Below are positions 1 to 64,000 of a stretch of 64,000 nucleotides of DNA, piece after piece. The stretch lies in the NCBI GenBank assembly GCA_965113315.1, contig OZ220372.1; one strand, 5' to 3'. The DNA comes from Podarcis vaucheri. Taxonomy: Eukaryota. The notes below the pieces were generated by a model. That model searched no databases and was not told the DNA's origin. It worked only from the letters and a program-made list of their open reading frames with translations. Made by a program: the position numbers and the translations under genes. Numbering within the stretch: the first letter of the stretch is position 1; every line of letters starts with the position of its first letter.

Positions 1-1330
1 CTGGTGGGTAGATCTTGTGTCTTCCAATACTTTGCGATAAGTATTCTTGCTGCTGTTGTGGCATACATAAAAAAGTTCTATCTTTCCTTGGCACCAATTG
101 GCCAACCATGCCCAGGAGAAAGGCCTCTGGTTTCTTCAGGAAGGTATATTTAAATACCTTTTTCATTTCATTATAGATCATCTCCCAGAATGCCTTAATC
201 TTTGGGCATGTCCACCAAAGGTGAAAGAATGTACCTTCAGTTTCATTACATTTCCAACATTTGTTATCGGGCAGATGATAGATTTTTGCAAGCTTGACTG
301 GTTATGTACCACCTGTAGATCATTTTCATTAAATTCTCTTTTAAGGCATTACATGCCGTAAACTTCATACCAGTGGTCCATAACTGTTCCCAGTCAGCCA
401 TCATAATATTGTGTCCAACATCTTGTGCCCATTTAATCATAGCAGATTTCACCGTTTCATCTTGAGTATTCCATTTCAACAGCAAGTTATACATTCTTGA
501 CAAATTCTTAACTTTAGAGTCTAACAATTCTGTTTCCAATTTTGATTTTTCCACCTGGAAGCCTATTTTTTTGTCCAAATTATATGCCTCCATTATTTGA
601 TAATAATGGAGCCAATCTCGCACTCTGTTTTTTAATTTTTCAAAGCTCTGCCGTTTTAATCTGTCTCCCTCTTGTTCCAAAATTTCCCAATACTTCAGCC
701 ATTTGGCCTCCATATTGAGTTTTTTTCTGAGCCTTTGCTTCCATTGGTGACAACCATCTTGGGGTTTTATTTTCTAACAAGTCCTTATATCTTATCCAGA
801 CATTAAACAGTGCTTTTCTGACAATATGGTTTTTGAACACTTTGTGTGATTTAACCTTATCATACCACAAGTATGCATGCCAACCAAATACATTGTTGAA
901 ACCTTCCAAATCCAACACATCCGTGTTTTCAAGAAGCATCCATTCTCTCAGCCAACAAAATGCGGCTGATTCATAATAAAGTTTAAGATCTGGCAGGGCA
1001 AATCCACCACTTTCTTTAGCATCTGTTAATATCTTAAATTTTATCGGAGGCTTCTTGCCCTGCCAGACAAATCTAGAGATATCTCTCTGCCACTTCTTGA
1101 AACAGTCCATTTTGTCCAAAATTTGCAATGTTTGGAACAAAAACAACAACCTTGGCAATACGTTCATTTTTATCACGGCAATTCGGCCTAACAATGATAA
1201 CTTCAAGTTTGACCATATTTCTAAGTCCTTTTTTACTTCAGTCCAACATTTTTCATAATTATCCTTAAATAAATTCACATTTTTAGCAGTCATATTAACC
1301 CCCAAATATTTCACTTTCTTAACCAATATT
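1..1330 (-). mobile_element. L1/Tx1-clade LINE, 5'-truncated ORF2 C-terminal part, frameshifted; runs off the left edge
   Basis: ORFs 640-1326 and 264-713 read as the L1 ORF2 tail (KYLGV, LSLLGRIAVIKMNVLPRLLFLFQ, GGFALPDLKLYY). The Cys-rich CWKC...GTFFHLWWTC motif is readable near 200-260. Frameshifts near 720 (T-run) and 300. Confidence 0.9.
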
Positions 1331-1456
1331 AATCAATACTGAACATTGCTAACAACCTAATGAACAACCTAACCTGTGAGCCAGACACTTGTGTGTACAT
1401 CAGTTTTACTGCAGCAACCATGGAAATATTTTTGGGGTGCTTCTCTTGGCTTAGAT

Positions 1457-2992
1457 CAGTGTTTCCCAACCGGTGTTCCGCGGCACACTAGTGTGCCGCC
1501 GGACGTTGCCTGGTGTGCCGTGGGAGGGAGGCGGGCGACTCGGGCTAATCCTCCGACGAGCTCCACCTCCAGACCCATTCCTCAAATCCTTTAACCCAGG
1601 AAGGCAGGAGGGCGGGGAGGGGGGGGGAGAAAGAGAAAAAAGAAAGGGTGGAAAAAAAGAAGGGGAAGAGAAAATATTTTTTTAAAAAAAGGAAAGAGAG
1701 GGGAAAAAGCGAGGGATGGAGGAAGGGGAAGGGGGAAGAAGATGGGGGGTCTTTGTGTATAAACAGAAGGGGAGGACAATGAAGAGGGGCGGGGCTTGGC
1801 AGGCAGCAGATAACTGGGGAGGGGGACGCGGCTGGCGGCGGCTCAAGGCAGGAAGGGAGGAGCTGCCTCGCGGAGAGTCTTGGGCTGCAGAGATTTCCCG
1901 TTCAGGAGCGCGGGAGGCCACGCCGTGGATGGGAATCTCCTCCTCCTCTTCCTCCTCTTCCTCCTCCTCCTCCAGGAGAGAGGGTGGTCCGCCCCACCGA
2001 GTCGGGCCTGCTCAAGCGTGGGAGCCTATAGTTAGAGCTCAGCTCCTTTTCTTGCCTTCCCCGCCCCCCCACGGAGCACATTTTCCTCCCCCCCAACCCC
2101 CGCATGTAGAATAGAAGCCCTCCAGCCTCCACGGTGCACAAACTCTCCCCTCTGCAACGAAGCGCTTTGTTGCATATCTTTGGTGAGGTTTTTAGGCAGT
2201 CTTGGTGCACCTTAAATCAGCGCTAATTGCGCTTGGACACAGTATTTACTTCTGAGTAGGCCCCCTTCTCCCCCCCCCCCGGTAGCACCTGACGTTGCTA
2301 TTCGTATCATCAGGTTTGTTTGTTGATAATTTAATTGTTTTAAAAGCATCATGCTAAAGAGCTCTCTCCCACCCCCAGACCCTTGGGCAAAACAGAAACA
2401 CACACATACACAAACACAGAGATTGAGCCCTGTAGGTTTTATGAAATGAATGGATTCTGAATGCCTGTTTCAGTGGCTTGTCCGCCTTAGGCTGCTGGGC
2501 CAGACACCTGTTACACGGTGCAGTCCGTAAGCTGTGAGCGCTGCTACCTGCCGCCGAGACCACGTAACGACAGTCTTGAAAGACCTACATTGGCTCCCAG
2601 TACCTTTCCGAGCACAATTCAAAGTGTTGGTGCTGACCTTTAAAGCCCTAAGCGGTTTCGGTCCAGTATACCTGAAGTAGCGTCTCCGCCACCATCGTTC
2701 AGCCCAGACACTGAGATCCAGTGCCAAGGGCCTTCTGGCAATTCCCTCACTGTGAAAAGTGAGGTTACAGGGAACCAGGCAGAGGGCCTTCTCGGTAGTG
2801 GCGCCCGCCCTGTGGAATGCCCTCCCATCAGACATCAAAGAGATAACCATTACCTTCTATGCTGTTACTATTTTTTTTATTTTTTTTTACATAAGTAAAA
2901 AGTGACCTTTCCCCATCTGGCATGGTGGTGTGCCTCGAGATTTTTTTCATGAAACAAGTGTGCCTTTGCCCAAAAAAGGTTGGGAAACACTG
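1457..2992 (+). mobile_element. Non-autonomous hAT (Charlie-like) element with captured cargo (copy A)
   Basis: TIRs CAGTGTTTCCCAACC...GGTTGGGAAACACTG. Perfect 8-bp TSD GCTTAGAT at 1449-1456 and 2993-3000. Arms shared with 7016-8332. Confidence 0.93.
2546..2846 (+). mobile_element. L2 LINE 3' ORF fragment inside hAT copy A
   Basis: Plus frame reads DHVTTVLKDLHWLPVPFRAQFKVLVLTFKAL...RAFSVVAPALWNALPSDIK with stops, which matches the L2 C-terminal LHWLPV and WNxLP motifs. Confidence 0.85.
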
Positions 2993-4159
2993 GCTTAGAT
3001 TTTCCAACTACTGTGATTCAAAGCAATACCTTTTACTGGACCCAAGTTGTTTGGAATAAGGAAAAATCAGGCAAGGATTCCACTATTCCACTATTGCCAT
3101 TTATTTTATTAAGAAGTTCCCTTCCCAGCTATTGATATTTTACACCAGGGCTGATATTTTACACCAGTGTATACAAACACTTGGTTGCCAGCTGAAAGAC
3201 TTAAGTCATATTGGTTGCTTATTACTTTATGAGAAGGCTCAGTTTTTTAGCAGCTTGTTCAATAGTTCCTGATTCAGATTGCTCACTGCAGAGTTCACTG
3301 TTTGACTTTTCTTTCACTCAGTCTGTATAGAGTTCTGTACCAGAATATTTTCTTTCTCTGAAATTGGTCGGCAAGAGTTCCTGCTCCGACCTTTGTTTGG
3401 AAGGGAGGAACTTTAGTTGTACCACCAGGTCTGCTGATACCTGATCTGTGGCCTGGCTTTCGTGAGGATTCAAGTCCAGCCTTAGCTTCCTGAATTACCA
3501 TATCAAGTAGCAAGGAAGGGACAGAACTAAAGCAGGTGTCATATTGCAGTCACTGGCAGCCATTAAAACATCTGCCTTGCTCTTGTTTTGTACTTTTTTA
3601 TATAATCACACACAGTTCCCTGCAGACTGCTTGAGAATCTATCTAGTGTTCCTGTGAGCTTAAACCACCTGCTTCAAATGACATTTTTGCAAGTTTTAGT
3701 CATTATTGTCTCAGTCTTTCTTCACTGCCCAAAATAAAAACAACTCCCCCCTAAACTAACCTGAACAGAAACCTAGGACTTTTAAAAATAAAAGCAAATA
3801 GTCCCCTCCCCTCTTAAAGGATTTGAGAATGTTGAATCCATTTTCCAAATATGCTAAGATGCTAGACATTTATGAGGGTGGGGTAAGAGAGATGGTTTGG
3901 AAATATTACTGCATGATATTATGTTCTGAAACATAATATGTAACAAATTCTTATTTAGGCATTTTCTGACATGATTTTTTTTTAGGTCTAGCTATTGTTA
4001 TGACTCTTGACCAATAGGTCTTTTGTTAGGCAGATTGCTGGCTAACGATAAAAGATGGCTGTTGATGTTTCATCAATGGGTGCTAATAGTTAGGAGATGG
4101 CCTCCTGATATTTGAAGTAACCTCTATGGGGTTTTTTTGAATGACATACCCCCAATGGA

Positions 4160-4525
4160 GGGGATGTGGGTGGCGCTGTGGTCTAAACCACAGAGCCTAG
4201 GGCTTGCCGATCAGAAGGTCTGATCGGCGGTTTGAATCCCAGCGATGGGGTGAGCCCCCGTTGCTCAGTCCCTGCTCCTGCCAACCTAGCAGTTTGAAAG
4301 CACGCCAAAAAAAAAGTGCAAGTAGATAAATAGGTACCGCTCCAGCAGGAAGGTAAACGGTGTTTCCATGTGCTGCTCTGGTTTGCCAGAAGTGGCTTAG
4401 ACATGCCGGCCACATGACCCAGAAGCTGTACGCCGGCTCCCTTGGCCAATAAAATGAGATGAGCGCCACAACCCCAGAGTCTGCCACAACTGGACCTAAT
4501 GGTCAGGGGTCCCTTTACCTTTACC
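4160..4525 (+). mobile_element. Sauria SINE, full length
   Basis: tRNA-like head GGGAtGtGGGTGGCGCTGTGGTCTAAACC, core GTGCAAGTAGATAAATAGGTACC, (ACCTTT)n tail. TACCCCCAA occurs in both flanks. Confidence 0.9.
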
Positions 4526-5267
4526 CCCAACAGACCTTGCAGAAGGTGTCACCCCCCACAAGGGCTAAGGTTGTGGGTGGGTGGGTGGGTGGGTGGATGA
4601 GAGAGAGAGAACAAGCAGTATTTGCCTTGTAGGACTTTCACATTCATTTATGCTCTGCTTTTAGCTTTGCACATCAAGCAAATGTTACAAAGTTACTGTA
4701 AGTATTCAATGCTCTATTATCCAAAAGAAATTAAACCAATATTGTTGCCCCTGGAACTTTTTACAGCTCAAAAATTGTGAGACATGCAATAGTTTTATGC
4801 TATTACCTTAATTTGTGAAAAGATTTAAACTGAAACTAAGAGCAACATATTGTAAAAAAAATAATACTTATTCAGAAAGCATATGCTTAAAAATGGGATT
4901 CATTACCTTGCAGTTGTGTTCCTTACAACTTTTGTATAAGGTTTAGTACTGTTAACCTGAAGTTTTGTGAAATACAAAAAAGATTAAAAGTCTAGAATCA
5001 GAAATGGAGTAGGAAAAAGGTGTGGCCTTGACTGAGGGGCAGGGAGAAAGCTTTGGAAAGAACAGGGATGTTCCTATGCCATCAAATGGAAGGGCCTGTA
5101 TTTAGGAAGGGTTAGGAAAAAGTGGAGGTGTTTGTAACAGTGGGTGGAAGCAAGCTAGTGCCAGAGGGCTTTCCAGCAGGCTTTGCTTAATGTTGTTAAT
5201 CCTATACTGTACTCTCTTACCTGGGATTACAGTTACTCTTATTAGTTGTTTTGTTTACCAGGGGGCC

Positions 5268-6205
5268 CATAGGCGCCTACTCCATGGGGCCTGAGGGGGC
5301 CCGAGCCCCCTCAAAAATTCGTTTGGGGGGCTCTGCCCCCCCCAATAATCTCGGGCGCCCCTCCATCAGAGCGCCGCCGCCGAGCATCAGCCTTTGTGGC
5401 CTTACCTGCCACGGCGTCCGCTGCACCTTCGTACCTGTAGAAGCACCCGAGCACCAGAAAGAGCGTGAGGAGCCCCATGGTGTCTGCCGCCTCTCCGCGC
5501 GCGAGAGGATCCGCAGCGCAAGACAGGGGATCGCATGCACACGAGCCAAGACACCGCACGAGCCGGGGGGGGACACGGGGGCGCGGTGCAAGCGGGCTCT
5601 ACCCAGGGCAGCAAGCGCGGAGTCCCATCCCTGCTCCCCGCCGCGCCTCCCTCGCCCTGCAAGGCGCCGCGATGCCGAAACCCTCCGGCTGCGCAACAGG
5701 CGCTCACTTCCGGGGAGGGAGCCCTGCTCTCCCCGCCTCCCTCTTCCGCGGGGCGGGCGGCCCCCGCCGAGGCGCCGCTTGGCGCAGAGACAACGGAGTT
5801 TGCTTGGCCGAGGGGCCAGGGCAGCCGTGCCGGTTGCAGCAACCCTCCTTCCCCAAAAGGGCAGCCCGCTTGCTTTGTTGGCATCTCTCGCCGCGCCTGG
5901 GAATGCCGCCGCCTCACCCAAAATGCCAAATGCTTGGAAATTCAGCTCACCTTAAAAAAATTAAAAAGGATTGCCTGCTTCAAGAGCGTGGAGGGGAATA
6001 ACTAACCCGCAAGCCACTGGGGTGGGAAGGGGGAAATGCAGCCTTGCATTAGGGAAAGAAAATCTTTAAAGAAAAACTTTAAAGAAAAAAAATCTTTAAA
6101 GAAAAACTTTAAAACTCACTAATTTTCATCTAAAATTTAGAAAACTTCCTGGGGCAGGACCCCGGTATGGACCCCCCCAATATTTTTTATAAGTCGGCGC
6201 CCCTG
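5268..6205. mobile_element. Non-autonomous TIR element (probably hAT) with captured CpG-island/first-exon cargo
   Basis: Imperfect TIRs CATAGGCGCCTACT / AGTCGGCGCCCCTG. Flanks CCAGGGGGCC and CCAGGGGCC form an imperfect TSD. The interior is GC-rich within AT-rich surroundings. Confidence 0.75.
5406..5478 (-). pseudogene. Captured first coding exon encoding a signal peptide (donor gene not identified)
   Basis: Strong Kozak context GACACCATGG, peptide MGLLTLFLVLGCFYRYEGAADAVA, then a phase-1 donor G|GTAAGG. GC-rich 5' region with an ETS-type CACTTCCGG at 5705-5713. Confidence 0.6.
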
Positions 6206-7015
6206 CCAGGGGCCCAGTGTTTCTGTGTTATCAACACATATCCTCCTATATGAGTAAATATGTTTCCGTAATATGATCTGTTACTTCAGAAGCATTTTTA
6301 TTTGCATGCAGCACACTTTAAAAACACACACAGATGTCCTGACTAGAGGCAGTGTGACTCTAAAAGTTAAAGAACATAAGCAAAAGCTACTTAGCACCCC
6401 CAACACACACTAACATTTTAAGCTGTTTGTAACAACTTAAACAAACTTCCTTGATTGGATTTATGCTAATGGATCTCCTGTAGGCATTTCTAATTCATTT
6501 ACATTTAATTTTAAGGTTGCCTCTGTTGTGTTTCCAATTCAAACTAATACCATTAACAGATAAAATGAAAGTGTGTAACAGGTCAGAAGCCACAAGATGG
6601 CAATAGTTGAAGAGCAATTTGCTTCAAGAAGGAGTTGGATTGTAGATACTACAGTGAGATTACTCCTACTATGTTATTTATATAGTGCCCATCATCTGTA
6701 GCTAGAAAGGCACTTTATGTAATTAAATATAATTTTATTTTCTGTACTGATGGGAAAAGGAGGAAATGGAGGTGAAGGGATCTATCAAAGGTGTGTGGCA
6801 GAGCAATGCATAGCACACATATCTCCTTGCAGAGAAGAATATTGGACCAAATATGGTGGATTGAGAAACCCAAATTTTAGGTCCCTTCATGTCCCTATTT
6901 TGAACACAAAGTTACTTCTGTGACAGTTCCAAGAAGTACAAAACAGGAAATGGGTATCTAGTGGATGTTTGTATGTTAAAAAGTCTTTAAGGGGCCATCA
7001 AATGGATGTTTAGAT

Positions 7016-8332
7016 CAGTGTTTCCCAACAGGTGTCCCGCGGCACACTAGTGTGTCGCGAGACGTTGCCTGGTGTGCCGTGGGAGGGAGGCGAGCGAGTC
7101 GGGCGGCGAGAGGCGGGGCGGCGGCAGCAAGGAGAGGCCGCCCAGCGCGGGGCTCTCGCCGTCTGCCTGCCTGGCTGCCTGCGTGGCGCTGACGTCACGG
7201 GGCTGTAACGTGCCCCACATAGGCACACACGGGGCGGCGAGCGAGCTCCCTCCCACATCCCATCGCCGGCTCTGCACCAGGCGGTAGAGCTCGGCGAAGT
7301 CGCCGCGCTGGAAGGCCAGCAGCGCGCGCGCCTTGCCCTGGCTCTCGCCCGCCTGCGCCTCCAGGCACGGCGCCTCGGCGTCGGGCGGCAGCGAGCCCAG
7401 GAAGCGGCCCAGCCGGCCGGGGTCGCCCGCCTGCAGCAGCGCCTCGCACACGCACGAGACCTGCTCCGCCGAGAAGCGCGGCGAGCGCGGAGGATCGGGC
7501 GCGGCGGAGGCCAGCCCCGCGCTTGGAGAGGACGCAGCAGCCGTCGCCAAACCCGATCCTCCTCCTCCTGCTCCGCCGCCGTCCTCTGGCTCTCGGCCGG
7601 GAGGAGCCTGCGGCGATGGGGCGGGCGCCAAAGTTGGCAGAAGTTGGCGCGCCTCCTCGGCAGCGCCTTCGTCCTCCTCCTCCTGCCTCTGCTCTCCTCC
7701 GGCGGCGGGGGCGCGCTGCCCTCCCCGGCCGGGGGGCTCGGTGGGGCCTGCGGGGAAGGAGGCCATGTTCGCGGCGCGCGGGATCACGGCCCCCCTCGCC
7801 CGCCTCCGGTCCGCTCCCCTCCCCCTGCGCGCTGCCCTAGCCGTGCGGGTCTCCTCCCCCTGCGCCGCCGTCCCCTTTCCACATCCTAGGAGCCGCGGTC
7901 CGCCTTCCGCCCCCGGGCCGCGGCGCGGCTCCCAGCCTGGGCTGGCCTCCGCCTCCTGGGACGCGCGCCCACCCCCGCGGCCCCCCAAACTTCGGAGCAA
8001 CTCTCCAGACGCTTCTCCCCCGCCTCGGTCTCCCTCCTTTCCACTTCTCTTCCCCCCTTCCTTCCCTCTTTCTTTCTCTTTCTCTCCCACCCGCCTTTCC
8101 TTCTATTAACTTTCCTTTCCCCTTCCCATGTAGAACAGTCCCTGCAAATAAAAACCTAGCATATTTGAAAGAGGGATGCTAGCCTAACCATTACCTTCTA
8201 TGCTGTTACTATTTTTTTATTTTTTTTTACATAAGTAAAAAGTGACCTTTCCCCATCTGGCATGGTGGTGTGCCTCGAGATTTTTTTCATGAAACAAGTG
8301 TGCCTTTGCCCAAAAAAGGTTGGGAAACACTG
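7016..8332 (+). mobile_element. Non-autonomous hAT (Charlie-like) element with captured SIX5 fragment (copy B)
   Basis: Same TIRs as copy A. Perfect 8-bp TSD GTTTAGAT at 7008-7015 and 8333-8340. Confidence 0.93.
7266..7766 (-). pseudogene. SIX5: Transposon-captured SIX5 exon-1 fragment (N-terminus plus N-terminal half of the SIX domain, no homeodomain)
   Basis: MASFPAGP...EEEDEGAAEEARQLLPTL...RFSAEQVSCVCEALLQAGDPGRLGRFLGSLPP...KARALLAFQRGDFAELYRLVQSR parallels SIX5 as I recall it (MATLPAEP...EEEARQLLQTL...RFSPEQVACVCEALLQAG...RARALVAFQRGEYAELYRLLESR). Similarity stops abruptly at about 7266. Confidence 0.88.
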
Positions 8333-9267
8333 GTTTAGATACTATCTCCAATAAAAGGGTTATATATAATGTGGTGGAGTTGTGCTGAAGTCCATATGTT
8401 TTGGAAACTAGTGATTACAGAGAGCTGTACACTTAGAAGTATAAATGTGATTGCAGACCCTAAACTATGTATTTTGTCATTTTCTTTTTAATAAATGTAA
8501 TGCAGTTTTTCTATGGAAACAGTTAATTATATATATTCTGGTAGCTGCACAATTAGTAATCACTCAGTGCTGGAAAGGCACTTCATGTTATATCCTTGAT
8601 AACTGGTTCAAGGAAGTTATGTTCATTGCTATCTCAAATTGACATGTAATCTTTGTGTGCCATTAGGTGATGCTGATGCTTCTGATCTCACCTCTGTTTG
8701 GAGGTTATATTTAATAACAGTCACATGGGTGGCAAATCCCTTCAAAATATTATTTTATTTGGCAGTGTCTGTAAACAGGAAAGCCTTTCTCCTCCCCCCA
8801 TTTCCTTCACTGTATAATGTGTTTGTATTCTTATGCCCCATTTATAATTTCAGAATTTCCATTCAGTTCTTCCCTTGGATGGTTTTCCTAAAATACTTAC
8901 AGTTGAAAGAGAGTGGGGAACAAGATGAAGTCAAGAAAACAGAGACAGACTGTGCACCTATTCAGCCACATGTGCATAGGCATAGAGTTGGCATTGCCTA
9001 ATTAAAGCCATTTGCTGCCAAAAAGGCAAGATGGAGCAAAGCCACCTAACATCACATATTACCTAAGGATAGTAATTTATGCAGAAGAGTGTTGCTGATT
9101 ATCTTAATTGGTACTGAGTTAATAGCTATATAAGAGAACTACACCTTGGGCAATTGCTAACTGTAATGGTTTGAAGATGTGCTTATCATCAACACAAGTG
9201 CAGTGATTATGCGCTCAGGCAAACTTTCAGTTTTGTTAAGCTCTTACATGTCTTACTGCCATGGCTT

Positions 9268-9385
9268 GTGCATGTGCACGAAAGCTCATACCAATAACAA
9301 ACTTAGTTAGTTTCTAAGGTGCTACTGGAAGGAATTTTTTTATTTTGTTTTGACTATGGCAGACCAACACGGCTACCTACCTGTA
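9268..9385 (+). mobile_element. Penelope-like element pseudo-LTR fragment
   Basis: GCACGAAAGCTCATACC...TAAGGTGCTACTGGAAGGAATTTTTT...GACTATGGCAGACCAACACGGCTACC is homologous to 34882-34976 and 31678-31806. Confidence 0.75.
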
Positions 9386-9784
9386 TACCACACCATTAAT
9401 GTATGTGGTGGTTTGCAAAGTAACATACGTAAAGAGATATGTCCTTGCTCCAAGTAACATGCAAACTACAAATGCTTGCTGTGTGTGAGAAAAGGAAGAG
9501 GCATAGACCCTATGGGGATGAAGGGTGCATAGGGAACAGGCTCCGTTTTCTAAACCTAATTCAGGTATTTACATTAAATGCTAAGAACAGCTTTCAGGGA
9601 GGAATGTATCACTACTAAAGTGAATTCACCCTAGGACACAGACTCTATGAGGATGCAACAAGATTGTTGAAGATCTCTCCTCTCACTCCCCCCCCCCGGC
9701 TGTTGCTCCTTTTAATGTTCAGGACAAAACCAGGCTGTCAACCAGGCTGAGCCAGTATACATATTGAAGCCAAAACAAACAACA

Positions 9785-10195
9785 GAGTGCAAGAGGTCCA
9801 CCAGATCAGGCCAGGGGCCCATCTAGTCCAGCGTTCCTAATCTCACAGTGACCCACTAGATCTCTATGGGAAGTCTGCAAGCGGGACCTGAGCGCAGCAG
9901 CACTCTCCCAATTTGTGATTTCAGCAGCTGGTATTCAGAGGCATATGGCCTCTAACAGCGGAAGTAGAACTGAGCCATAACCTCCATGACTTTGTGTCTA
10001 TTCCTCTTTTAAAGCCGTCCCAGTTGGTAGCTGTTTCTACATTTTGTGGGAGCAAATGCCATAGTTTAACTTGGTGTTGTGCAAGTAAGTTCCTTGTTCT
10101 GTCCGTCTTGGATTTTCCAATGTTCAGTTTCATTGTATCACCTCAGGTTCTAGTACTCTGAGAAGGAGAAAAACCTCTCCCTGTCTGCTTTCTCC
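9785..10195 (-). mobile_element. Degraded CR1 LINE 3' fragment
   Basis: ORF 9921-10133 (VKLWHLLPQNVETATNWDGFKRGID) resembles the CR1 ORF2 end. CCATCTAGTCCAGC is typical of the CR1 3' UTR. Confidence 0.65.
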
Positions 10196-10944
10196 TCAAC
10201 ATACAAGTCTTGCATACCATCTTTCCCCGAAAGTAAGACATCCCCCGAAAATAAGACCCACTTCCAGTTTTGCCTCTCGCTGTAATATAAGGCATCTATA
10301 CATCCCTAACAATAAATAACACTCCCACCCACTGACTAGCATATAGAAACTCAGCAGTGACACCACTTCCCTAATTCCAAAATCATTCACGTCAGCTCAT
10401 ATATATTTTTAATCACCCCGCCCAGAAGTGGCAAAAGTGAGAAGACCCTGCAGGGGAGGATGGCACCCTGGCTGGCCACAATCCATCAAGTCCAAGTGTG
10501 TAAGCATTGCAGGAGGACAGGAACTAGTTTGCCAAGTAACGGGCATGGAGCAATGCCAGGAATTTGTTACCTGCCATGACCAAAGCAATTATCTCTCTTA
10601 TCCCCATAGGCTTCTTTACAGAGTGCCATATTTTACTAAACAGCTCAAGTGTTCTTTATGGAGAAAAGCCCTGCTCCCTTGCCCTCAATTTTGCCTGAAC
10701 GAGCCAGGCGTGCCCTTCTGTCAAGGCTCCCCAAATACACAAAGCACAGGTTAATTTTGGTCTGGCAGCCACATGAAGAGATGGCCACTTCCCCAGATTC
10801 CCAGGAGGCATCTAACAGCTTCCCTAAAGGTCTTTGCAGACTACCTGGCAAATGTGACCTGTGCTATGATTGGCTGGAAAAGTGTCGGCTGCACTCAATC
10901 CAAAGTGGGTAGAAAAGCCTTAAAAATTGACTAAGGACATGTTA

Positions 10945-11650
10945 TTGGCATCTGTCTGTCTCGAGAGACAGTGGGTGTGCACTTTCAGGGGTGAAGTCAA
11001 ACCGCTGCATTGGCAGCACTGAAGTGACCTCCCTAGGGTGCAAGCCTGGGCCGCGTGTCTGGAGGTCCTGGGCTGCCCCCAAGAACCACCGTCCCCCTGG
11101 CCTCACTGATGTGGTCCAGAAGGAAAGCAGAGCAATATGTCTGGCACAAGCTTCTCTGCAGGAGTTGCCAGGAGGCGGCAGACAAGGTGCCATCTTAGAG
11201 ACTCTGCTCCAGATTTGTGTAGGGTTTACTCCGCAGCCTTTCCCCCCAAATATATCCTGCAAGGCAGCAGAGGGTTATCAGAGTTTTCCTTCTCCCAGAT
11301 GGGCTCCCTTCCCAGGTTGACGAGACCCATTTGCCCCTCACTTCCATCTACAGCACGTGCAGAAACCACCTTCTTGACTGTTGGACCCATTCTTGGTCTT
11401 GCCCACTCCATCTGCCAGAGCCTATGTTGGCATGCAGGAGAAGCCACTAACTCACTGGGGTTTGAGCCTCATTGGCTACCCTCACCTGGTTTAGCCAGCC
11501 AGTCGAAACCATTCCTGGGGTGTGGCTGCTGTCACATGCTGACAGCTTCTAGGAGCTACAGGTGAGAGCTGAGTGCTGGGTGGGGACCAAAGGTGGACAA
11601 ACTACCCCAGAAGCAGCAAGTGTCCCCACCAGAGGTACTACCCTCCCCTA
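10945..11650. mobile_element. Degraded interspersed repeat, probably RTE/BovB-related
   Basis: Resembles a common squamate repeat (GAAGTGACCTCCC...GGAGGTCCTGGGCTGCCC...GATTTGTGTAGGGTTTACTCC). The family assignment is from memory only. Confidence 0.4.
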
Positions 11651-12219
11651 ATACCCCAAACGACCATGCAGACCCTTTAAAATGGTCAGTAATCCCTGGC
11701 AGCTCACGAGACTAGTAAGCTGTTTGTAAGTAGAAAAATGAAAGTTTGATAGATTTGAACCAACATGCTCCCTTTTATTTTCCATATCCTGCTTTGTCCA
11801 TTTGCCCTCCTCTCTTAATAAAACTTCACATACTTGGTGCTGTTAGGGTCTAAATGGTAGGATTCTTGCCAAGTACTTGAATGAAAAAGTGGAGTTTCCC
11901 AGGGGAAAGAGCAGTGCTGAGCCTCAGGGTGGGGAAGGCAGCTGGATGCCAGCTCTCTTCCTGATAAATTGAGAGGTCTTTGGTGAAGTGCAAAGCATAC
12001 AGTCTTGGGAGTCTCTTTGGAAGCAATTGCTTTTGCTCCCAGAATTCACCCTACTTGGAGTTGTAGAGGTTAAAAATGGGGTAGTGGTGGTGGCAGAAGT
12101 ATTGGATGGTTTGGGTCACAACTGGTCTACCCTGCAAGACAGTTGTGCAAGGAGGGTGCTCCTAGTCTCCCTCTTCTGTTAAGATTCATAGTCTCTCTTT
12201 CCCCCACTGTTTAAGACAG

Positions 12220-12690
12220 GTGTGATGGACAGCAGAGCCAGACCAGTCAGGTGATGCAGTCCCCCCTGAAATTCCACCAGAGGGCTGGAGCCTCTCTCTG
12301 ATTGGCTACAGAGTCTGCTAGACACAGAGGTGGGAGGAGCAGCACATTGGGAGAGAGTATAAAAACAGCCATTTCTGAGGGAGAAAGTTAGACAGGGCCA
12401 AGGTTCAGGTTGAATCCACTACAACAGGATTTTGCCATATTTTTTGCATGACCTATTCGAGTCTGTAGTCCTTTCTGGCAACAGCCATACAATAATGCAT
12501 TTATGTATAACCAAAGTCCAAGCAGTTTCAGGAGGGAGACTTGGAGTGCTTTGTACACTTAACCCTTCATCAGCTGCTTCTCTACTCAGTTTGCCCCCTC
12601 AGCTGCTGCCTGCTCTCATTGGGCTCCAACACTGTGATTTATTTGTTGTTAGTTACAAGCATTTGGGGCTTTGTTCCATATAGCCTTACA
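12220..12690 (+). mobile_element. Possible solo LTR
   Basis: TG start, reverse CCAAT box (ATTGG, 12301) and TATAAAAA (about 12358) in LTR-like spacing. Boundaries and TSD are not resolved. Confidence 0.3.
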
Positions 12691-14076
12691 CAGTCCAGGG
12701 CCCAAATACAGTATATGGACTCCTCCCCCGCCCCCTTACTTGCCACCCCATGCATTAAGGTTTGTGAGAGCAGAGCAGCTCATAGTTCCCTCCAGCTCCA
12801 GTTTGTGGGGCAGTGGCACATCCTTTGTTATGGCACGCCAGATGTAGAAGTCCCTTGCCACAGAAATTTGGTGGTTCCCAGTGTTCTTTACTTTTAGGCG
12901 TTGACTCAAGACACATTTGTTTTATCCGGCTGGTTGAGAGCTGGATTGCTGCTGGATTGTCTGAAAGTTTGGTTCTCTGCTCTCTGTGTGTTTTGTGTAG
13001 TGTATTAGGAACTACCCTGGGAACTTCAGGGTTGAAAGGTGAAATAGAAATTCAAATATTATTATTGTTTCCCATATTGAATCTGGAATGCTATAGCCTG
13101 GCAAGAGACATACTACAGGGAGTTATTGCCTATTTATTTTAATTCAAAAATAAACCCTGTCAAGCAGGAGCAAGATTCTATGCCTTTCTGAAACCCTCTT
13201 CCTTTGACCCCCTCACACATTCTAGTTTTGGTTTTGTGTGGTGTTGCCAGTATCCCACCCATAGTGACTCCTGCTTAATCCACCCACTATTTTTATTTCT
13301 TCTAGCTGTGGTGTAATTGAACAGTGGACAAAATGGATACCCATTTCCTTGTTTGTTAAAAATTATGTTTCCTGTTCTCAGCTGCAGACAGATGTTTTCC
13401 CCCTACAGATAACTTCTGATAGCTGTTGTAATGTGTTTTTGAGAATGTTCTTCATACCTGGCAGGGGGGTTGGAGAAGAGAAACAATCTTTATTTTTAGG
13501 ATATACAGTTAATCCCAGGAGATGGAGCATCATAACACAGACAGCCATCGTGTCGGAACGCAAACAGGTGCAGTTTCCCAGACACCATTAACTCCTGAAC
13601 AGCCAAGGAGGTTCTGCCTACACTTTACTACAATGCCAAACCATCAGTTTATTGTAACATGTGAAAAAGCATAGGCAAACGAAATACGAATCCCATGTAT
13701 ATTTCTTTTTTAAAAAGGGTCTAAGTTATATAAGAGGGGCAATATAACATTTAGTTTAACATATAGATCACATTATTATCTTATACACACAAAGGATGAA
13801 ATCCTGAACACTAGGGAGCAAGTCCCATTTAACTCGATACAACTTCTGCATAAATATTTGTTAAAGTGTTGTTTATTTTGTGGAATTGACACACCCCATA
13901 CGTTTGCAACACACCCACCCACCCTATTCTTTTGACAGCAGAAAAGGTTTATAATCTCCATGGTTGGTGGAATCTTATCCTGGTGTTAACTTGTTTCTGT
14001 GCCAATACGCTTTTAAATGCTTAGGAATTTCTGCAACCCATTGCCATCTCTATAAGCATATGACAAAGTGTATGTA

Positions 14077-14285
14077 CAGTGGTACCTCGGGTTAAGTACT
14101 TAATTCATTCTGGAGGTCTGTTCTTAACCTGAAACTGTTCTTAAGCTGAAGCACCACTTTAGCTAATGGGGCCTCCTGCTGCCGCCGTGCAACTTCTGTT
14201 CTCGTCCTGAAGCAAAGTTCTTAACCCGAGGCACTAGGTTAGTGGAGTCTGTAATCTGAAGCCTATGTAACCCGAGGTACAACTG
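14077..14285 (+). mobile_element. Tigger/pogo-type MITE (family 1)
   Basis: TA|CAGTGGTACCTCGGGTTA...AACCCGAGGTACaACTG|TA. Siblings at 50304 and 55280. Confidence 0.85.
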
Positions 14286-17200
14286 TATGGTGTATGCTGC
14301 TACTATACAGCACACAAAAATATTCAGAAACTTTTCGAACGTTTGTTAACGCTGCTCCTGTATAGTTGATGGAAGGCTGAGGAACAAGAGGACCAAAGCA
14401 ACCAGAGTCTGTAGCAAGCAAGAGCTGTTTTCCTAATTGCTCTGACCAACAAATCTGACTCAGATTTTTTAAAACAGAAGTCAAGGGTATCACTTGATCC
14501 ATTCTGAAGGACTCTTGGTACAAAAGGCTTTCTTGGCTTGCCTCGCCTACCAGAGATGGGTAGTGGCACATAGTTTGAATCGCTGGCTGACACCCCTGGT
14601 CATCCACTTGCAGCCTCAAGTCCTTGTGCTTCTGGAGATACTCTTGCAGTCTCCTCTGTTCGTACTGCCTACAGTTATACGTAATGGGCTGGGCCACTAC
14701 TTTCTCCACTGGTTACCACTGGAAGGAAACAGAACTGTCATGGTTTGGTGGCTGCTAGAGTATTGCTCAAATGTAGTTCAGGCTTTTTGGACAAATTAGT
14801 TTGTACTGCAATCTTTTCTGAACTACGGTATGTCTGAAAAGCACATGTGGATACACACACACCAGAGACACTTGTTGAATTAGAGTAATTTATTGTGTGT
14901 TTTTTTCTGAACTTGACAGATTCCCAGAGATTGATAACACAACACAATCTTATGCACCAATTCACAACTAGTCCCTTGTTGGTTTTATTAAGAACATAGT
15001 AATTTAAAAAATAGCTAAATATGTACATATTAATAAAACTTATATACATAAGATTGAGATACTTTTTTTACCTAAATATGGAATGATTTCCTAATAAAAC
15101 CTATAAAAAGACTTCTGAAAAAAATCTGAACAGTAGTCACAGTAAGTAGACAAGAATACTATTATTTTTAAGATTTATTAAAAGAATGCTGATTGTTGGT
15201 TAACTGTTACTATATGTATGACTTCTTTGTAGATTTACTGGGGAGACTGAGTAGTTTTGTTCAAGAGGGAACAGTCTCTAAATCCTTTCCATCTCTAAGG
15301 AGAAAATGTACTTTTTAAAGACTGCAGTGCAAGTCAGGTTTATCTTGTCATCAAGAGAACACAGCCACATTTCAATAATTATATGTGTAATAATGATTAC
15401 ACATTATGTGTAAAATTCCATAAAAGTGTTAAACTGCAGTAGAAGTAGTTATTCAGCCTGAGTTGAACAAACAAAAGATTCTGTATAAATATCTACAGCA
15501 GTGTCTTCTGGTGTGCTTAAGATGACTATGAAATTTTCATTATATAACATTCATTAATCCTTCATTGGAAGTATCACCTAGTACCTTTTCACACACAGAC
15601 TAGGACAGAAGCCTGATTCTTCAAAAGGTAACAAGAATACATAAACCATAACTTCAGATATTATTTGTGGGCTTTTGTGGTTAATAACCTTAAAGACCAG
15701 TGTATAAATTTATGAACACTCATATCAAAGTTTCCTTTCAAAAGCAGAAATATAAAATAAGCCAAAAATATTTGACGGGGCAGAACACTTGCTTTAGTTT
15801 TAACTCTGAGGAATGAGATAAGGAGATCAGTACACAATGGTGATAAATATATACGTTTTGGAAGGAATTTAATATAAATATTAATTAACTGGCAAGTGAT
15901 AAGGTGGGATTATATATATATATTAATATAATTTAGGGTTCAGATTTTGTACACTGGCCTCTCTTTCCCAGCACCACCCATGATCCAGGGGATAACAAAT
16001 AGTAATATATCTGATTACAATGGAGTGTGTGGAGCTTGACCCAGAGGATGTTTGGTCATCTATCTGAAATTTCAAATAACAAATCTTTCATGGAAATTAA
16101 GGGGGGTGGTAATTTGCAGATTCTGGGCCAATTTCCTTCATCCTTGGCCTACAATATTCACAGGGAGAAAACTGGTAATCGATTTTTTTTGGCAGATTCA
16201 CACACCTGCCAGATGAGGAGGAAGTGAATGGGTATGCTCTTTACATATAAGTAATTGTGTGAGCATTTTCACTTCACAAATAGGCCTGAAGATGTGGAGA
16301 CCCAATATGAGCTATCATTTGCTCTCACTGAAGGGATGAAGATTTATGGAAATCAAGCCTATGGGTAACTATGGAACACCTAGTTTCCATAGTGTAAGTG
16401 CAAGAAGATTATATACACCCAATCCACTCACGACAGAATTATCCTTAGTTGGGGAAATGTGTGAACTCCTCGTGGTCAGGAGGAAGGTGTGATACTATGC
16501 TCCTTTGAGTTGAACAAAGGAAACCAGGATACATGTTCCTATATGCACTTCCTTATCACTCATTTCCCCCACTGCTGGACAGATCCTTGAAGAGGCATGA
16601 GGAAAGGCATGAGCATTTGTGAAAATCAACACACCCCAAATGTAATGGTATTTCCCCTACATCTCATGCAAATATGACAGAAAAGCCATGTATAAGAGTG
16701 TTGGGGAGGCTATTGGCAGCGATAATTATTGAAATAACTTTTTAGGAACTACAAGATGGTGCTGGCACTCAAAAGCCAGGGAGAGAGAGAGAGATAAGGG
16801 GGGTTGTTATACCAAATGGTCTGAAAAATAAAATGTCTGAGTAATCTCAATATTAAGAACAGTTCATTCCACGTTCACCAATACTTGTTCTGGACAAAAC
16901 ACCAGCATCAATATCAGCATCAATTATTGGGACTCTTATTGTCAAATACCATATTGCAACTTATTCAGAGAAGAATACTTGGCAATTTACCATCTTTACC
17001 CAAGAAGGAAAATCAAAGGCTAAGGAGAGAGAGGGGGGGAGAGAAAGGGTCTTCAGACCAGATGACTAATGATTTATTAACTTTGAAGTTTTTTGGTCCT
17101 TTGATTTCTGCACCAGAATCCAATATGAAATGGGGTCCTTCAGAACACCTTTCTAAGGGAGGCCCTTAACTTTGTTAATGTTTCGGTGTTTAATCAAAGA

Positions 17201-17483
17201 TGGAACAAACAGCCAGCCAGCATGCATATACTTATGTGGGGAAATGCAATCATAAAGGCAAAATTTGTTCTATTTTAGTGGTTATCAGATTAACTGCACT
17301 ATATCCTTGCTGAACAAGTCTATTCTGATTAAAATAAGAAACAAGTAATTTTGTGGCTTTGTTACCCTATGTTACAAAAGCATGAACAAACTTAAGATTG
17401 AGGCCATGATAGAGAACGCAGATATTGAAGTAGTCTGAAAATAGCGCTGGTGTCCTGCTCAAAAGTAAAGACGTCTGGATCTG

Positions 17484-17527
17484 CTAGTGAAACACTGGTG
17501 CAGAATGTGTGGTTTCAAAGAGGTTAC
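17484..17527 (-). CDS. BEND7: BEND7 probable terminal coding exon
   Basis: Strong acceptor TCTTCTTTTTCAG. The phase-1 join gives (G)NLFETTHSAPVFH then TAG, followed by a long AT-rich UTR-like region. No homology support that I can verify. Confidence 0.55.
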
Positions 17528-17735
17528 CTGAAAAAGAAGAGCTGGGCTTAGGATCTGATAGGTTGGCTGTATAAAACTGACACACAAGTATTAAAAGTAA
17601 CCTATGGATTTCAACATTAAAGTAATAAAAGGTGTAGTCTGCAATAGAATTAGAACACTAACAGGCTGTCCATAATTTATTTCTTGGTATGTATCTTTAT
17701 TACAACCCCTGGGAATCACTTATGGAAAGGTATTA

Positions 17736-18309
17736 CAATATTTTTCACCCTATAGGACGCACCGTCCCATAAGACGCACCTAGGTTTTTTTTGGGGGGGG
17801 AATAAAGGGGGGGAATTATTTTTTCCCCCAGACGCGGGGCTGGGGCCCGAGCTTCCCCCGACCCCAGCCCCCAGAACAGGCAACTCTCCGCAAGCAGCTG
17901 GAGCCCAGCGCAGGGCTCCCGTGCCTTGCGGAGAGGTGCACGAAGTCTGTGCACGCTGGGCTCAACGCGCTCAGCCTTCATCATGCAGGCAACTCTCCGC
18001 AAGCAGCAGGAGCCCAGCGCTGGGCTCCCGTGCCTTGCGGAGAGGTGCGCGAAGTCTGGGCGTGCTGAGCTCAGCGTGCCCAGCCTTCGGCATGCAGGCA
18101 ACTCTCCGCAAGCAGCAGGAGCCCGGTGCGGGCTCCCGCTGCTTGCGGAGATCTGCGGGAAGCCTGGAGAGTGAGAGGGGTCGGTGCGCACCGACGCCTC
18201 TCGCTCTCCAGGCTTCAGCGAAAGCCTGCATTCACCCCATAGGGCACACACACATTTCCCCTTCATTTTTGGAGGGCAAAAAGTGTGTCCTATGGGGCGA
18301 AAAATACGG
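17736..18309 (-). mobile_element. Tc1/mariner-pogo MITE (family 2) with internal 109-bp tandem repeat
   Basis: Termini TA|CaaTATTTTTCaCCCTATAGGACGCACC and GGGCGAAAAATACGG|TA. Repeat units start at 17877, 17986 and 18095. Confidence 0.85.
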
Positions 18310-18999
18310 TAATTACTGTGAGAGAAATCTAGTACACAGAATTGGAGAATAAGGGAAAGAACACATGCAAAGGTGTGTATTAAGAGCAACAAGGAATTCA
18401 TCTAAAAATATTACACACATGGATGGAGAACAAAGCACTTGCATAACAATGCAAGGGAGTGTCTATCAAATATCTGAAATTAATCTGCAAAGTGGAAAGA
18501 ACAGCACTGCTCTATTGAGGGGGTTTTTTTCAAAACAATATAGAAAGCACTTAAACAGAACTCTCCCACCCCACCCTCCCTACAAATATATATAATTACA
18601 ATGATCTCCCCTCCCCTGATTGCTCACTTTTATTTCGGGTCACTTAATAATAATTTTATTATTTATATTCCTCCCATCTGGCTGGGTTTCCCTAGCCACT
18701 CTGGGCGGCTTACAGAATATAGCACAAATGATAACCCCACCACCACCACCACACACACATCCTGGAGAGTCATGTCCGGATAACAATATTGGGAGATATC
18801 ATGGCATAATATTGTCCCCAATGCTCTTCAACTCTGAAATGAAGCCACTGAGTGTGGCCATTCGGCGTTTCAGGGCAGTGTGTCGTCTGTGCTCTGGGAG
18901 TGGTAGCCAATGTTGCTGAAGCCAGAACTGGGATTCAAGATGACTAAGAGATTGGGGAACAGGGTCAAATGAACAAAACAAATTTCAGTAGGGACAAAT

Positions 19000-19753
19000 A
19001 GGTTGAGAGAACTGGGTCAGTTTAGTTTGGAGAAGAGGAGACTATGGGGCCAAGATGGCGTCCAGCACTCTTCTCAGCTGTGCCACTGCTGTCCGTGCCG
19101 GTCAAAACCTCTTCCAGCCTCTTTGGCCCTTTTAGCAGAGTTTACACAGCGGTAGAAACTGTTGCAGTGTGTGGGTAATAAATCAGACTGCACGCAGGCT
19201 TTCTTGCTTATCTCCAACAGTCTTTAATCGTGTAGCAAAACATCATAAATCAGCCCGGCGACAAAGCGCACATCTTTCGCCTCTCGGTCAAAACCGAAAG
19301 AGAACTCACACACAGAGAAAGATTCCCGTATGTGAACATAGCCACGCCTCATGATGTGAGACGTCACTCAGAACTATTAACCCTGTAAGTTCTGATTCTC
19401 TTCACAGAGACTGAGAGGAGATATGATAGCCATCTTCAAATGTCTCGAGGGCTGTCTCATGGAAGAGGGAACAAGCTTGTTTTCTCCTGCTCTGGAGGGT
19501 AGGACTCAAACCAATGGCTTCAGGTTACAAGGCAGGAGATTCCAACTCAGCGTTCAGAAAAACTATCTGACAGTAAGAGCTGTTTGGCAGTGGAACAAAT
19601 CCCACAAGAGGTGGTGGACTCTCCTTCTTAGGGGTTTTAAAGCAGAAGTTGGATGGTCATCTGTGTCCTGGATGCTTTAGCTGACATTCCTGCATTGCAG
19701 AAGGTTGGACTAGATGACCCTTGGGGACCCTTCCAACTCTACCATTCTATGAT
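19000..19753 (+). mobile_element. CR1 LINE 3' fragment interrupted by a 363-bp insertion (19044-19406)
   Basis: LRELGQFSLEKRR|LRGDMIAIFK...GRRFQLSVQKNYLTVRAV, plus a CR1 tail CCTTCCAACTCTACCATTCTATGATT. GAGACT is duplicated around the insert. Confidence 0.8.
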
Positions 19754-19884
19754 TGCCATAACATCTGAGTCAAAAGAGGCTATGTATAATCCTAATCACT
19801 GTCCTAGTGATGGACTGGAGGAGGGCTAATAACCCAATGTTGAACCCTGGGAAGATGGAGGAATGGCAGGTAAGTGGATTGGTC

Positions 19885-20480
19885 AGTTGCATGTTCTGGA
19901 TGGGGCTGCACTCCTTCTGAAAGAGCGCTTTCAGAGTTTGCGAGTGCTTCTGGATCCATCTTTTTCACTGAAGGCTCCGGTAGAGGACCCTTAACCAGCT
20001 ACAGACATCATCTTTGACAGGCAAAGCCTGGCCATGGTAATTCCATTATGAACTTCCAGACTCAGTTATTGCAGTGTGCTCCATGTAGGGCTTCCCTGGT
20101 CTAGACGCTCCAGCTGGTGTAAATGCTACGGCTACACTGTTGGTAGGAACAGACAACCACCAGCACAAAGTTTCAGTGCTTAAAAGCTTGCACTGGCTAC
20201 TCAGAGGCTAACAAGCCAAGTTCAAGGTTCTTGTGTTAACTCACAAGATCCTTAACAACTTGGGTTTAGGATACCTAAAGAACCACTGAGGTCTCTAGGG
20301 GAGTTGCTGTTAGTAGTCCCCCGTGGCTCTGATGCACAGCCTGTATACACCAGAACCCAGGCATTTGGTGTTGGGGCCCCCATTCTGTGGAACACCCTCT
20401 TGGAGGTGATCAAACAGGCCCCCTCCCCACTGAACTTCCGGTGTGTGGTTGAGAGTTAATTTTAGCAGGCATTTTAAGTA
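19885..20480 (+). mobile_element. Degraded L2 LINE 3' part
   Basis: Remnants of L2 motifs (TTGCACTGGCTAC, AAGTTCAAGGTTCTTGTGTTAAC, CTGTGGAACACCCTC). Confidence 0.6.
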
Positions 20481-21235
20481 AGCTTCTATGTTTTTATGGC
20501 TAATATTAACTGATTTTTCTCCTTATGCACATTTTGCAGAAAGGAGACCAAAGAAATCAGATTTCTACTAATGTGACTGCCTCTTTGTGTCTCACTTATG
20601 AACTTTTGATAGTAGAAAAATTAGCAGCACTAAGAAATTGCATGAGATGAAATGGGCACCAGTAAAATACTAAATAAAATTACTAGAGCAATTAAAAGCT
20701 GACATATAAAGACTTCGTTAAGGAAATTGATTATCATGTCTTCTTACATAAATTGCCTTGATTGCCTGATTAGGTGTGGGGAGCAAGAGTGAAGGGATCT
20801 TTATAATCTCCGTGATCTGAGGACAGATTTATATATTCAGTTGTTACTGAGTACTAAAGCTTTCCCTAGACTTCTGGCTATTATAAGGTCACAGTTTAAA
20901 TGCTTCTCTGTAATGAAGGACTCCTTGGGCACAGGCACAATGATGTCAGGGAGAAGGGTGTTGTCTGGCCTTCCTGAATTGTAGTGTTTTATGTTCAGTC
21001 CCCTGCCTCCAGTGGAGGAGCACTTCAACATGGAATAACCTCCACTCCTAGCACTACGGAACAGGCAGTGGAGACAGAGGGTAAGAAAATGTGAGGCATA
21101 TCTAGTGACAAAGGAAAATGTAAGTTTAGGTAAGAGATGTTATATTGTGCAAGGTTATTCCAGACAGCCCAATTCTAATGAGACTCTAAGCAAACAAATG
21201 GCCAATTTGTTTTTATTAACCAACAGCTTTTTTAC

Positions 21236-21286
21236 CTGTTTGTAGTAGAGAAAGGTCCAGTTTCTCATCACAGTCAGTTGTCTCTA
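21236..21286 (-). CDS. BEND7: BEND7 internal coding exon (51 bp, not in ORF track)
   Basis: ttatttag|TAGAGACA...ACAG|gtaaaa. Encodes (V)ETTDCDEKLDLSLLQT, similar to mammalian EIADSDERLDGIALPPT. Phase 1 to 1. Confidence 0.85.
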
Positions 21287-21560
21287 CTAAATAAAGATAA
21301 TACACAAAATATATTATTCTCCATAATACATACAATTAGAATTAAGTAAAACAGTAGTAATAAAATTAAATGGGAAAAGTGGTATGGAAAACAGGCAAGT
21401 GTACTACACAAACGCATCAAAACCCCTACAAATTAGAAGCATTTTAAGAACTTAGGGAATTCAAAGGAAGAGCTGCTCCATAAGACAATAACCAGTTCTC
21501 TTCAGAAGGTGACTGATGAATATTTCAATGGAGGTGACTCAGATATTCAACTCTGAGTCA

Positions 21561-21697
21561 TAGCATTTCCCAACCTTGGGCCTCCAGCTGTTTTTTGGAC
21601 TACAACTCCCATAATCCTCAGCTAGGAAGACCAGTGGTCAGGGATAATGGGAATTGTAGTTCGAAAACAGCTGGAGGCCCAAGGTTGGGAAACACTG
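21561..21697. mobile_element. Palindromic hAT MITE with the same TIR type as copies A and B
   Basis: tAGcaTTTCCCAACCTTGGGCCTCCAGCTGTTT...GACTACAACTCCCAT / ATGGGAATTGTAGT...AAACAGCTGGAGGCCCAAGGTTGGGAAACACTG. Confidence 0.8.
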
Positions 21698-21865
21698 GGA
21701 GTGACAAGACTAAGAAATGTACATAGGCCTGAATCAGCCCTTAGGAGCAGGGTCCTTCCTCAGTCATTCTTAAAGGCTGGCTTCAGGCTGCTCACTGTCA
21801 TACTGTTTGTCTTGCCACCTTGCTATCTGCATTCCATCTGCTTTCTACCTCTAACCCTCCCTTAC

Positions 21866-21985
21866 CTGAGCCTCTTTTTAACCGTCTTCTTGCCAGTTTG
21901 ATTTGATCCTGAAGAATCTGTACCCAGTCTCTTGGGCCAGGTAGTTTATCCACATGGTTTGCAGTGCAGTATTTTTCTGTGAACA
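21866..21985 (-). CDS. BEND7: BEND7 exon, C-terminal part of the BEN domain
   Basis: (V)FTEKYCTANHVDKLPGPRDWVQILQDQIKLARRRLKRGS. Acceptor ttttag, donor gtaagg, 120 bp. Confidence 0.95.
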
Positions 21986-24900
21986 CTAAAAACAGAAGGT
22001 ACAAATAATCTCTTTACCAAAAGGTTGAAAAAGATGGAAAACTGCAAACCAAGGTTTAAGTAACCAGACACAAGAAAAGCAAACTCACAACAACATTCTA
22101 CATTTTATATAAAATGTGAGAACTGGATGTTTACATTTTTGTAACTTAAAATCTCCATGACTGAGCAAAGTCAGCATGTAAATTTATTCTTCCCAAACGA
22201 TTTTCCAAGTGCAGGAAGATACTAACATGGGAGACCTTCAAACAAACTAACTTGCAATGTAAGCTTGAATCATAGAAGACTTCTGAAAAAAATTATTTCA
22301 TTTTTGGATAATTCTGTCGTGAACCAGAGATCATGGTTCATGACAAACATATTATTTAAACAAGCTAGCTTTATAACCCATGGCATGAATGTAATGCCAA
22401 GCTAGGCTCTCTGGTTCACATGCAATACTAAGCCAGGATTCCATAAAAGTGAAACTAAACCCAGCAGAAGCCCTTTTCCTGGCTGCGGTGGGAAATGGAT
22501 GGGGCAGCATGTGAGGCAGATGCTTTTGCTTGGGCTCCTTCCAGCTCAACCCATGTACCACTAAACCACTGTTCAGCATTACATGCAAATATGACCAACA
22601 TTTGGCTTTGATTTTATAAAACAGAATTAACAAGGGTAAACCTTTCGTGCACATTTCAAGCTACATTTCATCTACACATCAGTGCTTTTTATGAACATAT
22701 ATTTGACAACACTGCTTCCTCATGAAACAAAATCTTGACACATCATTTTTTAAAAAGTTTTTTTTTATTACAAAAGGGAAAAAGGAGGTATAGATCATCT
22801 GTCTTAGTTTTCTGTGAAAGATTCCAAATATATAAGCAGGTATCTTATTATAATAACATTTTAAATGACTGTCTGAGTTCACTATTTATATGCCTTATTG
22901 CTCTTGGGCTGTTTAACCAGAATGGTCAGGAGTGGGAGTATGAGGAAGTAAAGAAAAACAGGAAATATTTCAGTGTTGTTGGGGAACTGGTGACCTTTAA
23001 CCTGAGAGACTGCCTCAGGTGTGCTCCATCATACAACAGCAGCAGCTTTGAATGGAGGATGAATGTCAGCTATGATATCACCAGGCAAATGACCAATCAG
23101 CTCCTTTCGCTGCCCTACTTGCATGTTTCATGCAGCCAACCTCAATTCCTCCACTGTACTTCCTGATTAAAGAAATAGAGTATATACAAGAAATGTACAA
23201 GAAATAGAGCAAAAAATGGAGCCATGCAGGCCTCCAACATGGCCCCAACGATGAGCTAAAACAGCCAGGACTTACCCCAGTGATCAGCCAAGGACCGCAG
23301 GGTCTTAGAAGGCTCCTTCCCTGCCCTCTCCACCAGACCCCTGGGTGCTTTTCAGTGACAGGCAGCAGTGCTGCTTTTGAACAGGAGCAAAGATCAGCTC
23401 TGATCTGTGATGGCCAATCTTCATTTAATATTCCCAAAATGTAACACTCTGGCCTGTAGAGCTATGAAATCCATTGATTTCATAGATCTGTACCTATACT
23501 TCAGTTAGGAAATCTATAGCTTTCATTGATAGGCAACATTGCATTTTGGGCAACTTAAGATGGGGGGGGGGGCTACCTGGGATGAAAGCCGATATTCGCT
23601 CCCATTCAAAAGTGCCACCACACATCCACAACTGAAGTGTGATGAGGGGCCCAACAATCGACTGACAGCCAGACCTTGTGAAGCCAGGGGCATGGGGCTT
23701 TTGCACTGTGGGCTTCACAAATACCAGGCTACCAGGACTCCAGCAAGTCCTGTTGATGAGGGACCTCTGTCCTGAAGACACTCTGCACAACCCTTCACAG
23801 GTGCCACCAATCAGCTGATTAGTGCTACCTGCAAAGCCCCTGTTGGATCAGCCACATGTTTATCCATCCCATGATAGGTCAAGTGGGTGTGGCTTGGCCC
23901 AAACCGTCTCATGGGCCAAAAAACCACAAAAACCCCACAAACAAATGGGGAGGCCTGGTGGGTCTAAAGAGGCCTGTGGGCTGGAGGTTCCCCACTGCAG
24001 TTGTAGCTCAAAATATATTTGGGGGGCAGGCAAGTTGGGGAAAGCTGGGCTAAAGCTTTCCAGGACTGAATAAGCAAAAGACCTGAGAGCCAGGTAAAGC
24101 TGAGGCAGTGAACAGAGGCAACAGTCCAGGCAGACAAAGACAGGGGCTATGGGGGGAAATGTATAGCAAAGCCAGCTTGGAAAAGTACCCAAACCACACA
24201 CTCTGCTACAAGCCCATCTTTAAGGCTTCATTTCTGTAAACATTCTCATCCTTTGATGGCCATCACTCTACTATTAAACATACCAGATGTAAAGGAGGAA
24301 AGAATACTCTGAATTTTTCTTTGCTTAACAGTGCACATTTCTAAAGTGCGAGAGAACAACCATCATTGATATAAAACTACCTCAGCAGAGTAAACATTTT
24401 TCTTTACACTCTTAACTGATTTATTGAGCAGAGCCAAAAGTATTGATTACAGAACATCTGAAAGGGCTACAGAGGAACCCAGTGGCAATGATGCAAAGAA
24501 CATCTTTTCATTCTTAGTGCAATCTTACACTGGCTGAACCACCACAAGGGATAAATGGGCCCATAGTATCCAGCAGAACAGCTCTTGGAAGGCAGAACGT
24601 GCAAATGGAGCCAGGCAGAGTTAAGTTCCACAGGGTGCCATCCCTTGTGTTTGCTTCTGGGAGAAGAACCCCCATCCAGCATATCAAAGTCCTCAATGCA
24701 GCATCCCTTGTGTGATACCATAAAGACAATATAAAGAGAGCCCTCTTATTATAAACAGTGCCTAGCACTACCACTCTAGATACTATCAGCTGCTGGTTGT
24801 AACTGAAAATGATAAGTATTTGAGAACTGCCTTAGGTTAGGGCATTGATGGGGAACTTATGGCACTACAGACACTGCTGAACTCCACCTTTGATCAGTTT

Positions 24901-25961
24901 CAACCAATTTCAACCAGACCAATGATCTGGGAACAATAGAAGTTGTAGTCCAGGAACAACTGGTGAGCCATAGACTTCAGATTTCTGAAGTAGCAGGCTG
25001 GTGCTGACAAAGCCCCTGAAGCTAAATGGACCCATATTGATACCACCAGATTAAAATGGCTATGCTTAAGTGTGCAGGATAAAACATAATACAAACAAAT
25101 GCAGGCAGTTTGCCTGACTGGCAGCATATATGCAAGCTGCCTCACCATTTTCAGTGCTCATTTCAAGTTCTGTCTTACAAGTCAAAAGCAACAGCTAATG
25201 TCAGATTAATAACTAGGCTAAATATGATGTGGAGTGGGACCCCAGTTAGATTTGGACTCACACACAAGTATAGTTGCCATGAGATTGTGTTCAATCAGCA
25301 CACACCCTAGTTCCTAATTTTTTTATCTGCCTTTCTGAACAAGGAGAGCAGTAGCCACAACCCCTGCTATACAAACCAAACTTGGCTTGCTTGTCCCACC
25401 TGCATGGCAAGGGATGGGTGCCTAACTCCATAGCTGTTTGTAGGAATGGCCCCAGACAGAGGAAGACATACAGGTCAAAGAATGTGAACCAGCAAACCTC
25501 CCTCTACCTTTCCATTCCACGCAGAGCTATCATAGCCAGCAACATGTTTGGCTAGGGTATCTTGTTTATTTTTTTATTTATCAAAATGTATGCACCACTC
25601 AATCAAAAGAAACATTTTAAGCTGTTAACATAAAATATTGCAGCAACATCACCGCTGCATCCCAATGCACTAAGAATGTTGTAGGTGAAATAATTAATTT
25701 GTAGTTGGAAATTTCAAAGAAATGGGGGCCAGATAATACAACTCTTAAAAATGCATGGCGTGCTTCCCAATAGCTACATTTAAAACCAATATTTTATTTC
25801 ATTGACCCTCTTGACCCTCAATAGCATCTTACCATCCCTATCTTTATGATTATTATTATATTTAATAATTTCATTTCTCAAAAAAGAAGATAATCATACG
25901 CAGTTGCATAATGAGCTTTCTTCAATGCTGATCTGTAAGCACCACATCAAAAAGGTTCAGT

Positions 25962-26954
25962 TAATTTCAAGTTTCAAACTATATTATGAAGCATCATGTC
26001 TTTATTGGTTGAAAGAGTGGATAAAATTAGAAAACACAGAATTGTTAGATTTGGAAGGGTTCGATAACAGATTTGGATGGCACGCCTATTTATGGTGTGA
26101 GAAGAAGAAAAACCATAAAGGTTTTGAGAACCACATCTTCCGGAGATCTTTAATTGAAATATGGGATAGGTATAAAAACCTATTAGAACCAAGAGTCCCA
26201 CACTGGTTATCTCCGTTAGAGGTTAAAGTGTAAAGTGTAAAGAAAATCAATATGAGAGGGAATTGGATTACATATGGTGAGTTGATAGCAAAAGAAGGAG
26301 GAAAATGGAAAATGAAACCTTATGAACAAGTAAAAAAGTATGTATATGATTGGTTGCATTATTTTCAAGTAAATGAAATGTTTAAAAAGGATTTTAGAGA
26401 GAATGGATATGTTGAAAAAGATTCAAAATTTCAAATAGAAATAATAAATAATGATTGTAAAATTTTATCAAAAATGTACAAAATGTTGTTGGAATGGCAT
26501 ACAAAGGATGAGGAAGTCAAGTCGGTTATGATACATTGGCCCAAAGATGGAAAAAGGAGGAATTACAAACCCTGGAAGAATGGAGAATGAAAATGATAGA
26601 CTATGCAGAATTGGATAAACTAACTGGGAAGATTAGATATCAACGAGACCATAAGTTCATCGAGGACTGGGGAAAATTTGTAGAGTATCTGAAAAATATA
26701 TGTGATGAGCAAACAACGCTCGTGGGATTTCAAGAAGCTCTGTGAAAGTTTGAGGAGTATTGTAAAAAAGAAAATAAGATTGGGAAGGTATATAAAAAGG
26801 CAGTATTAAATTTAGGAAATGCGTAACTAAAAATTAATTACGGATGATTGGCAGATAAGCTGAAGGAAGTCCATAAGAGATAATTTGTGATAAACTTTTG
26901 ATATGGTATTATATGTATATTGTATTGAAAACTAATAAAAATTATTTTTTTAAA
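25962..26954 (+). mobile_element. L1-clade LINE 3' fragment with internal deletion
   Basis: FKLYYEASCLYWLKEWIKLEN...GWHAYLW is homologous to the L1 at 1-1330. AATAAA at 26934, A-tail, and TSD AAAAAGGTTCAGT (25949-25961 / 26955-26967). Confidence 0.9.
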
Positions 26955-27601
26955 AAAAAGGTTCAGTCAAGACCGAGGCCCAGTGAAAACAAGCATCTTG
27001 TTGTGCAGTAAAATATACACTGAACTATTTTAAACTGTAGGTTGGAAACACCATGTCTGAATGATTCCCCCCATTTAAAAAAAAAGCATCCTGGCATGGG
27101 TCGTCACATATTACATTAAATAAGTGTAGAATCTTTGTACTTGTGTATACCAACAATTGAGCTGTACATTTGTAACATTTTTCACATGTAACATTCAATG
27201 AATGTGCAGTCCATGTACTCATGTACACAATAGTTGAGATGTACAAATCAGCAAGTGTACAGTCTTTCACACAAGCCCTTGCACATGCCTTGTACTACCA
27301 GTTTGGAGATGTGTTCAGTGTTAAGGAGGGAACAAGTCTTAAATGTCAGTAGTGATACGTGTGCAAATCTTTATTCCTCAACCTACAATCTGAAATGATG
27401 TAGTCCCGGAACAGTTTGACCATGCAAAAGGTTGTTGATTCTGATCAGATATCAGGAACACATAGCCAAGGCAGGCTTGCAGATGAGCTTGAGAAATTTG
27501 TAAAGATCACCAATGTTTTTAGCAACTCCCAAAACGTGATACAGCATAACCACTAGATTATATTATAAAAGCACATTTTTTAAAAAGAAAGAGAACAATA
27601 C

Positions 27602-27827
27602 CTTTTATTGCACCCACAATATTTTGGTCTAGTCCTTTTCGGTTGTCATTGAGACCTCTTTTCCTCTTGCCATTGGGTAAAGAGTTGGCCAAGGTCTTGT
27701 CATCAAAAAATGCACACACCAGCTTTCGAAACAGCAGACTTCCTGAACGAGTGTAATTTGCTAATATAGAGTCCAGTTGTGATTTCGGCATAAAGACGTC
27801 AAAGCCTTCAGCAAGTTGCACTTCTGG
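27602..27827 (-). CDS. BEND7: BEND7 exon, N-terminal part of the BEN domain
   Basis: PEVQLAEGFDVFMPKSQLDSILANYTRSGSLLFRKLVCAFFDDKTLANSLPNGKRKRGLNDNRKGLDQNIVGAIK. AG/GT boundaries, phase 0 to 1, 226 bp. Confidence 0.96.
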
Positions 27828-28051
27828 CTACCAAAAGAATATCAATGCTTTATTAGTACCTCTTTCATAACTATTTTGTCAACAAATGACATCCAAGGAA
27901 AACATGTTCACATCAACACACATACTAGACTTTTATGACACCAGAATAGACACTGAAATAAAATAGACATTGAAATCAAAATTATCAACTGAGTATAACA
28001 AAATGCACATCAAAACCTGCTCTGTCCATTATCTTTACGAAATTATAATTA

Positions 28052-28413
28052 CAGTGGTACCTCGCAAGACGAATGCCTCGCAAGACAAAAAACTCGCCAG
28101 ACGAAAGGGTTTTTTGTTTTTTGAGCTGCTTCGCAAGACGATTTTCCCTATGGGCTTGCTTCGCAAGATGAAAAACGAAAACGTCTTGCAAGTTTGTTTC
28201 CTTTTTCTTAACACCGTTAATACAGTTGCGACTTGACTTCGAGGAGCAACTCATAGAACGCGGTGTGGTAGCCTTTTTTGAGGTTTTTGAAGACTTTGGT
28301 GATTTTTGAAGCTTTTCCAAAACTTTCCCGACACCGTGCTTCGCAAGACGAAAAAAATTGCAAGACGACAAAACTCGCGGAACGAATTAATTTCGTCTTG
28401 CGAGGCACCACTG
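28052..28413 (+). mobile_element. Tigger/pogo-type MITE (family 3)
   Basis: TA|CAGTGGTACCTCGCAAGACGAA...TTCGTCTTGCGAGGCACCACTG|TA with repeated CGCAAGACG motifs. Inverted sibling at 47658. Confidence 0.88.
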
Positions 28414-29022
28414 TACTAGAACAGGGGGAAATCCCAAGGAGCTAGTTACCTGGATGTTAATTAATTTAATGCTGGCAACTGCAATTATGAAATATTTATT
28501 CAGTACAGCAGCAGCTTTGAATAACTGGATACTGCCCATTAGGAATTTGAACTAAAATTACTATGGCTACAATCCTGCACTCACTGTTAAATGTTTAATC
28601 CCACCATAATAAACTGTTGTGATCACATTACTTGAAATCTAAGCAAGTAATATAAGGAAACAAAAGTCAGAGTATAAGAACAAAAATATTTATTTGTTGC
28701 TCAACACCCATTTTGTCCAAAAGCTGCATGCCACTTGCCTCTGGGAACTTCAAGAGCAGGACATGAAGGTTTCATTTAAATATTATAACTAACAGTCATT
28801 GATCAACTTATCCTCCGTTTATTTGGTGAATCCCCCTTCAAAGCTATTTCAGCTTGTGCCTTTCATCACACCTTATGTCATATATATTGATGACATGTTG
28901 CATGAAAAAGCCCTTCTATTTATCTTTGACTCCCAACTGTAAATTCAGCTTAAGAACTTGCAATAACTGGCACTAGGGCAAGATCTGATTCTGGAATCAG
29001 TTTTTATCAGTGAACACAAGTA

Positions 29023-29267
29023 TCGTATTTTTTGCTCTACAAGACTCACTTTTTCCCTCCTAAAAAGTAAGGGGAAATGTGTGTGCATCTTATGGAGCGA
29101 ATGCAGGCTGTGCAGCTATCCCAGAAGCCAGAACAGCAAGAGGCTGCGCAGCGATCCCTCTTGCTGTTCTGGCTTCTGAGATTCAGAATATTTTTTTTCT
29201 TGTTTTCCTCCTCCAAAAACTAGGTGCGTCTTATGGTCTGGTGCGTCTTATAGAGCGAAAAATACAG
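29023..29267 (+). mobile_element. Tc1/mariner-pogo MITE related to family 2, with central hairpin
   Basis: TA TSD, GTGCGTCTTATAGAGCGAAAAATACAG end, and an internal inverted repeat CAGAAGCCAGAACAGCAAGAGG / CCTCTTGCTGTTCTGGCTTCTG. Confidence 0.8.
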
Positions 29268-31677
29268 TAGATTGTTTTACAAAGTGGCATTCTAATTTAA
29301 TAATTTAGGAATAGCAGTTTTTAAAATTACCCACAGCAGCTTACGAGAACTTCTTGAATTGCCACCTTTCAGAGTAAGACAAAATGATTCTACTTATTCT
29401 ACTCTGCATTGTACAACTTTACAGTGCAACATTTTTCATCCGCTGCTAGTTAATAGTCAAGCTTTGGTGACCTTATGGAGATTTTCAAAGTGCAGAAAAG
29501 GTGGACAAGTTTAAGCAAGCAAGTAGATATTAGCACATACTAATCAGATTGCAACCGGAAGTTCTCAAAGTGAGAATGACAGGTGCTTGGCACCATATAT
29601 AGAACTTTGATTAGAAACAATGTCCTGTGAGTTAAGTTGATCTCATCAGCATCCCTTTTGTCAAGGAAATCATGATAGGGCTTTTTCTTTGTTTTATTAT
29701 CACAATAGTGTTGTTATTGTTTTAAAAAAATAAGCTTAGAAAGTGATAACCTAAGTTCTAAAAAAGCCTGTGAATCAGTATGAAGTATGGGCATGCAAAG
29801 TACTGGGGAAATGATTTTTTAAGAAAAACTGAATAAAAGATGTGAATTGCCTCCTGCCGTGTCCCTTTCTGCTCATGGAAAGGCTTGTGATCCAGCAGAG
29901 GCATCCACAAATGGAGGACAAAAGGTTACTTTAACTGATATTCCCTTCCCTCTGCATCTCTTTGCACATCCCACCCCACAAGACTGCTCCAGAGGCTTAG
30001 GGGGACCTGTGGAAACAGCACGAAGTGGCAAGGAGGTTGGTACGAGAAAGGGGAATTTGCTGGAGCAAAAAGGCTTCCATGAGCAGAGGGACATACTGTA
30101 ATGGAATACAACCCATGATGTTTATTTCTAGAATCCTCACTATAATACCCAAGTGACATTTCTTTTCCTAAAATTAAGTTTAAAAAGAAACAAATCTAGC
30201 AAAGTTAGTATACTGAGGCTACAGAAAACCCACACCATATCTTTAAACAAATGAATGACATTTTTCAGATTTTGCTTATTTTTGGAATGCAGAACAATGG
30301 GCTCAAAATCTATTGGTATATATCAATTCCCATTCTCTCACACAGCTGCAAATCCTGCATTATTAATCAAACTTTTTTTCAACAACAATGTCTTTACAAT
30401 TTAGTGTGGTCTGCTCACTATTCCTACTTATGGCCCCAAACCCTACATAATTTATTGGTGTATATCTTAAGTAAAAGCCGAATTCCTGCTCAAACCCACA
30501 TCAAACCCAACTTTGGAAAGGCAACATAAGGGCTGAGGTGTGTGTGTCAAATGTTGCTGATGACTACCCTGCTTTAAGCCAAGGACATAATTATTCCCAT
30601 CTTATTTGGATATAACTATAAGAACTGTTCCCTTCAGGGTTCTGCTTCCACTCTTTTTCCACTTGTATTCCTGCTTCTCTGTCTCCAGCCAACCAGTTAC
30701 TGGACTCCCAGTGCCTTAACTCTCCTAGCAGCAGGTGTCTTTCCATAGCCCCCTGGTTCCCTCTGGTTAAACCCGGTCAACTGCATACAATTTCTCCTCG
30801 ACCAAGGTCTTGCGGGAGCTTTCTGTCCCAGCCATACTGACCTTTCCTTGTCTTCACAGGCAGTCTCCTGCCCTCATTTAGTAGTTAGGGGACTTGCAAG
30901 CAACAGACACAAACCGGTTTTTAGCTTATTATGTGCAACCATTTTAAGGCAATGATTCTGCCGCGCCACAGTGGAGCTCTTCCAGTACGAGCTGTGCTTT
31001 CCCCCTTTTATAGCCAGCAATGAAAACATTGCACTTGTGCAAATAACGCCCCTGTTAGCTCTCACATATTCTCCTGACATAACTCTAAATGATTTCTCCC
31101 TGTAAAAGCCAAATATTTCAATAATCTCAGCCAATTTATCAGTAGCCAATTTAACCAACTGAGGGGGAATGATTTTTTGTACATTTGAGAATTTGGTTGG
31201 AAACAAAAGGAGTTATTTCAATATCCAGCCAGCCATATTTTTAGACCTTTGAGTGGGCGACAGCAGTTTAACACAAGCAGACTAAAATACAATTTAGCAA
31301 GCTGGAATAATCTTGTGTGGTATACTTAGATAATAATAATGTTTTTTAGAAAAGGATGATGCAATTACTAAGATCCAGCATGGGTTTCTCAAAAATAAGT
31401 CATGCCAGACAAATCTCATTTCTTTTTTTCTTTTTTTGGAATTACAAGCTTGGTGGATCAGAGAAATGCTGTGGAAATAGTTATCTTGATTTCAGTAAGG
31501 CTTTTGACAAAGTTCCCCATTATATTCTTGCAAGGAAGCTGGTAAACTGTGGGTTGAATGAGGTAACTGTTAGGTGGATGTGTAGCTGATTGACGGACGG
31601 AACCTTGTCATCCTGGAAAAAAGGGACAAGTGGGGTGCTGCAGGGTTCAACGTCTTTATAAACAACTTGGATGAAGG

Positions 31678-31806
31678 TAGCCGTGTTGGTCTGCCATAGT
31701 CAAAATAAAAAATTCCTTCCAGTAGCACCTTAAAGACCAACTAAGTTAGTTCCAAGAACTAACTTAGTTGGTCTTTAAGGTGCTACTGGAAGGAATTTTT
31801 TATTTT
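31678..31806. mobile_element. Penelope pseudo-LTR fold-back mini-insertion within CR1
   Basis: 14-bp TSD AACTTGGATGAAGG. Perfect 51-bp inverted repeat 31702-31752 / 31756-31806 with a 3-nt loop. Confidence 0.85.
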
Positions 31807-32387
31807 AACTTGGATGAAGGAATTGAGGGGACGCTCATCAAATTTGCAGATGACACCAAACTGGGAGGGGTAGCTAATGCTGCAAAAGAAAAAATCAGGA
31901 TTCAAGATGACCTTAACAGAATGAATTTCAGTAGGGACAAACATACGGTTCTGCACTTAGGCAGGATGAACCAGATGCACAAATATAGGATGGGGGGACT
32001 TACTAGCAGTACATGTGAAAAGGATCTAGGCGCCTTAGTGGACCACAAGTTGAACATGAGTCCACAGTGTGATGCAGCAGCAGCAGCAGCAGCAGCAAAA
32101 AAAAAAAAAAAAAAGAGCTAATGCTATTCTAGGCTGCCTCAGCAGAAGTCTTGTGTCCAGGTCAAGGGAAGTAATAATACCACTCTATTCTGGCTTGGTC
32201 AGACCACACCTGGAATACTGTGTCCAATTCTGAGCACCACAATTTAAGAAAGATGTTGACAAGCTGGAAGGTGTGCAGAGGAGGGAGACCGAGATGGTCA
32301 AGGGTCTGGAAACGAAGCCTTATGAGGAACAATGGAAGGAAATGGGTATGCTTAGTCTGGAAAAGAGAACACCAATTGAAATATGAT

Positions 32388-32508
32388 AAAGGAAGGTAAA
32401 GGGACCCCTGACCATTACGTCCAGTCGTGACCGACTCTGGGGTTGCGCGCTCATCTCGCTCTATAGGCCGAGGGAGCCGGCGTTTGTCTGAAGACAGCTT
32501 CTGGGTCA
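32388..32508 (-). mobile_element. 5'-truncated Sauria SINE nested in CR1
   Basis: Reverse complement of the Sauria 3' end (AAAGGTAAAGGGACCCCTGACCATT...CTCTGGGGTTGCGCGCTCATCTC). ATGATA occurs on both sides. Confidence 0.85.
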
Positions 32509-33859
32509 TGATAGCCACCTTCAAATATTTCAAGGGCTGTCACATGGAAGAGGGAACAAGCTGTTTTTCTCCTGCTCTGGAGGGTACGACACAAACCAAT
32601 AGCTTCAAGTTACAAGGAAGGAGATCCTGACTAAACATCAGGAAGAACTTTCTGGCAGTAAGAGCTGTTCAACAGTGAAACTGTCTCCCCTGGGAGGTTG
32701 TGGACTCTCCTTCCTTGGAGGCTTTTAAGCAGAGGTTGGATGGCCAGGTGTCTTGGGGGCTTTAGCTGAGATTCCTGAATTGCACAGGGTTACACTAGAT
32801 GACCCTTGGGGGTCCCTTTCAATTCTACAAGTCTATACCTAGGTTATCTATTCCGATTGCATTTCATATCCTCAGATGAACTTCATTTTTCAAAATAAAA
32901 AATTCCACACTAAAAAAACCAACTGCCACACGGCAGAGTGCCCTTGGTCACACAAAGTTGAAAAAAAATATGCTCTTGTCCTCAGAGCAGCTGTCTCCAC
33001 ACATTGTTTCCAGCACTTAATAATAAAGGTAGAGAGATATCTTGAAATGTGTGCCACATTTTGTTTGGATTACAGCTTCACGGCTGATTTGCATGAGTTC
33101 CCTTGAGAAATCTTTCCTTTCAAATTGATTGATATTAGCTGTGCATTAACAACAAGAGATGCTCATTGCAAGTTTCCAGTGACCAGGCTATTACACAAGA
33201 ACCACAATAATCATGGAAAAAGCATGACCCTGGATCTACCTATTAGAAAACCAATATCCCTGTACTGCAAAAGGTAGAAATATGTTTAACAGGGACTCTT
33301 CACAGGCAATCCCTAGTCTCAATTAGAGATGCAATTAATGTGTTTTGTACATTTGTGTGTGTGTGTGTTTTATAAATGAATCAGTCTGTACCCTAGTCAC
33401 ATATTTTGAGGGGGGGGGGGAATGCTGATTTATTCCAGATTCCTTCAGTAGCAAATTATCCTTCAATTGCACGCAATCAGTACCCAATTGAGCTTCACAT
33501 GGACATTTCCAAGTATGATTTATAGCCAAATAGAGTTTGTTAACATAAGATAATCAAGGCAATGGTGTACATGATTAAACACAAATGAAAGAATTGCCAA
33601 AACTTTTGTTTAGCTAAAATTAGCAAGCAGCAAATTAGATTTAGTCCAAGCATTTCTGAATATTTTAATTGATTAAAACAGAACTCCTTTGCCAAATCTA
33701 TACAAATTATTTGCTTTGCATGGAAAACAAATAGAACGTTTACTTAGAAGTAGGGCACTCAGTTGCTTTAGTCACAAAGGTAGATAGCATTTTTCGGCAA
33801 TCCTATGCCCAGTTCCCAGTGACCTGAGAATAATATCCACTGAACATACTGGGGCTTAC

Positions 33860-34736
33860 CAGTGACGTAGTGCAGGTTGCCAGCAACCAGGGCAGGCTAA
33901 GTATTGTGTACCCTAAAAAGCAGTGGTAGTGGTGTCAGACACCTGCCAGCCCCGGAGGCAGCTCCTGGGTTTGTCTCATGCCTCTGTCCAAAGACCATAC
34001 CAGGATGGGCTTCTGAAAGCCTGGAGGATGGCCAGAGCCTTGCCCTTCGCTTTGCCCAGAAAAGCAGAGAGATCTCCGGATGAGGGGAAAGGCTGCTGCG
34101 CCCTCCACTTCGGAGGTCAAAACTCCCTCCAGCAGTGCTTGTGGGAAGGTGGCCACCAGGTGCCACCTTGTTCCCAAGCTGGGGTGCCTGCCAAGGCCAC
34201 TTGGCTGAGAGCCCCGGTCTAAGGAGGTCACTCCCCAAAATGGAACAGGCATGCCCGGCCCTCCCCTGCTGCCACCAGCTCTCCTCTCCTCCCTGCCCCC
34301 CCCCAGAAGCACCTTCACCTGCAGCCTCTTGAAGTTCTTGCTGGCCAGCTCCTTGAGGGCACAGAGCAACGAGGCAGGAGCAAGCATGGTGTTATCATCT
34401 CAGTTCACCAGCCCCTCTGAGCTGCCCCCACCAGCTTTGAGCGTGGAAGCTCCTCTCCTCTCCCTGCCCCTATTGCCCGCTGGATCTGGGCTTAGGAGGA
34501 GAGCGCTGCCACACGAGGCGCCTCACGGCCATCCTCCTGCCTGGCTTCCCTCGGCACGACTTAGGGCGGGGTGTTCCGTTGGGTCTTCCTTGCCTCTGGC
34601 CACCAGTGAGCCCAGTTCAGTCGTAGCCAAGCCTACCAGGCACTCCAGCCTTAAAGGAGGGCCACCAATTTCCTGGGAAATTTTTACACACATGCCCAAC
34701 TGCACCCAGGGCCACCGCCCACTTGCCTCCTCCCTG
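33860..34736. mobile_element. Older, degraded hAT-like element with GC-rich cargo
   Basis: CAGTGACGTAG start and CCCTG end. 8-bp flanks GGGCTTAC / GGGATTAC match 7 of 8. It interrupts an older repeat that reads GGGGCTTAC|TTCTG across the site. Confidence 0.5.
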
Positions 34737-34881
34737 GGGATTACTTCTGCACAGGTTGTTCCAGTAATTAATTAGAGTAAATCTAACATGTAATTCATGT
34801 TGTATAAACCTCCATTGAAAGAATCCAAAACCAGTATTGGGGTAAAATGTACACCAAGACAGCCAAACAACCTAGTTATGG

Positions 34882-36024
34882 TCAAAATAAAAAAATTCCT
34901 TCCTGTAGCACCTTAAAGACCAACTAAGTTAGTTCTTGGTATAAGCTTTCGTGTGCATGCACACTTCTTCAGATACACTGAAACAGAAGTTGCCAGATCC
35001 TTCTATATATAGAGAGAAGCAGTCAATGTACAAGTCCAGTGTGGTATTGCGTCCATCAGGAGGGGTCCATGTGGAGTCCCCTTTTGTGTAACACTTTTTC
35101 AGTGGTAGTTGGTGGTCAGTGTTCTGTTGGGAGGGTGGTTGTTGTTCTCCAGTGGGTTGAGAGGTGTTGTGTTGTGAAGTTGTTGTTTGTTCTGATTTGT
35201 CTTGTTGTTGTGTGTGTTGAAAATACTCCTTCAGGCGAAAACGGCGGAAAAATGCTTCCAAGTCCCCGTAGAACTGGATCATGTGTGGGGATTTGGCAGG
35301 GCAGAATGACAGACCACGTGAAAGGACTGATTCCTCAGCTGGGCTGAGTGCTTGCTGTGAGAGATTGACAATATTGTTGATCTTGTTTTGATTAGTAGCC
35401 TGTAGGTTGGAAAGGTTAGAGAGTTTCTTGTTTTTCTGTTTTTTCAGTAGCTCCAGTTGAGAGTGGTAAATGTTTTGTTTTTCCTTTTGGAACTCTTGCC
35501 AAGCTTGGTGGTTCCTGATAGAGTTGTCTAATACAAGGAGTTCCTCCTTTATTAGCTTCTGTTTAGAGTAGAGAACGCTGATCAGATGTTTGAGCAGCTT
35601 CTTAGAGAAAGTGTTGCATAGTTTTCTTGCATATTCAGTGGGATACGTGGATTGTAGAGGGTTCTTAATTCTAAGACCCTTGGGTATAATGTCCAGGTTC
35701 TTGCATTTAGTAAGAAAGAAGATATCAGTCTGTACCTGTGCAAGTTTCTTGGTGAGGTTGATGGACTTCCATTTCATGCGGCTCAATGTGGTGCCTTCCA
35801 TGGTTCCAGTTACAGATGGGTAGCCGTGTTAATTCAATGTACAAGTCCAGTGTGGTATTGCGTCCATCAGGAGGGGTCCATGTGGAGTCCCTTTTTGTGT
35901 AACACTTTTTCAGTGGTAGTTGGTGGTCAGTGTTCTGTTGGGAGGGTGGTTGTTGTTCTCCAGTGGGTTGAGAGGTGTTGTGTTGTGAAGTTGTTGTTTG
36001 TTACGGCTACCCATCTGTAACTGG
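34882..36024 (-). mobile_element. Penelope-like element, internally deleted and rearranged
   Basis: ORF 34929-35801 encodes the PLE N-terminal region (FLTKCKNLDIIPKGL, IVNLSQQALSPAEESVLSRGLSFCP, FFRRFRLKEYF, WTPPDGRNTTLDLYIDCF), fused directly to pseudo-LTR sequence with no RT or GIY-YIG. 13-bp TSD AACCTAGTTATGG (34869-34881 / 36025-36037). Confidence 0.88.
34939..34976 (-). ncRNA. Minimal hammerhead ribozyme in the Penelope pseudo-LTR
   Basis: GUAU-CUGAAGA-A-GUGUGCAUGCACAC-GAAA-GCUUA-UAC: CUGANGA and GAAA cores, palindromic stem II, very short palindromic stem III (AGCU), and stem I GUA/UAC. Confidence 0.72.
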
Positions 36025-37191
36025 AACCTAGTTATGGGATATTGTTTGTATGGTTAAATTCACAAATATGATGAGAACAAGAGAAGGCAGAGGGTATTTA
36101 TAAAATGTAAAGTACAAACCTACACAATAACATATTTTGTCTAACCACAGTTTTTTAAAAACAGAAATATATATATATATAGTGCCATTAACAGACAAGT
36201 CCCAGGCAAGCTGGCTATACAGACTCAGCCCAGCTCTAGATTTAGGTATAACAGGAAGTGATGTCTTTTGGAATGTTCATGCCATGGAGGGCTTCCCAAT
36301 AATATAGGCATTTCAGCAGGCAATGCCCACATTCCTTTAATTTAAAAGGAAAGCATTGGCCACCATGTGGAGAGCATGTGGTCATATGCGTCTACACCCA
36401 GTGCTATTAGTCTACAAAAAGAGGGGCCTGCCAGAGCTCACCATGGACCTCTCCCGTCTCCTGTCAAAAAGGCAATGGTGCCCACCTGAGAGGTGCTGGA
36501 GCTGAACTCCTGCCTGAACCTTCAGTTTTATAATAATAAGGAATGCCCTCAGGCTGGAATTTCTGATCTGTGATTCTTACATGGAAGAAATGAGAATTCT
36601 CTTAAACAGAACAAGTGTCTAATCTTCAGAAGCAGCTTAGCACTGACCACTTTTGCTTTTTCATTAAAAGCTGCCAGACAGGTCACAATCTACATTTAAC
36701 ACAATCTGGGTTTAACCCTTACCATCCCCTTTCTTCCTGAAAATTTCTCCGACTGCTTCTATTTTCCCTAAAGGTGCTACTTACTGCATAAAAACAGTTT
36801 TGAAGGGCACATGGAAGCTGGGAAGCATTGTCCTGCAAGAAAATGTTGTGAGAAGTAAACTATTAAACCCCTGCCCTGAGCACCATGTTCCCAGTCTATC
36901 TGGAGCCCTGCATAGCTGCTTTTTCTCGAAAACAAAACATAAAAATAAAGTGCCCGGCACTGACACATTCTTTCCAAAATGAATTTGCATAATGTGTTGT
37001 CTGCTCCCAAATCAACTTGCCCATTCTTTGGACTAGAGCTACCCTTATGTTTCTGCCGCTTTAAGTGTAGGCCTCCTGATGGGAAGAAGGGAAGCCCAGA
37101 TAAGCAATTCCTGCCATAGATACAATAGGAACTATTCTCTGAAGGTGGGTAGGCCTACTGCTTTTCTACATAAGGAGCTGAATCCAATCTA

Positions 37192-37651
37192 CCGTATTTT
37201 TCGCCCCATAGGACACACTTTTTGCCCTCCAAAAATGAAGGGGAAATGTGTGTGCGTCCTATGGGGCGAATGCAGGCTTTTGCTGAAGCCTGGAGAGCGA
37301 GGGGGGTCGGTGCGCACCGACCCCTCTCGCTCTCCAGGCTTCAGGAAGCTCTCCGCAAGCCTGTTCTGGGGGCTGGGGTCGGGGGAAGCTCGGGCTTCCC
37401 CCGCCCCCAGCCCCACAAGCAAGCTCTAGGAGCGAAGGCAAGGGTGCGCAACCTCGCCATCGCTCCTGGACCCACAGCCCCGAGGCTAAAAACGAAGCCA
37501 GGACAGCGAGCGGGATCAATCTGTCATGGCTTCTTTGCTCTTTGGGGCTCGGGGGGGGGGGGAGAATAATTTTTTCCCCTCTTTATTCCCCCCCCCCAAA
37601 AAAATAAGTGTGCCCTATGGGCCGGTGCGCCCTATAGGGCGATAAATACGG
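37192..37651 (+). mobile_element. Tc1/mariner-pogo MITE (family 2)
   Basis: TA|CCGTATTTTTCGCCCCATAGGACACAC...CCTATAGGGCGATAAATACGG|TA. The first arm is near-identical to the reverse complement of 18155-18309. Confidence 0.88.
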
Positions 37652-40600
37652 TACATAATTCAACTACACCCAAAGAAGAACCATGGTACGATCGCCTTCT
37701 TGCACATAAGTGTGATGGAAGGGAGGCTAGACCAGTGCTGCTTCTTGTAGTCCTAACAGTGTGTCCGTAAATGACTGGAGGCCAATTCTGGATCCACACA
37801 TCCTTCCACAGAGGGGACATAGGAATTACTGGTGCAGTCAATAATGTTAATCAAGTATAACATTTCCGTATGGCAATAAGGCATTGTAGGAAAGTGTTGG
37901 CAAACTTTATCTCACAGATCACTACCTGGGGCATATGCATCTCCCATACTGGTAGTTCAGAAATGACCTTACTTTATTGATTCATTTGAAGGAGGCTACT
38001 GAAAGTGTGCCCCAGAAGTGTTGAGGGCGACCCTCAACTACATATTTTGCAAATATTGTTCTGTGCACAGAGAAAAGAGGTAATCTAGAGGCTGAGGGAT
38101 TGGGTCCTTGCACTAGCTTGACCATGAAGCTGCCGTTTGTAATAATCAGCAGACAGTTTCAATGGGTGGCCTTAAAGAAAATCACTATGTCACATCCCCA
38201 GCCAACCAAGATATGGGGATAATAATATTGATCTGTCTTTCAAGGCTATTCTAAGGCTTGGGATCACTAAGGCACTGTATACAAAGGCATTCAATTCTCT
38301 AAAAAGCAATTTCTATATGATAATTACTTAATATTTTGCATACATAGGCTTCCCCTTTCATTAAAATTGAAAGATTCGAAATGGAAAGATTACTTAATTC
38401 AGCTTTGAAGGTTACCCTATAGACATATCAAGAGTTGTAATGTAGTTAACATGTATAAATTGAACAAGTGGAGCCTGCAACAAAATGTTGCAGTGTGGAG
38501 TGGTCCAGCCATTCCATTCACCCCAGCTGAAAATTAATGAGAGATGTTAACTCAGGCTTCCAACCTGATCCTATGCATGTTTACTCTTATGTAAATCCCA
38601 CTGACAGAGGGGATTCATATAAGTGTATAAAGAACTGAAACAAGATCCCATACTCAGAAATCCTCCAGAGTTCACCAAGGTCAGTTCCCAAAGGAATGCA
38701 AGCTTCATTCACAGTTTTAGTTTTCAGTCCTTTGAATATGTGATAGCGCTAATGCCAAACTTTTCTTCTATGAACATGAGAGCTAGAGACATTTTTTAAA
38801 AAGAAAAAGGCTAGTTAGAATCAAAGAGACTCCTACAAAGGACTTCATCCCAGTGGAACAATTTGCCAGGCTTGAACATAATCACAAAGTACAAATACCC
38901 TCTAGAAATTATATGTACCTTTCACAAACTGATCATTGTTCTTCCACAACAACTGTGAAACCCAGGCCCTTAATGTGCCTGTCCACATAGATGCAGATAA
39001 ATAAAAACCTCATTTCCCCCCACCTTTCGTTAAGGGACAATGCAAAATAGTGAATTGGCAAAGACTACAGAATGAGGGTCGTGACTAGGTGAGAATATGA
39101 ACTCAAATCTCACCAGTCTCTTTCTAAATGGCATTCTCTCCCCCAATTCACCCAATGCCCTTCAGAGCAACTTCCAAGTTTTGTTGTTGTTTTTTAACTA
39201 TATTGTGGTTAAAGATGTAAAACATGAACATTTTAAAATAATTAGCCCAAGGCTTGATGAATCATTCTGTAAAAATAAATAAATAAATCCAGCATTAATT
39301 ACTACTCTGCCTGAATTCACTCACTGAGCAATGAGACACTGCTTAAAAATGTAGCCACTCTAGAAACCCCAAACAAAAAACCAAACCTTGAACCTGTATG
39401 TTCAAAACATGGAAAACTGACGGGCAATCTGAAAACAGGTCAAAATAATAAAATCACTTACAAAACTGAAAGAGAAGTTTCCAATCCTTTCCTTGCACAG
39501 TCATTTCTGGCTGTAATTATAATTACATACAAGAACCACAGAAAAGCATTTAACCAGTTGCTATGTATCATTACATAGAGTCTGTCGGATGACACACTAA
39601 TCTAATTACCGGTGTAGCTCACATCTGTGTAACTGAATTATCATGACTGCTCTTTTTTATTATTAGTTTGCACTTCTAGAAAGGTACAATATTATCTACA
39701 GAATTTCTTTCATTTATGATCATTGATACGGAATTTAATTATGTTCTCTGAGCTTGCTGTACTTAGGAAATTGGAAACTGTCTTCTCAAAATTAAAAAGG
39801 TACGTTGAAGAAATTAATGATCAGCTTACTCATCAGTGAACTTTTCAGCCATCATTTGCTTGAAGCTCAAACAAAGCCAACCAGCCACCCTCTTGCTCTC
39901 CTGATATTCATTCTACAAACATCTAATTCAAAAGGAGAAAATGCCAAGTGTGCCCTTTTGAAATCCTGGCTCTAGATTTTGACATTTACAATTTCAGCCC
40001 CGATACTTCAAGTCTACCTTCACATGTATGCTTTCTTTGTGCCATGAGAGAATATAAAATTGGGCAGATCAGTCTTATGGTCAGGATTAACCACCAGTGG
40101 CCCAACTAGTGATTTGCACAAGTTCAACTCACAAGTGAATGCACTTCTGGTCAGCAGATAGGAAATCTCTCACTTCTCTTTATTGTTAAAAGGGTTCTGC
40201 ACAGCCTTGTGACGTTGCTTCCACAGGACAGTTCTTACTAACAGATTATAACCATTAACACGGACAGAAAAAAGTGACATCGCTTTAGCTTTCCACTTGT
40301 TCTAGCATTACCTATGGCAGGGGTAGGGCAGAACAAGCTATTCTAGTGCTACAGACTGAGAATGAATACATTTCATACAAAGTCTTCACCCTTGTCATCT
40401 TTGTCACAAAGATCCTTGTGAGATACATCAAATTAACCAACCCATGGGAGGCTTTGATTCTATAACATCATCCCTGGTTTTACCTTGGCAACTGCAATAA
40501 TGCTAACAAAACTCATCTTCTGTAGCAAGCCTCTTGCGTACTTGTCCCCCCCCCCAACTGACTCCAAGTAAACACTCTGCATTTGCTCACCACCCTCCCC

Positions 40601-41291
40601 CCATCTCATCTCTCCCTTCAGCCCACTGACCTTATGCACGAACACTGGTGACACGGCATAAATAACAACAGCTACTTAACTTGTGCACTTTTTCCTAATG
40701 CCAACTGTGCTAATCTGATTAAAGAGGAATGAGAAGTCAGTTTTTAAGATCTGCGGATAACTGAGAAGACTTTTGTAGCTCGTGCATGCCCCTCCCCCGA
40801 AACCCTGATTTCTTCACTTTCTTGAGGAGGAGGGGATATCATTATCTTAGTACTTTAGCACCAACTCTTAGATTCCCTCAGACTCATGTACAGTGCAGCT
40901 GCAAAACCAAAAAATAATTCCTTCAATTGTCCCATGGCTAAATGCTTCCCAATATGCTTGTGAACAAATGAACAAGGCCTATTCAATGCTAGGCTCAATA
41001 GAAATGTTTTTGGAATGATTCCCTCAGGGGCATACTAGTGCAAAACATGAAACAGGAACTGGACAATCATATGGATTTGTTAGGATATAGTGTGTGCATA
41101 CAGATCTTTCCTGAAAATATAAAGTATGTGGATGGTCAGCCCTTATGTTGCAACCTGCAGATGTAGAAAAGATCCCACGGGAAACCGACATTACGGCCTA
41201 ATCCTAAGACTTACTACACTACCGACAAGACCTGTGACATGAGGTTTGCACTCTTAACAGGGTCTGTTCTGCCAGCACCTGGTCAACTTAC

Positions 41292-41557
41292 ATCTGAAGA
41301 TGAAGATTCGAGGACAATGCCAAATCCTGAAACCTGTGACTCCAACTTTGAGGATGATTCAGCAGCTTCCACACTAGAACTTTCAGAGTTTGCTGATAGC
41401 TTTTTTTCATTCTCTGCAGTGCTGGGCTTTTTATTCACAGTAAGAGGTTCAATAGTCTTTGGAGGTATTTTTTTCTTTTTATTTCTCTTTCTTGAAAGTG
41501 TTGATTTCTGTGTGCAAACCAGAGGAACTGGGGGCGGTTGTCTGTTCTGAGCAGCAA
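41292..41557 (-). CDS. BEND7: BEND7 exon containing the basic NLS-like RKRNKKKK motif
   Basis: (V)AAQNRQPPPVPLVCTQKSTLSRKRNKKKKIPPKTIEPLTV...GFGIVLESSSSD. Acceptor ttcag, donor gtaagt, 266 bp, phase 1 to 0. Confidence 0.95.
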
Positions 41558-42116
41558 CTGAAGAAAGAAAAACCTGTGAGTACACTTCCAAACGTGTATC
41601 AAAGATGACAGTTACCACAGCCCAGACTCCTGACCAGTTCCCACCCTCTTATCAGAACCAGCTGCTTGAACCAACAGCTGTGGGCGGAGCACTCTCTGTG
41701 GAGCCGTCAGCTGGGGAAGCTGCTATGGGGAACATGGCATAACGCAAAAATCATGCTGACACTGAGATCATGCCCACACTCAACACCCTGTTGCTGCTGT
41801 TGTCTAATAACAACAGGAACATTCCTCAGTACTGTACCAGGAAATATGCAACTTGGCCACAACACTCTTATTTCATGGAAATCGCTTAGATGTTGCCTGC
41901 ACATTTTGCCCCATAAGTTTCTTTCTAGGAGGGCTAGAGACTCACTTTTTTCAAAAAGGAAAGCTCAGAGTACCTGTGGGCACTGGGTTGGCAACCCCTG
42001 ATCCATACCATCTGGGCAGCAGTCTTTCTTTAAGACCTATGCTTCCATGAAAAGGCACTTATCTGTCTGCAGACTGAAAATTATACCTTAATAGTTGAAA
42101 AGACAGACTATCATAC

Positions 42117-42239
42117 CTGCTTGGATCTGCATTATCTTTCTCATGGTTTTAAGCTCCTGAAGAATGGCTTGCAATGCTGGCTGGCAATTACAAGTGCAAC
42201 AATTTGAGCCAGAGGACGTATTAGCCACCGGAATTTCTC
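42117..42239 (-). CDS. BEND7: BEND7 exon
   Basis: (G)EIPVANTSSGSNCCTCNCQPALQAILQELKTMRKIMQIQA. Acceptor ttcag, donor gtatga, 123 bp. Confidence 0.95.
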
Positions 42240-42954
42240 CTGAAGAAAAAAGGGAAATGAAAACAGTGATGCCGGGCAAGAATGTCTTCACAGGGTTTTA
42301 ATGCTGTCTGATACATGCTGTTAGGAAATTGAAACCTAAAATTAAAATCTCCACTGTGAGGTGGCGGCGGCAGGGGTGTGCTTTGCCATTCCCCTCCCCA
42401 CACAAATAACGTTCCATGGTATAGTGAAGTCTGCACAAAACAGCAAACACAATGTAAGCTCACAGCAGGCCTCCTTATTGTCAAACTAGTTCATGGTGGA
42501 TAACAAGAGCACTGAAGCTCATTACAGAAACAGTTGCTCTATCATGCGCGGAACAACCCAGAAAGGCCCTTCCTCCATATGACAATACCCTTAGAAAGAA
42601 TGAGATGGCTGTGTAATAAGTTATTTAATAAAGAACTAACAAGTCTAAAATGGATTGAACGCCGCTTGTTGCTTCACAGTATTAAAAATTAAAAGAACAG
42701 AGTCCTCCATCATCAATTTCCATGAACAGAGAAGTTCTATGAAGGCCGAAAATATCCACAGCTTTCCCTTTCATTGTGACGGTGAACTCCTACTTCCCAG
42801 TTTCTTTTCAAGTATTGCTGTTGAAGGTTGTCAACCATCCTACTCCTGCACTTCATACTGTCTCCAGGATGCGTTTGTTAAATTTATATTTGCTATATAA
42901 CCTGCTTCCCAACTCAAGCCTGAAAGCTTCCTGCACTTGATTTCAGGAGGCCCA

Positions 42955-43090
42955 GGAAGACAGAAGGCAGCCTTGCACTGAGTCAGGCCATAGGCCTCCC
43001 TAGTTCAGTCCTGTCTACACGGACCGGCAGAGGCTTTCCAGGGATTCAGCCCAAACTGGAGGTGCCAGGGATTGAACCTGGAACCTTTAA
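42955..43090 (-). mobile_element. Degraded tRNA-derived SINE fragment
   Basis: GGGATTGAACCTGG (reverse B box) and a body similar to the copies at about 49465-49605 and 54495-54670. Confidence 0.55.
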
Positions 43091-43814
43091 AACAGAAAGG
43101 ATGTGCGTTCCCATGGCTCCTGGCTGCTGAGAAACGGAGACCTTGCCACCCTGGGCTCAGGTATCAATTTCTGTATTTAAAAACAAGGGTCTTTTCAGAT
43201 GTTTCCAGCACAACTAATGTCAGTTGCTACATGAAGTCCAGGTAAAATGACTGTGGAGAAAGTGTTTCCATGATGGGGTCAATATAACAGGTCAGTGGCA
43301 GGGACCTAATCATGCCAGGCAGGGGCCCTACTTAGGTCTGTGAGGCCGTTTCCCCCAAACCATGCCCACTTGCCCCACACCTAACAGCATTATGTGACAT
43401 CAAGAGTGGGGCAAGTAAAGATGTGTCTGGGATTGGCTACCCTAGAGAGCTGCACATTGGGAACTTCCAACGGAAGTGGATGGGGCTGCTGACAGCACAC
43501 GTTAAAGCTCTCAGCATTGAACAGCTGACAGCAATGAGCAAAAGCCCCTCTGACTGCTTGCAGGCACAGTGTGGCTCCAAACCACCTGCCATGGGGCCTT
43601 CCAAGGGGCTTGCTCTCAGCGCTGATCAGCTGATCGATGCTGAAAGCACACCCCTTGTTATTACATATGAACGGTGGCACAGGAATATTTTAATAAACAA
43701 AGCCCTTTTTCAATAACACAAAGGGTTGCACAATAAAAGAATGGAAAAACCAAAAACAGCCTAAATGTATATTTCAGCAGGAAAGAAGCATTTGTCATCC
43801 GCCTCTTTCCTACG

Positions 43815-44112
43815 CCCCCTCTCCCTGAGAGGTTCGGAAGGTGACAACATGAGAACGGGCCTTTTCTGTGGTGGTTCCCCGTCTGTGGAACGCTCTCCCC
43901 AGAGAGGCTCGCTGGGCACCATCATTATATGTCTTTAGGTGGCAGGTGAAAACATTCAGCTTTACCCAAACATTTGGCCATTAAATAATTTGTGGCCTGT
44001 TAAATTGAGGGACTGTTATTATTATGCTGCATGAATTATGTTTTCAATGTTGTACAGTGCCCTGAGATCTTTGGATAAAGGGTGGTATATTGATCAAATA
44101 GATAAATAAATA
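43815..44112 (+). mobile_element. L2 LINE 3' end fragment
   Basis: GGGCCTTTTCTGTGGTGG...CTGTGGAACGCTCTCCCCAGAGAGG, ending GGGTGGTATAT...(TAAA)n. Confidence 0.65.
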
Positions 44113-45479
44113 AAACAAAACTAGTCCCAGATACCTTAGGAAGGATCTTCAGAGCCAAAGCTACCTTTCACAAGGCAACGGAAAGAAAAGTATGCAGCTA
44201 AGCATGCATCTATCTAGCAAGGAGTTCCACAAGACTGGAAAAAAGAAGGCCTTGTTTGAACATGCAGGTTGTCAGAGAGAAAACACCAGGATAACCACAA
44301 ATCCTCAACAGGTCACTGAACTTGTATGAGCCTGTTTTAGTATATAGCCTCCTGCTCAAGAACTATAATTCCATTGGCTTTGCACGTTACTAGTTCCCAG
44401 TTCATTCTGCAGCAGAGTCTTTATATTTCCTAACTGTCTGTACAGCAAGGTTTAATCAAACAATATAAAACAAATATTATTAGGGCTATGAAACAGAGCA
44501 CTATAAGGAAAAAAACCCTGTCTTTTTCAGCTATTCTGCCTATTAAAAAGAATATTTTAAAACGGAGTCTGTCTGTGTTGTGTGTCTTAGAGAACTAAGC
44601 TTAGCAAATAAATATTATTTTATGAATTTGTCCCTTTCCTTTTCCAAGTTTTTAATATTCTGGTGAATATCGTGATAAAATTTTGACAAAGCAAACCTTG
44701 GAATAAATTCATGCTCATCTTTTCTGCTACAAATATAATGCATTACTAATGAGGTCTGCAGGTACTGAAGCCCCATTTGAAAACCAAAAGTTCTGCTTTC
44801 CTACTGAGGCATGGGGGATTTACATTATAATTCCCATTAGCATTGATAGAAATTACCCATGTAAATCTACCCTGTGTACAGTAAATGGAAAAAAGAGACC
44901 ACCCAATATTTCAAATCAAAAGCAGGGCTCTGCTAACTTCATGCATATTTATGGAGATTTTTTTAAAGAACCCAAAAAGCATTTCCATCATTTTTCTTCA
45001 AATCAACAAGAGTAAAACAGAACACTTTACAGAATGTTCTTATTCAATGTTCAAAGCATCACCTAAAGAATAAAAGCACTTTTGTCTGTTTATTAAATTT
45101 AACAATTTTTTAAAAATTCATTTCTCACTTTTTAAGACTACTTGTAGTGACAAATCTTAAGAACCACCTCTTGCTTTGCTCCTCCCTCTATATTATGGAA
45201 GGAAGCCAATGTGAAATATTTTGGCTTGCACAGCAGCCCAACAGCAGGAGCAATTAAAAAAAAATATTAAAGGCTATGTTTTTCTATCTTCGCAGATGCC
45301 TTTCAGACAGAAAAGTCAATATGTGAGTACCACAACTGTATTCCCAATATTCATATGGAAAATATCATAGCAAGCCTAGTAGCACCTTTAAAAACAAAAG
45401 AAGCCAAAAGCAGCTGCCAGTTTCTCTGGCTCAATTAACAAAAGCCATCTCCATGAAACAGATTGCCCACAGCCTGGAC

Positions 45480-45842
45480 CAGGGCTCCTCAAACTTCTTT
45501 GGCCTGTTGCTCCCTTTTAAGAAACAAAATTACTCCGTGCCCCCCTGGAAATCTACCTTCTTTTAAGTGAACAAACAGAAATATGAATTCTTTTATGTAT
45601 CTCTATTTCTACCTATGTCCTACAACATAGTAAAGAAATATGTTGTTGTAAATAAGACCCCTTATTCATTCCACAACAAATGAAACACATACGAACAGTT
45701 TTTAAAAAACTAAACAAGGAAGTTGACTAGGCATTATAAACCCATGAAGCGGACCGAGTGAAGCCGGCCGGTTCAGTCTGATCCACCCCAGGGATGGAGC
45801 TGGCGCCTCAGTCCACCTGCCATTGGCCAGTGGGAAACACTG
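45480..45842. mobile_element. Degraded hAT MITE
   Basis: CAGGGCTCCTCAAAC...GGGAAACACTG. Flanks GCCTGGAC / GCCTAGAA match 6 of 8. Confidence 0.55.
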
Positions 45843-45989
45843 GCCTAGAAATTACTGGAACAAGGACCGGTCCTATTGTTGGGCATCATGAGGCAGGAGA
45901 TTTTTGGTGCTATTAAGGGTGGTCAAGTTGTCAGTAATAAGCTTATTTTTTATAAAGAAGATGCCATCTGCTTTGCATGGAATGGCTCA

Positions 45990-46273
45990 CGAAGAAGAAG
46001 AAGAAGAAGAAGAAGAAGAAGAAGAAGAGGAGGAGGAGTTTGGATTTGATATCCCGCCTTTCACTCCCCTTCAGGAGTCTCAAAGCGGCTCACATTCTCC
46101 TTTCCCTTCCTCCCCCACAACAAACACTCTGTGAGGTGAGTGGGGCTGAGAGACTTCACAGAAGTGTGACTGGCCCAAGGTCACCCAGCAGCTGCAGGTG
46201 GAGGAGCGGAGACACGAACCCGGTTCACCAGATTACGAGACTACCGCTCTTAACCACTACACCACACTGGCTC
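45990..46273 (-). mobile_element. Squam3-like tRNA-derived SINE with (CTT)n/(CTC)n tail
   Basis: Minus-strand head GCCAGTGTGGTGTAGTGGTTAAGAGC...CGGGTTCG (A and B boxes), MIR-like core GGGTGACCTTGGGCCAGTCAC, and (GAA)n on the plus strand at 45990-46037. Confidence 0.8.
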
Positions 46274-46612
46274 CACCACTACACCACACTAGGTTGTTCT
46301 ATGTGTTCAGATATCAACAACAGGACCCAGTTGGATGCGCCATTCTCAAGATTACAACCACTGGGCAGAACAGGAACAATCAAAAGCCTTAGTAAAATAA
46401 AAATCTGTATGAAGATGAAACATATGCAAAAGCCATATAGTTTTAACTCACGTTTGGTCTTATTTCACACCACTTAGAGACGACTGTGATTAAGTGGTAT
46501 ACAAATTGTTAGAATAAAGTAAATACATAAATAACCCCAGATATCTCGGATTGCAGTTGTTTATTACCATGGAATGAGTTGTGTAGGCAATACCTAATTC
46601 AAGATTGGCACA

Positions 46613-46743
46613 GAATCATAGAATTGTAGAGTTGGAAGAGATCCCAAGGTTATCTAGTCCAAGCCCCTGTAATGCAGGAATCTCAGCTAAAGCATCCCTC
46701 CTAGATGGCCATCCAACCTCTGCTTAAAATCCTCCAAGGAAGG
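46613..46743 (-). mobile_element. CR1 3' end fragment
   Basis: AGAATCATAGAATTGTAGAGTTGGAAG...CCATCCAACCTCTGCTTAAAA. Confidence 0.75.
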
Positions 46744-47099
46744 TTTCACAGCACACTAACCTGTAGTACTCACTAGAACACATATTGGCCCCTGAAGGGA
46801 AGTGATATGATTTGCCTTAAGGGACTCTGTCTATGCCAAGGGCCAATTCAGGAATGAATTCAATAACCAAGCAGACTCAGGGAGACACAAGGGGCCTCAA
46901 CTGGCCTGCTGACTTCAAACCTTGCCTCATGGACCTTGCGGTCTTGTTGTAAAGCAGCCTTTGCCACCCTGGTGCCTGCAGCTGCTTTGCACTACAACTC
47001 CCATCATCCCCAGCTACTTGCTCCTTTCCACATTAATGTGTTATACATTTGATGCTAGCCATGCTGAGCCCAGTTTTGGCCGGGGAGGGTGGGGTATAA

Positions 47100-47147
<48 letters not shown>
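47100..47147. repeat. (ATT)n microsatellite at the end of a degraded repeat
   Basis: About 15 perfect ATT units. Confidence 0.95.
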
Positions 47148-47657
47148 TATCTCCCTTCTATTCTTTTATCTTCTCTATCCTGTGAAGACACTTCTGCCCA
47201 ATAACAGGACTTGCCCAGTCAGTTAAAGCATGCCACAAACACGTTTGATCCTTTGTACAGACTCTGCCCCTCAGGTCTCAATTCAAAGACCATAGCATCT
47301 CTTTCTCTCTCTCTCTCCAGGAAAGGAGGAATGCTGCACAATAACTGGGTTGCTCTTTGCCCCTGTTCCTGGGTACAGTGTGCGTACTCAGCGCTGGAGA
47401 GGAGCAGTTCTCTGTCTTCAGAGGAAAAGGCTCATTAAATGGCGAGTCACTGCCACAGCGGAAGAAGATAGCCTTGGTGGTGCTAGCCACTTTTTTGGAC
47501 TCAAGTCCCAGTATGAGAGCACCAGCTATCCTGAAGGAATGCATCCGATCCCACACAAAGACAAGAAACAATTGGAAACCTAAACACTTTGAGCACATGG
47601 AACTCTTCTCTTGCTCCACCACATTAAGAAAGCAGCCATATGACTGGAAACACAATA

Positions 47658-48012
47658 CAGTGGTGCCTTGCAAGACGAAATTAATTCGTTCCGCGAGCTT
47701 TGTCGTCTTGCGATTTTTTTCGTCTTGCGAAGCACAGTGTCAGGAAAGTTTTGGAAAAGCTTCAAAAATCACCAAAGTCTTTAAAAACCTCAAAAAAGGC
47801 TACCACACCGCGTTCTATGAGTTGCTCCTCGAAGTCAAGTCGCAACTGTATTAACAGTGTTAAGAAAAAGGAAACAAACTTGCAAGACGTTTCCATCTTG
47901 CGAAGCAAGCCCATAGGGAAAATCGTCTTGCGAAGCAGCTCAAAAAACAAAAAACCCTTTCGTCTTGCAAGTTTTTTGTCTTGCGAGGCATTCGTCTTGC
48001 GAGGTACCACTG
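47658..48012 (-). mobile_element. Tigger/pogo-type MITE (family 3)
   Basis: Reverse-complement copy of 28052-28413 with TA TSDs. Confidence 0.88.
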
Positions 48013-49709
48013 TACAGGCACCCCCACTTACATGTGTTCTGCTTGCATGAAACCGTGTACACAAGCGGTGCTGGGAAACAATTAAACAATTCAATTCAAG
48101 CACAGAAATGGTGGGAGAGAGAACCCACCCGCGAGGAGACCTTACCTGGAGCCCAAAGAGGATGTCAGTGAGGGCGGAGGAAGCCCCAAAGAGACTGGAG
48201 GCACAGTAGGGCTTTGTTTATGCTGCTCAGCTTCCCCGCCTAACAGCTGATATGTGGGGTAGTGCAGCAGCAGCAGCAGCCTCTTTCCCACATGTCCTCC
48301 AGCCTCCTGCTGGTCCCAGAGGTTCAATTCTAGTTGTGGGTATTTTTGGATACAGCAGTTTTGGTATAGATTGGCAAAGAGGGTGTTTAAAGGGTATCCC
48401 CACTTTACTTATGCACGTGAGGCCCCAGGATGTAACCCCTGTGTAAGTGGGGGCTATACCTGTACTGCATTTTCCACATTTCTAAGCAAACAAACACAAT
48501 ACAGTTAAGAAAAAAAATAGTTGTACTATGCTATAGTACTATCCTTCCTGTGTTCAATCTGAGCCAATGCACTAACAGAAATGAAACTGAGCACAAAAGG
48601 GGCAGTATTGTTTCCTCTTCTGCACAACTGAAAATTAATACACTGATATAATAGATGCAAGTGATGAATGTTTGCATCTATTACGAGTGATGAATACATC
48701 AGTGTCTTTGTCTATATACATGCAACCAACGCTGCAAGCGGAATTATTAATAAGAGAGTCAAAAACAATTAATTTTGTAAGGTGGATTTTGTGGGTGCAC
48801 ATTCACATTTCCCATCTATAATTGCAATAATCAATACAGACCTCAAAGCCAAGCCAACTTCTTTCTATGGTATAAATTAATTTTGACCAAGTAAAAGAAG
48901 GCTATATCTAGTTATGAAATGGAAATATTATTACTAAGTGCCAGAAGCAAAACACACCTTCCAATTAATCAACTAAAACAGTGGTGGTAACCAACAAGCC
49001 ATGCGCCAAGTCCAGCAACGAGAGCATGCCATTCTATGCACATGAAAGCACCTTCTTGTGCGTATCATATTTTCCCCTGTAGTCCACTGAACCCCACAGG
49101 CAGAAGTGTGGCATGGAGGAGGCAGGCCCCCAATTATGTGCCACAAATGCCTTTACTTGTGCCATAGGTTGGCCATTCATGAACTAAAGAAGGGGTGGGG
49201 AACCTGGACTTGATCATTTCAGGCCAGGCTGTCTGGGGCTGATAGGAGTTGGACTTCACCAGCATCTGGAAGGTCATAGATTCCCTACCTATGGAATAAT
49301 CTATCATTACGATATAGTGTTTGTAGCCTTAATATAAAATGCATTTTCAGTGTACCTAAAAAACCATTTAAAAGAGGTTTAAGATCAGCTTTGGGTTCAA
49401 ACATAAAAACCTTAACTTTTTACAGCTGACAATCGTACAACTTTCTCTGAATTTGTATCTGCTTTTTATGCAGAAGGTCCCAGATTCAATCCCTGGAGTC
49501 TCTAGCCAGGGCTGGGACAGAAGACTGCCTGGAACCCCGGAGAGTTACTGTCAGTCAGGATAGACAATACCAAGATGAGCCAGTATAAGGAAGATTCTTA
49601 TGTTTCTAACATAATGGCCAAATTATTTTATCCAAGTAACTCAGCATTCATTTTTTAAAGAGAACAAAACAATTAAGCAGTGATTTAAATGTATAAATGT
49701 GGATCCTAC

Positions 49710-50009
49710 CATTTGCACCTACGGTTCTTGCTTGATTTTGGAAGGTCTTGGACCGCGTTCCATATTGCCCCGAATAGTGGCTTATCTGGGGGGATAATTC
49801 ATTCCAAGTACCACTCTGAGTTGGATGGAGGTTTGCCTGGGTTTCTGCAGGGGGATTCAGACGCTGAGCCCAGGCCAAATCTAAGTCCTGGGGTTCTTCC
49901 TTCAGTTTTTCTCCTTCTTTGCCAACTCTCTGATATATTCTTCCAGTGCTGTCATTCAGTAATCTTCTCATCCCTGTAATTTGTTTTTTAATTTCCCGGC
50001 TTTCATCTC
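49710..50009 (-). CDS. BEND7: BEND7 exon
   Basis: (G)DESREIKKQITGMRRLLNDSTGRIYQRVGKEGEKLKEEPQDLDL...SGQYGTRSKTFQNQARTVGAN. Acceptor ctctag, donor gtagga, 300 bp. Confidence 0.96.
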
Positions 50010-50303
50010 CTAGAGAAAACAGAGACACAGTTATCACAGTAAATTAGCAAAAATGGTAATGATACATGATACATATTACTACGTTTCAGAGAACTTTGAG
50101 GATGTCTACTTTCTGAAATGCATGCCAATTGGCATTGCACACACACATATGTATGCAGACAACTATTTTGTTGCCATACATACTATGCAGATGTGATACT
50201 AAATACATGATTACCTACAACGTAGAGAGTATATGTTTGAGTCTGCATAAGAGTTAAAAAATATATGAACAGAACCATTTAAGTTAGTTCAAATTATCAA
50301 GTA

Positions 50304-50529
50304 CAGTGTTACCTCGGGTTAAGAACTTAATTCGTTCTGGAAGTCTGTTCTTAACCTGAAACAGTTCTTAACCTGAAGGACCACTTTAGCTAATGGGGCC
50401 TCCTGCTGCCGCCACGCCGCCAGAGCATGATTTCTGTTCTCATCCTGAAGCAAAGTTCTTAACCCGAAGTACTATTTCTGGGTTAGCGGAGTCTGTAACC
50501 TGAAGTGTATGTAACCTGAGGTACCACTG
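50304..50529 (+). mobile_element. Tigger/pogo-type MITE (family 1)
   Basis: TA|CAGTGtTACCTCGGGTTAAG...AACCTGAGGTACCACTG|TA. Confidence 0.85.
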
Positions 50530-52449
50530 TATTGCTTCAATGCCACAGCTGTTGGGATGTACAGTAAGTGATAATAAAACAGTTTAATAAAACCTGCTTA
50601 AAATGTCATAGTTCATAAAAAGTAGTCTATTCTCATTACAAGAAACAAATGTAAATCACCTTTCTGGAGAGTCATTAAGGCTACTGCAAATGTAACAACG
50701 TGGAGTAAGAAGAACAGACCCACAGGAGCCACACACTCTCCAAAATTGTGGGGCATTCAAGGGTTTTAATCAGGGTTAGCAAGTCAGATATAACACTGAA
50801 CCTGGGCACAGGATTTATGAACATGAGGGGAAACAGTAGGCTCGTCCTTTAACACCACTTAATTTTACAACTGTACTGGCCCTTGGAAGTACCAGCAAAA
50901 CACAGAGGACTAAAACCAATCCCTTCTACTCACCTACTCTGAAATCAAAGAGAGGTTATTTGCACTGAGCCTGGCCTAGACTCTGAAAGAGTTACTTGTT
51001 TGCACAATTAACCACTTACTGATTTACTGTATCAAGCTTGAGAACTTAGCCCCTCATAGGATCAATCCATAGCAGCGAGTTGTTAGTTCAAAGGAATTTT
51101 ATAATGATGGAGAAGATGGAATAACAACAAAATTAATAATAAAAGAAAATGTTAGATTTTATTTAATACCTGCCTATTTAATATACACAGACTAACGTAT
51201 AGCCAGTCTCTGATGCATAGCAATTCAGAATGTGAAAAGGAAAAATATATATGAAAAATGCCACTGTTTCTAATGACAACTCTGCACATTTAAAAACAAT
51301 TATGTACTCGGCATCATCTGAGTATTAATTTTATTTATGACTGTGCTTATTTCACACTGAATGTGTGCATGTTTGGAGCAGAATGTTGCCATTTTGCCCA
51401 CTGAGGCATGCAAATACATTTCATTAGCAGTAGGAAAAGTCTGTAGCAAACCTATCAAGCATTTTAAGCATGAGTGGAAATGGATATTGAAAACAGACAG
51501 CATTCACATAAGATGAATTTTCTACGCTGAAGTCACTTCCTTGCAGGACACATGCATTTTTCTCCACATACTTGGACTAAACAAACAAAATGCCAAAAGT
51601 CTAAGCTTCTGCTTTCACAGCTTCTCAGAGTGGCTGCTCAGCCTCCCGAACCTGATAGAAGTGCTGGGGAAGATCTAGGGAGACAAGAGTCTACTGCGAT
51701 CTGCAGAAATCCACCATCATAAGCAGCATAAACACTGTTGAAGCAGAAATGAGCAGCCCTTCTGAGTCATATCTGGACCCTTTAATATATTGTACTCCCT
51801 TTATTAATCTGCCCCCGTTACAATACTCTTTTTGTGGAGAGTACTGAACATGGACGGAGCTCTTAGCTAGATTGGACTCTATGGGGCTTTCCCTGGAAGA
51901 TTCTGTGTGGGTGACAACAATAATACTCAGAATCTGTATAGCTCTTTCAACTATTCAAAGCACTTCACATACACTGTCTTCTGCAACAACCCTGGAAGGT
52001 CGGTCAGTAGCGTTATACCTGAGGATGAGAGACAATGGCTTGCCTAAGGCCACCTAGGCCGCTCATAGCTGAGGCAAGAACACCAGGGACTTCCTAGGTG
52101 GTGGCTCAGTTTCTTAGTGACTACGCTACACCGGCATGGAGCTGGAGGAGGTCTGCTCCTGGCAAATGAAACTGTGGCTTTGAGCTACATACTTGATGGC
52201 TCTGCCCTCTATTTGTGGCTGTTGTTGTTTATTGTATTTTAATGTTTGTTGTGAGCTGCCCTAAACATTTTATTGGAAAGGTTATATATTTTAAAACCTG
52301 CATCTGGAGGCCGATCTGGTATTAATGAGGGCAAACAAGCTGAAGTTTAATGCAGATTAGATGTGGAGGCGCTGTTTGTTGAGATTTCTGCTCATCTGGA
52401 TGAAGGTATGTATACAACCCATTTTGATTAGACAAATTCATGGAGCAGA

Positions 52450-52675
52450 GGGCTGTCAGTAACTACCAGCCACCATGGCTATGCTCTACCTCCAAAGCTG
52501 GAGACACAGCAATGCTTCCAAACACCAGTTGTTGGAAGCCACAGGAAGGGAGAGTGTTCTTGCGCTCTCATCTGCCCACTGGTTTCCCACAAGCATGAGG
52601 TTGGCCACTGTAAGAAGAGGATGCTGGACTAGATGGCCCACTGGCTGGATCCAGCTTGCTCTTTCCATGTCCTTA
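52450..52675 (+). mobile_element. Degraded CR1 3' UTR fragment
   Basis: GGTTGGCCACTGT...GGATGCTGGACTAGATGGCCCACTGG is the reverse-complement counterpart of the 9785-9900 region. Confidence 0.55.
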
Positions 52676-53019
52676 TCTGCTTAGGAAGGGCAGAATAGTT
52701 ATATTATCATAATCAGCATCACCACTGAACTAATGTGTGTTGTGCACAGCCCTTATGCAAACCTATATATGTCTGTCTATACAGGTTGAATATCATCTCA
52801 ATGGTCACTTACACTGCCCATCTTAACTGGATTTGGCTTCAGTTTTAGTTGCCTCTAGCACTGTTTAGATTAGAACATTCACTACTTCGCCTGTTGTAAA
52901 TGAAAAGAAGAAATATGGTTGGGGGTCATCAGCAAACTCTGTATGACCATTTCCAATGCTTGCATGTAGATGTTAAATAGCATGGGAGATAAAAATGAAC
53001 TCTGTAGGACTGTAAATAA

Positions 53020-53520
53020 AATAGATGTGAAAGTGTTGGGCAAAAATCCCCCCACCTTTGCCCTCTGGAACTAACCCATGAAAGAGGAGTAGCAACCAGA
53101 GCACAGTATCTCCAACTCCCATCCATGCCAGGCTATCCAGAAGGATAATACAGTCCATGGTACTGAAAGCTGTTGAGAGCTCAAAGATAATAAAAAGGGT
53201 CACAATCCTTCTATCTCTCCAGTACAACCAAGGAAGTCTCAGTCCTAAAAACATTGTTATCTAGGAATGTCCTGAAATGTGGTACCTCTGCACCCTTTTA
53301 GATGCTTTGGCCAAGATTACCAATGTCCAATAGTTGGACAAATCTGAAAGGTGCTAGGAAGAGTTGTCCAACAACTTCCTTCAAGGCAGCATGGGCCATC
53401 CCTTCTCACAAGGTGGCATTAACCTCCCCTTTAGCTAGATGTTATCAGCCAAGGTGGCCAAGGGTCAAGCACACTAAAGGTAGGTCAAACCTTTCCAAGC
53501 ACTATGTCACCCTCAGGCTG
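53020..53520 (-). mobile_element. Very degraded L2-type RT fragment
   Basis: ORF 52973-53254 contains ELSTAFSTMDCIILLDSL, compared with the RT motif DLSAAFDTIDHxILLxRL. Confidence 0.5.
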
Positions 53521-55026
53521 CAATAATTAAAAATGAGCTAAGCAATTGCAGCAAAATGGTGCTAAAAGAACTTCTGGTATTTGTACTGCTGTCAACCAGA
53601 AGTACAGGTCAAAGCAGAAGACAATGATTTTTACCTGGAAAATGCTTGGCAAATAATTAACAGTGGGCTGTTCCAGGAGTTCCAATTCATCTCCCAGTTA
53701 TCCAAATGTGTGAGCCTACTCAGTTATCTGGGAAAAGGCTCAACTGGATGACACAGAGCAGACACTGTGTCAGAGAAGACTTCTATTCTCCATCAGCCTT
53801 CAAATGGGTCTAGTCAGATTCATTCTGCATGTTCTTCCACTTGGATTCAAGTTGTCTTTGCAACTGTTTCATCACCACAAGCTCCCCAGAATACCAAGGG
53901 TCAGATCAATACAATATTATGTATAGTAGCAATTTTGTCTGTTAACAGAGCCACTTCAGCATTCCACAGATCAAAGAGAGCACAGCAGAACTGCCAGCCC
54001 TTTTGGCTGGAAAGTATAGTGGTGGAACTATAAGGAAACCACCTTGCTCCATCAGTTTCCAAAGGCAAACCAATCTAAATGGGCTCCTATCCCTACAAGG
54101 AATCAAAAGCACCAACAGCTTAAACCACCTGCAGGTATAGGGCGGTATGCAAATTGAATAAATAAATAAATAAAAATTAAATAAACAGCTTAAACTCAGT
54201 GGCCTATGCTGCTAAAGTCTTTCTTACAGAGCTCCATAGGAGAGCTGGTGAGATAGACCAAACTAATGTACAAACTAATGTACAGAACATGTTTTAACAC
54301 TGTGAAGTAGTGCCTAGTATTGTAAGGTAGTTCCCAACACATCTGGTAACGCCTTTGTCAGGGAACCCTCCCATGCACTATTTACTCTGACAGGTAAATG
54401 CTTCCTTGTATCTATTATTCAGCAAGAAGAGCCTTATTTCCAAAATGTCACCTTAAGCAGAACAGAACTACAATACAATTCAGTGCCAGAACAACGGTTT
54501 TGCATGCACCAGGCCCCAGGTTTAATCTCCAGCATCTCCAGAGTCAGCTGGGGAAAACTTCTGCCTGAAGACCTGGAAAGCCACTGCCAGTCAGTGTAGG
54601 CAATACTGAGCTAAATGGACCAATGACTTGACTCAGTCAAATGGACCAATGGCCTGACTCCTATGTTCCTTCCAACGAGTGTTCTGTGTAGTTAGAATCA
54701 TTGCTCTATTTATTTCTCATTAGGGGAATTGAACATGGTTACTCTGACCCTGATTAATTTTGTTGATCTTTCCCTATTTTGGAGAAGTATACTGTGTAAT
54801 TGGATACCAGTGTTGTCTTCTCTTCCACCAAGGATATCAGAACATTGCTGATCTCCTTGAATAATATTTGCAGGCCAGTTCATAGCATTTCAAGGCCTGA
54901 AGATGTTCAACATGCACATAAGCCTCAGTACAGGCTTCCTTCCACAAGTAGGAAATTTAGCAATAAAAAACACAATATTCATCTTTTTAATAGTATCATT
55001 GACACAGCAATTTACCAATAATTAAG

Positions 55027-55217
55027 TCAAAAGAAATAAATAAAAATTAAAAAATTGTCCCATAGCACCTTAGAGTGTCCCATAGCACCTTAGAGTGAAG
55101 AATATGAAAGCTTATACCCACAACAAACTTAGTTGGTCTCTAAGGTGCTACGGGACAATTTTTTGATTTTTATTTATTTCTTTCGACTGCATCAGACCAA
55201 CATGGCTACCTATCTGA
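55027..55217. mobile_element. Penelope pseudo-LTR fold-back mini-insertion
   Basis: 13-bp TSD ACCAATAATTAAG (55014-55026 / 55218-55230). Inverted arms about 50 bp long, a GAAAGCTTATAC hammerhead remnant, and an internal TGTCCCATAGCACCTTAGAG duplication. Confidence 0.8.
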
Positions 55218-55279
55218 ACCAATAATTAAGGACAGTGAACTTTTTTACATTGGGGTCCGCATGATATGCCTACTACATA

Positions 55280-55505
55280 CAGTGGTACCTCAGGTTAAGA
55301 ACTTAATTCATTCCGGAGGTCCGTTCTTAACCTGAAACTGTTCTTAACCTGAAGCACCACTTTAGCTAATGCGGCCTCCTGCTGCAGCCACCCCACCGGA
55401 GCACGATTTCTGTTCTCATCCTGAAGCAAAGTTCTTAACCTGAAGCACTACTTCTGGGTTAGCGGAGTCTGTAACCTGAAGTGTATGTAACCTGAGGTAC
55501 CACTG
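55280..55505 (+). mobile_element. Tigger/pogo-type MITE (family 1)
   Basis: TA|CAGTGGTACCTCAGGTTAAG...AACCTGAGGTACCACTG|TA. Confidence 0.87.
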
Positions 55506-55616
55506 TAATTTGGAATTTGGCCCCAAGATTTAAGAAAATATCGCTAGTGTGTTTGACCCAACACTTACATAAGCAATTGTAGCTATTAAAAGAGAAGATG
55601 AAAGTAAATTTAATAA

Positions 55617-55899
55617 TCGAATCATAGAATCATAGAGTTGGAAGAGACCACAAGGGCCATCAAGTCCAACCCCCTGCCAAGCAGGAAACACCATCAGAGC
55701 ACTCCTGACATATGGTTGTCAAGCCTCTGCTTAAAGACCTCCAAAGTAGGAGACTCCACCACACTCCTTGGCAGCAAATTCCACTGTCAAACAGCTCTTA
55801 CTGTCAGGAAGTTCTTCCTAATGTTTAGGTGGAATCTTCTTTCTTGTAGTTTGGATCCATTGCTCCATGTCCGCTTCTCTGGAGCAGCAGAAAACAACC
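55617..55899 (-). mobile_element. Young CR1 3' fragment
   Basis: Near-identical reverse complement of about 62350-62640, including the (CATAGAAT)n tail. Confidence 0.92.
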
Positions 55900-56015
55900 T
55901 ACTACTGCTAATTTTTTTCTGATTGACTATGGTTAAAAATATTGTTTTGAGGACAATGTGCTTTGAGGGTACACATCCTATACCCATTTATTTGGGAGTA
56001 AACCTCACTGTATGA

Positions 56016-56397
56016 GGGACGCGGGTGGTGCTGTGGTCTAAACCACTGAGCCTCTTGGGCTTGCCAATCAGAAGGTCGGCAGTTCGAATCCCCATGATGG
56101 GGTGAGCTCCCTTTGCTTGGTCCCAGCTGCTGCCAACATAGAAGTTCAAAAGCACGCCAAAACAAAGTGCAAGTAGATAAATAGGTACCGCTTCAGCGGG
56201 AAGGTAAATGGCGTTTCCGTGCGCTGCTCTGGTTTCAGTGTTCTGTTGCGCCAGAAGCGGCTTAGTCATGCTGCCCACATGACCTGAAAAACTGTCTGCG
56301 GACAACGCCGGCTCCCTCGGCCTGTAAAGTGAGATGAGCGCCGCAACCCCAGAGTCATTTGCGACTGGACTTAACTGTCAGGGGTCCTTTACCTTTT
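56016..56397 (+). mobile_element. Sauria SINE, full length
   Basis: GGGACGCGGGTGGTGCTGTGGTCTAAAACC head and CCTTTACCTTTTT tail. TSD AAACCTCACTGTA / AAACCTCATTGTA. Confidence 0.9.
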
Positions 56398-58226
56398 TAA
56401 ACCTCATTGTACTCTATAGGATTTACTTCCAAATAAGCATGTATAGAATTTCACGATCATTTACACTATATAGCCCTTCCCTACTGCAAGCCCACTTCAC
56501 TCATTTTATTCTGGCAAAATGAAGTTATTGGTCTACCAAAATCTAATTCATCAAAACAAAAATGTAGTAAAACACACAGACACCTGCACTGCAGCATATT
56601 TCAGTCCCACTTTATATCAGCCATAAACATCTCTGCTTTCTGCACCTCTTCAAAATAAATTCACATTGAAGACTGCACACAGTGTAGCATTCAGTTTTAT
56701 GAAACTATAAAGTTCTTCATTGTTAATTACACAGATAAATGTCTCATCACACATTTGGTTACCAGGATTGCATAATTAGTTTTCTACATTAACCTTTCAA
56801 AAGCAGAATCTCAATTGCAAGTTTAAAACCATTGTAAAAATTGTTTACAACAGACCTATGTTTCCCTGTGCTTCTAGAAAGCAATGCATTCCACAGAAGC
56901 CAGAGGAAAGCAATATAAGCATTATGACTCTTAAGAACTTTTAGCAATGGAGGGAGGTTGATAGCTCTATGGAGTCTTTTTTGGGAGACAAAAATCTGAA
57001 ACCCATTAAATAAAGTAAAATAAATTCACACCTTGCCATGCTATGCCAAAATAACCCTTAACACTATGGACAAAGCCAAAGGCCTACCACAAGCGACGTA
57101 AAAAAAGATGCTTCAACTGTTAAAACCACAAACAGAGAACAGAACCAATGCACCTTTGTGGGTTTGCATAACAGATTCAGAAATGTTTATCTACCACCAT
57201 ATCTTACCATGCCGCTGATGTCACAGTACGTGAGTCTCTGGTGACAGCCACACTTTCTCCAACACAGCCATTTTACCAGGCCCAGCAGGGGACTTTGTGA
57301 GACCACTGCACAGCACAACATTGGAGGGAAGTAGCTCATGTGTAATAAGAGTAGCTGTTGCCCCACTTGAAGGATCCGTGTGGCAGCAATGAATGAAATT
57401 AAAGAATTCTGTTTACAGCAGTGAGGCACTGAATTCTGCAGTGTCTGATTCTTCTCCATAGGAGAACTTAAGCACTTTTATGGTTAACTGTTTAAAATCT
57501 TTGGCATTAAGCAATAAATATGTTTTATAAGATAGATCAAGAGCAGCTAGGATTCTTCTGCATTACAGCAGGTATGAGCAGTTGAACTATAGGGGGTCAG
57601 AATCATAGTAGGGGCAATCATGACAGTTATGAGCAATTCACTGATAAAGTCCTATCTAGCTTCAGTTAGGAAGACAGTAATATTTCATTATTTTCTTTAC
57701 ACATTTTGGACCCCTGATTTAATTTAATTTGGCTGTGGTTAAGATAAGTGCCATGTTTGCAGAGGTGAAGGGACATTATATTAAGACAACACAATAATCC
57801 CACCCATGGCCAAAGCAAAACCAAACAAATAGTGGCTTCCTGGAAATTGAATTTCTGTTATCCAGATGTCAAAGATGTAATGCCCCAATTACACAAACTA
57901 TTGCCAGTGAAGCATGCCAGCAAATATGCAATGTAAATGGGTTGAGCACAGAGCTGCAAACTACATAGTCAGCATCTTGTTCTCTGGGTGAGTGATAATT
58001 AGCATTGTGGGTAGACACTAATAAACATTTATGTCTCAAATTACAGCATTCTTCGCAAATGTTAATAAAAGATATGCTGGCAATTGGCAAAATAGAGAGA
58101 CATTTCAAAAGAACATCCTATAAAACAATGGCGACTACTTCCTATAGGCATGCAGTAATTCTCACCCACCCACATGCTTGCTGCCACAAATGTGCCATTT
58201 AGAAATTAATCAACGTGAGAACATAC

Positions 58227-58310
58227 CTAAATAAAATTGTTGCGCTTCTTTGGCCTCCCCATTAACATCATTACTATAGTCAGGGATCTTGTATGCCTCA
58301 TGGTGATAAT
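58227..58310 (-). CDS. BEND7: BEND7 second coding exon (84 bp, not in ORF track)
   Basis: ttaattccag|AT TAT CAC...TTA G|gtatgt encodes (D)YHHEAYKIPDYSNDVNGEAKEAQQFYL, matching the recalled BEND7 DYHHEVYKIPEFSNDVNGEAKETQPIFL. Its phase joins the 50009 exon. Confidence 0.92.
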   Translation of the reverse strand: MITMRHTRSLTIVMMLMGRPKKRNNFI

Positions 58311-59237
58311 CTGGAATTAAAAATAGGGAGATGAATTAGAATTCAAGTGATCTGGAAAAAAATGAACACTGAATACGATGTTACAATTTTATCTCATAAT
58401 CTCCCAGTGTATCTGCTTTTTTATTCCGTGCAGTCAATGAAAACGTGCTCTGTGTCAGCCCTCCCTAAAAACAAATAAAGCCCTCTGCTTTTGCTGAAGG
58501 CACTTAACCAAAATATTTTCCATTTTTCAGCAAACAGCTATGTCTGGGGGTTCAGTTGTGGTGTTCATTTTCACAATAAATTAATATAGCAGACACCAAC
58601 TATCTGGAGTGTTGTCTTTTGCTGTGTCTTTCAGAATGCATGGGAGATTTTGACAGAAATGAAAAGTGTGCCATCCTTACAGACAAATAGAAATTTGTAA
58701 GTCTTGCCTGATGACAAAATTAGTGGGAAGCTCAATGAATAACCTTTTAGCTCTTTGGCCTTTTATCTGGGAAGGTTGCCAATGAATTCTAACGGGAGCA
58801 GATCAGGCTCTACGAATGGAAATTAATAAAAAAATTCAAATAAAACTGAATACATATAATGAATGTAGAAGCTCCCTTTTTATCACAACTACATAGTGAA
58901 TAAGTAATAATACCTATGCAGGCAGGTATATGCAAGCAGAAAAAAGGAATTATGGCAGGCATTTATAGGAAGACTATATTCCTGGCTTTTGTTTCTGACC
59001 CTACTGCTAGCACACTCTGTCCTTAGGCTTGCAGTTGACAGATTAAATATTCAGAAATAAGGAATCTTCAGTAACAGTGGAGTCTGGTATAAGGAATATC
59101 CATTACATCCAATGGAAGTGTGATCTAATGTCAGAACAAAACTAGTTTATTGACAATCTATCTCCTCTATGCAAAAATATCAGAGAAATCAAATGATGGG
59201 TCCCTAATCCCTGCTCTCATCAGCAAAGGTTAGTGGT

Positions 59238-59370
59238 GACTGGGATAGTTCAGACAGTAGAGCATGAGACTCTTTAATCTCAGGGTCATGGGTTGAAGCC
59301 CCCACCCCCATTGAGACTAGATAACCTGACCCTTGGGTCCCTTTCAACCCTACAATTCTATCATTCCATG
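59238..59370 (+). mobile_element. Short SINE: tRNA-Lys(CTT)-derived head joined to a CR1-type tail
   Basis: TAGtTCAGaCaGTAGAGCATGAGACTCtTTAATCTCAGGGTCaTGGGTTgaAGCCCC followed by GACTAGAT...CCCTTTCAACCCTACAATTCTAT. Too degenerate to be a functional tRNA. Confidence 0.7.
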
Positions 59371-60904
59371 ACTGAGTTTGCCTTGAGTGACTACTCAAGA
59401 TGTTTACTTATGGAGGGGACACCACGTTTTGCATGTTTGTTCTTCTCACTGCTGTAGAGCAGGAGGTTCACAAACTTCGTTGCTCTGAGTCTCTTCAAAG
59501 TAAGAAAACAACTAGACAGATGGTTCTTCTAGCAGGGCTCACACTTGTCCTCAGTTCAGAGGCCAGCAATCAAAAAATGATTGAGGGTCTTAGTCTGCAT
59601 GAACTCACAGAATGCTTTGAAGTCCCTAGGGAATAAAAAGGTTACACAAAAGAGCTATCGTCCTCATAGGAGTGATCACAAACACAAGGGATAAGGCATT
59701 ACAAATCTAGCACATTACATTAAATTATTGGCACTTAGCCTACTGGCCCAACTAGTGAACAATGACACCCTAAGATAAAAAAGGCCACAGCAGAAATAGA
59801 GAATATGAGCAACATAAGGGTAAGACAAAGAGTGGTATACCCTGAGTTCAAATCCTACTTCAGCAATCTATTCACCGGGGGGGGGGTGCTTTAGGCAAGA
59901 CACTACCTGCCAACCTCAGCCTTTCAGGGATGTTGTAAGAGTCTAGGAGAAAGACTACATAAACTCCAGCTCTTATTAAGTTCTAGGAATAAGAAAGTGT
60001 AAAATTAATTCTGGACACGTTTACTGAGAAGTCAGTCCCACTGCCTTCAAAGGAAATGATTTCCAAGTGAGAATGCAAAAACTGACAGCCTAACTCATTT
60101 TTACAGCCTAATCCTAAGCACATTTTTGCAACAGGATTTATGTGGTCTTAGGGAAGTGTTATGCACAAAAGGAGATGTATATATTTAAAGATCCCAGGGT
60201 CCCTGGAATTGATGGTTTCTTCTGTTCCCTGCCTGAAATAACCACACTTTTATTCTTTAGTATCAAAATGCCCATCATTAGGGTGTCATGGGCATACACA
60301 GAGGTGGGGAGCTGCACTGCAAGGGCCACTAAGGGGTGAGTACCTGCTTATGCTATTCCCACCACTGAGGGCTGAGTCACCAGTGTCAGCGTGCCCAAAG
60401 CCAGGATTTTACATTTCCTTATTACAAACTCATGCAAACCACTCAGCTTATGTGAAAGAAAATCAACAGATGCACTTGAGGACACCACCATGGTAGTGGT
60501 AAACCTGCCCTTGGCTGATGGGAGTTCCAGCCAGTGCAAGTCCTGCCTGTGTAGTCCATAGAGCGGCTCCTTCATCTACATCGTCTCATGGTGGTTGTTT
60601 CTTCATCACACGAGCGTGTACCACAGGGGTACACCCAATGCCTGCAGATACCACGGCACCTACAAGGTTTTAACTGGTGAGCTCTCTTTTGAAAAAAGAA
60701 GTAAGTCTCTTTCTTCCCTAGAAAGTAAGGTATGGGACAAAATGTGAAGGTACCTTCTAAACAATTTCTGTGAAATGGCAGTGAGTGTGGTGTGGCCACT
60801 TTGTACATTTTTTCTGGTACTAAGAAATGTTCTCTGTTGTTAGACAGAAACAGCATCACTGGGGGGGGGGGGTTTCTACACAACGAAGGGCAGTAGGACA
60901 GAGC

Positions 60905-61183
60905 CAGGCCTGTGCAGAGCTTGTCTGAGGCCTGGGGCAGGAGTCTTGTCCATGAGACGCTCTACGCTAGTACACAGTAATGCAGGTCCATATTTTAGTA
61001 CTGAAGGCCTGCAGTGAATACAGTTACACCCATTAAGTCTCTGGGCAGCTGGGAAGCCCAGGGCATTCTTGGCAATGCAGCATAAGCCCATTAGGCCCCT
61101 GGCAGGACCCCCCGGGTATACTTAGCTCTTTGAGGCCCAGGGCAGGAGTACCCAGTTGCCCCCCAACCCTCTGTACGGGCCTG
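60905..61183. mobile_element. Degraded hAT-type MITE
   Basis: TIRs CAGGCCTGTGCAGAG / CTCTGTACGGGCCTG match 13 of 15. Flanks GACAGAGC / GAAAAAGC match 6 of 8. Confidence 0.6.
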
Positions 61184-61879
61184 GAAAAAGCTAGTTTCCC
61201 ATAGTAAGTGGAATGTCTCCAAGGGTAGCTGTCCTCCTTATTTTGTGTTGTGCCATGCTCCCCATGGCAGCCATTTTGTGTTATGCCTTCCCCCACCCCA
61301 GCAGTTATTCTGTGGCTGGCATCCCAGAACTCTCTCAAAATTCAAAAATTGTGTCCACCGGTCCAAAGAGGCTGGCTATCCCTGGTGCAACAGAACGTTG
61401 GGAACTGGGTTTTAGACAAGAGAAACAGAGCGACCAGATCCATTACTTGAATCATGCTAGACAGGAGCACACGATCCATTCAGACATTTGCACTGGGGAG
61501 AAAGGAATGGAACTAAGAGTCTGCACTATGTTCACAATTTCTAGCTTTCACCAAGGCAATACGGATTGCTAAACTCTAAATGCAATTTTGAAATAAAGAT
61601 TTAATATTACAATAAGTGAGCACACAGCCCCTGAGCCAAATGCAATACACAATATTCCTTGGCTAGGAAACATGCCTGCACTGACAAAAATATAAGAAGT
61701 AACTACAGTTTGTCCTCCAAAAGTTCAGAACAGACTCTTCTGTTTTTTAGATTTTAAAATAAATTAATGCTTCTACTTGAAATTATTATTAGATTTAGGG
61801 CCTGGTTCAAGATTCTAAATATCTGGGCATGCGGACACCACTGAATAGTATTGTAAAGTATTGCACCACTGAATAGTAT

Positions 61880-62644
61880 TGTAAAGTATTGCACTTGGGC
61901 AAAAAAAATGAGAGGCACAAATACAAGATGGGGGACACCTGGCTTGAGAGCAGTACATGTGAAAAGGATCTAGGAGTCTTGGTTGACCACAAACTTGACA
62001 TGAGCCAACAGTGTGACGCGGCAGCTAAAAAAGCCAATGCAATTCTGGGCTGCATCAATAGGAGTATAGCATCTAGATCAAGGGAAGTAATAGTGCCACT
62101 GTATTCTGCTCTGGTCAGACCACACCTGGAGTACTGTGTCCAGTTCTGGGCACCACAATTCAAGAAGGACACTGACAAACTGGAACGTGTCCAGAGGAGG
62201 GCAACCAAAATGGTCAAAGGCCTGGAAACGATGCCTTATGAGGAACGGCTAAGGGAGCTGGGCATGTTTAGCCTGGAGAAGAGGAGGTTAAGGGGTGATA
62301 TGATAGCCATGTTCAAATATATAAAAGGATGTCACATAGAGGAGGGAGAAAGGTTGTTTTCTGCTGCTCCGGAGAAGCGGACACGGAGCAATGGATCCAA
62401 ACTACAAGAAAGAAGATTCCACCTAAACATTAGGAAGAACTTCCTGACAGTAAGAGCTGTTCGACAGTGGAATTTGCTGCCAAGGAGTGTGGTGGAGTCT
62501 CCTACTTTGGAGGTCTTTAAGCAGAGGCTTGACAACCATATGTCAGGAGTGCTCTGATGGTGTTTCCTGCTTGGCAGGGGGTTGGACTCGATGGCCCTTG
62601 TGGTCTCTTCCAACTCTATGATTCTATGATTCTATGATTCTATG
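61880..62644 (+). mobile_element. Young 5'-truncated CR1 LINE with uninterrupted ORF2 C-terminus
   Basis: ORF 61889-62557 ([44 protein letters not shown]) and an (ATTCTATG)n tail. Confidence 0.95.
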
Positions 62645-64000
62645 AATGTCTCTCTAGCTGAATGTAATACAGGAGGCACCATACAGTATCCTAATATATC
62701 AAAATCACAATGCACTATGCACTGACTGCACAACCTCCATTCATTCCAATTGGGCTCATGTGGCATCCAGTGTTCCCACTGAAACTAATGCTATGCTAAC
62801 CTGATATTGGCGAGAGTCACAATCATATACAATTAATTGAAGCAGGAGTTCCAGGACGGCAGAGTACTACAGATACTATAAACTTGGTTGAATTCCAGAT
62901 AATCTTCTAGCATTTATATCATTTTGTCCCTAATCAGATACAATAAATAAAATGTGAGCCTCCTGAACATCAGCAATTTGTAAAATGGCTTGTTGCTTAC
63001 ACTGTTACTTAGAGACCACATTCTCCAGGTTTATGAAGTTTAACCTCCAAGTTCATCTGGGTGTCAGAGACATTCTCAATGATTTTCCCCACACCTGTGG
63101 AACTCACGTCCTTTGCATTAATTATGAGTCTGAGAAGACTTGCAATACCTTCTCTTCACTGGGACAAGTGCTAATCCTTTATTCTATCCCTTGGGCTGGG
63201 TTTCAATAATAAAGAAGATTCATATTATAATACTTAAGAAGGTTCACTAGACTTTATGCTTCAAACAATGCAACAGAAGACAATAAGGGTGTATGATTTA
63301 TGACTCAACCAATGAGACTGACAGGCAATACCAACAGACAAGACTCAACACACAGTCATTTGGGGGAAAGTTTCAGCAAAGATTTATGCCACCCTTTTGG
63401 CATAATTATGACATTGAGCCACCATACACAGTTCTTTCTAGTGTGGCAACCATTCATGAGATTTTTTTGCTCGTTTCCAACCTGTGCTGGTACTGCAGTT
63501 TAACATGTCCTCGGAACCTTTATCTTAAGCCCAGACTCCATGAGCAGTAATCACATTGAATGTTTAAAATAGTTATTTTTAACTGTTTTTACCTATAATT
63601 TAATTGTTTTATTCTTTTTGTAAACTGCTCTGAAGTTTTTTTTTACAATCAAGCAGTGTATAAATGTTATGAAAATAAATACAAACATATAAAATTGTCA
63701 AAGTATCAAGGAGGACTATGCATAACATTCAATTAAGTTTTACTCAGAGGAGATATATTGAAATTAATGGATCTAACTTAGCCACAGTCATTAATTTAAA
63801 TAGATCTACTCTAAGTAAAACTTAGGTGAATACTACCCTACCCAACTACTGTGTCAAAATAGGAAATCAGTACTATATCCAATCCAAATAAATCATGAAC
63901 AGTTTGAGTCACATGAGTGTTAAGTTTAAAAGCTGCAATATATAGTAAACTTCACATAATATAACAATTAGCAGTACCCTGTCTGTCATACTCTCCTTTC

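Follow-up and report, generated by a model that had tools for sequence, protein, structure and literature searches.

Two transposable elements with common ends and different interiors lie close together in the window, that is, the whole 64-kb stretch of Podarcis vaucheri DNA analysed here (Table 1). As the preliminary description had it, their left arms (1457-1545 and 7016-7104) share 89 bp with 7 substitutions, while the right arms (149 bp at 2844-2992 and 148 bp at 8185-8332) differ by a single T in a run. Each element is bounded by its own perfect 8-bp target-site duplication (TSD), GCTTAGAT for element 1 and GTTTAGAT for element 2, and the two interiors are unrelated, with best local alignment scores of 20-25 against 20-23 for reversed or complemented controls. 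The two ends of element 1 share a perfect 15-bp terminal inverted repeat (TIR), CAGTGTTTCCCAACC, and those of element 2 a perfect 14 bp of it; past base 15 the ends are no longer inverted copies of each other. The left arm of element 1 contains, besides the TIR, the 20-nt palindrome GCGGCACACTAGTGTGCCGC (1480-1499) and GTGTGCC motifs, and of 17 GTGTGCC sites across the window, 10 fall inside elements 1 and 2. The matches between arms and ends are not due to chance, since a 20-nt end pattern occurs four times in the window with 0.00 matches expected from shuffles.

Table 1. Features of the two hAT elements and of the neighbouring TIR element, in window coordinates
Feature	Position	Strand	Remark
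Element 1, left TSD copy GCTTAGAT	1449-1456	.	matches 2993-3000 exactly
Element 1, left arm	1457-1545	+	89 bp, 92% identity to 7016-7104
Element 1, multi-copy interior: GA-rich tract, (TCC)n run, 54.5% GC	1546-2572	.	
Fragment of hyper-abundant interspersed repeat, adjoining the right arm	2573-2843	.	contig depth
Element 1, right arm including terminal inverted repeat	2844-2992	+	99.3% identity to 8185-8332
Element 1, right TSD copy GCTTAGAT	2993-3000	.	
Element 3, third cargo-carrying TIR element, with CpG island	5268-6205		1 kb away, unrelated to the hAT family of elements 1 and 2
Element 2, left TSD copy GTTTAGAT	7008-7015	.	matches 8333-8340 exactly
Element 2, left arm: TIR, palindrome, GTGTGCC motifs	7016-7104	+	
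CpG-rich internal sequence of the hAT family itself, continuing the left arm, not cargo	7105-7263	+	contig depth and joints
Captured SIX5 coding fragment, ATG at 7766 to codon 167	7264-7766	-	ends within exon 1, SD domain
SIX5 DNA upstream of the ATG, captured together with the exon: promoter or 5'UTR, CpG island	7767-8100	-	far boundary approximate
AT-richer segment	8101-8184	+	at least 8159-8184 is family right-arm extension
Element 2, right arm including terminal inverted repeat	8185-8332	+	
Element 2, right TSD copy GTTTAGAT	8333-8340	.	

The arm boundary obtained from such a pairwise comparison reflects the shorter copy only, and the family sequence in element 2 extends beyond it. The notion that identical arm breakpoints mark a fixed swap site was discarded because the shorter copy sets the boundary and the reads extend the arms of element 2. 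No copy of the hAT family other than elements 1 and 2 was found in the window. A 141-bp MITE at 21557-21697 has just its terminal 17 nt in common with the family.

A 6,000-nt stretch of the window was compared with the contigs of four runs (X1, X4, X7 and X10), of which X4, X7 and X10 come from three related species. The arms reach ~6,000-11,000 times the single-copy level (contig depths summed over all similar contigs), which puts the copies in the order of thousands, copy numbers being orders of magnitude, and confirms the abundance that had been proposed for the family.

The left arm of element 2 continues into a segment of 74% GC (CpG o/e 0.84) that belongs to the transposon itself. The bin 7150-7349 shows ~1,200-6,000 times baseline depth, a joint from 7125 to 7223 is present in all four runs, and joints from 1534 to 7108 (X10) and from 7207 to 2923 (X1) tie the segment to the family arms. 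Of the SIX5 fragment only 86 bp fall inside the contig-mapped stretch, and their bin also contains family sequence. This fragment matches Pfam SIX1_SD at positions 1-70 of 113 (E 3e-13) and SIX1 in PDB 4egc (E 1.4e-13), and every full-length protein whose name was retrieved was a SIX5 (snake, tuatara, marsupial). Homology ends past ...LVQSR, where true SIX5 goes on PF.., and this break inside an exon indicates that the fragment was copied as DNA and not from spliced RNA. Since the captured SD domain is truncated, a functional SIX5 presumably resides elsewhere in the genome. The coding fragment is contiguous with the captured upstream DNA (73% GC, CpG o/e 1.0). About 185 bp of the supposed cargo of element 2 (7105-7263 and 8159-8184) are thus the family's own CpG-rich sequence, and CpG-rich interiors of the hAT family are therefore not all captured. 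The claim of CpG-island or first-exon cargo holds for the SIX5 5' DNA of element 2; it does not extend to the family sequence just named or to the interior of element 1.

That interior had been described as host-like DNA. It is not single-copy host DNA but the interior of an amplified subfamily: contigs differing from it in 1-5 places reach depths of 156-180 in X4 (baseline 9), 1,780-2,470 in X7 (baseline 32) and 1,308 in X10 (baseline 15), that is ~17-90 times baseline, with a still higher summed depth in X1. The repeat fragment next to the right arm shows a summed depth of ~100,000 times baseline in each of the four runs, and other copies of this repeat have a loose-end consensus at 2573 and 2651; as multi-copy contigs span 2573, the subfamily carries this composite as a fixed feature. 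In contigs of other copies (X4, X7) position 2844 is preceded by GCATATTTGGAAGAGGGATGCTAGCC, which matches 8159-8184 of element 2 with one difference, so that the right arm of element 1 is the truncated one. The interior has no match in Pfam or Rfam. The GC-richness ascribed to both interiors is strong in element 2 (73-77% GC, CpG o/e ~1.0) but modest in element 1 (54.5% GC, CpG o/e 0.51).

Element 3 is absent from X4 and X10, whose contigs run unbroken from 5257 to 6206/6214. Its CpG island is present in ~1-2 copies in the three relatives and at ~20 times baseline in X1. Every CpG island of at least 500 bp in the window sits in one of the three elements, and since a split that corresponds to ~1-2% divergence all three cargo-bearing elements have entered a 7-kb stretch.

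Orthologous empty sites in relatives, which the preliminary description had proposed to look for, were found for both hAT elements. At the site of element 1, contigs of the three related species start aligning at 2991 and extend 147-852 nt leftwards without any arm, and position 1410 of the left flank is covered at equal, single-copy depths, an X7 piece ending near 1447; this is consistent with skipping of 1,536 + 8 nt that leaves a single TSD copy. At the site of element 2, contigs of the same species stop exactly at 7015 and extend 201-229 nt without the arm, this empty site being read from the left side only as the right flank lies beyond the 6,000-nt stretch compared. The insertion of the element 2 type at this locus is lineage-specific, and the family has been active recently, as suggested earlier.

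A second SIX5 composite is found in Podarcis muralis, where the gene model A0A670I980 (P0001) has identical SIX5/transposon junctions. Its path leads from SIX5 through 7105-7263 into the left arm with the TIR ('GTPVGKHW') and on to a different flank, and it is collinear with element 2 up to 8102. Because P0001 is a gene model, the different flank could be a spliced exon, yet the window has no GT donor there. The element 2 type thus appears to be multi-copy with distinct flanks, which is only partly secure given that the flank was read from a gene model. A second protein search for further chimeric gene models returned P0001 alone. The TSDs proper to each element, the empty sites and the multi-copy status show that both composites kept transposing after their interiors had been replaced.

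The assignment to the hAT superfamily proved correct. The TIR is short (about 10-25 bp for hAT elements) and starts with CAG, in line with YARNG/CAG, the TSDs are 8 bp long and both carry TA at positions 4-5. They fit the Buster/Charlie-type target nnnTAnnn, a consensus that reportedly goes back to Arensburger and colleagues in 2011. A scan of metagenomes with the right-end 23-mer yielded 50 loci, related MITEs in other hosts with the same terminal 23 nt and many flanks with TA at positions 4-5. These have just 23-25 nt in common with the window: none matched it at E 1e-10, and a short-word search with element 1 recovered the 23-25-nt end only. As members of a related family whose host is not a squamate, they were rejected as a source for a consensus of the lizard family. 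No autonomous transposase was detected in the window (no Pfam match, ORFs of at least 150 aa), nor were long ORFs found beside the related ends in the 50 metagenome loci. In both elements TIRs and TSDs enclose an interior without an encoded transposase. This interior holds the 5' fragment of a host gene, SIX5, in element 2. The elements are multicopy with distinct TSDs, the element 1 type amounting to ~17-90 copies in X4, X7 and X10. Element 2 can be classed as a Pack-TIR of the hAT type, mobile and apparently multi-copy. It is not a MULE, and the Pack-MULE-like character named in the preliminary description does not extend to structure: an 8-bp TSD and a 15-bp TIR contrast with the TSDs of 9-11 bp and the long TIRs (~100 bp or longer) of MULEs. 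Pack-TIR (hAT) is a class already described in animals (PMC8277862).

Taken together, elements 1 and 2 are probably non-autonomous members of one very abundant hAT family whose middles were replaced and which then transposed. The family would have SPIN/Charlie-like ends (CAGTGTTTCCCAACC) and a Buster-type target in which TA occupies positions 4-5 of the TSD, and a transposase encoded elsewhere would mobilise its members in trans, probably by recognising the 15-bp TIRs, the subterminal GTGTGCC motifs and the palindrome. Replacement of the middle would have occurred in separate sublineages. In element 2, ~840 bp of inverted SIX5-locus DNA, from the upstream CpG island through the ATG to codon 167, would be framed by family sequence, ~250 bp on the left and at least 175 bp on the right, and element 1 would retain ends of 89 + 149 bp with ~1.3 kb of filler between them, including the fragment of another repeat. 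The replacement would then have preceded transposition and probably been caused by template switching, be it while a double-strand gap was repaired or during replication (the abortive gap repair or FoSTeST models).

A common origin of the arms in an assembly artefact or a segmental duplication within the window might be suspected from the proximity of the copies, just 4 kb apart, and from TSDs alike at 7 of 8 bases. However, the flanks of the two elements are unrelated, and X1 contigs extend without any difference over the joint between flank and arm in element 2 (6828-7066) and over both element 3 junctions, X1 being possibly the window's own source sample and thus no independent support for the presence of the insertions. 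The likeness of the TSDs fits a target preference that is also apparent in many flanks of the related MITEs, and an artefact or duplication is hardly conceivable. In-situ gap filling would be very improbable too. Here plain family copies would have been inserted first and later breaks patched with ectopic DNA, a transposition-independent process proposed for most single-copy animal Pack-TIRs by Tan et al. 2021, the commonest origin of animal Pack-TIRs (PMC8277862), and one that would keep the TSDs intact, as observed. Yet the three relatives are without any element at either site, where a cargo-less one should be found, the composite interior of element 1 is multi-copy in four species, and in P. 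muralis the SIX5 composite stands with the same junction beside a different flank. Gap filling is thus contradicted at these two loci, although the original capture at another locus could still have followed that route.

How far replacement of the middle reflects a general capture of host DNA is a separate matter. There may be only a few fixed subfamilies, whose interiors are what is left of longer elements or of nested repeats; the SIX5 fragment would then be a one-off event, and most of the CpG-rich cargo would be sequence of the transposon itself. We consider this possible if rather unlikely. The interior of element 1, an amplified subfamily sequence containing a repeat fragment, speaks for it, as do the family-owned yet CpG-rich segment 7105-7263, the single gene-derived cargo verified for the hAT family and the hobo filler of Anolis, which consists of other TEs (Novick 2011, PMC3014272). 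On the other hand, the unrelated element 3 likewise bears a CpG island that is present in few copies in the three relatives, and the larger CpG islands of the window are confined to the three elements. Quite tentatively, the lizard lineage could host a currently active, high-copy Pack-hAT system, maybe with more than one TIR family, that repeatedly copies CpG-island promoters with first exons and scatters them genome-wide; in scale such a system might then, with the same reserve, resemble the Pack-MULEs of rice more closely than the handful of sporadic cases known from animals. Each insertion would in that event be a potential outward-reading promoter with an ATG.

Gene capture as such is known already, whereas mobile multi-copy examples in vertebrates are rarely documented, and active cut-and-paste transposons are rare in amniotes. 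The locus is an unusually clean vertebrate example owing to the perfect TSDs, the empty sites in three close relatives, the SIX5 promoter with ATG and 167 codons, the second copy in P. muralis and two more cargo elements within 7 kb. To our knowledge, the acquisition of host DNA by DNA transposons is unsettled even for Pack-MULEs. Should a genome-wide census bear out a large number of different cargos, wall lizards would provide a natural system for this process, in which one could also ask whether dispersed CpG-island promoters make new transcripts. Such a census should bear in mind that part of the 'CpG-rich cargo' of the hAT family is the transposon's own sequence.

Deletion derivatives of maize Ac/Ds keep their ends and have the interior swapped for unrelated filler via abortive gap repair. 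The lizard elements are alike in that hAT ends are kept and the interior is replaced, and abortive gap repair is among the mechanisms suggested above. In the literature searched, Pack-type capture by hAT elements was not reported for any squamate, lacertids included. Similar ends are known from Anolis carolinensis, where the TIR of hAT-N3_AC, CAGTGGTTCCCAACCT, is one base apart from that described here, and the TSD patterns of SPIN, hAT-N3_AC and hAT-HT3 (NYYTARRN / NTCTAGAN) fit GCTTAGAT and GTTTAGAT, a comparison that concerns terminal bases and TSDs only (Novick et al. 2011, PMC3014272). Non-autonomous forms in Anolis also have varied interiors and young ages, but they differ in that the filler consists of other TEs, mainly in hobo elements, exons and host genes being mentioned nowhere in that report (PMC3014272). 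Plant Pack-MULEs (rice and others) resemble the present system in that transposon ends shuttle and amplify GC-rich 5' gene fragments (PMC8277862, introduction); they belong to another superfamily, with 9-11-bp TSDs and long TIRs, and the lizard elements are not members. In the broad animal survey of Tan et al. 2021 just 4 of 370 Pack-TIRs were multicopy, capture followed by spread through transposition being documented in only four families, and in the only lizard included, anoCar2, hardly any TIR elements were annotated and the Pack-TIR count was 0 (PMC8277862). The multicopy Pack-TIRs of that survey share the GC-rich cargo. Among them Pack-hAT-N8_XT of Xenopus tropicalis is likewise a non-autonomous hAT element with TIRs, 8-bp TSDs and a host-gene 5' fragment, and its copies reside at different sites with their own TSDs and are absent at the orthologous sites of relatives (PMC8277862). 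It contrasts with element 2 in that the host of the latter is a lizard and its cargo comprises a promoter, the ATG and 167 codons instead of a 291-bp 5'UTR piece.

Elements 1 and 2 both end in the TIR CAGTGTTTCCCAACC, which is perfect over 15 bp in element 1 and over 14 bp in element 2, and each is enclosed by a perfect 8-bp TSD of its own (GCTTAGAT and GTTTAGAT, respectively). Their left arms have 89 bp in common with 7 substitutions, and a single T in a run is the sole difference between the right arms (149 bp in element 1, 148 bp in element 2). The end pattern of the family matches four times in the 64-kb window against 0.00 expected from shuffles. The DNA flanking the two elements is unrelated, and comparison of their interiors gave only low-complexity matches scoring no higher than reversed or complemented controls; the window sequence is free of N. 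Arms, TIRs, perfect TSDs and unrelated interiors are all as the preliminary description had them. The arms also contain a perfect palindrome of 20 nt and a repeated GTGTGCC motif, 10 of whose 17 copies in the 64-kb window fall in elements 1 and 2; palindrome and motifs are likely candidates for transposase-binding sites.

Features discussed in the text (window coordinates unless a metagenome contig is named)
Feature	Position	Strand	Description
Element 1	1457-2992		hAT family member
Palindrome	1480-1499		in arms
Element 2	7016-8332		hAT family member with SIX5 fragment
SIX5 frame, ATG	7766	minus	start of the frame in element 2
Element 3	~5268-6205 (5258-6214)		TIR element, other family; ends CATAGGCGCCTAC / CAGGGGCGCCGAC
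CpG-island-like stretches	1361-2020, 5241-6020, 6941-8160		at least 500 bp
CpG-rich patch	17881-18320		440 bp, repeat-associated
CpG-rich patch	56181-56380		200 bp, in a SINE
SINE	4161-4525, 56076-56235		tRNA-derived
Old MITE	21557-21697		~141 bp
L021	8432-8643		metagenome locus
L019	410-714		metagenome locus
L013			metagenome locus
L005			metagenome locus

With TSDs of 8 bp that have TA in positions 4-5, and with a 15-bp CAG... TIR, the elements fit a hAT of Buster/Charlie/SPIN type, and the superfamily originally assigned can be retained on these same features. The TIR of Anolis hAT-N3_AC differs from that of the window family by one base, and the TSD patterns of Anolis SPIN-like families, NYYTARRN and NTCTAGAN, accommodate the TSDs of elements 1 and 2 (Novick et al., PMC3014272). 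The label Pack-MULE-like had to be abandoned, since by the lengths of their TSDs and TIRs elements 1 and 2 are not Pack-MULEs.

Contigs of four sequencing runs (X1, X4, X7 and X10; four organism labels: A, B, D, F) were aligned to 1350-7349, single-copy DNA having a depth of ~50-60 in X1, 9 in X4, 32 in X7 and 15 in X10. In X4, X7 and X10, which represent three related species with flanks ~1-2% diverged from the window, single-copy contigs start to align at 2991 and run rightwards, with 147-852 nt further to the left that lack the arm. The left flank at 1410 is covered at the same depths in these runs, the X7 piece stopping near 1447. These contigs fit a skip of 1,536 + 8 nt, leaving no element 1 and one TSD copy. 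Contigs of the same three runs cease to align precisely at 7015, where the left TSD of element 2 ends, and continue for another 201-229 nt; element 2 is therefore also missing, as judged from its left side within the range covered. Two contigs in X4 and X10 pass unbroken from 5257 straight to 6206/6214, and therefore element 3 is absent as well. In X1, contigs run without any difference from flank into arm at both element 2 and element 3, which is not independent support because X1 may be the source sample. The recent activity proposed for the family is thus substantiated by empty sites for elements 1 and 2 in three related species. Among the runs of organism A, the word shares of a 7.2-kb stretch differ (0.76 in X1, 0.68 in X3 and 0.54 in X6), and the insertions of elements 1-3 may vary within the species.

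The family is as abundant as had been supposed, the summed contig depth over the arms amounting to ~6,000-11,000 x baseline in all four species, to be read as an order of magnitude only. High depth extends into the bin 7150-7349 (1,200-6,000 x baseline). The joint 7125->7223 is present in all four runs, the joints 1534->7108 and 7207->2923 connect the 7105-7263 region to the family arms, and copies elsewhere have GCATATTTGGAAGAGGGATGCTAGCC immediately before the right arm, a match to the window at 8159-8184. It follows that family sequence takes up 7105-7263 and, on the right, 8159-8184 or more. The arm lengths of 89 and 149 bp show only where element 1, the more truncated one, stops, and CpG-richness is not proof of capture, since the family has a CpG-rich internal stretch of its own. 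This CpG-rich internal sequence includes a perfect TGACGTCA (CRE-like) site at 7186-7196, by which the transposon itself may bring promoter-like sequence. Of the interior of element 2, initially taken as cargo throughout, the SIX5 piece remains and these two family stretches do not.

Residues 98-170 of the frame starting at the minus-strand ATG of element 2 match the Pfam domain SIX1_SD (E 3e-13, profile positions 1-70 of 113), and the frame also matches the crystal structure 4egc (SIX1; E 1.4e-13). SIX5 of snake, tuatara, turtles and marsupials are among the top matches (1.84 billion representatives plus a word-indexed search), the N-terminus MASFPA... being common to the frame and snake SIX5. 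Homology stops after ...ELYRLVQSR, at about nt 7264, while true SIX5 goes on with PFAA.HHPFLQDLY in the same exon. Given this break inside exon 1, the piece is a copy made at the DNA level; it comprises the CpG island upstream of the gene, the start codon and 167 SIX5 codons, with a GC content of 73-77% and a CpG o/e of ~1.0. Since the SIX5 island (about 7770-8000, minus strand) faces the left TIR, each SIX5-bearing insertion could drive transcription outward into its flank. The GC-rich first-exon or CpG-island cargo originally envisaged for both elements is found in element 2, with the 5' part of SIX5; the filler of element 1 is multi-copy.

The top protein match is a 380-aa gene model of Podarcis muralis (P0001, UniRef A0A670I980). 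In tblastn it aligns from 8102 down the SIX5 fragment, over the break into 7105-7263, the left arm and the TIR ('...LVCRGTPVGKHW'). Past the TIR it reads 'SKEQNILHSTHPLTHQD' against 'SKHPFDG' in the window, this flank being known from the gene model alone; back-translated as GTCNAARG it is compatible with the target preference of the family. Because the two diverge right after the TIR, the identical capture junction is present with another flank in another species. Together with the empty site at element 2, the flank difference read from the gene model indicates a single SIX5 capture, then transposition. The match also puts the window within Podarcis or close to it.

The interior of element 1 proved not to be the unique host DNA it had been taken for. 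Contigs over 1704-2599 with 1-5 differences correspond roughly to ~17-20 copies in X4, 55-77 in X7 and 87 in X10, and the summed depth over this interior is higher in X1 than in these three runs. The multi-copy contigs span the junction at 2573 into a hyper-abundant repeat fragment (2573-2843; summed depth ~100,000 x baseline), and only five listed differences, ~0.5%, separate them from element 1; the element can thus be placed in an amplified subfamily, as a young member. The filler of element 1 has no match in Pfam or Rfam.

The composites have family ends and TSDs of their own, are missing at the orthologous sites of relatives and are present in several copies, which shows that they move by transposition as whole units. 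Ac/Ds derivatives with filler DNA are known, and the window elements would resemble them in the replacement of their interiors. Such replacement presumably came about through template switching, either while the gap that excision leaves was being repaired or at a stalled fork, as in the FoSTeST model of Tan et al. (PMC8277862). The filling in situ of a resident copy, which these authors regard as the chief route for single-copy animal Pack-TIRs, is contradicted at elements 1 and 2 because relatives hold no cargo-less copy at either locus. Nor is element 1 likely to have arisen by nested insertion, since it lacks family sequence that element 2 keeps, as expected of a replacement and not of an insertion.

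Element 3 has a direct repeat CCAGGGG(G)CC, imperfect by one G, and holds a CpG island of 61% GC and o/e 0.81. The core of its cargo (5550-5950) has a depth of ~20 x baseline in X1 versus ~1-2 x in X4, X7 and X10, suggesting that it was captured and amplified in the source lineage; ~16 positions set the window copy apart from the X1 multi-copy contigs. All CpG-island-like stretches of at least 500 bp in the 64-kb window lie inside elements 1-3, and the only other CpG-rich patches are a repeat-associated one and one within a SINE. The tRNA-derived SINE reaches a summed depth of ~300,000 x baseline in all four species. Its end is joined back to its start in many contigs (joint 4525->4161), suggesting that elsewhere in the genomes copies lie in tandem or next to each other.

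In a scan of JGI metagenomes, 50 contig loci (L001-L050) from a few host-associated metagenomes were found to hold hAT elements that end in the same 23 nt as the window family. The MITEs among them measure 176-511 bp, and one further element has 1,629 bp; TSDs are perfect in some cases, and many of the flanks have a central TA. Likeness to the window past 23-25 nt is only loose, and a short-word search with element 1 recovered the 23-25-nt end alone. The MITEs represent a related family in another host, which is not a squamate, given that none of the 50 loci matches the window, the window SINE included, at E 1e-10. The left-end palindrome is kept via paired base changes (GGCACACTAGTGTGCC in the window, GGCACCCTAGGGTGCC in the metagenome loci), suggesting that it is functional. 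These sequences suggest a hAT lineage that is widely spread and possibly moves horizontally. Neither the 64-kb window nor the 50 loci yielded a transposase gene. The old MITE of the window shares with the family the terminal 17 nt of its right end (CAGTGTTTCCCAACCTT); apart from this stretch it is unrelated to the family, and its interior contains long inverted repeats. The transposase that mobilises it may be that of the family or a relative.

The broader reading, a repeated first-exon capture from many genes, would be represented here by one verified family cargo and the CpG-island cargo of element 3. We found no report of Pack-type hAT capture in lacertids in the literature. For hAT and hobo elements of Anolis, Novick et al. 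mention 'extraneous DNA' and describe no gene fragments (PMC3014272). Across 100 genomes Tan et al. counted 370 Pack-TIRs, of which 208 were hAT, with only four multicopy families (three frog, one alligator); multicopy Pack-TIRs favour GC-rich DNA, and anoCar2, the sole lizard surveyed, had 77 annotated TIR elements and 0 Pack-TIRs (PMC8277862). The window elements, a mobile multicopy Pack-hAT, are therefore a lizard addition to a kind already described in animals.

What the first reader, a model, noticed from the sequence alone, without database searches (positions are those of the whole stretch)
5268..6205. A second TIR family carries a complete signal-peptide first exon with promoter and splice donor
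Seen: between imperfect TIRs lies a CpG island. On the minus strand it holds an ETS-type site, a GC-rich leader, a Kozak ATG (5478), a 24-residue hydrophobic signal-like peptide and an intact phase-1 donor GTAAGG (5405). Known: a signal-peptide exon ending in phase 1 is the standard first module of many secreted and membrane protein genes. Inference: this is a portable promoter plus secretion-signal module, and 5'-end capture is not limited to one family. The TSD is imperfect, so the boundaries are less certain than for copies A and B.
Basis: partly seen in the sequence, partly recalled or inferred. Interest (0 to 1): 0.72.

Follow-up and report, generated by a model that had tools for sequence, protein, structure and literature searches.

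The report
Lizard transposon carrying TM7SF3 gene start
A small jumping DNA element in a wall-lizard-type genome carries a copy of the start of the gene TM7SF3 (likely promoter, first coding exon and splice site) at 15 places, where the copies look like they are decaying; this is a known kind of gene-fragment capture, with the twist that this copy was likely re-copied from the source gene later.

Summary
Observation confirmed. Window 5268-6205 is a non-autonomous hAT-type element; cargo 5383-6065 is the 5' end of TM7SF3. The TIR-less source lies 1.46 Mb away on the same contig; two RNA-type runs splice the source exon to TM7SF3 exon 2. G000 holds 15 cargo-bearing copies on 12 contigs; 10 of 11 with both ends have perfect, distinct 8-bp TSDs, only this copy's being imperfect. 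Its ends are nevertheless exact: two related organisms show the empty site. A working promoter-plus-secretion module is not supported: 6 of 15 copies lost the exon or its frame, the other copies show CpG decay (71/1269 against 0/113 at the source), and splicing into SEPHS1 exon 2 would stop after codon 25. Twist: this copy has the family's derived short frame yet source-type alleles at 12 markers, including a 21/22-bp deletion, so its cargo was likely overwritten from TM7SF3 a second time. It is a new member of the multicopy Pack-TIRs (PMC8277862). This scan noted similar hAT captures on other DNA (CENPW, HCN1, TPR, DNAH10; unchecked).

The parts
5258..5267 (.). Left copy of the flanking duplication (10 bp, 9/10 match to the right copy)
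   Evidence: empty-site joints skipping 948 bases in X7 and X9
5268..5382 (+). Left arm of the parent hAT-type MITE, with 14-bp imperfect TIR at 5268-5281
   Evidence: matches the cargo-free 340-510-bp elements, query 1-115
5383..6065 (-). Captured TM7SF3 5' end: upstream CpG island, leader, coding exon 1 and 23 nt of intron 1
   Evidence: 94% over 686 columns to the TIR-less locus L013, C29:4750807-4751471; gene named
5383..5405 (-). Intron-1 stub with donor GTAAGG at 5405-5400
   Evidence: the matching donor at the source is the one spliced to exon 2 in X16 and X17
5406..5478 (-). TM7SF3 coding exon 1 copy, 73 nt, phase 1, hydrophobic N-terminal half (predicted signal peptide)
5706..5713 (-). 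ETS-type site CCGGAAGT (motif name recalled; binding untested)
   Evidence: intact in 8 of 15 copies; also at the source
5545..6052 (.). Stretch with source-type alleles, inferred to have been overwritten from a later TM7SF3 allele; 5904-6001 may be an unconverted patch
   Evidence: outgroup states
6066..6100 (+). AT-rich filler and tandem duplication at the derived short-form junction
   Evidence: shared with L002-L006 and L008, single in L007/L009/L010, absent from long forms L011/L015
6101..6205 (+). Right arm from an L078-type parent MITE, with TIR at 6192-6205
   Evidence: query 834-938 matches cargo-free elements
6206..6215 (.). Right copy of the flanking duplication; equals the empty-site sequence

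Best explanation
This is one of 15 copies of a non-autonomous hAT-type element that carries the 5' end of TM7SF3; it was likely moved by a transposase supplied from elsewhere, is likely a silent, decaying passenger, and this copy's cargo was likely overwritten a second time from the source gene. Steps: (1) about 0.8 kb of the TM7SF3 CpG island, from inside a small upstream MITE to 23 nt into intron 1, was written into a 509-bp parent MITE in place of 3 bases (structure shown by long forms L011/L015; template switching during repair or replication is inferred). (2) A rearrangement with a second parent subfamily trimmed the cargo and gave the 938-956-bp short form (structure shown). (3) Cut-and-paste transposition spread it (shown by distinct 8-bp TSDs). 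(4) One short-form copy landed between a BEN-domain gene and SEPHS1, at a site that is empty in two related organisms (shown). (5) Ectopic gene conversion or gap repair from the TM7SF3 allele 1.46 Mb away replaced most of its cargo (inferred). (6) Germline methylation silences and erodes the copies (inferred from CpG decay).
For: Source without TIRs, with a full TM7SF3 exon series downstream; source exon spliced to exon 2 in X16 and X17. 17 of 17 scored internal matches = source + 15 copies, one split in two. Perfect distinct 8-bp TSDs in 10 of 11 copies with both ends. Empty sites in X7 and X9; the insertion is present in X1 and X2. Long forms, parents and junctions. Second transfer: the window copy has the short-form junction and AT duplication, yet equals the source at 12 of 23 typed markers. 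At 5777, 5868 and 5880 it has the G of long form L011 and the source, where short forms and L015 have T. At 5572-76, 5625, 5641, the 21/22-bp deletion, 5831 and 6015 organism E RNA contigs carry the family state, so window and source share derived states. Source-versus-family changes are 15 A/T-to-G/C against 1 reverse and none of the source-private ones is a CpG loss, which points to the source as their origin. Decay: CpG transitions 71/1269 in 11 other copies against 0/113 at the source, p=0.003; exon changes 10 non-synonymous to 5 synonymous against 151:56 possible; 4 frameshifted and 2 deleted exons.
Against: The window copy's own CpG decay is weak: 4/120 against 5/560 non-CpG, p=0.057, and only 1/84 in 5545-6065. 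That fits a recent overwrite but equally an unmethylated, active promoter. 9 of 15 copies keep an intact exon and donor. 10:5 is too few changes to exclude selection. Clustering of source-type and family-type sites is marginal (runs test p=0.049 after hand curation; p=0.11 uncurated). Orthology of the organism E contigs is inferred from splicing, private differences and the extra GCC, and long-form copies also reach beyond 6065, so some could be Pack copies. At 5743 and 5777 organism E RNA sides with the source, and 5545, 5624 and 6052 are not polarised by RNA. No microhomology at the two original junctions. No autonomous transposase was sought.
Confidence: 0.78

Rival explanations
1. This copy works as a relocated promoter and alternative first exon, most likely for SEPHS1, adding a 25-codon upstream ORF rather than a signal peptide.
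For: Same strand as SEPHS1, 8.6 kb upstream of its putative exon-1 donor and 11.4 kb from the exon-2 acceptor. Exon, Kozak, donor and ETS site intact; only 1 CpG transition in 84 sites of the promoter part. Tan et al. report transcribed, chimeric Pack-TIRs.
Against: The join to the best exon-2 acceptor reads a stop right after codon 25, so no secreted fusion. Seven AATAAA/ATTAAA hexamers lie on this strand between the donor and the window start. Family-wide CpG decay. The insertion is absent in organisms D and E.
Confidence: 0.1
2. The window copy is the founder or earliest branch of the family, left near the source after a local capture, and its closeness to the source simply reflects age.
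For: Closest copy to the source (23/662 differences against 27-42), same contig, basal in the tree with the other copies at bootstrap 100. Tan et al. used this logic for Ssk-FB4.
Against: It carries the derived short frame, whereas the long forms L011/L015 keep more source DNA and family alleles. It shares derived alleles and a deletion with the present source. The short form exists in organism D, where this site is empty.
Confidence: 0.08
3. The source-like alleles are an assembly chimera between the source locus and a family copy.
For: The two loci are 94% alike and lie on one contig.
Against: 9 window-private substitutions. Run X1 has contigs identical to the window at 5490-5604 and 5575-5685 at about single-copy depth, and identical flanks, though X1 may be the assembly's own sample.
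Confidence: 0.03
4. It is the native first exon of a resident gene with chance TIR-like flanks.
For: Upstream of SEPHS1 on the same strand.
Against: Separate source locus, 15 copies, TSDs, empty sites. SEPHS1 has its own CpG island about 3-4 kb left of the window.
Confidence: 0.01

Closest known systems
Multicopy Pack-TIRs of animals, e.g. Pack-hAT-N8_XT of Xenopus tropicalis with 291 bp of the CAPSL 5' UTR (Tan et al. 2021, PMC8277862; read: parts 1-2 of the text, section 9, search passages; supplements not read)
   Same: Non-autonomous hAT carrying a gene's 5' end, parent locus identifiable, distinct TSDs, no TE left at the empty orthologous site.
   Different: 15 copies against 3. Cargo 0.68-0.85 kb with upstream island, whole coding exon 1 and donor, against a median of 224 bp. 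Long-to-short remodelling with a second parent. Apparent second transfer from the source; 'gene conversion' does not occur in that paper's main text.
HelibatN3 and other bat Helitrons (Thomas et al. 2014, PMC4224331; search passages only)
   Same: Capture and amplification of promoter, 5' UTR, first exon and part of intron 1, with a 5'-end bias. One NUBPL-carrying copy fuses with a host transcript and introduces a premature stop.
   Different: Rolling-circle elements without TIRs or TSDs; copy numbers in the thousands.
Non-autonomous hAT families of Anolis carolinensis (Novick et al., PMC3014272; abstract and search passages)
   Same: Squamate hATs with 8-bp TSDs, short TIRs, inter-element recombination and filler DNA.
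   Different: The filler described in the passages seen is mostly other TEs. This TIR is not among those seen in the table rows shown. The left end CATAG does not fit the YARNG motif; the right end does.
Rice Pack-MULEs (as summarised in PMC8277862; PMC5861414 seen as listing and two passages)
   Same: TIR elements carrying gene fragments, often multicopy; a preference for GC-rich 5' ends is recalled, not read here.
   Different: Different superfamily (MULE: long TIRs, 9-10-bp TSDs); plants.

Membership tests
hAT superfamily, non-autonomous | 8-bp target-site duplication | tested here: met
   10 of 11 copies with both ends; the window copy is the exception
hAT superfamily, non-autonomous | Short terminal inverted repeats | tested here: met
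   14 bp, 12/14 in L002, 11/14 in the window copy
hAT superfamily, non-autonomous | Terminal motif YARNG (PMC3014272) | tested here: inconclusive
   right end CAGGG fits, left end CATAG does not
hAT superfamily, non-autonomous | Autonomous partner with matching TIRs and a hAT transposase | not tested
   no search made; superfamily assignment rests on TSD and TIR only
Multicopy Pack-TIR (Tan et al. 2021) | Non-TE host sequence between TIR-TE arms | tested here: met
   arms match cargo-free elements; cargo matches TM7SF3
Multicopy Pack-TIR (Tan et al. 2021) | Parental copy identified, without TIRs | tested here: met
   L013
Multicopy Pack-TIR (Tan et al. 2021) | Several copies with distinct TSDs | tested here: met
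   15 copies on 12 contigs
Multicopy Pack-TIR (Tan et al. 2021) | No cargo-free TE at the orthologous site in relatives | tested here: met
   whole element plus one duplication skipped in X7 and X9; tested for this copy only
Multicopy Pack-TIR (Tan et al. 2021) | Microhomology at a breakpoint (common, 67.6%, not required) | tested here: not met
   none seen at the two long-form junctions
Functional signal-peptide exon donor | Cleavable signal peptide | not testable with these tools
   no SignalP; a hydrophobic N-terminus is seen in most TM7SF3 orthologues printed
Functional signal-peptide exon donor | In-frame join to a downstream host exon | tested here: not met
   SEPHS1 exon-2 join stops after codon 25; the other 14 sites were not examined
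Functional signal-peptide exon donor | Transcription and splicing from a copy | tested here: inconclusive
   no RNA run of an organism shown to carry this insertion was listed

The most novel reading that the evidence does not exclude
Wall-lizard hAT MITEs of several families run a Pack-MULE-like regime that spreads CpG-island promoters with whole first exons. Copies near their source stay in sequence exchange with it, which resets methylation damage and keeps this copy active as a lineage-specific upstream promoter and uORF exon of SEPHS1.
Probability: 0.1. Interest if true: 0.72.

Novelty: new member of a known kind. Interest (0 to 1): 0.45.

Why it matters
Multicopy Pack-TIRs were rare in a survey of 100 animal genomes (4 cases, PMC8277862). 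Here one 7-kb stretch holds three cargo-bearing hAT-type elements of two TIR types, with 15, at least 40 and at least 40 copies, so lacertids may be a good vertebrate system for studying promoter capture. This family preserves its history: parent, long form, short form, empty sites. The window copy also warns that 'closest to the parent gene' need not mean 'founder', because a copy can apparently be re-templated from its source. Its position upstream of SEPHS1, present in some organisms and absent in others, gives a direct test of whether a moved promoter fires. No function is shown.

Tried and rejected
Run search: no RNA holder listed; five guessed-RNA runs, all organism E, where this site is empty. 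X16 and X17 (3 and 2 contigs laid) showed only the TM7SF3 exon-2 partner at the donor; contigs drop rare forms, so this is no evidence on chimeric transcripts. Pfam found nothing for the 24-residue peptide. Copy B was first scanned in a wrong frame (blanks that mean nothing) and then correctly. A homologue search for the BEN exon returned nothing because my E-value cut-off was too strict; Pfam then gave BEN. The gene's last exon was not found, so the name BEND7 is recalled from synteny, and whether the element is intergenic or in a long 3' region is open. The founder reading suggested by the tree was dropped. Sites 5564, 5570 and 5571 (G-run alignment) and 5712 were dropped or merged before the curated runs test; four indel markers and 6061 were added. 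L012/17, L015 and L016 were left out of the tree and CpG counts (11 of 14 other copies used). Window-private alleles also seen in organism E (5605, 5655) were not used, because they recur in other copies. Look-ups of earlier findings by place and by sequence were blank. Literature searches listed no report of a TM7SF3 capture or a Podarcis Pack-TIR; only listings were seen except for the four papers opened, and the supplements of PMC8277862, which list all 370 cases, were not read.

Full report
Observation. On the minus strand there is a Kozak ATG at 5478, a 73-nt exon, a phase-1 donor GTAAGG at 5405 and CCGGAAGT at 5706-5713, inside a CpG island between imperfect 14-bp TIRs. The peptide is hydrophobic only in its first half; SignalP could not be run.

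It is a transposon family. A search of the own genome gave many near-full-length matches at 89-94% and a large family of shorter elements sharing only the ends (40 of 2071 candidates scored). The internal part alone gave 17 matches of 17 candidates: one source locus and 15 copies on 12 contigs, one of them split by a 1.6-kb insert. Of 11 copies with both ends, 10 have perfect, mutually distinct 8-bp TSDs; the window copy is the exception. L010 has a damaged left end, and L003, L014 and L016 lack the right end. Runs X7 (organism D) and X9 (organism E) join the flanks across 948 bases, while X1 (A) and X2 (B) carry the insertion junction. The ends are therefore exact, and the duplication here is 10 bp with one mismatch or 8 bp plus two bases. 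8-bp TSDs and short TIRs point to hAT (PMC3014272); no autonomous partner was sought.

The source. L013 (C29:4,750,807-4,751,471; 1.46 Mb from the window) matches only 5383-6065 and has no element ends. Its last exon is 100% identical to TM7SF3 of Podarcis muralis and P. lilfordi. P0002 maps in ten pieces downstream, beginning with the homologous N-terminal peptide, and the next piece starts at 4,738,594. In two guessed-RNA runs the exon ends at the same donor and continues with letters that read as exon 2. The cargo is thus a genuine first coding exon with its island. 'Promoter' is inferred from position, CpG content and the ETS-type site.

History of the family. L011 and L015 are longer: they keep about 130 more bases of source DNA, ending inside a 90-bp MITE upstream of TM7SF3, then continue in the 509-bp parent L080, of which only 3 bases are replaced. 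No microhomology is seen. The 938-956-bp form has a new right junction, a short filler and the right arm of an L078-type parent; a duplication of the AT-rich junction is shared by the window copy, L002-L006 and L008. The short form already exists in organism D (loose end at L013:2165).

The twist. The window copy is the closest to the source (23 of 662 sites against 27-42) and basal in a tree, which first suggested a founder. It cannot simply be one. It has the derived short frame, yet equals the source at 12 of 23 typed markers between 5545 and 6052, including a 21/22-bp deletion. At 5777, 5868 and 5880 it has the G of L011 and the source, where short forms and L015 have T (the truncated L014 also has G at 5880). 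At 5572-76, 5625, 5641, the deletion, 5831 and 6015, organism E RNA contigs show the family state, making window and source share derived states; at 5743 and 5777 they side with the source. Source-versus-family changes are 15 A/T-to-G/C against 1 reverse. The source region is also more diverged from D (9/224 in its intron flank) than the window flanks are (14/1142), so these alleles likely arose at the unmethylated source island. The simplest reading is a second transfer, source to copy, by ectopic conversion or templated repair. Whether there was one tract or two is open: the runs test gives p=0.049 curated and 0.11 raw, and the window keeps the family's 3-bp GCC loss at 5904. Orthology of the E contigs is inferred, and a more distant outgroup is needed.

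Does it work? In 11 of the 14 other copies, CpG transitions are 71/1269 against 51/6167 other changes (p=6e-25), while the source has 0/113; this implies germline methylation of the copies (inference). The exon is intact in 9 of 15 copies, frameshifted in 4 and deleted in 2. Point changes are 10 non-synonymous to 5 synonymous against 151:56 possible, with no sign of selection but little power. The window copy lies on the minus strand between a BEN-domain gene and SEPHS1, 8.6 kb upstream of the putative SEPHS1 exon-1 donor. A splice to the best exon-2 acceptor, 76 nt before the SEPHS1 ATG, stops after codon 25, so it would give a uORF and not a secreted fusion. Two much weaker AG sites nearer the ATG would be in frame. 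Against silence: this copy has only 1 CpG transition in 84 sites over 5545-6065 (family rate 5.2%, P=0.06), which fits a recent overwrite or an active island. Expression is untested.

More than one family. Neighbours A (1451-3000) and B (7010-8340) have a different TIR and 8-bp TSDs (13 of 13 loci printed) and at least 40 copies each. B's ORF has a SIX1_SD domain. A's cargo was not identified.

Comparison and verdict. This meets the tested features of a multicopy Pack-TIR (PMC8277862). Capture of promoter plus first exon is known from bat Helitrons (PMC4224331). Earlier, unchecked notes of this scan describe like cases on other DNA. Six literature searches listed no report of this family; supplements were not read. 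New member of a known kind, well documented, with a likely second transfer from the source gene as its unusual feature. Interest 0.45.

Noticed in passing
window 7010-8340: Element B (other TIR type, 8-bp TSD) carries a SIX-family gene start: ORF 7766-7233 on the minus strand with Pfam SIX1_SD; at least 40 copies at 95-98%. SIX5-like by recall only; source locus not located.
   Followed up: partly
window 1451-3000: Element A, same TIR type as B, at least 40 copies at 95-98%; cargo looks like a promoter/5' UTR plus a LINE-like piece; source gene not identified.
   Followed up: partly
window 1451-8340: Three cargo-bearing TIR elements within 7 kb, just upstream of the SEPHS1 CpG island; may reflect a target preference for the open chromatin near promoters. 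Untested.
   Followed up: no
L013:1210-2300: The TM7SF3 promoter and intron-1 region differs from organisms D and E by about 4-5%, against about 1-3% in the window flanks, with a strong A/T-to-G/C bias and several deletions (17, 21/22 and about 26 bp); suggests GC-biased gene conversion at this island.
   Followed up: partly
L013:2246-2335: A 90-bp MITE with its own TIRs sits just upstream of the TM7SF3 island; the original capture breakpoint falls inside it.
   Followed up: partly
L015 and L016: Both lack the same ~180 bp including exon 1; the same joint is in run X7 (5386 to 5567), so an exon-less subfamily predates the split from organism D. L015 also has a ~0.7-kb insert in its left arm.
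   Followed up: partly
L078-L083, L019: Cargo-free elements with the same ends have at least two different GC-rich interiors (343-368 bp and 440-509 bp); these interiors may themselves be older captures.
   Followed up: no
window 21866-50007, minus strand: Exons of a BEN-domain gene (BEND7 by recalled synteny with SEPHS1); last exon not found.
   Followed up: partly
window 5406-5478 against P0002, P0003, P0005: Copies keep Tyr14 and Phe7 as in Zootoca and Lacerta, where the present source has Ser and Ile; source and copies share Ala20 where these three proteins have Glu.
   Followed up: partly

Follow-up and report, generated by a model that had tools for sequence, protein, structure and literature searches.

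A probable Pack-hAT element carrying the 5' end of SIX5 in a wall lizard genome

How did the beginning of a developmental gene come to lie in an open reading frame that ends inside a transposon? The frame is found near the start of a 64,000-nucleotide stretch of Podarcis vaucheri DNA (GenBank assembly GCA_965113315.1, contig OZ220372.1), which was analysed as a whole and is called the window here. We propose that positions 7016-8332 constitute a non-autonomous Pack-hAT, a kind of Pack-TIR, with 858 bp from SIX5, and that this cargo was captured once and then amplified, the window copy now decaying neutrally; to this reading we assign a probability of roughly 0.85. In keeping with the definition of a Pack-TIR, terminal inverted repeats (TIRs) and a target-site duplication (TSD) enclose a segment of a host gene, whose parent was identified by protein comparison as lacertid SIX5. 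The ends of the element and of a related one in the window are as follows.

7008-7015, no strand: left TSD, GTTTAGAT; the same 8-mer stands at 8333-8340.
7016-7104, plus strand: left hAT arm with the TIR CAGTGTTTCCCAAC at 7016-7029; 92% identical to 1457-1545 of the sister element.
8187-8332, plus strand: right hAT arm with the TIR at 8319-8332 on the minus strand; 146/147 identical to 2846-2992.
8333-8340, no strand: right TSD, GTTTAGAT; a perfect copy of 7008-7015.
1457-2992, plus strand: sister element with the same arms, another cargo and the TSD GCTTAGAT on both sides; recognised by arm identity.

An 8-bp TSD together with short inverted repeats beginning with CAG (YARNG) is the signature of the hAT superfamily, whose transposases combine a BED finger with a hAT dimerisation domain and whose target consensus is nTnnnnAn. 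The TIR of the SIX5-carrying element begins with CAG and agrees at 14/14 positions between both ends; in other copies a 15th base pairs as well (7030 A>C). Exact matches to the TIR in the window number five, where 0.75 are expected by chance at up to two mismatches. GTTTAGAT agrees with the target consensus and GCTTAGAT does so at one of its two positions; three insertion sites, among them that of a sibling copy in another species, have nTCTAARn in common on the minus strand. A transposase is absent from the element, seven other large open reading frames of the window are without a Pfam match, and no autonomous hAT partner was identified there.

The sister element has its left 89 nt and its right 147 nt in common with 7016-8332, at the identities given above, and an entirely different interior. 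Constant ends around different interiors in these two elements argue for a family of fixed ends with exchangeable middles. Among the 1.3 kb of cargo in the sister element are a tract rich in GA, a segment richer in CpG (o/e 0.50 overall) and, at about 2570-2845, a fragment resembling a squamate SINE. A GA-rich tract common to both elements was considered and rejected, the match being limited to 57 nt of low complexity at 77% identity. Elsewhere in the window, a MITE-like unit of about 138 bp (21560-21697) terminates in the same CAGTGTTTCCCAACC, but its inverted arms are long (TTGGGCCTCCAGCTG...) and its interior is another one; it may represent a related short family that uses the same transposase as the SIX5-carrying hAT.

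What is the cargo between these arms? Its coding part is described by two overlapping features.

7047-7766, minus strand: chimeric open frame of 239 codons plus stop; the part after the junction is not beyond chance.
7266-7766, minus strand: SIX5 codons 1-167, comprising the N-terminal region and SD positions 1-70 of 113 (helix 1 to about helix 3-4), as judged by Pfam, the alignment to P. muralis SIX5 and the structure 4EGC.

The frame opens with an ATG at 7766-7764 and closes with a TAG at 7049-7047; the minus strand ahead of the ATG (8184-7767) is rich in GC and purines. Residues 98-170 match positions 1-70 of the 113 of the Pfam SIX1_SD profile (E 3.7e-13, 50 bits against a cut-off of 27 bits), and the closest solved structure is the SIX1 chain of the SIX1-EYA2 crystal 4EGC (E 3.7e-13). 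Residues 1-167 are identical to P. muralis SIX5 (P0179) at 157/164 positions (95.7%), without a frameshift, and show 94% identity to the SIX5 proteins of P. raffonei and Zootoca and 64% to that of a snake. A search with the same residues against 1.84 billion representative proteins brought up SIX5 in full length from a snake and a marsupial, as partial models from tuatara, Varanus and a turtle, and in addition a protein of 380 residues with 90% identity; a second protein search supplied the genuine lacertid SIX5 proteins of Podarcis muralis (927 aa), P. raffonei (928 aa) and Zootoca vivipara (921 aa), which possess a homeodomain. The best match of the fragment is thus to SIX5 rather than to SIX4 or SIX1, the top full-length matches being squamate SIX5.

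The homology ends at 7266/7265, after FAELYRLVQSR, inside both exon 1 and the SD domain: genuine SIX5 proteins continue with PFGAPHHPF (PFGAPHHPFLQDLY...), the window copy with RWDVGGSS. Compared with a complete SIX5, the fragment is devoid of SD positions 71-113, the homeodomain and the entire C-terminal region; its portion of the SD includes helix 1, and helices 5-6 lie outside it. Base composition sets the segment apart as well, with a GC content of 0.77-0.78 and a CpG o/e of 0.95-0.99 over 7266-8030, against a CpG o/e of 0.06-0.14 in the flanks and 0.30 in the whole window. A first-pass annotation of this DNA had described the ATG at 7766, a SIX5-type N-terminus followed by the first half of the SIX domain to about 7266, a frame without stops or frameshifts up to a stop at 7047 in the transposon arm, abundant CpGs and the absence of a homeodomain. 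Profile, lacertid alignment, frame and composition agree with it on all of these, and between SIX5 and SIX4, which it had named together as possible best matches, SIX5 itself leads, ahead of SIX4 and SIX1.

Where the captured segment begins and ends is less evident from the protein alone, and three further features were delimited with the help of public sequencing runs, in which four organisms match the stretch.

7105-7265, plus strand: GC-rich transposon-internal sequence with a TGACGTCA motif, forming the last 72 codons of the chimeric frame; assigned by depth, the joint 7207->8262 and the sibling copy A0A670I980.
7767-8123, minus strand: 357 nt upstream of the ATG, inferred SIX5 5'UTR/promoter; in the depth class of the SIX5 part, with contigs ending or switching at 8123.
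8124-8186, plus strand: AT-rich piece of 63 nt, the inner right part of the transposon; found in other contexts (run X15, record 5) and skipped in the SIX5-cargo contig of X15.

On the left side, the summed contig depth falls in steps from 2.1 x 10^5 (7067-7147) over 6.5 x 10^4 (7148-7228) and 8.6 x 10^3 (7229-7309) to 822, such that 7105-7265 exceeds the SIX5 part 10- to 260-fold in depth. Of the joints seen in DNA and RNA runs, the one from 7207 to 8262 has the best support and represents the common short, MITE-like form of the family. Judging by this stepped depth and this joint, 7105-7265 is mostly inner sequence of a longer hAT progenitor, and not the unrelated cargo for which it had been taken at first; it occurs in the A0A670I980 copy, too. 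The same two observations led us to reject the idea that 7105-7265 is a second captured promoter.

On the right side, many contigs end or switch at 8123. The SIX5 block had originally been drawn to 8184, but its actual end is 8123, since 8124-8186 is found in other contexts of the family. The captured block 7266-8123 thus measures 858 bp, 501 bp of it coding and 357 bp upstream. Within the upstream part, 7767-8030 has a GC content of 0.78 and a CpG o/e of 0.99, with a purine-rich tract beyond, and the translation of A0A670I980 runs through the region 7767-8123. Its co-amplification with the SIX5 codons makes the SIX5 locus the putative source of 7767-8123. Beyond 8123, SIX5-cargo copies vary: the form that predominates in organism B (depth about 1500) runs on for at least 181 nt unlike the window, and another SIX5-cargo contig joins 8123 to 8187. 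Structural variants exist within the SIX5-cargo subfamily, and the segment captured at first may have extended further.

Is this locus unique? The first-pass annotation regarded it as one young duplication and asked for other copies with the same junction. Such a copy exists in Podarcis muralis, where the UniRef entry A0A670I980 (P0001; 380 aa) proved, in a tblastn comparison with the window, to be the translation of another copy of the same chimera. From the purine-rich segment upstream it passes through SIX5 and an identical RRWDVGGSS junction to the arm and the TIR (VCRGTPVGKHW), and then continues into a flank unrelated to that of the window. The TSD-like octamer following its TIR differs at both variable ends (GTCTAAAG versus ATCTAAAC), and relative to the window the frame shifts near the ATG and again after the junction. 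As independent copies have the same junction between SIX5 and transposon, the capture happened once. Its listing as a gene, under the name 'SIX1 N-terminal SD domain-containing protein', is probably an artefact of annotation. In a search with a 347-residue frame, within the length filter of that search, A0A670I980 was the only chimeric sibling, the other matches being genuine SIX5 fragments; it is also the one further SIX5-cargo copy for which an independent TSD was observed.

The extent of the amplification can be gauged from contig k-mer depth relative to single-copy flank, a rough measure in which depth is not a copy number. In DNA contigs of organism A (run X2), with a flank depth of 17.5, a 445-nt contig covering 7240-7684 with seven differences has a depth of 822, about 47 times the flank. 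In those of organism B (run X4), with a flank depth of 12, the segments 8002-8123 (no differences) and 7555-7644 (two differences) have depths of about 1500-1600, about 130 times the flank. Toward the transposon ends the summed depth reaches 2-3 x 10^5. The X2 contig passes the 7265 junction by 26 letters only, below the 31-letter rule. Still, a long and specific contig at 47 times flank depth means that the SIX5 cargo cannot be single-copy, and the contig depths suggest about 47 SIX5-cargo copies in one species and about 130 in another. Together with the shared junction of A0A670I980, these depths show an amplified subfamily in place of the single duplication.

Multiple copies also bear on the most trivial account of the locus, an assembly artefact or the true SIX5 gene. 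Among the contigs listed, none bridges the junctions between flank and TIR at this locus, as such an account would have it. However, the TSD is perfect and the TIRs are present, a P. muralis protein model and contigs from further samples and species show the same chimera independently, and genuine lacertid SIX5 is a protein of 921-928 residues with a homeodomain, so that we regard this account as practically negligible.

Could the 239-codon frame be a new gene, encoding a truncated SIX5 that retains SD helix 1 and titrates EYA cofactors? The first-pass annotation had raised a truncated SIX protein as a product should the locus be transcribed, and in its favor the ATG and the open frame are intact, and the residues aligned to SIX1 in 4EGC include helix 1, which EYA2 contacts in the six-helix SD (PMC4901127). 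Yet an SD cut at position 70 of 113 is unlikely to adopt a globular fold, and an open tail of this kind can arise by chance: 35% of shuffled versions of the 72 codons after the junction are without a stop, and the cargo has open stretches of 205-332 codons in all six frames. Other copies are frameshifted, in A0A670I980 as described and in part of the organism B copies by a 1-nt deletion at 7479.

The substitutions in the window copy tell the same story. At least 18 of the positions listed carry a private change, that is, one against essentially all other copies. Eleven of these 18 are CpG in the other copies and TpG or CpA in the window copy, which has lost about 7.5% of its CpGs compared with a change of about 0.7% at other sites; this CpG-biased loss is typical of methylated DNA that is free of constraint. 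SIX5 codons contain seven of the 18, five non-synonymous and two synonymous, and two of these seven, L143Q and A144G, alter conserved SD residues in the ESLAKARA motif, which is invariant in all five SIX5 proteins compared. Moreover, four of the seven mismatches of the window copy to P. muralis SIX5 are private changes, and the subfamily consensus is thus still closer to the parent SIX5. A gene for a truncated SIX5 is therefore highly improbable. With frameshifted siblings, changed conserved residues and a tail open by chance, a maintained protein product is unlikely; most likely, the window copy has no protein function. Its intact frame is explained by GC richness and youth and is no evidence of coding. 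That the insertion is young, as had been supposed from the beginning, agrees with its near-full CpG content and with the right arm, 146/147 identical to that of the sister element.

An effect could instead be exerted without a protein. The dispersed SIX5-cargo copies might act through RNA or chromatin, either because the captured CpG-island promoter drives transcripts or because sense, antisense or small RNAs modulate SIX5, as has been proposed for the parent genes of Pack-MULEs. The cargo does hold the region just 5' of the ATG, with a CpG o/e of about 1, and the P. muralis gene model was built on a sibling copy. Many Pack-TIRs are transcribed, often as chimeras (Tan et al., PMC8277862). In organism B, 12% of the RNA run X23 yielded a few reads on 7310-7876, and those in 7310-7633 always have the first mate on the plus strand. 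These reads, however, carry letters of the parent and of other copies and cannot be separated from parent SIX5 mRNA, and no read crosses 7265 among those listed from this 12% of the run. The CpG decay at about 10 times the non-CpG rate likewise speaks for germline methylation and against a segment kept as an active island. A 1140-nt contig of a SIX5-cargo copy comes from X15, which may be an RNA run, and among transcripts the family's short form is frequent in either orientation. On balance, we consider action through RNA or chromatin unlikely. Any effect of the window copy would come from the CpG-island promoter fragment or from SIX5-homologous RNA.

The most far-reaching version would have some SIX5-cargo copies transcribed and acting in trans on SIX5/EYA by antisense or small RNAs or by helix-1 peptides, within what would be the most amplified gene-fragment DNA transposon of animals. 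We consider this very unlikely; if true, wall lizards would owe to a transposon a regulator of a developmental gene that is specific to their lineage.

What can be said about how the element arose? According to the abortive gap-repair and FoSTeST models, capture proceeds through template switching. In the scenario that we favor, the middle of a longer hAT element would have been replaced by 858 bp of SIX5, about 357 bp preceding the ATG together with the first 167 codons of exon 1, presumably through template switching during double-strand-break repair or replication. The chimeric element would then have been mobilised by a hAT transposase supplied in trans; its copies have come to number roughly 50-130, by contig depth, in two or more related species. 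The window copy has since decayed neutrally, with the CpG loss of methylated DNA and with amino-acid changes at conserved SD residues, its frame being open only through youth and a GC content of 75%.

As the fragment lies within exon 1 and comprises no splice junction, it does not by itself distinguish a DNA from an RNA template, and its confinement to exon 1 and a possible 5'UTR, without an intron, would also suit a copy made from SIX5 mRNA or cDNA. There is no poly-A though, the 3' side of the fragment ends in mid-exon, 357 nt with a purine-rich tract would make a long 5'UTR, and the documented route of Pack-TIRs is DNA template switching (PMC8277862). An mRNA template is thus quite improbable and a DNA-level origin of the fragment likely. 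A processed retrocopy was rejected, given the missing poly-A and the presence of TIRs and an 8-bp TSD. SIX5 normally adjoins DMPK, and among the open reading frames of the window none resembling DMPK was noticed; the fragment, with its incomplete SD, lies within a transposon away from the SIX5 locus, although its first 167 residues are 94-96% identical to lacertid SIX5.

How does this element relate to known captures? Internally deleted hAT derivatives of the Ac/Ds type keep their ends and have a middle of filler DNA, attributed to template switching in abortive gap repair. The SIX5-carrying element likewise has foreign DNA between retained transposon ends, with a mechanism that we infer to be similar, but where the filler of those derivatives is usually short, here it is 858 bp of a gene. 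As in the Pack-MULEs and Pack-TYPE elements of plants, a gene fragment is enclosed by TIRs, GC-rich 5' portions of genes are preferred and the chimeric frames are for the most part without function; unlike these Mutator and CACTA elements of another kingdom, with TSDs of 9 bp and 3 bp, the SIX5-carrying element is a hAT with a TSD of 8 bp.

Among animals, a survey of 100 genomes counted 370 Pack-TIRs, 208 of them hAT and four multicopy, the multicopy ones tending to GC-rich captures (PMC8277862). One of these, Pack-hAT-N8_XT, carries the 5'UTR of CAPSL in Xenopus tropicalis and is found on three chromosomes (Tan et al. 2021, PMC8277862). Like the multicopy Pack-hATs of animals, the SIX5-carrying element is non-autonomous, has both ends and a TSD, holds GC-rich cargo derived from a host gene's 5' end and, once the capture had been made, spread to sites whose TSDs differ. 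In contrast to Pack-hAT-N8_XT, it carries the coding sequence of a homeobox gene together with its upstream region, and it has about 50-130 copies, as estimated from contig depth, in two species, an apparent copy number far above the published animal cases. Lizards are not mentioned in the main text of the survey (PMC8277862), and the literature searched for hAT capture in Podarcis or lacertids contained no description of such a family.

Plants are well known for gene fragments captured by DNA transposons; in animals such captures are documented, too, though almost always as single copies. Here, the promoter-proximal region and the first coding part of SIX5, captured a single time, have come to occupy tens or hundreds of loci in two or more lizard species. 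The value of the case lies mainly in this amplification and in the family-wide pattern, and less in the SIX5 frame. It makes these lizards a natural system for studying how hAT elements acquire promoter regions, and their copies allow one to ask at what rate CpG islands, once captured, fall silent and decay, and whether dispersed modules of promoter and first exon seed new transcripts. For annotation, the window copy should be masked as a transposon and not be entered as a SIX5-like gene, as happened in the public model of the sibling copy.

Some further observations concern the surroundings of the element. The single-copy contigs of the left flank in X2 and X4 stop matching exactly at 7015, each continuing with 229 letters that were not aligned to the window; this may reflect an empty or different allele, and hence a polymorphic or lineage-specific insertion, or an effect of a filter. 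To the right, 8341-8600 is barely covered by contigs, and in organism A a single-copy contig passes directly from 8419 to 8718 and so lacks 298 nt of the window (8420-8717), an indel or insertion difference beside the element. Upstream lies a GC-rich kilobase (5001-6205, GC 0.61) with several overlapping long open reading frames on both strands and no Pfam match. Farther downstream, 26001-27000 and 35001-36000 show strong strand skews (GC skew 0.42 and 0.33; AT skew -0.28), which are probably due to simple repeats.
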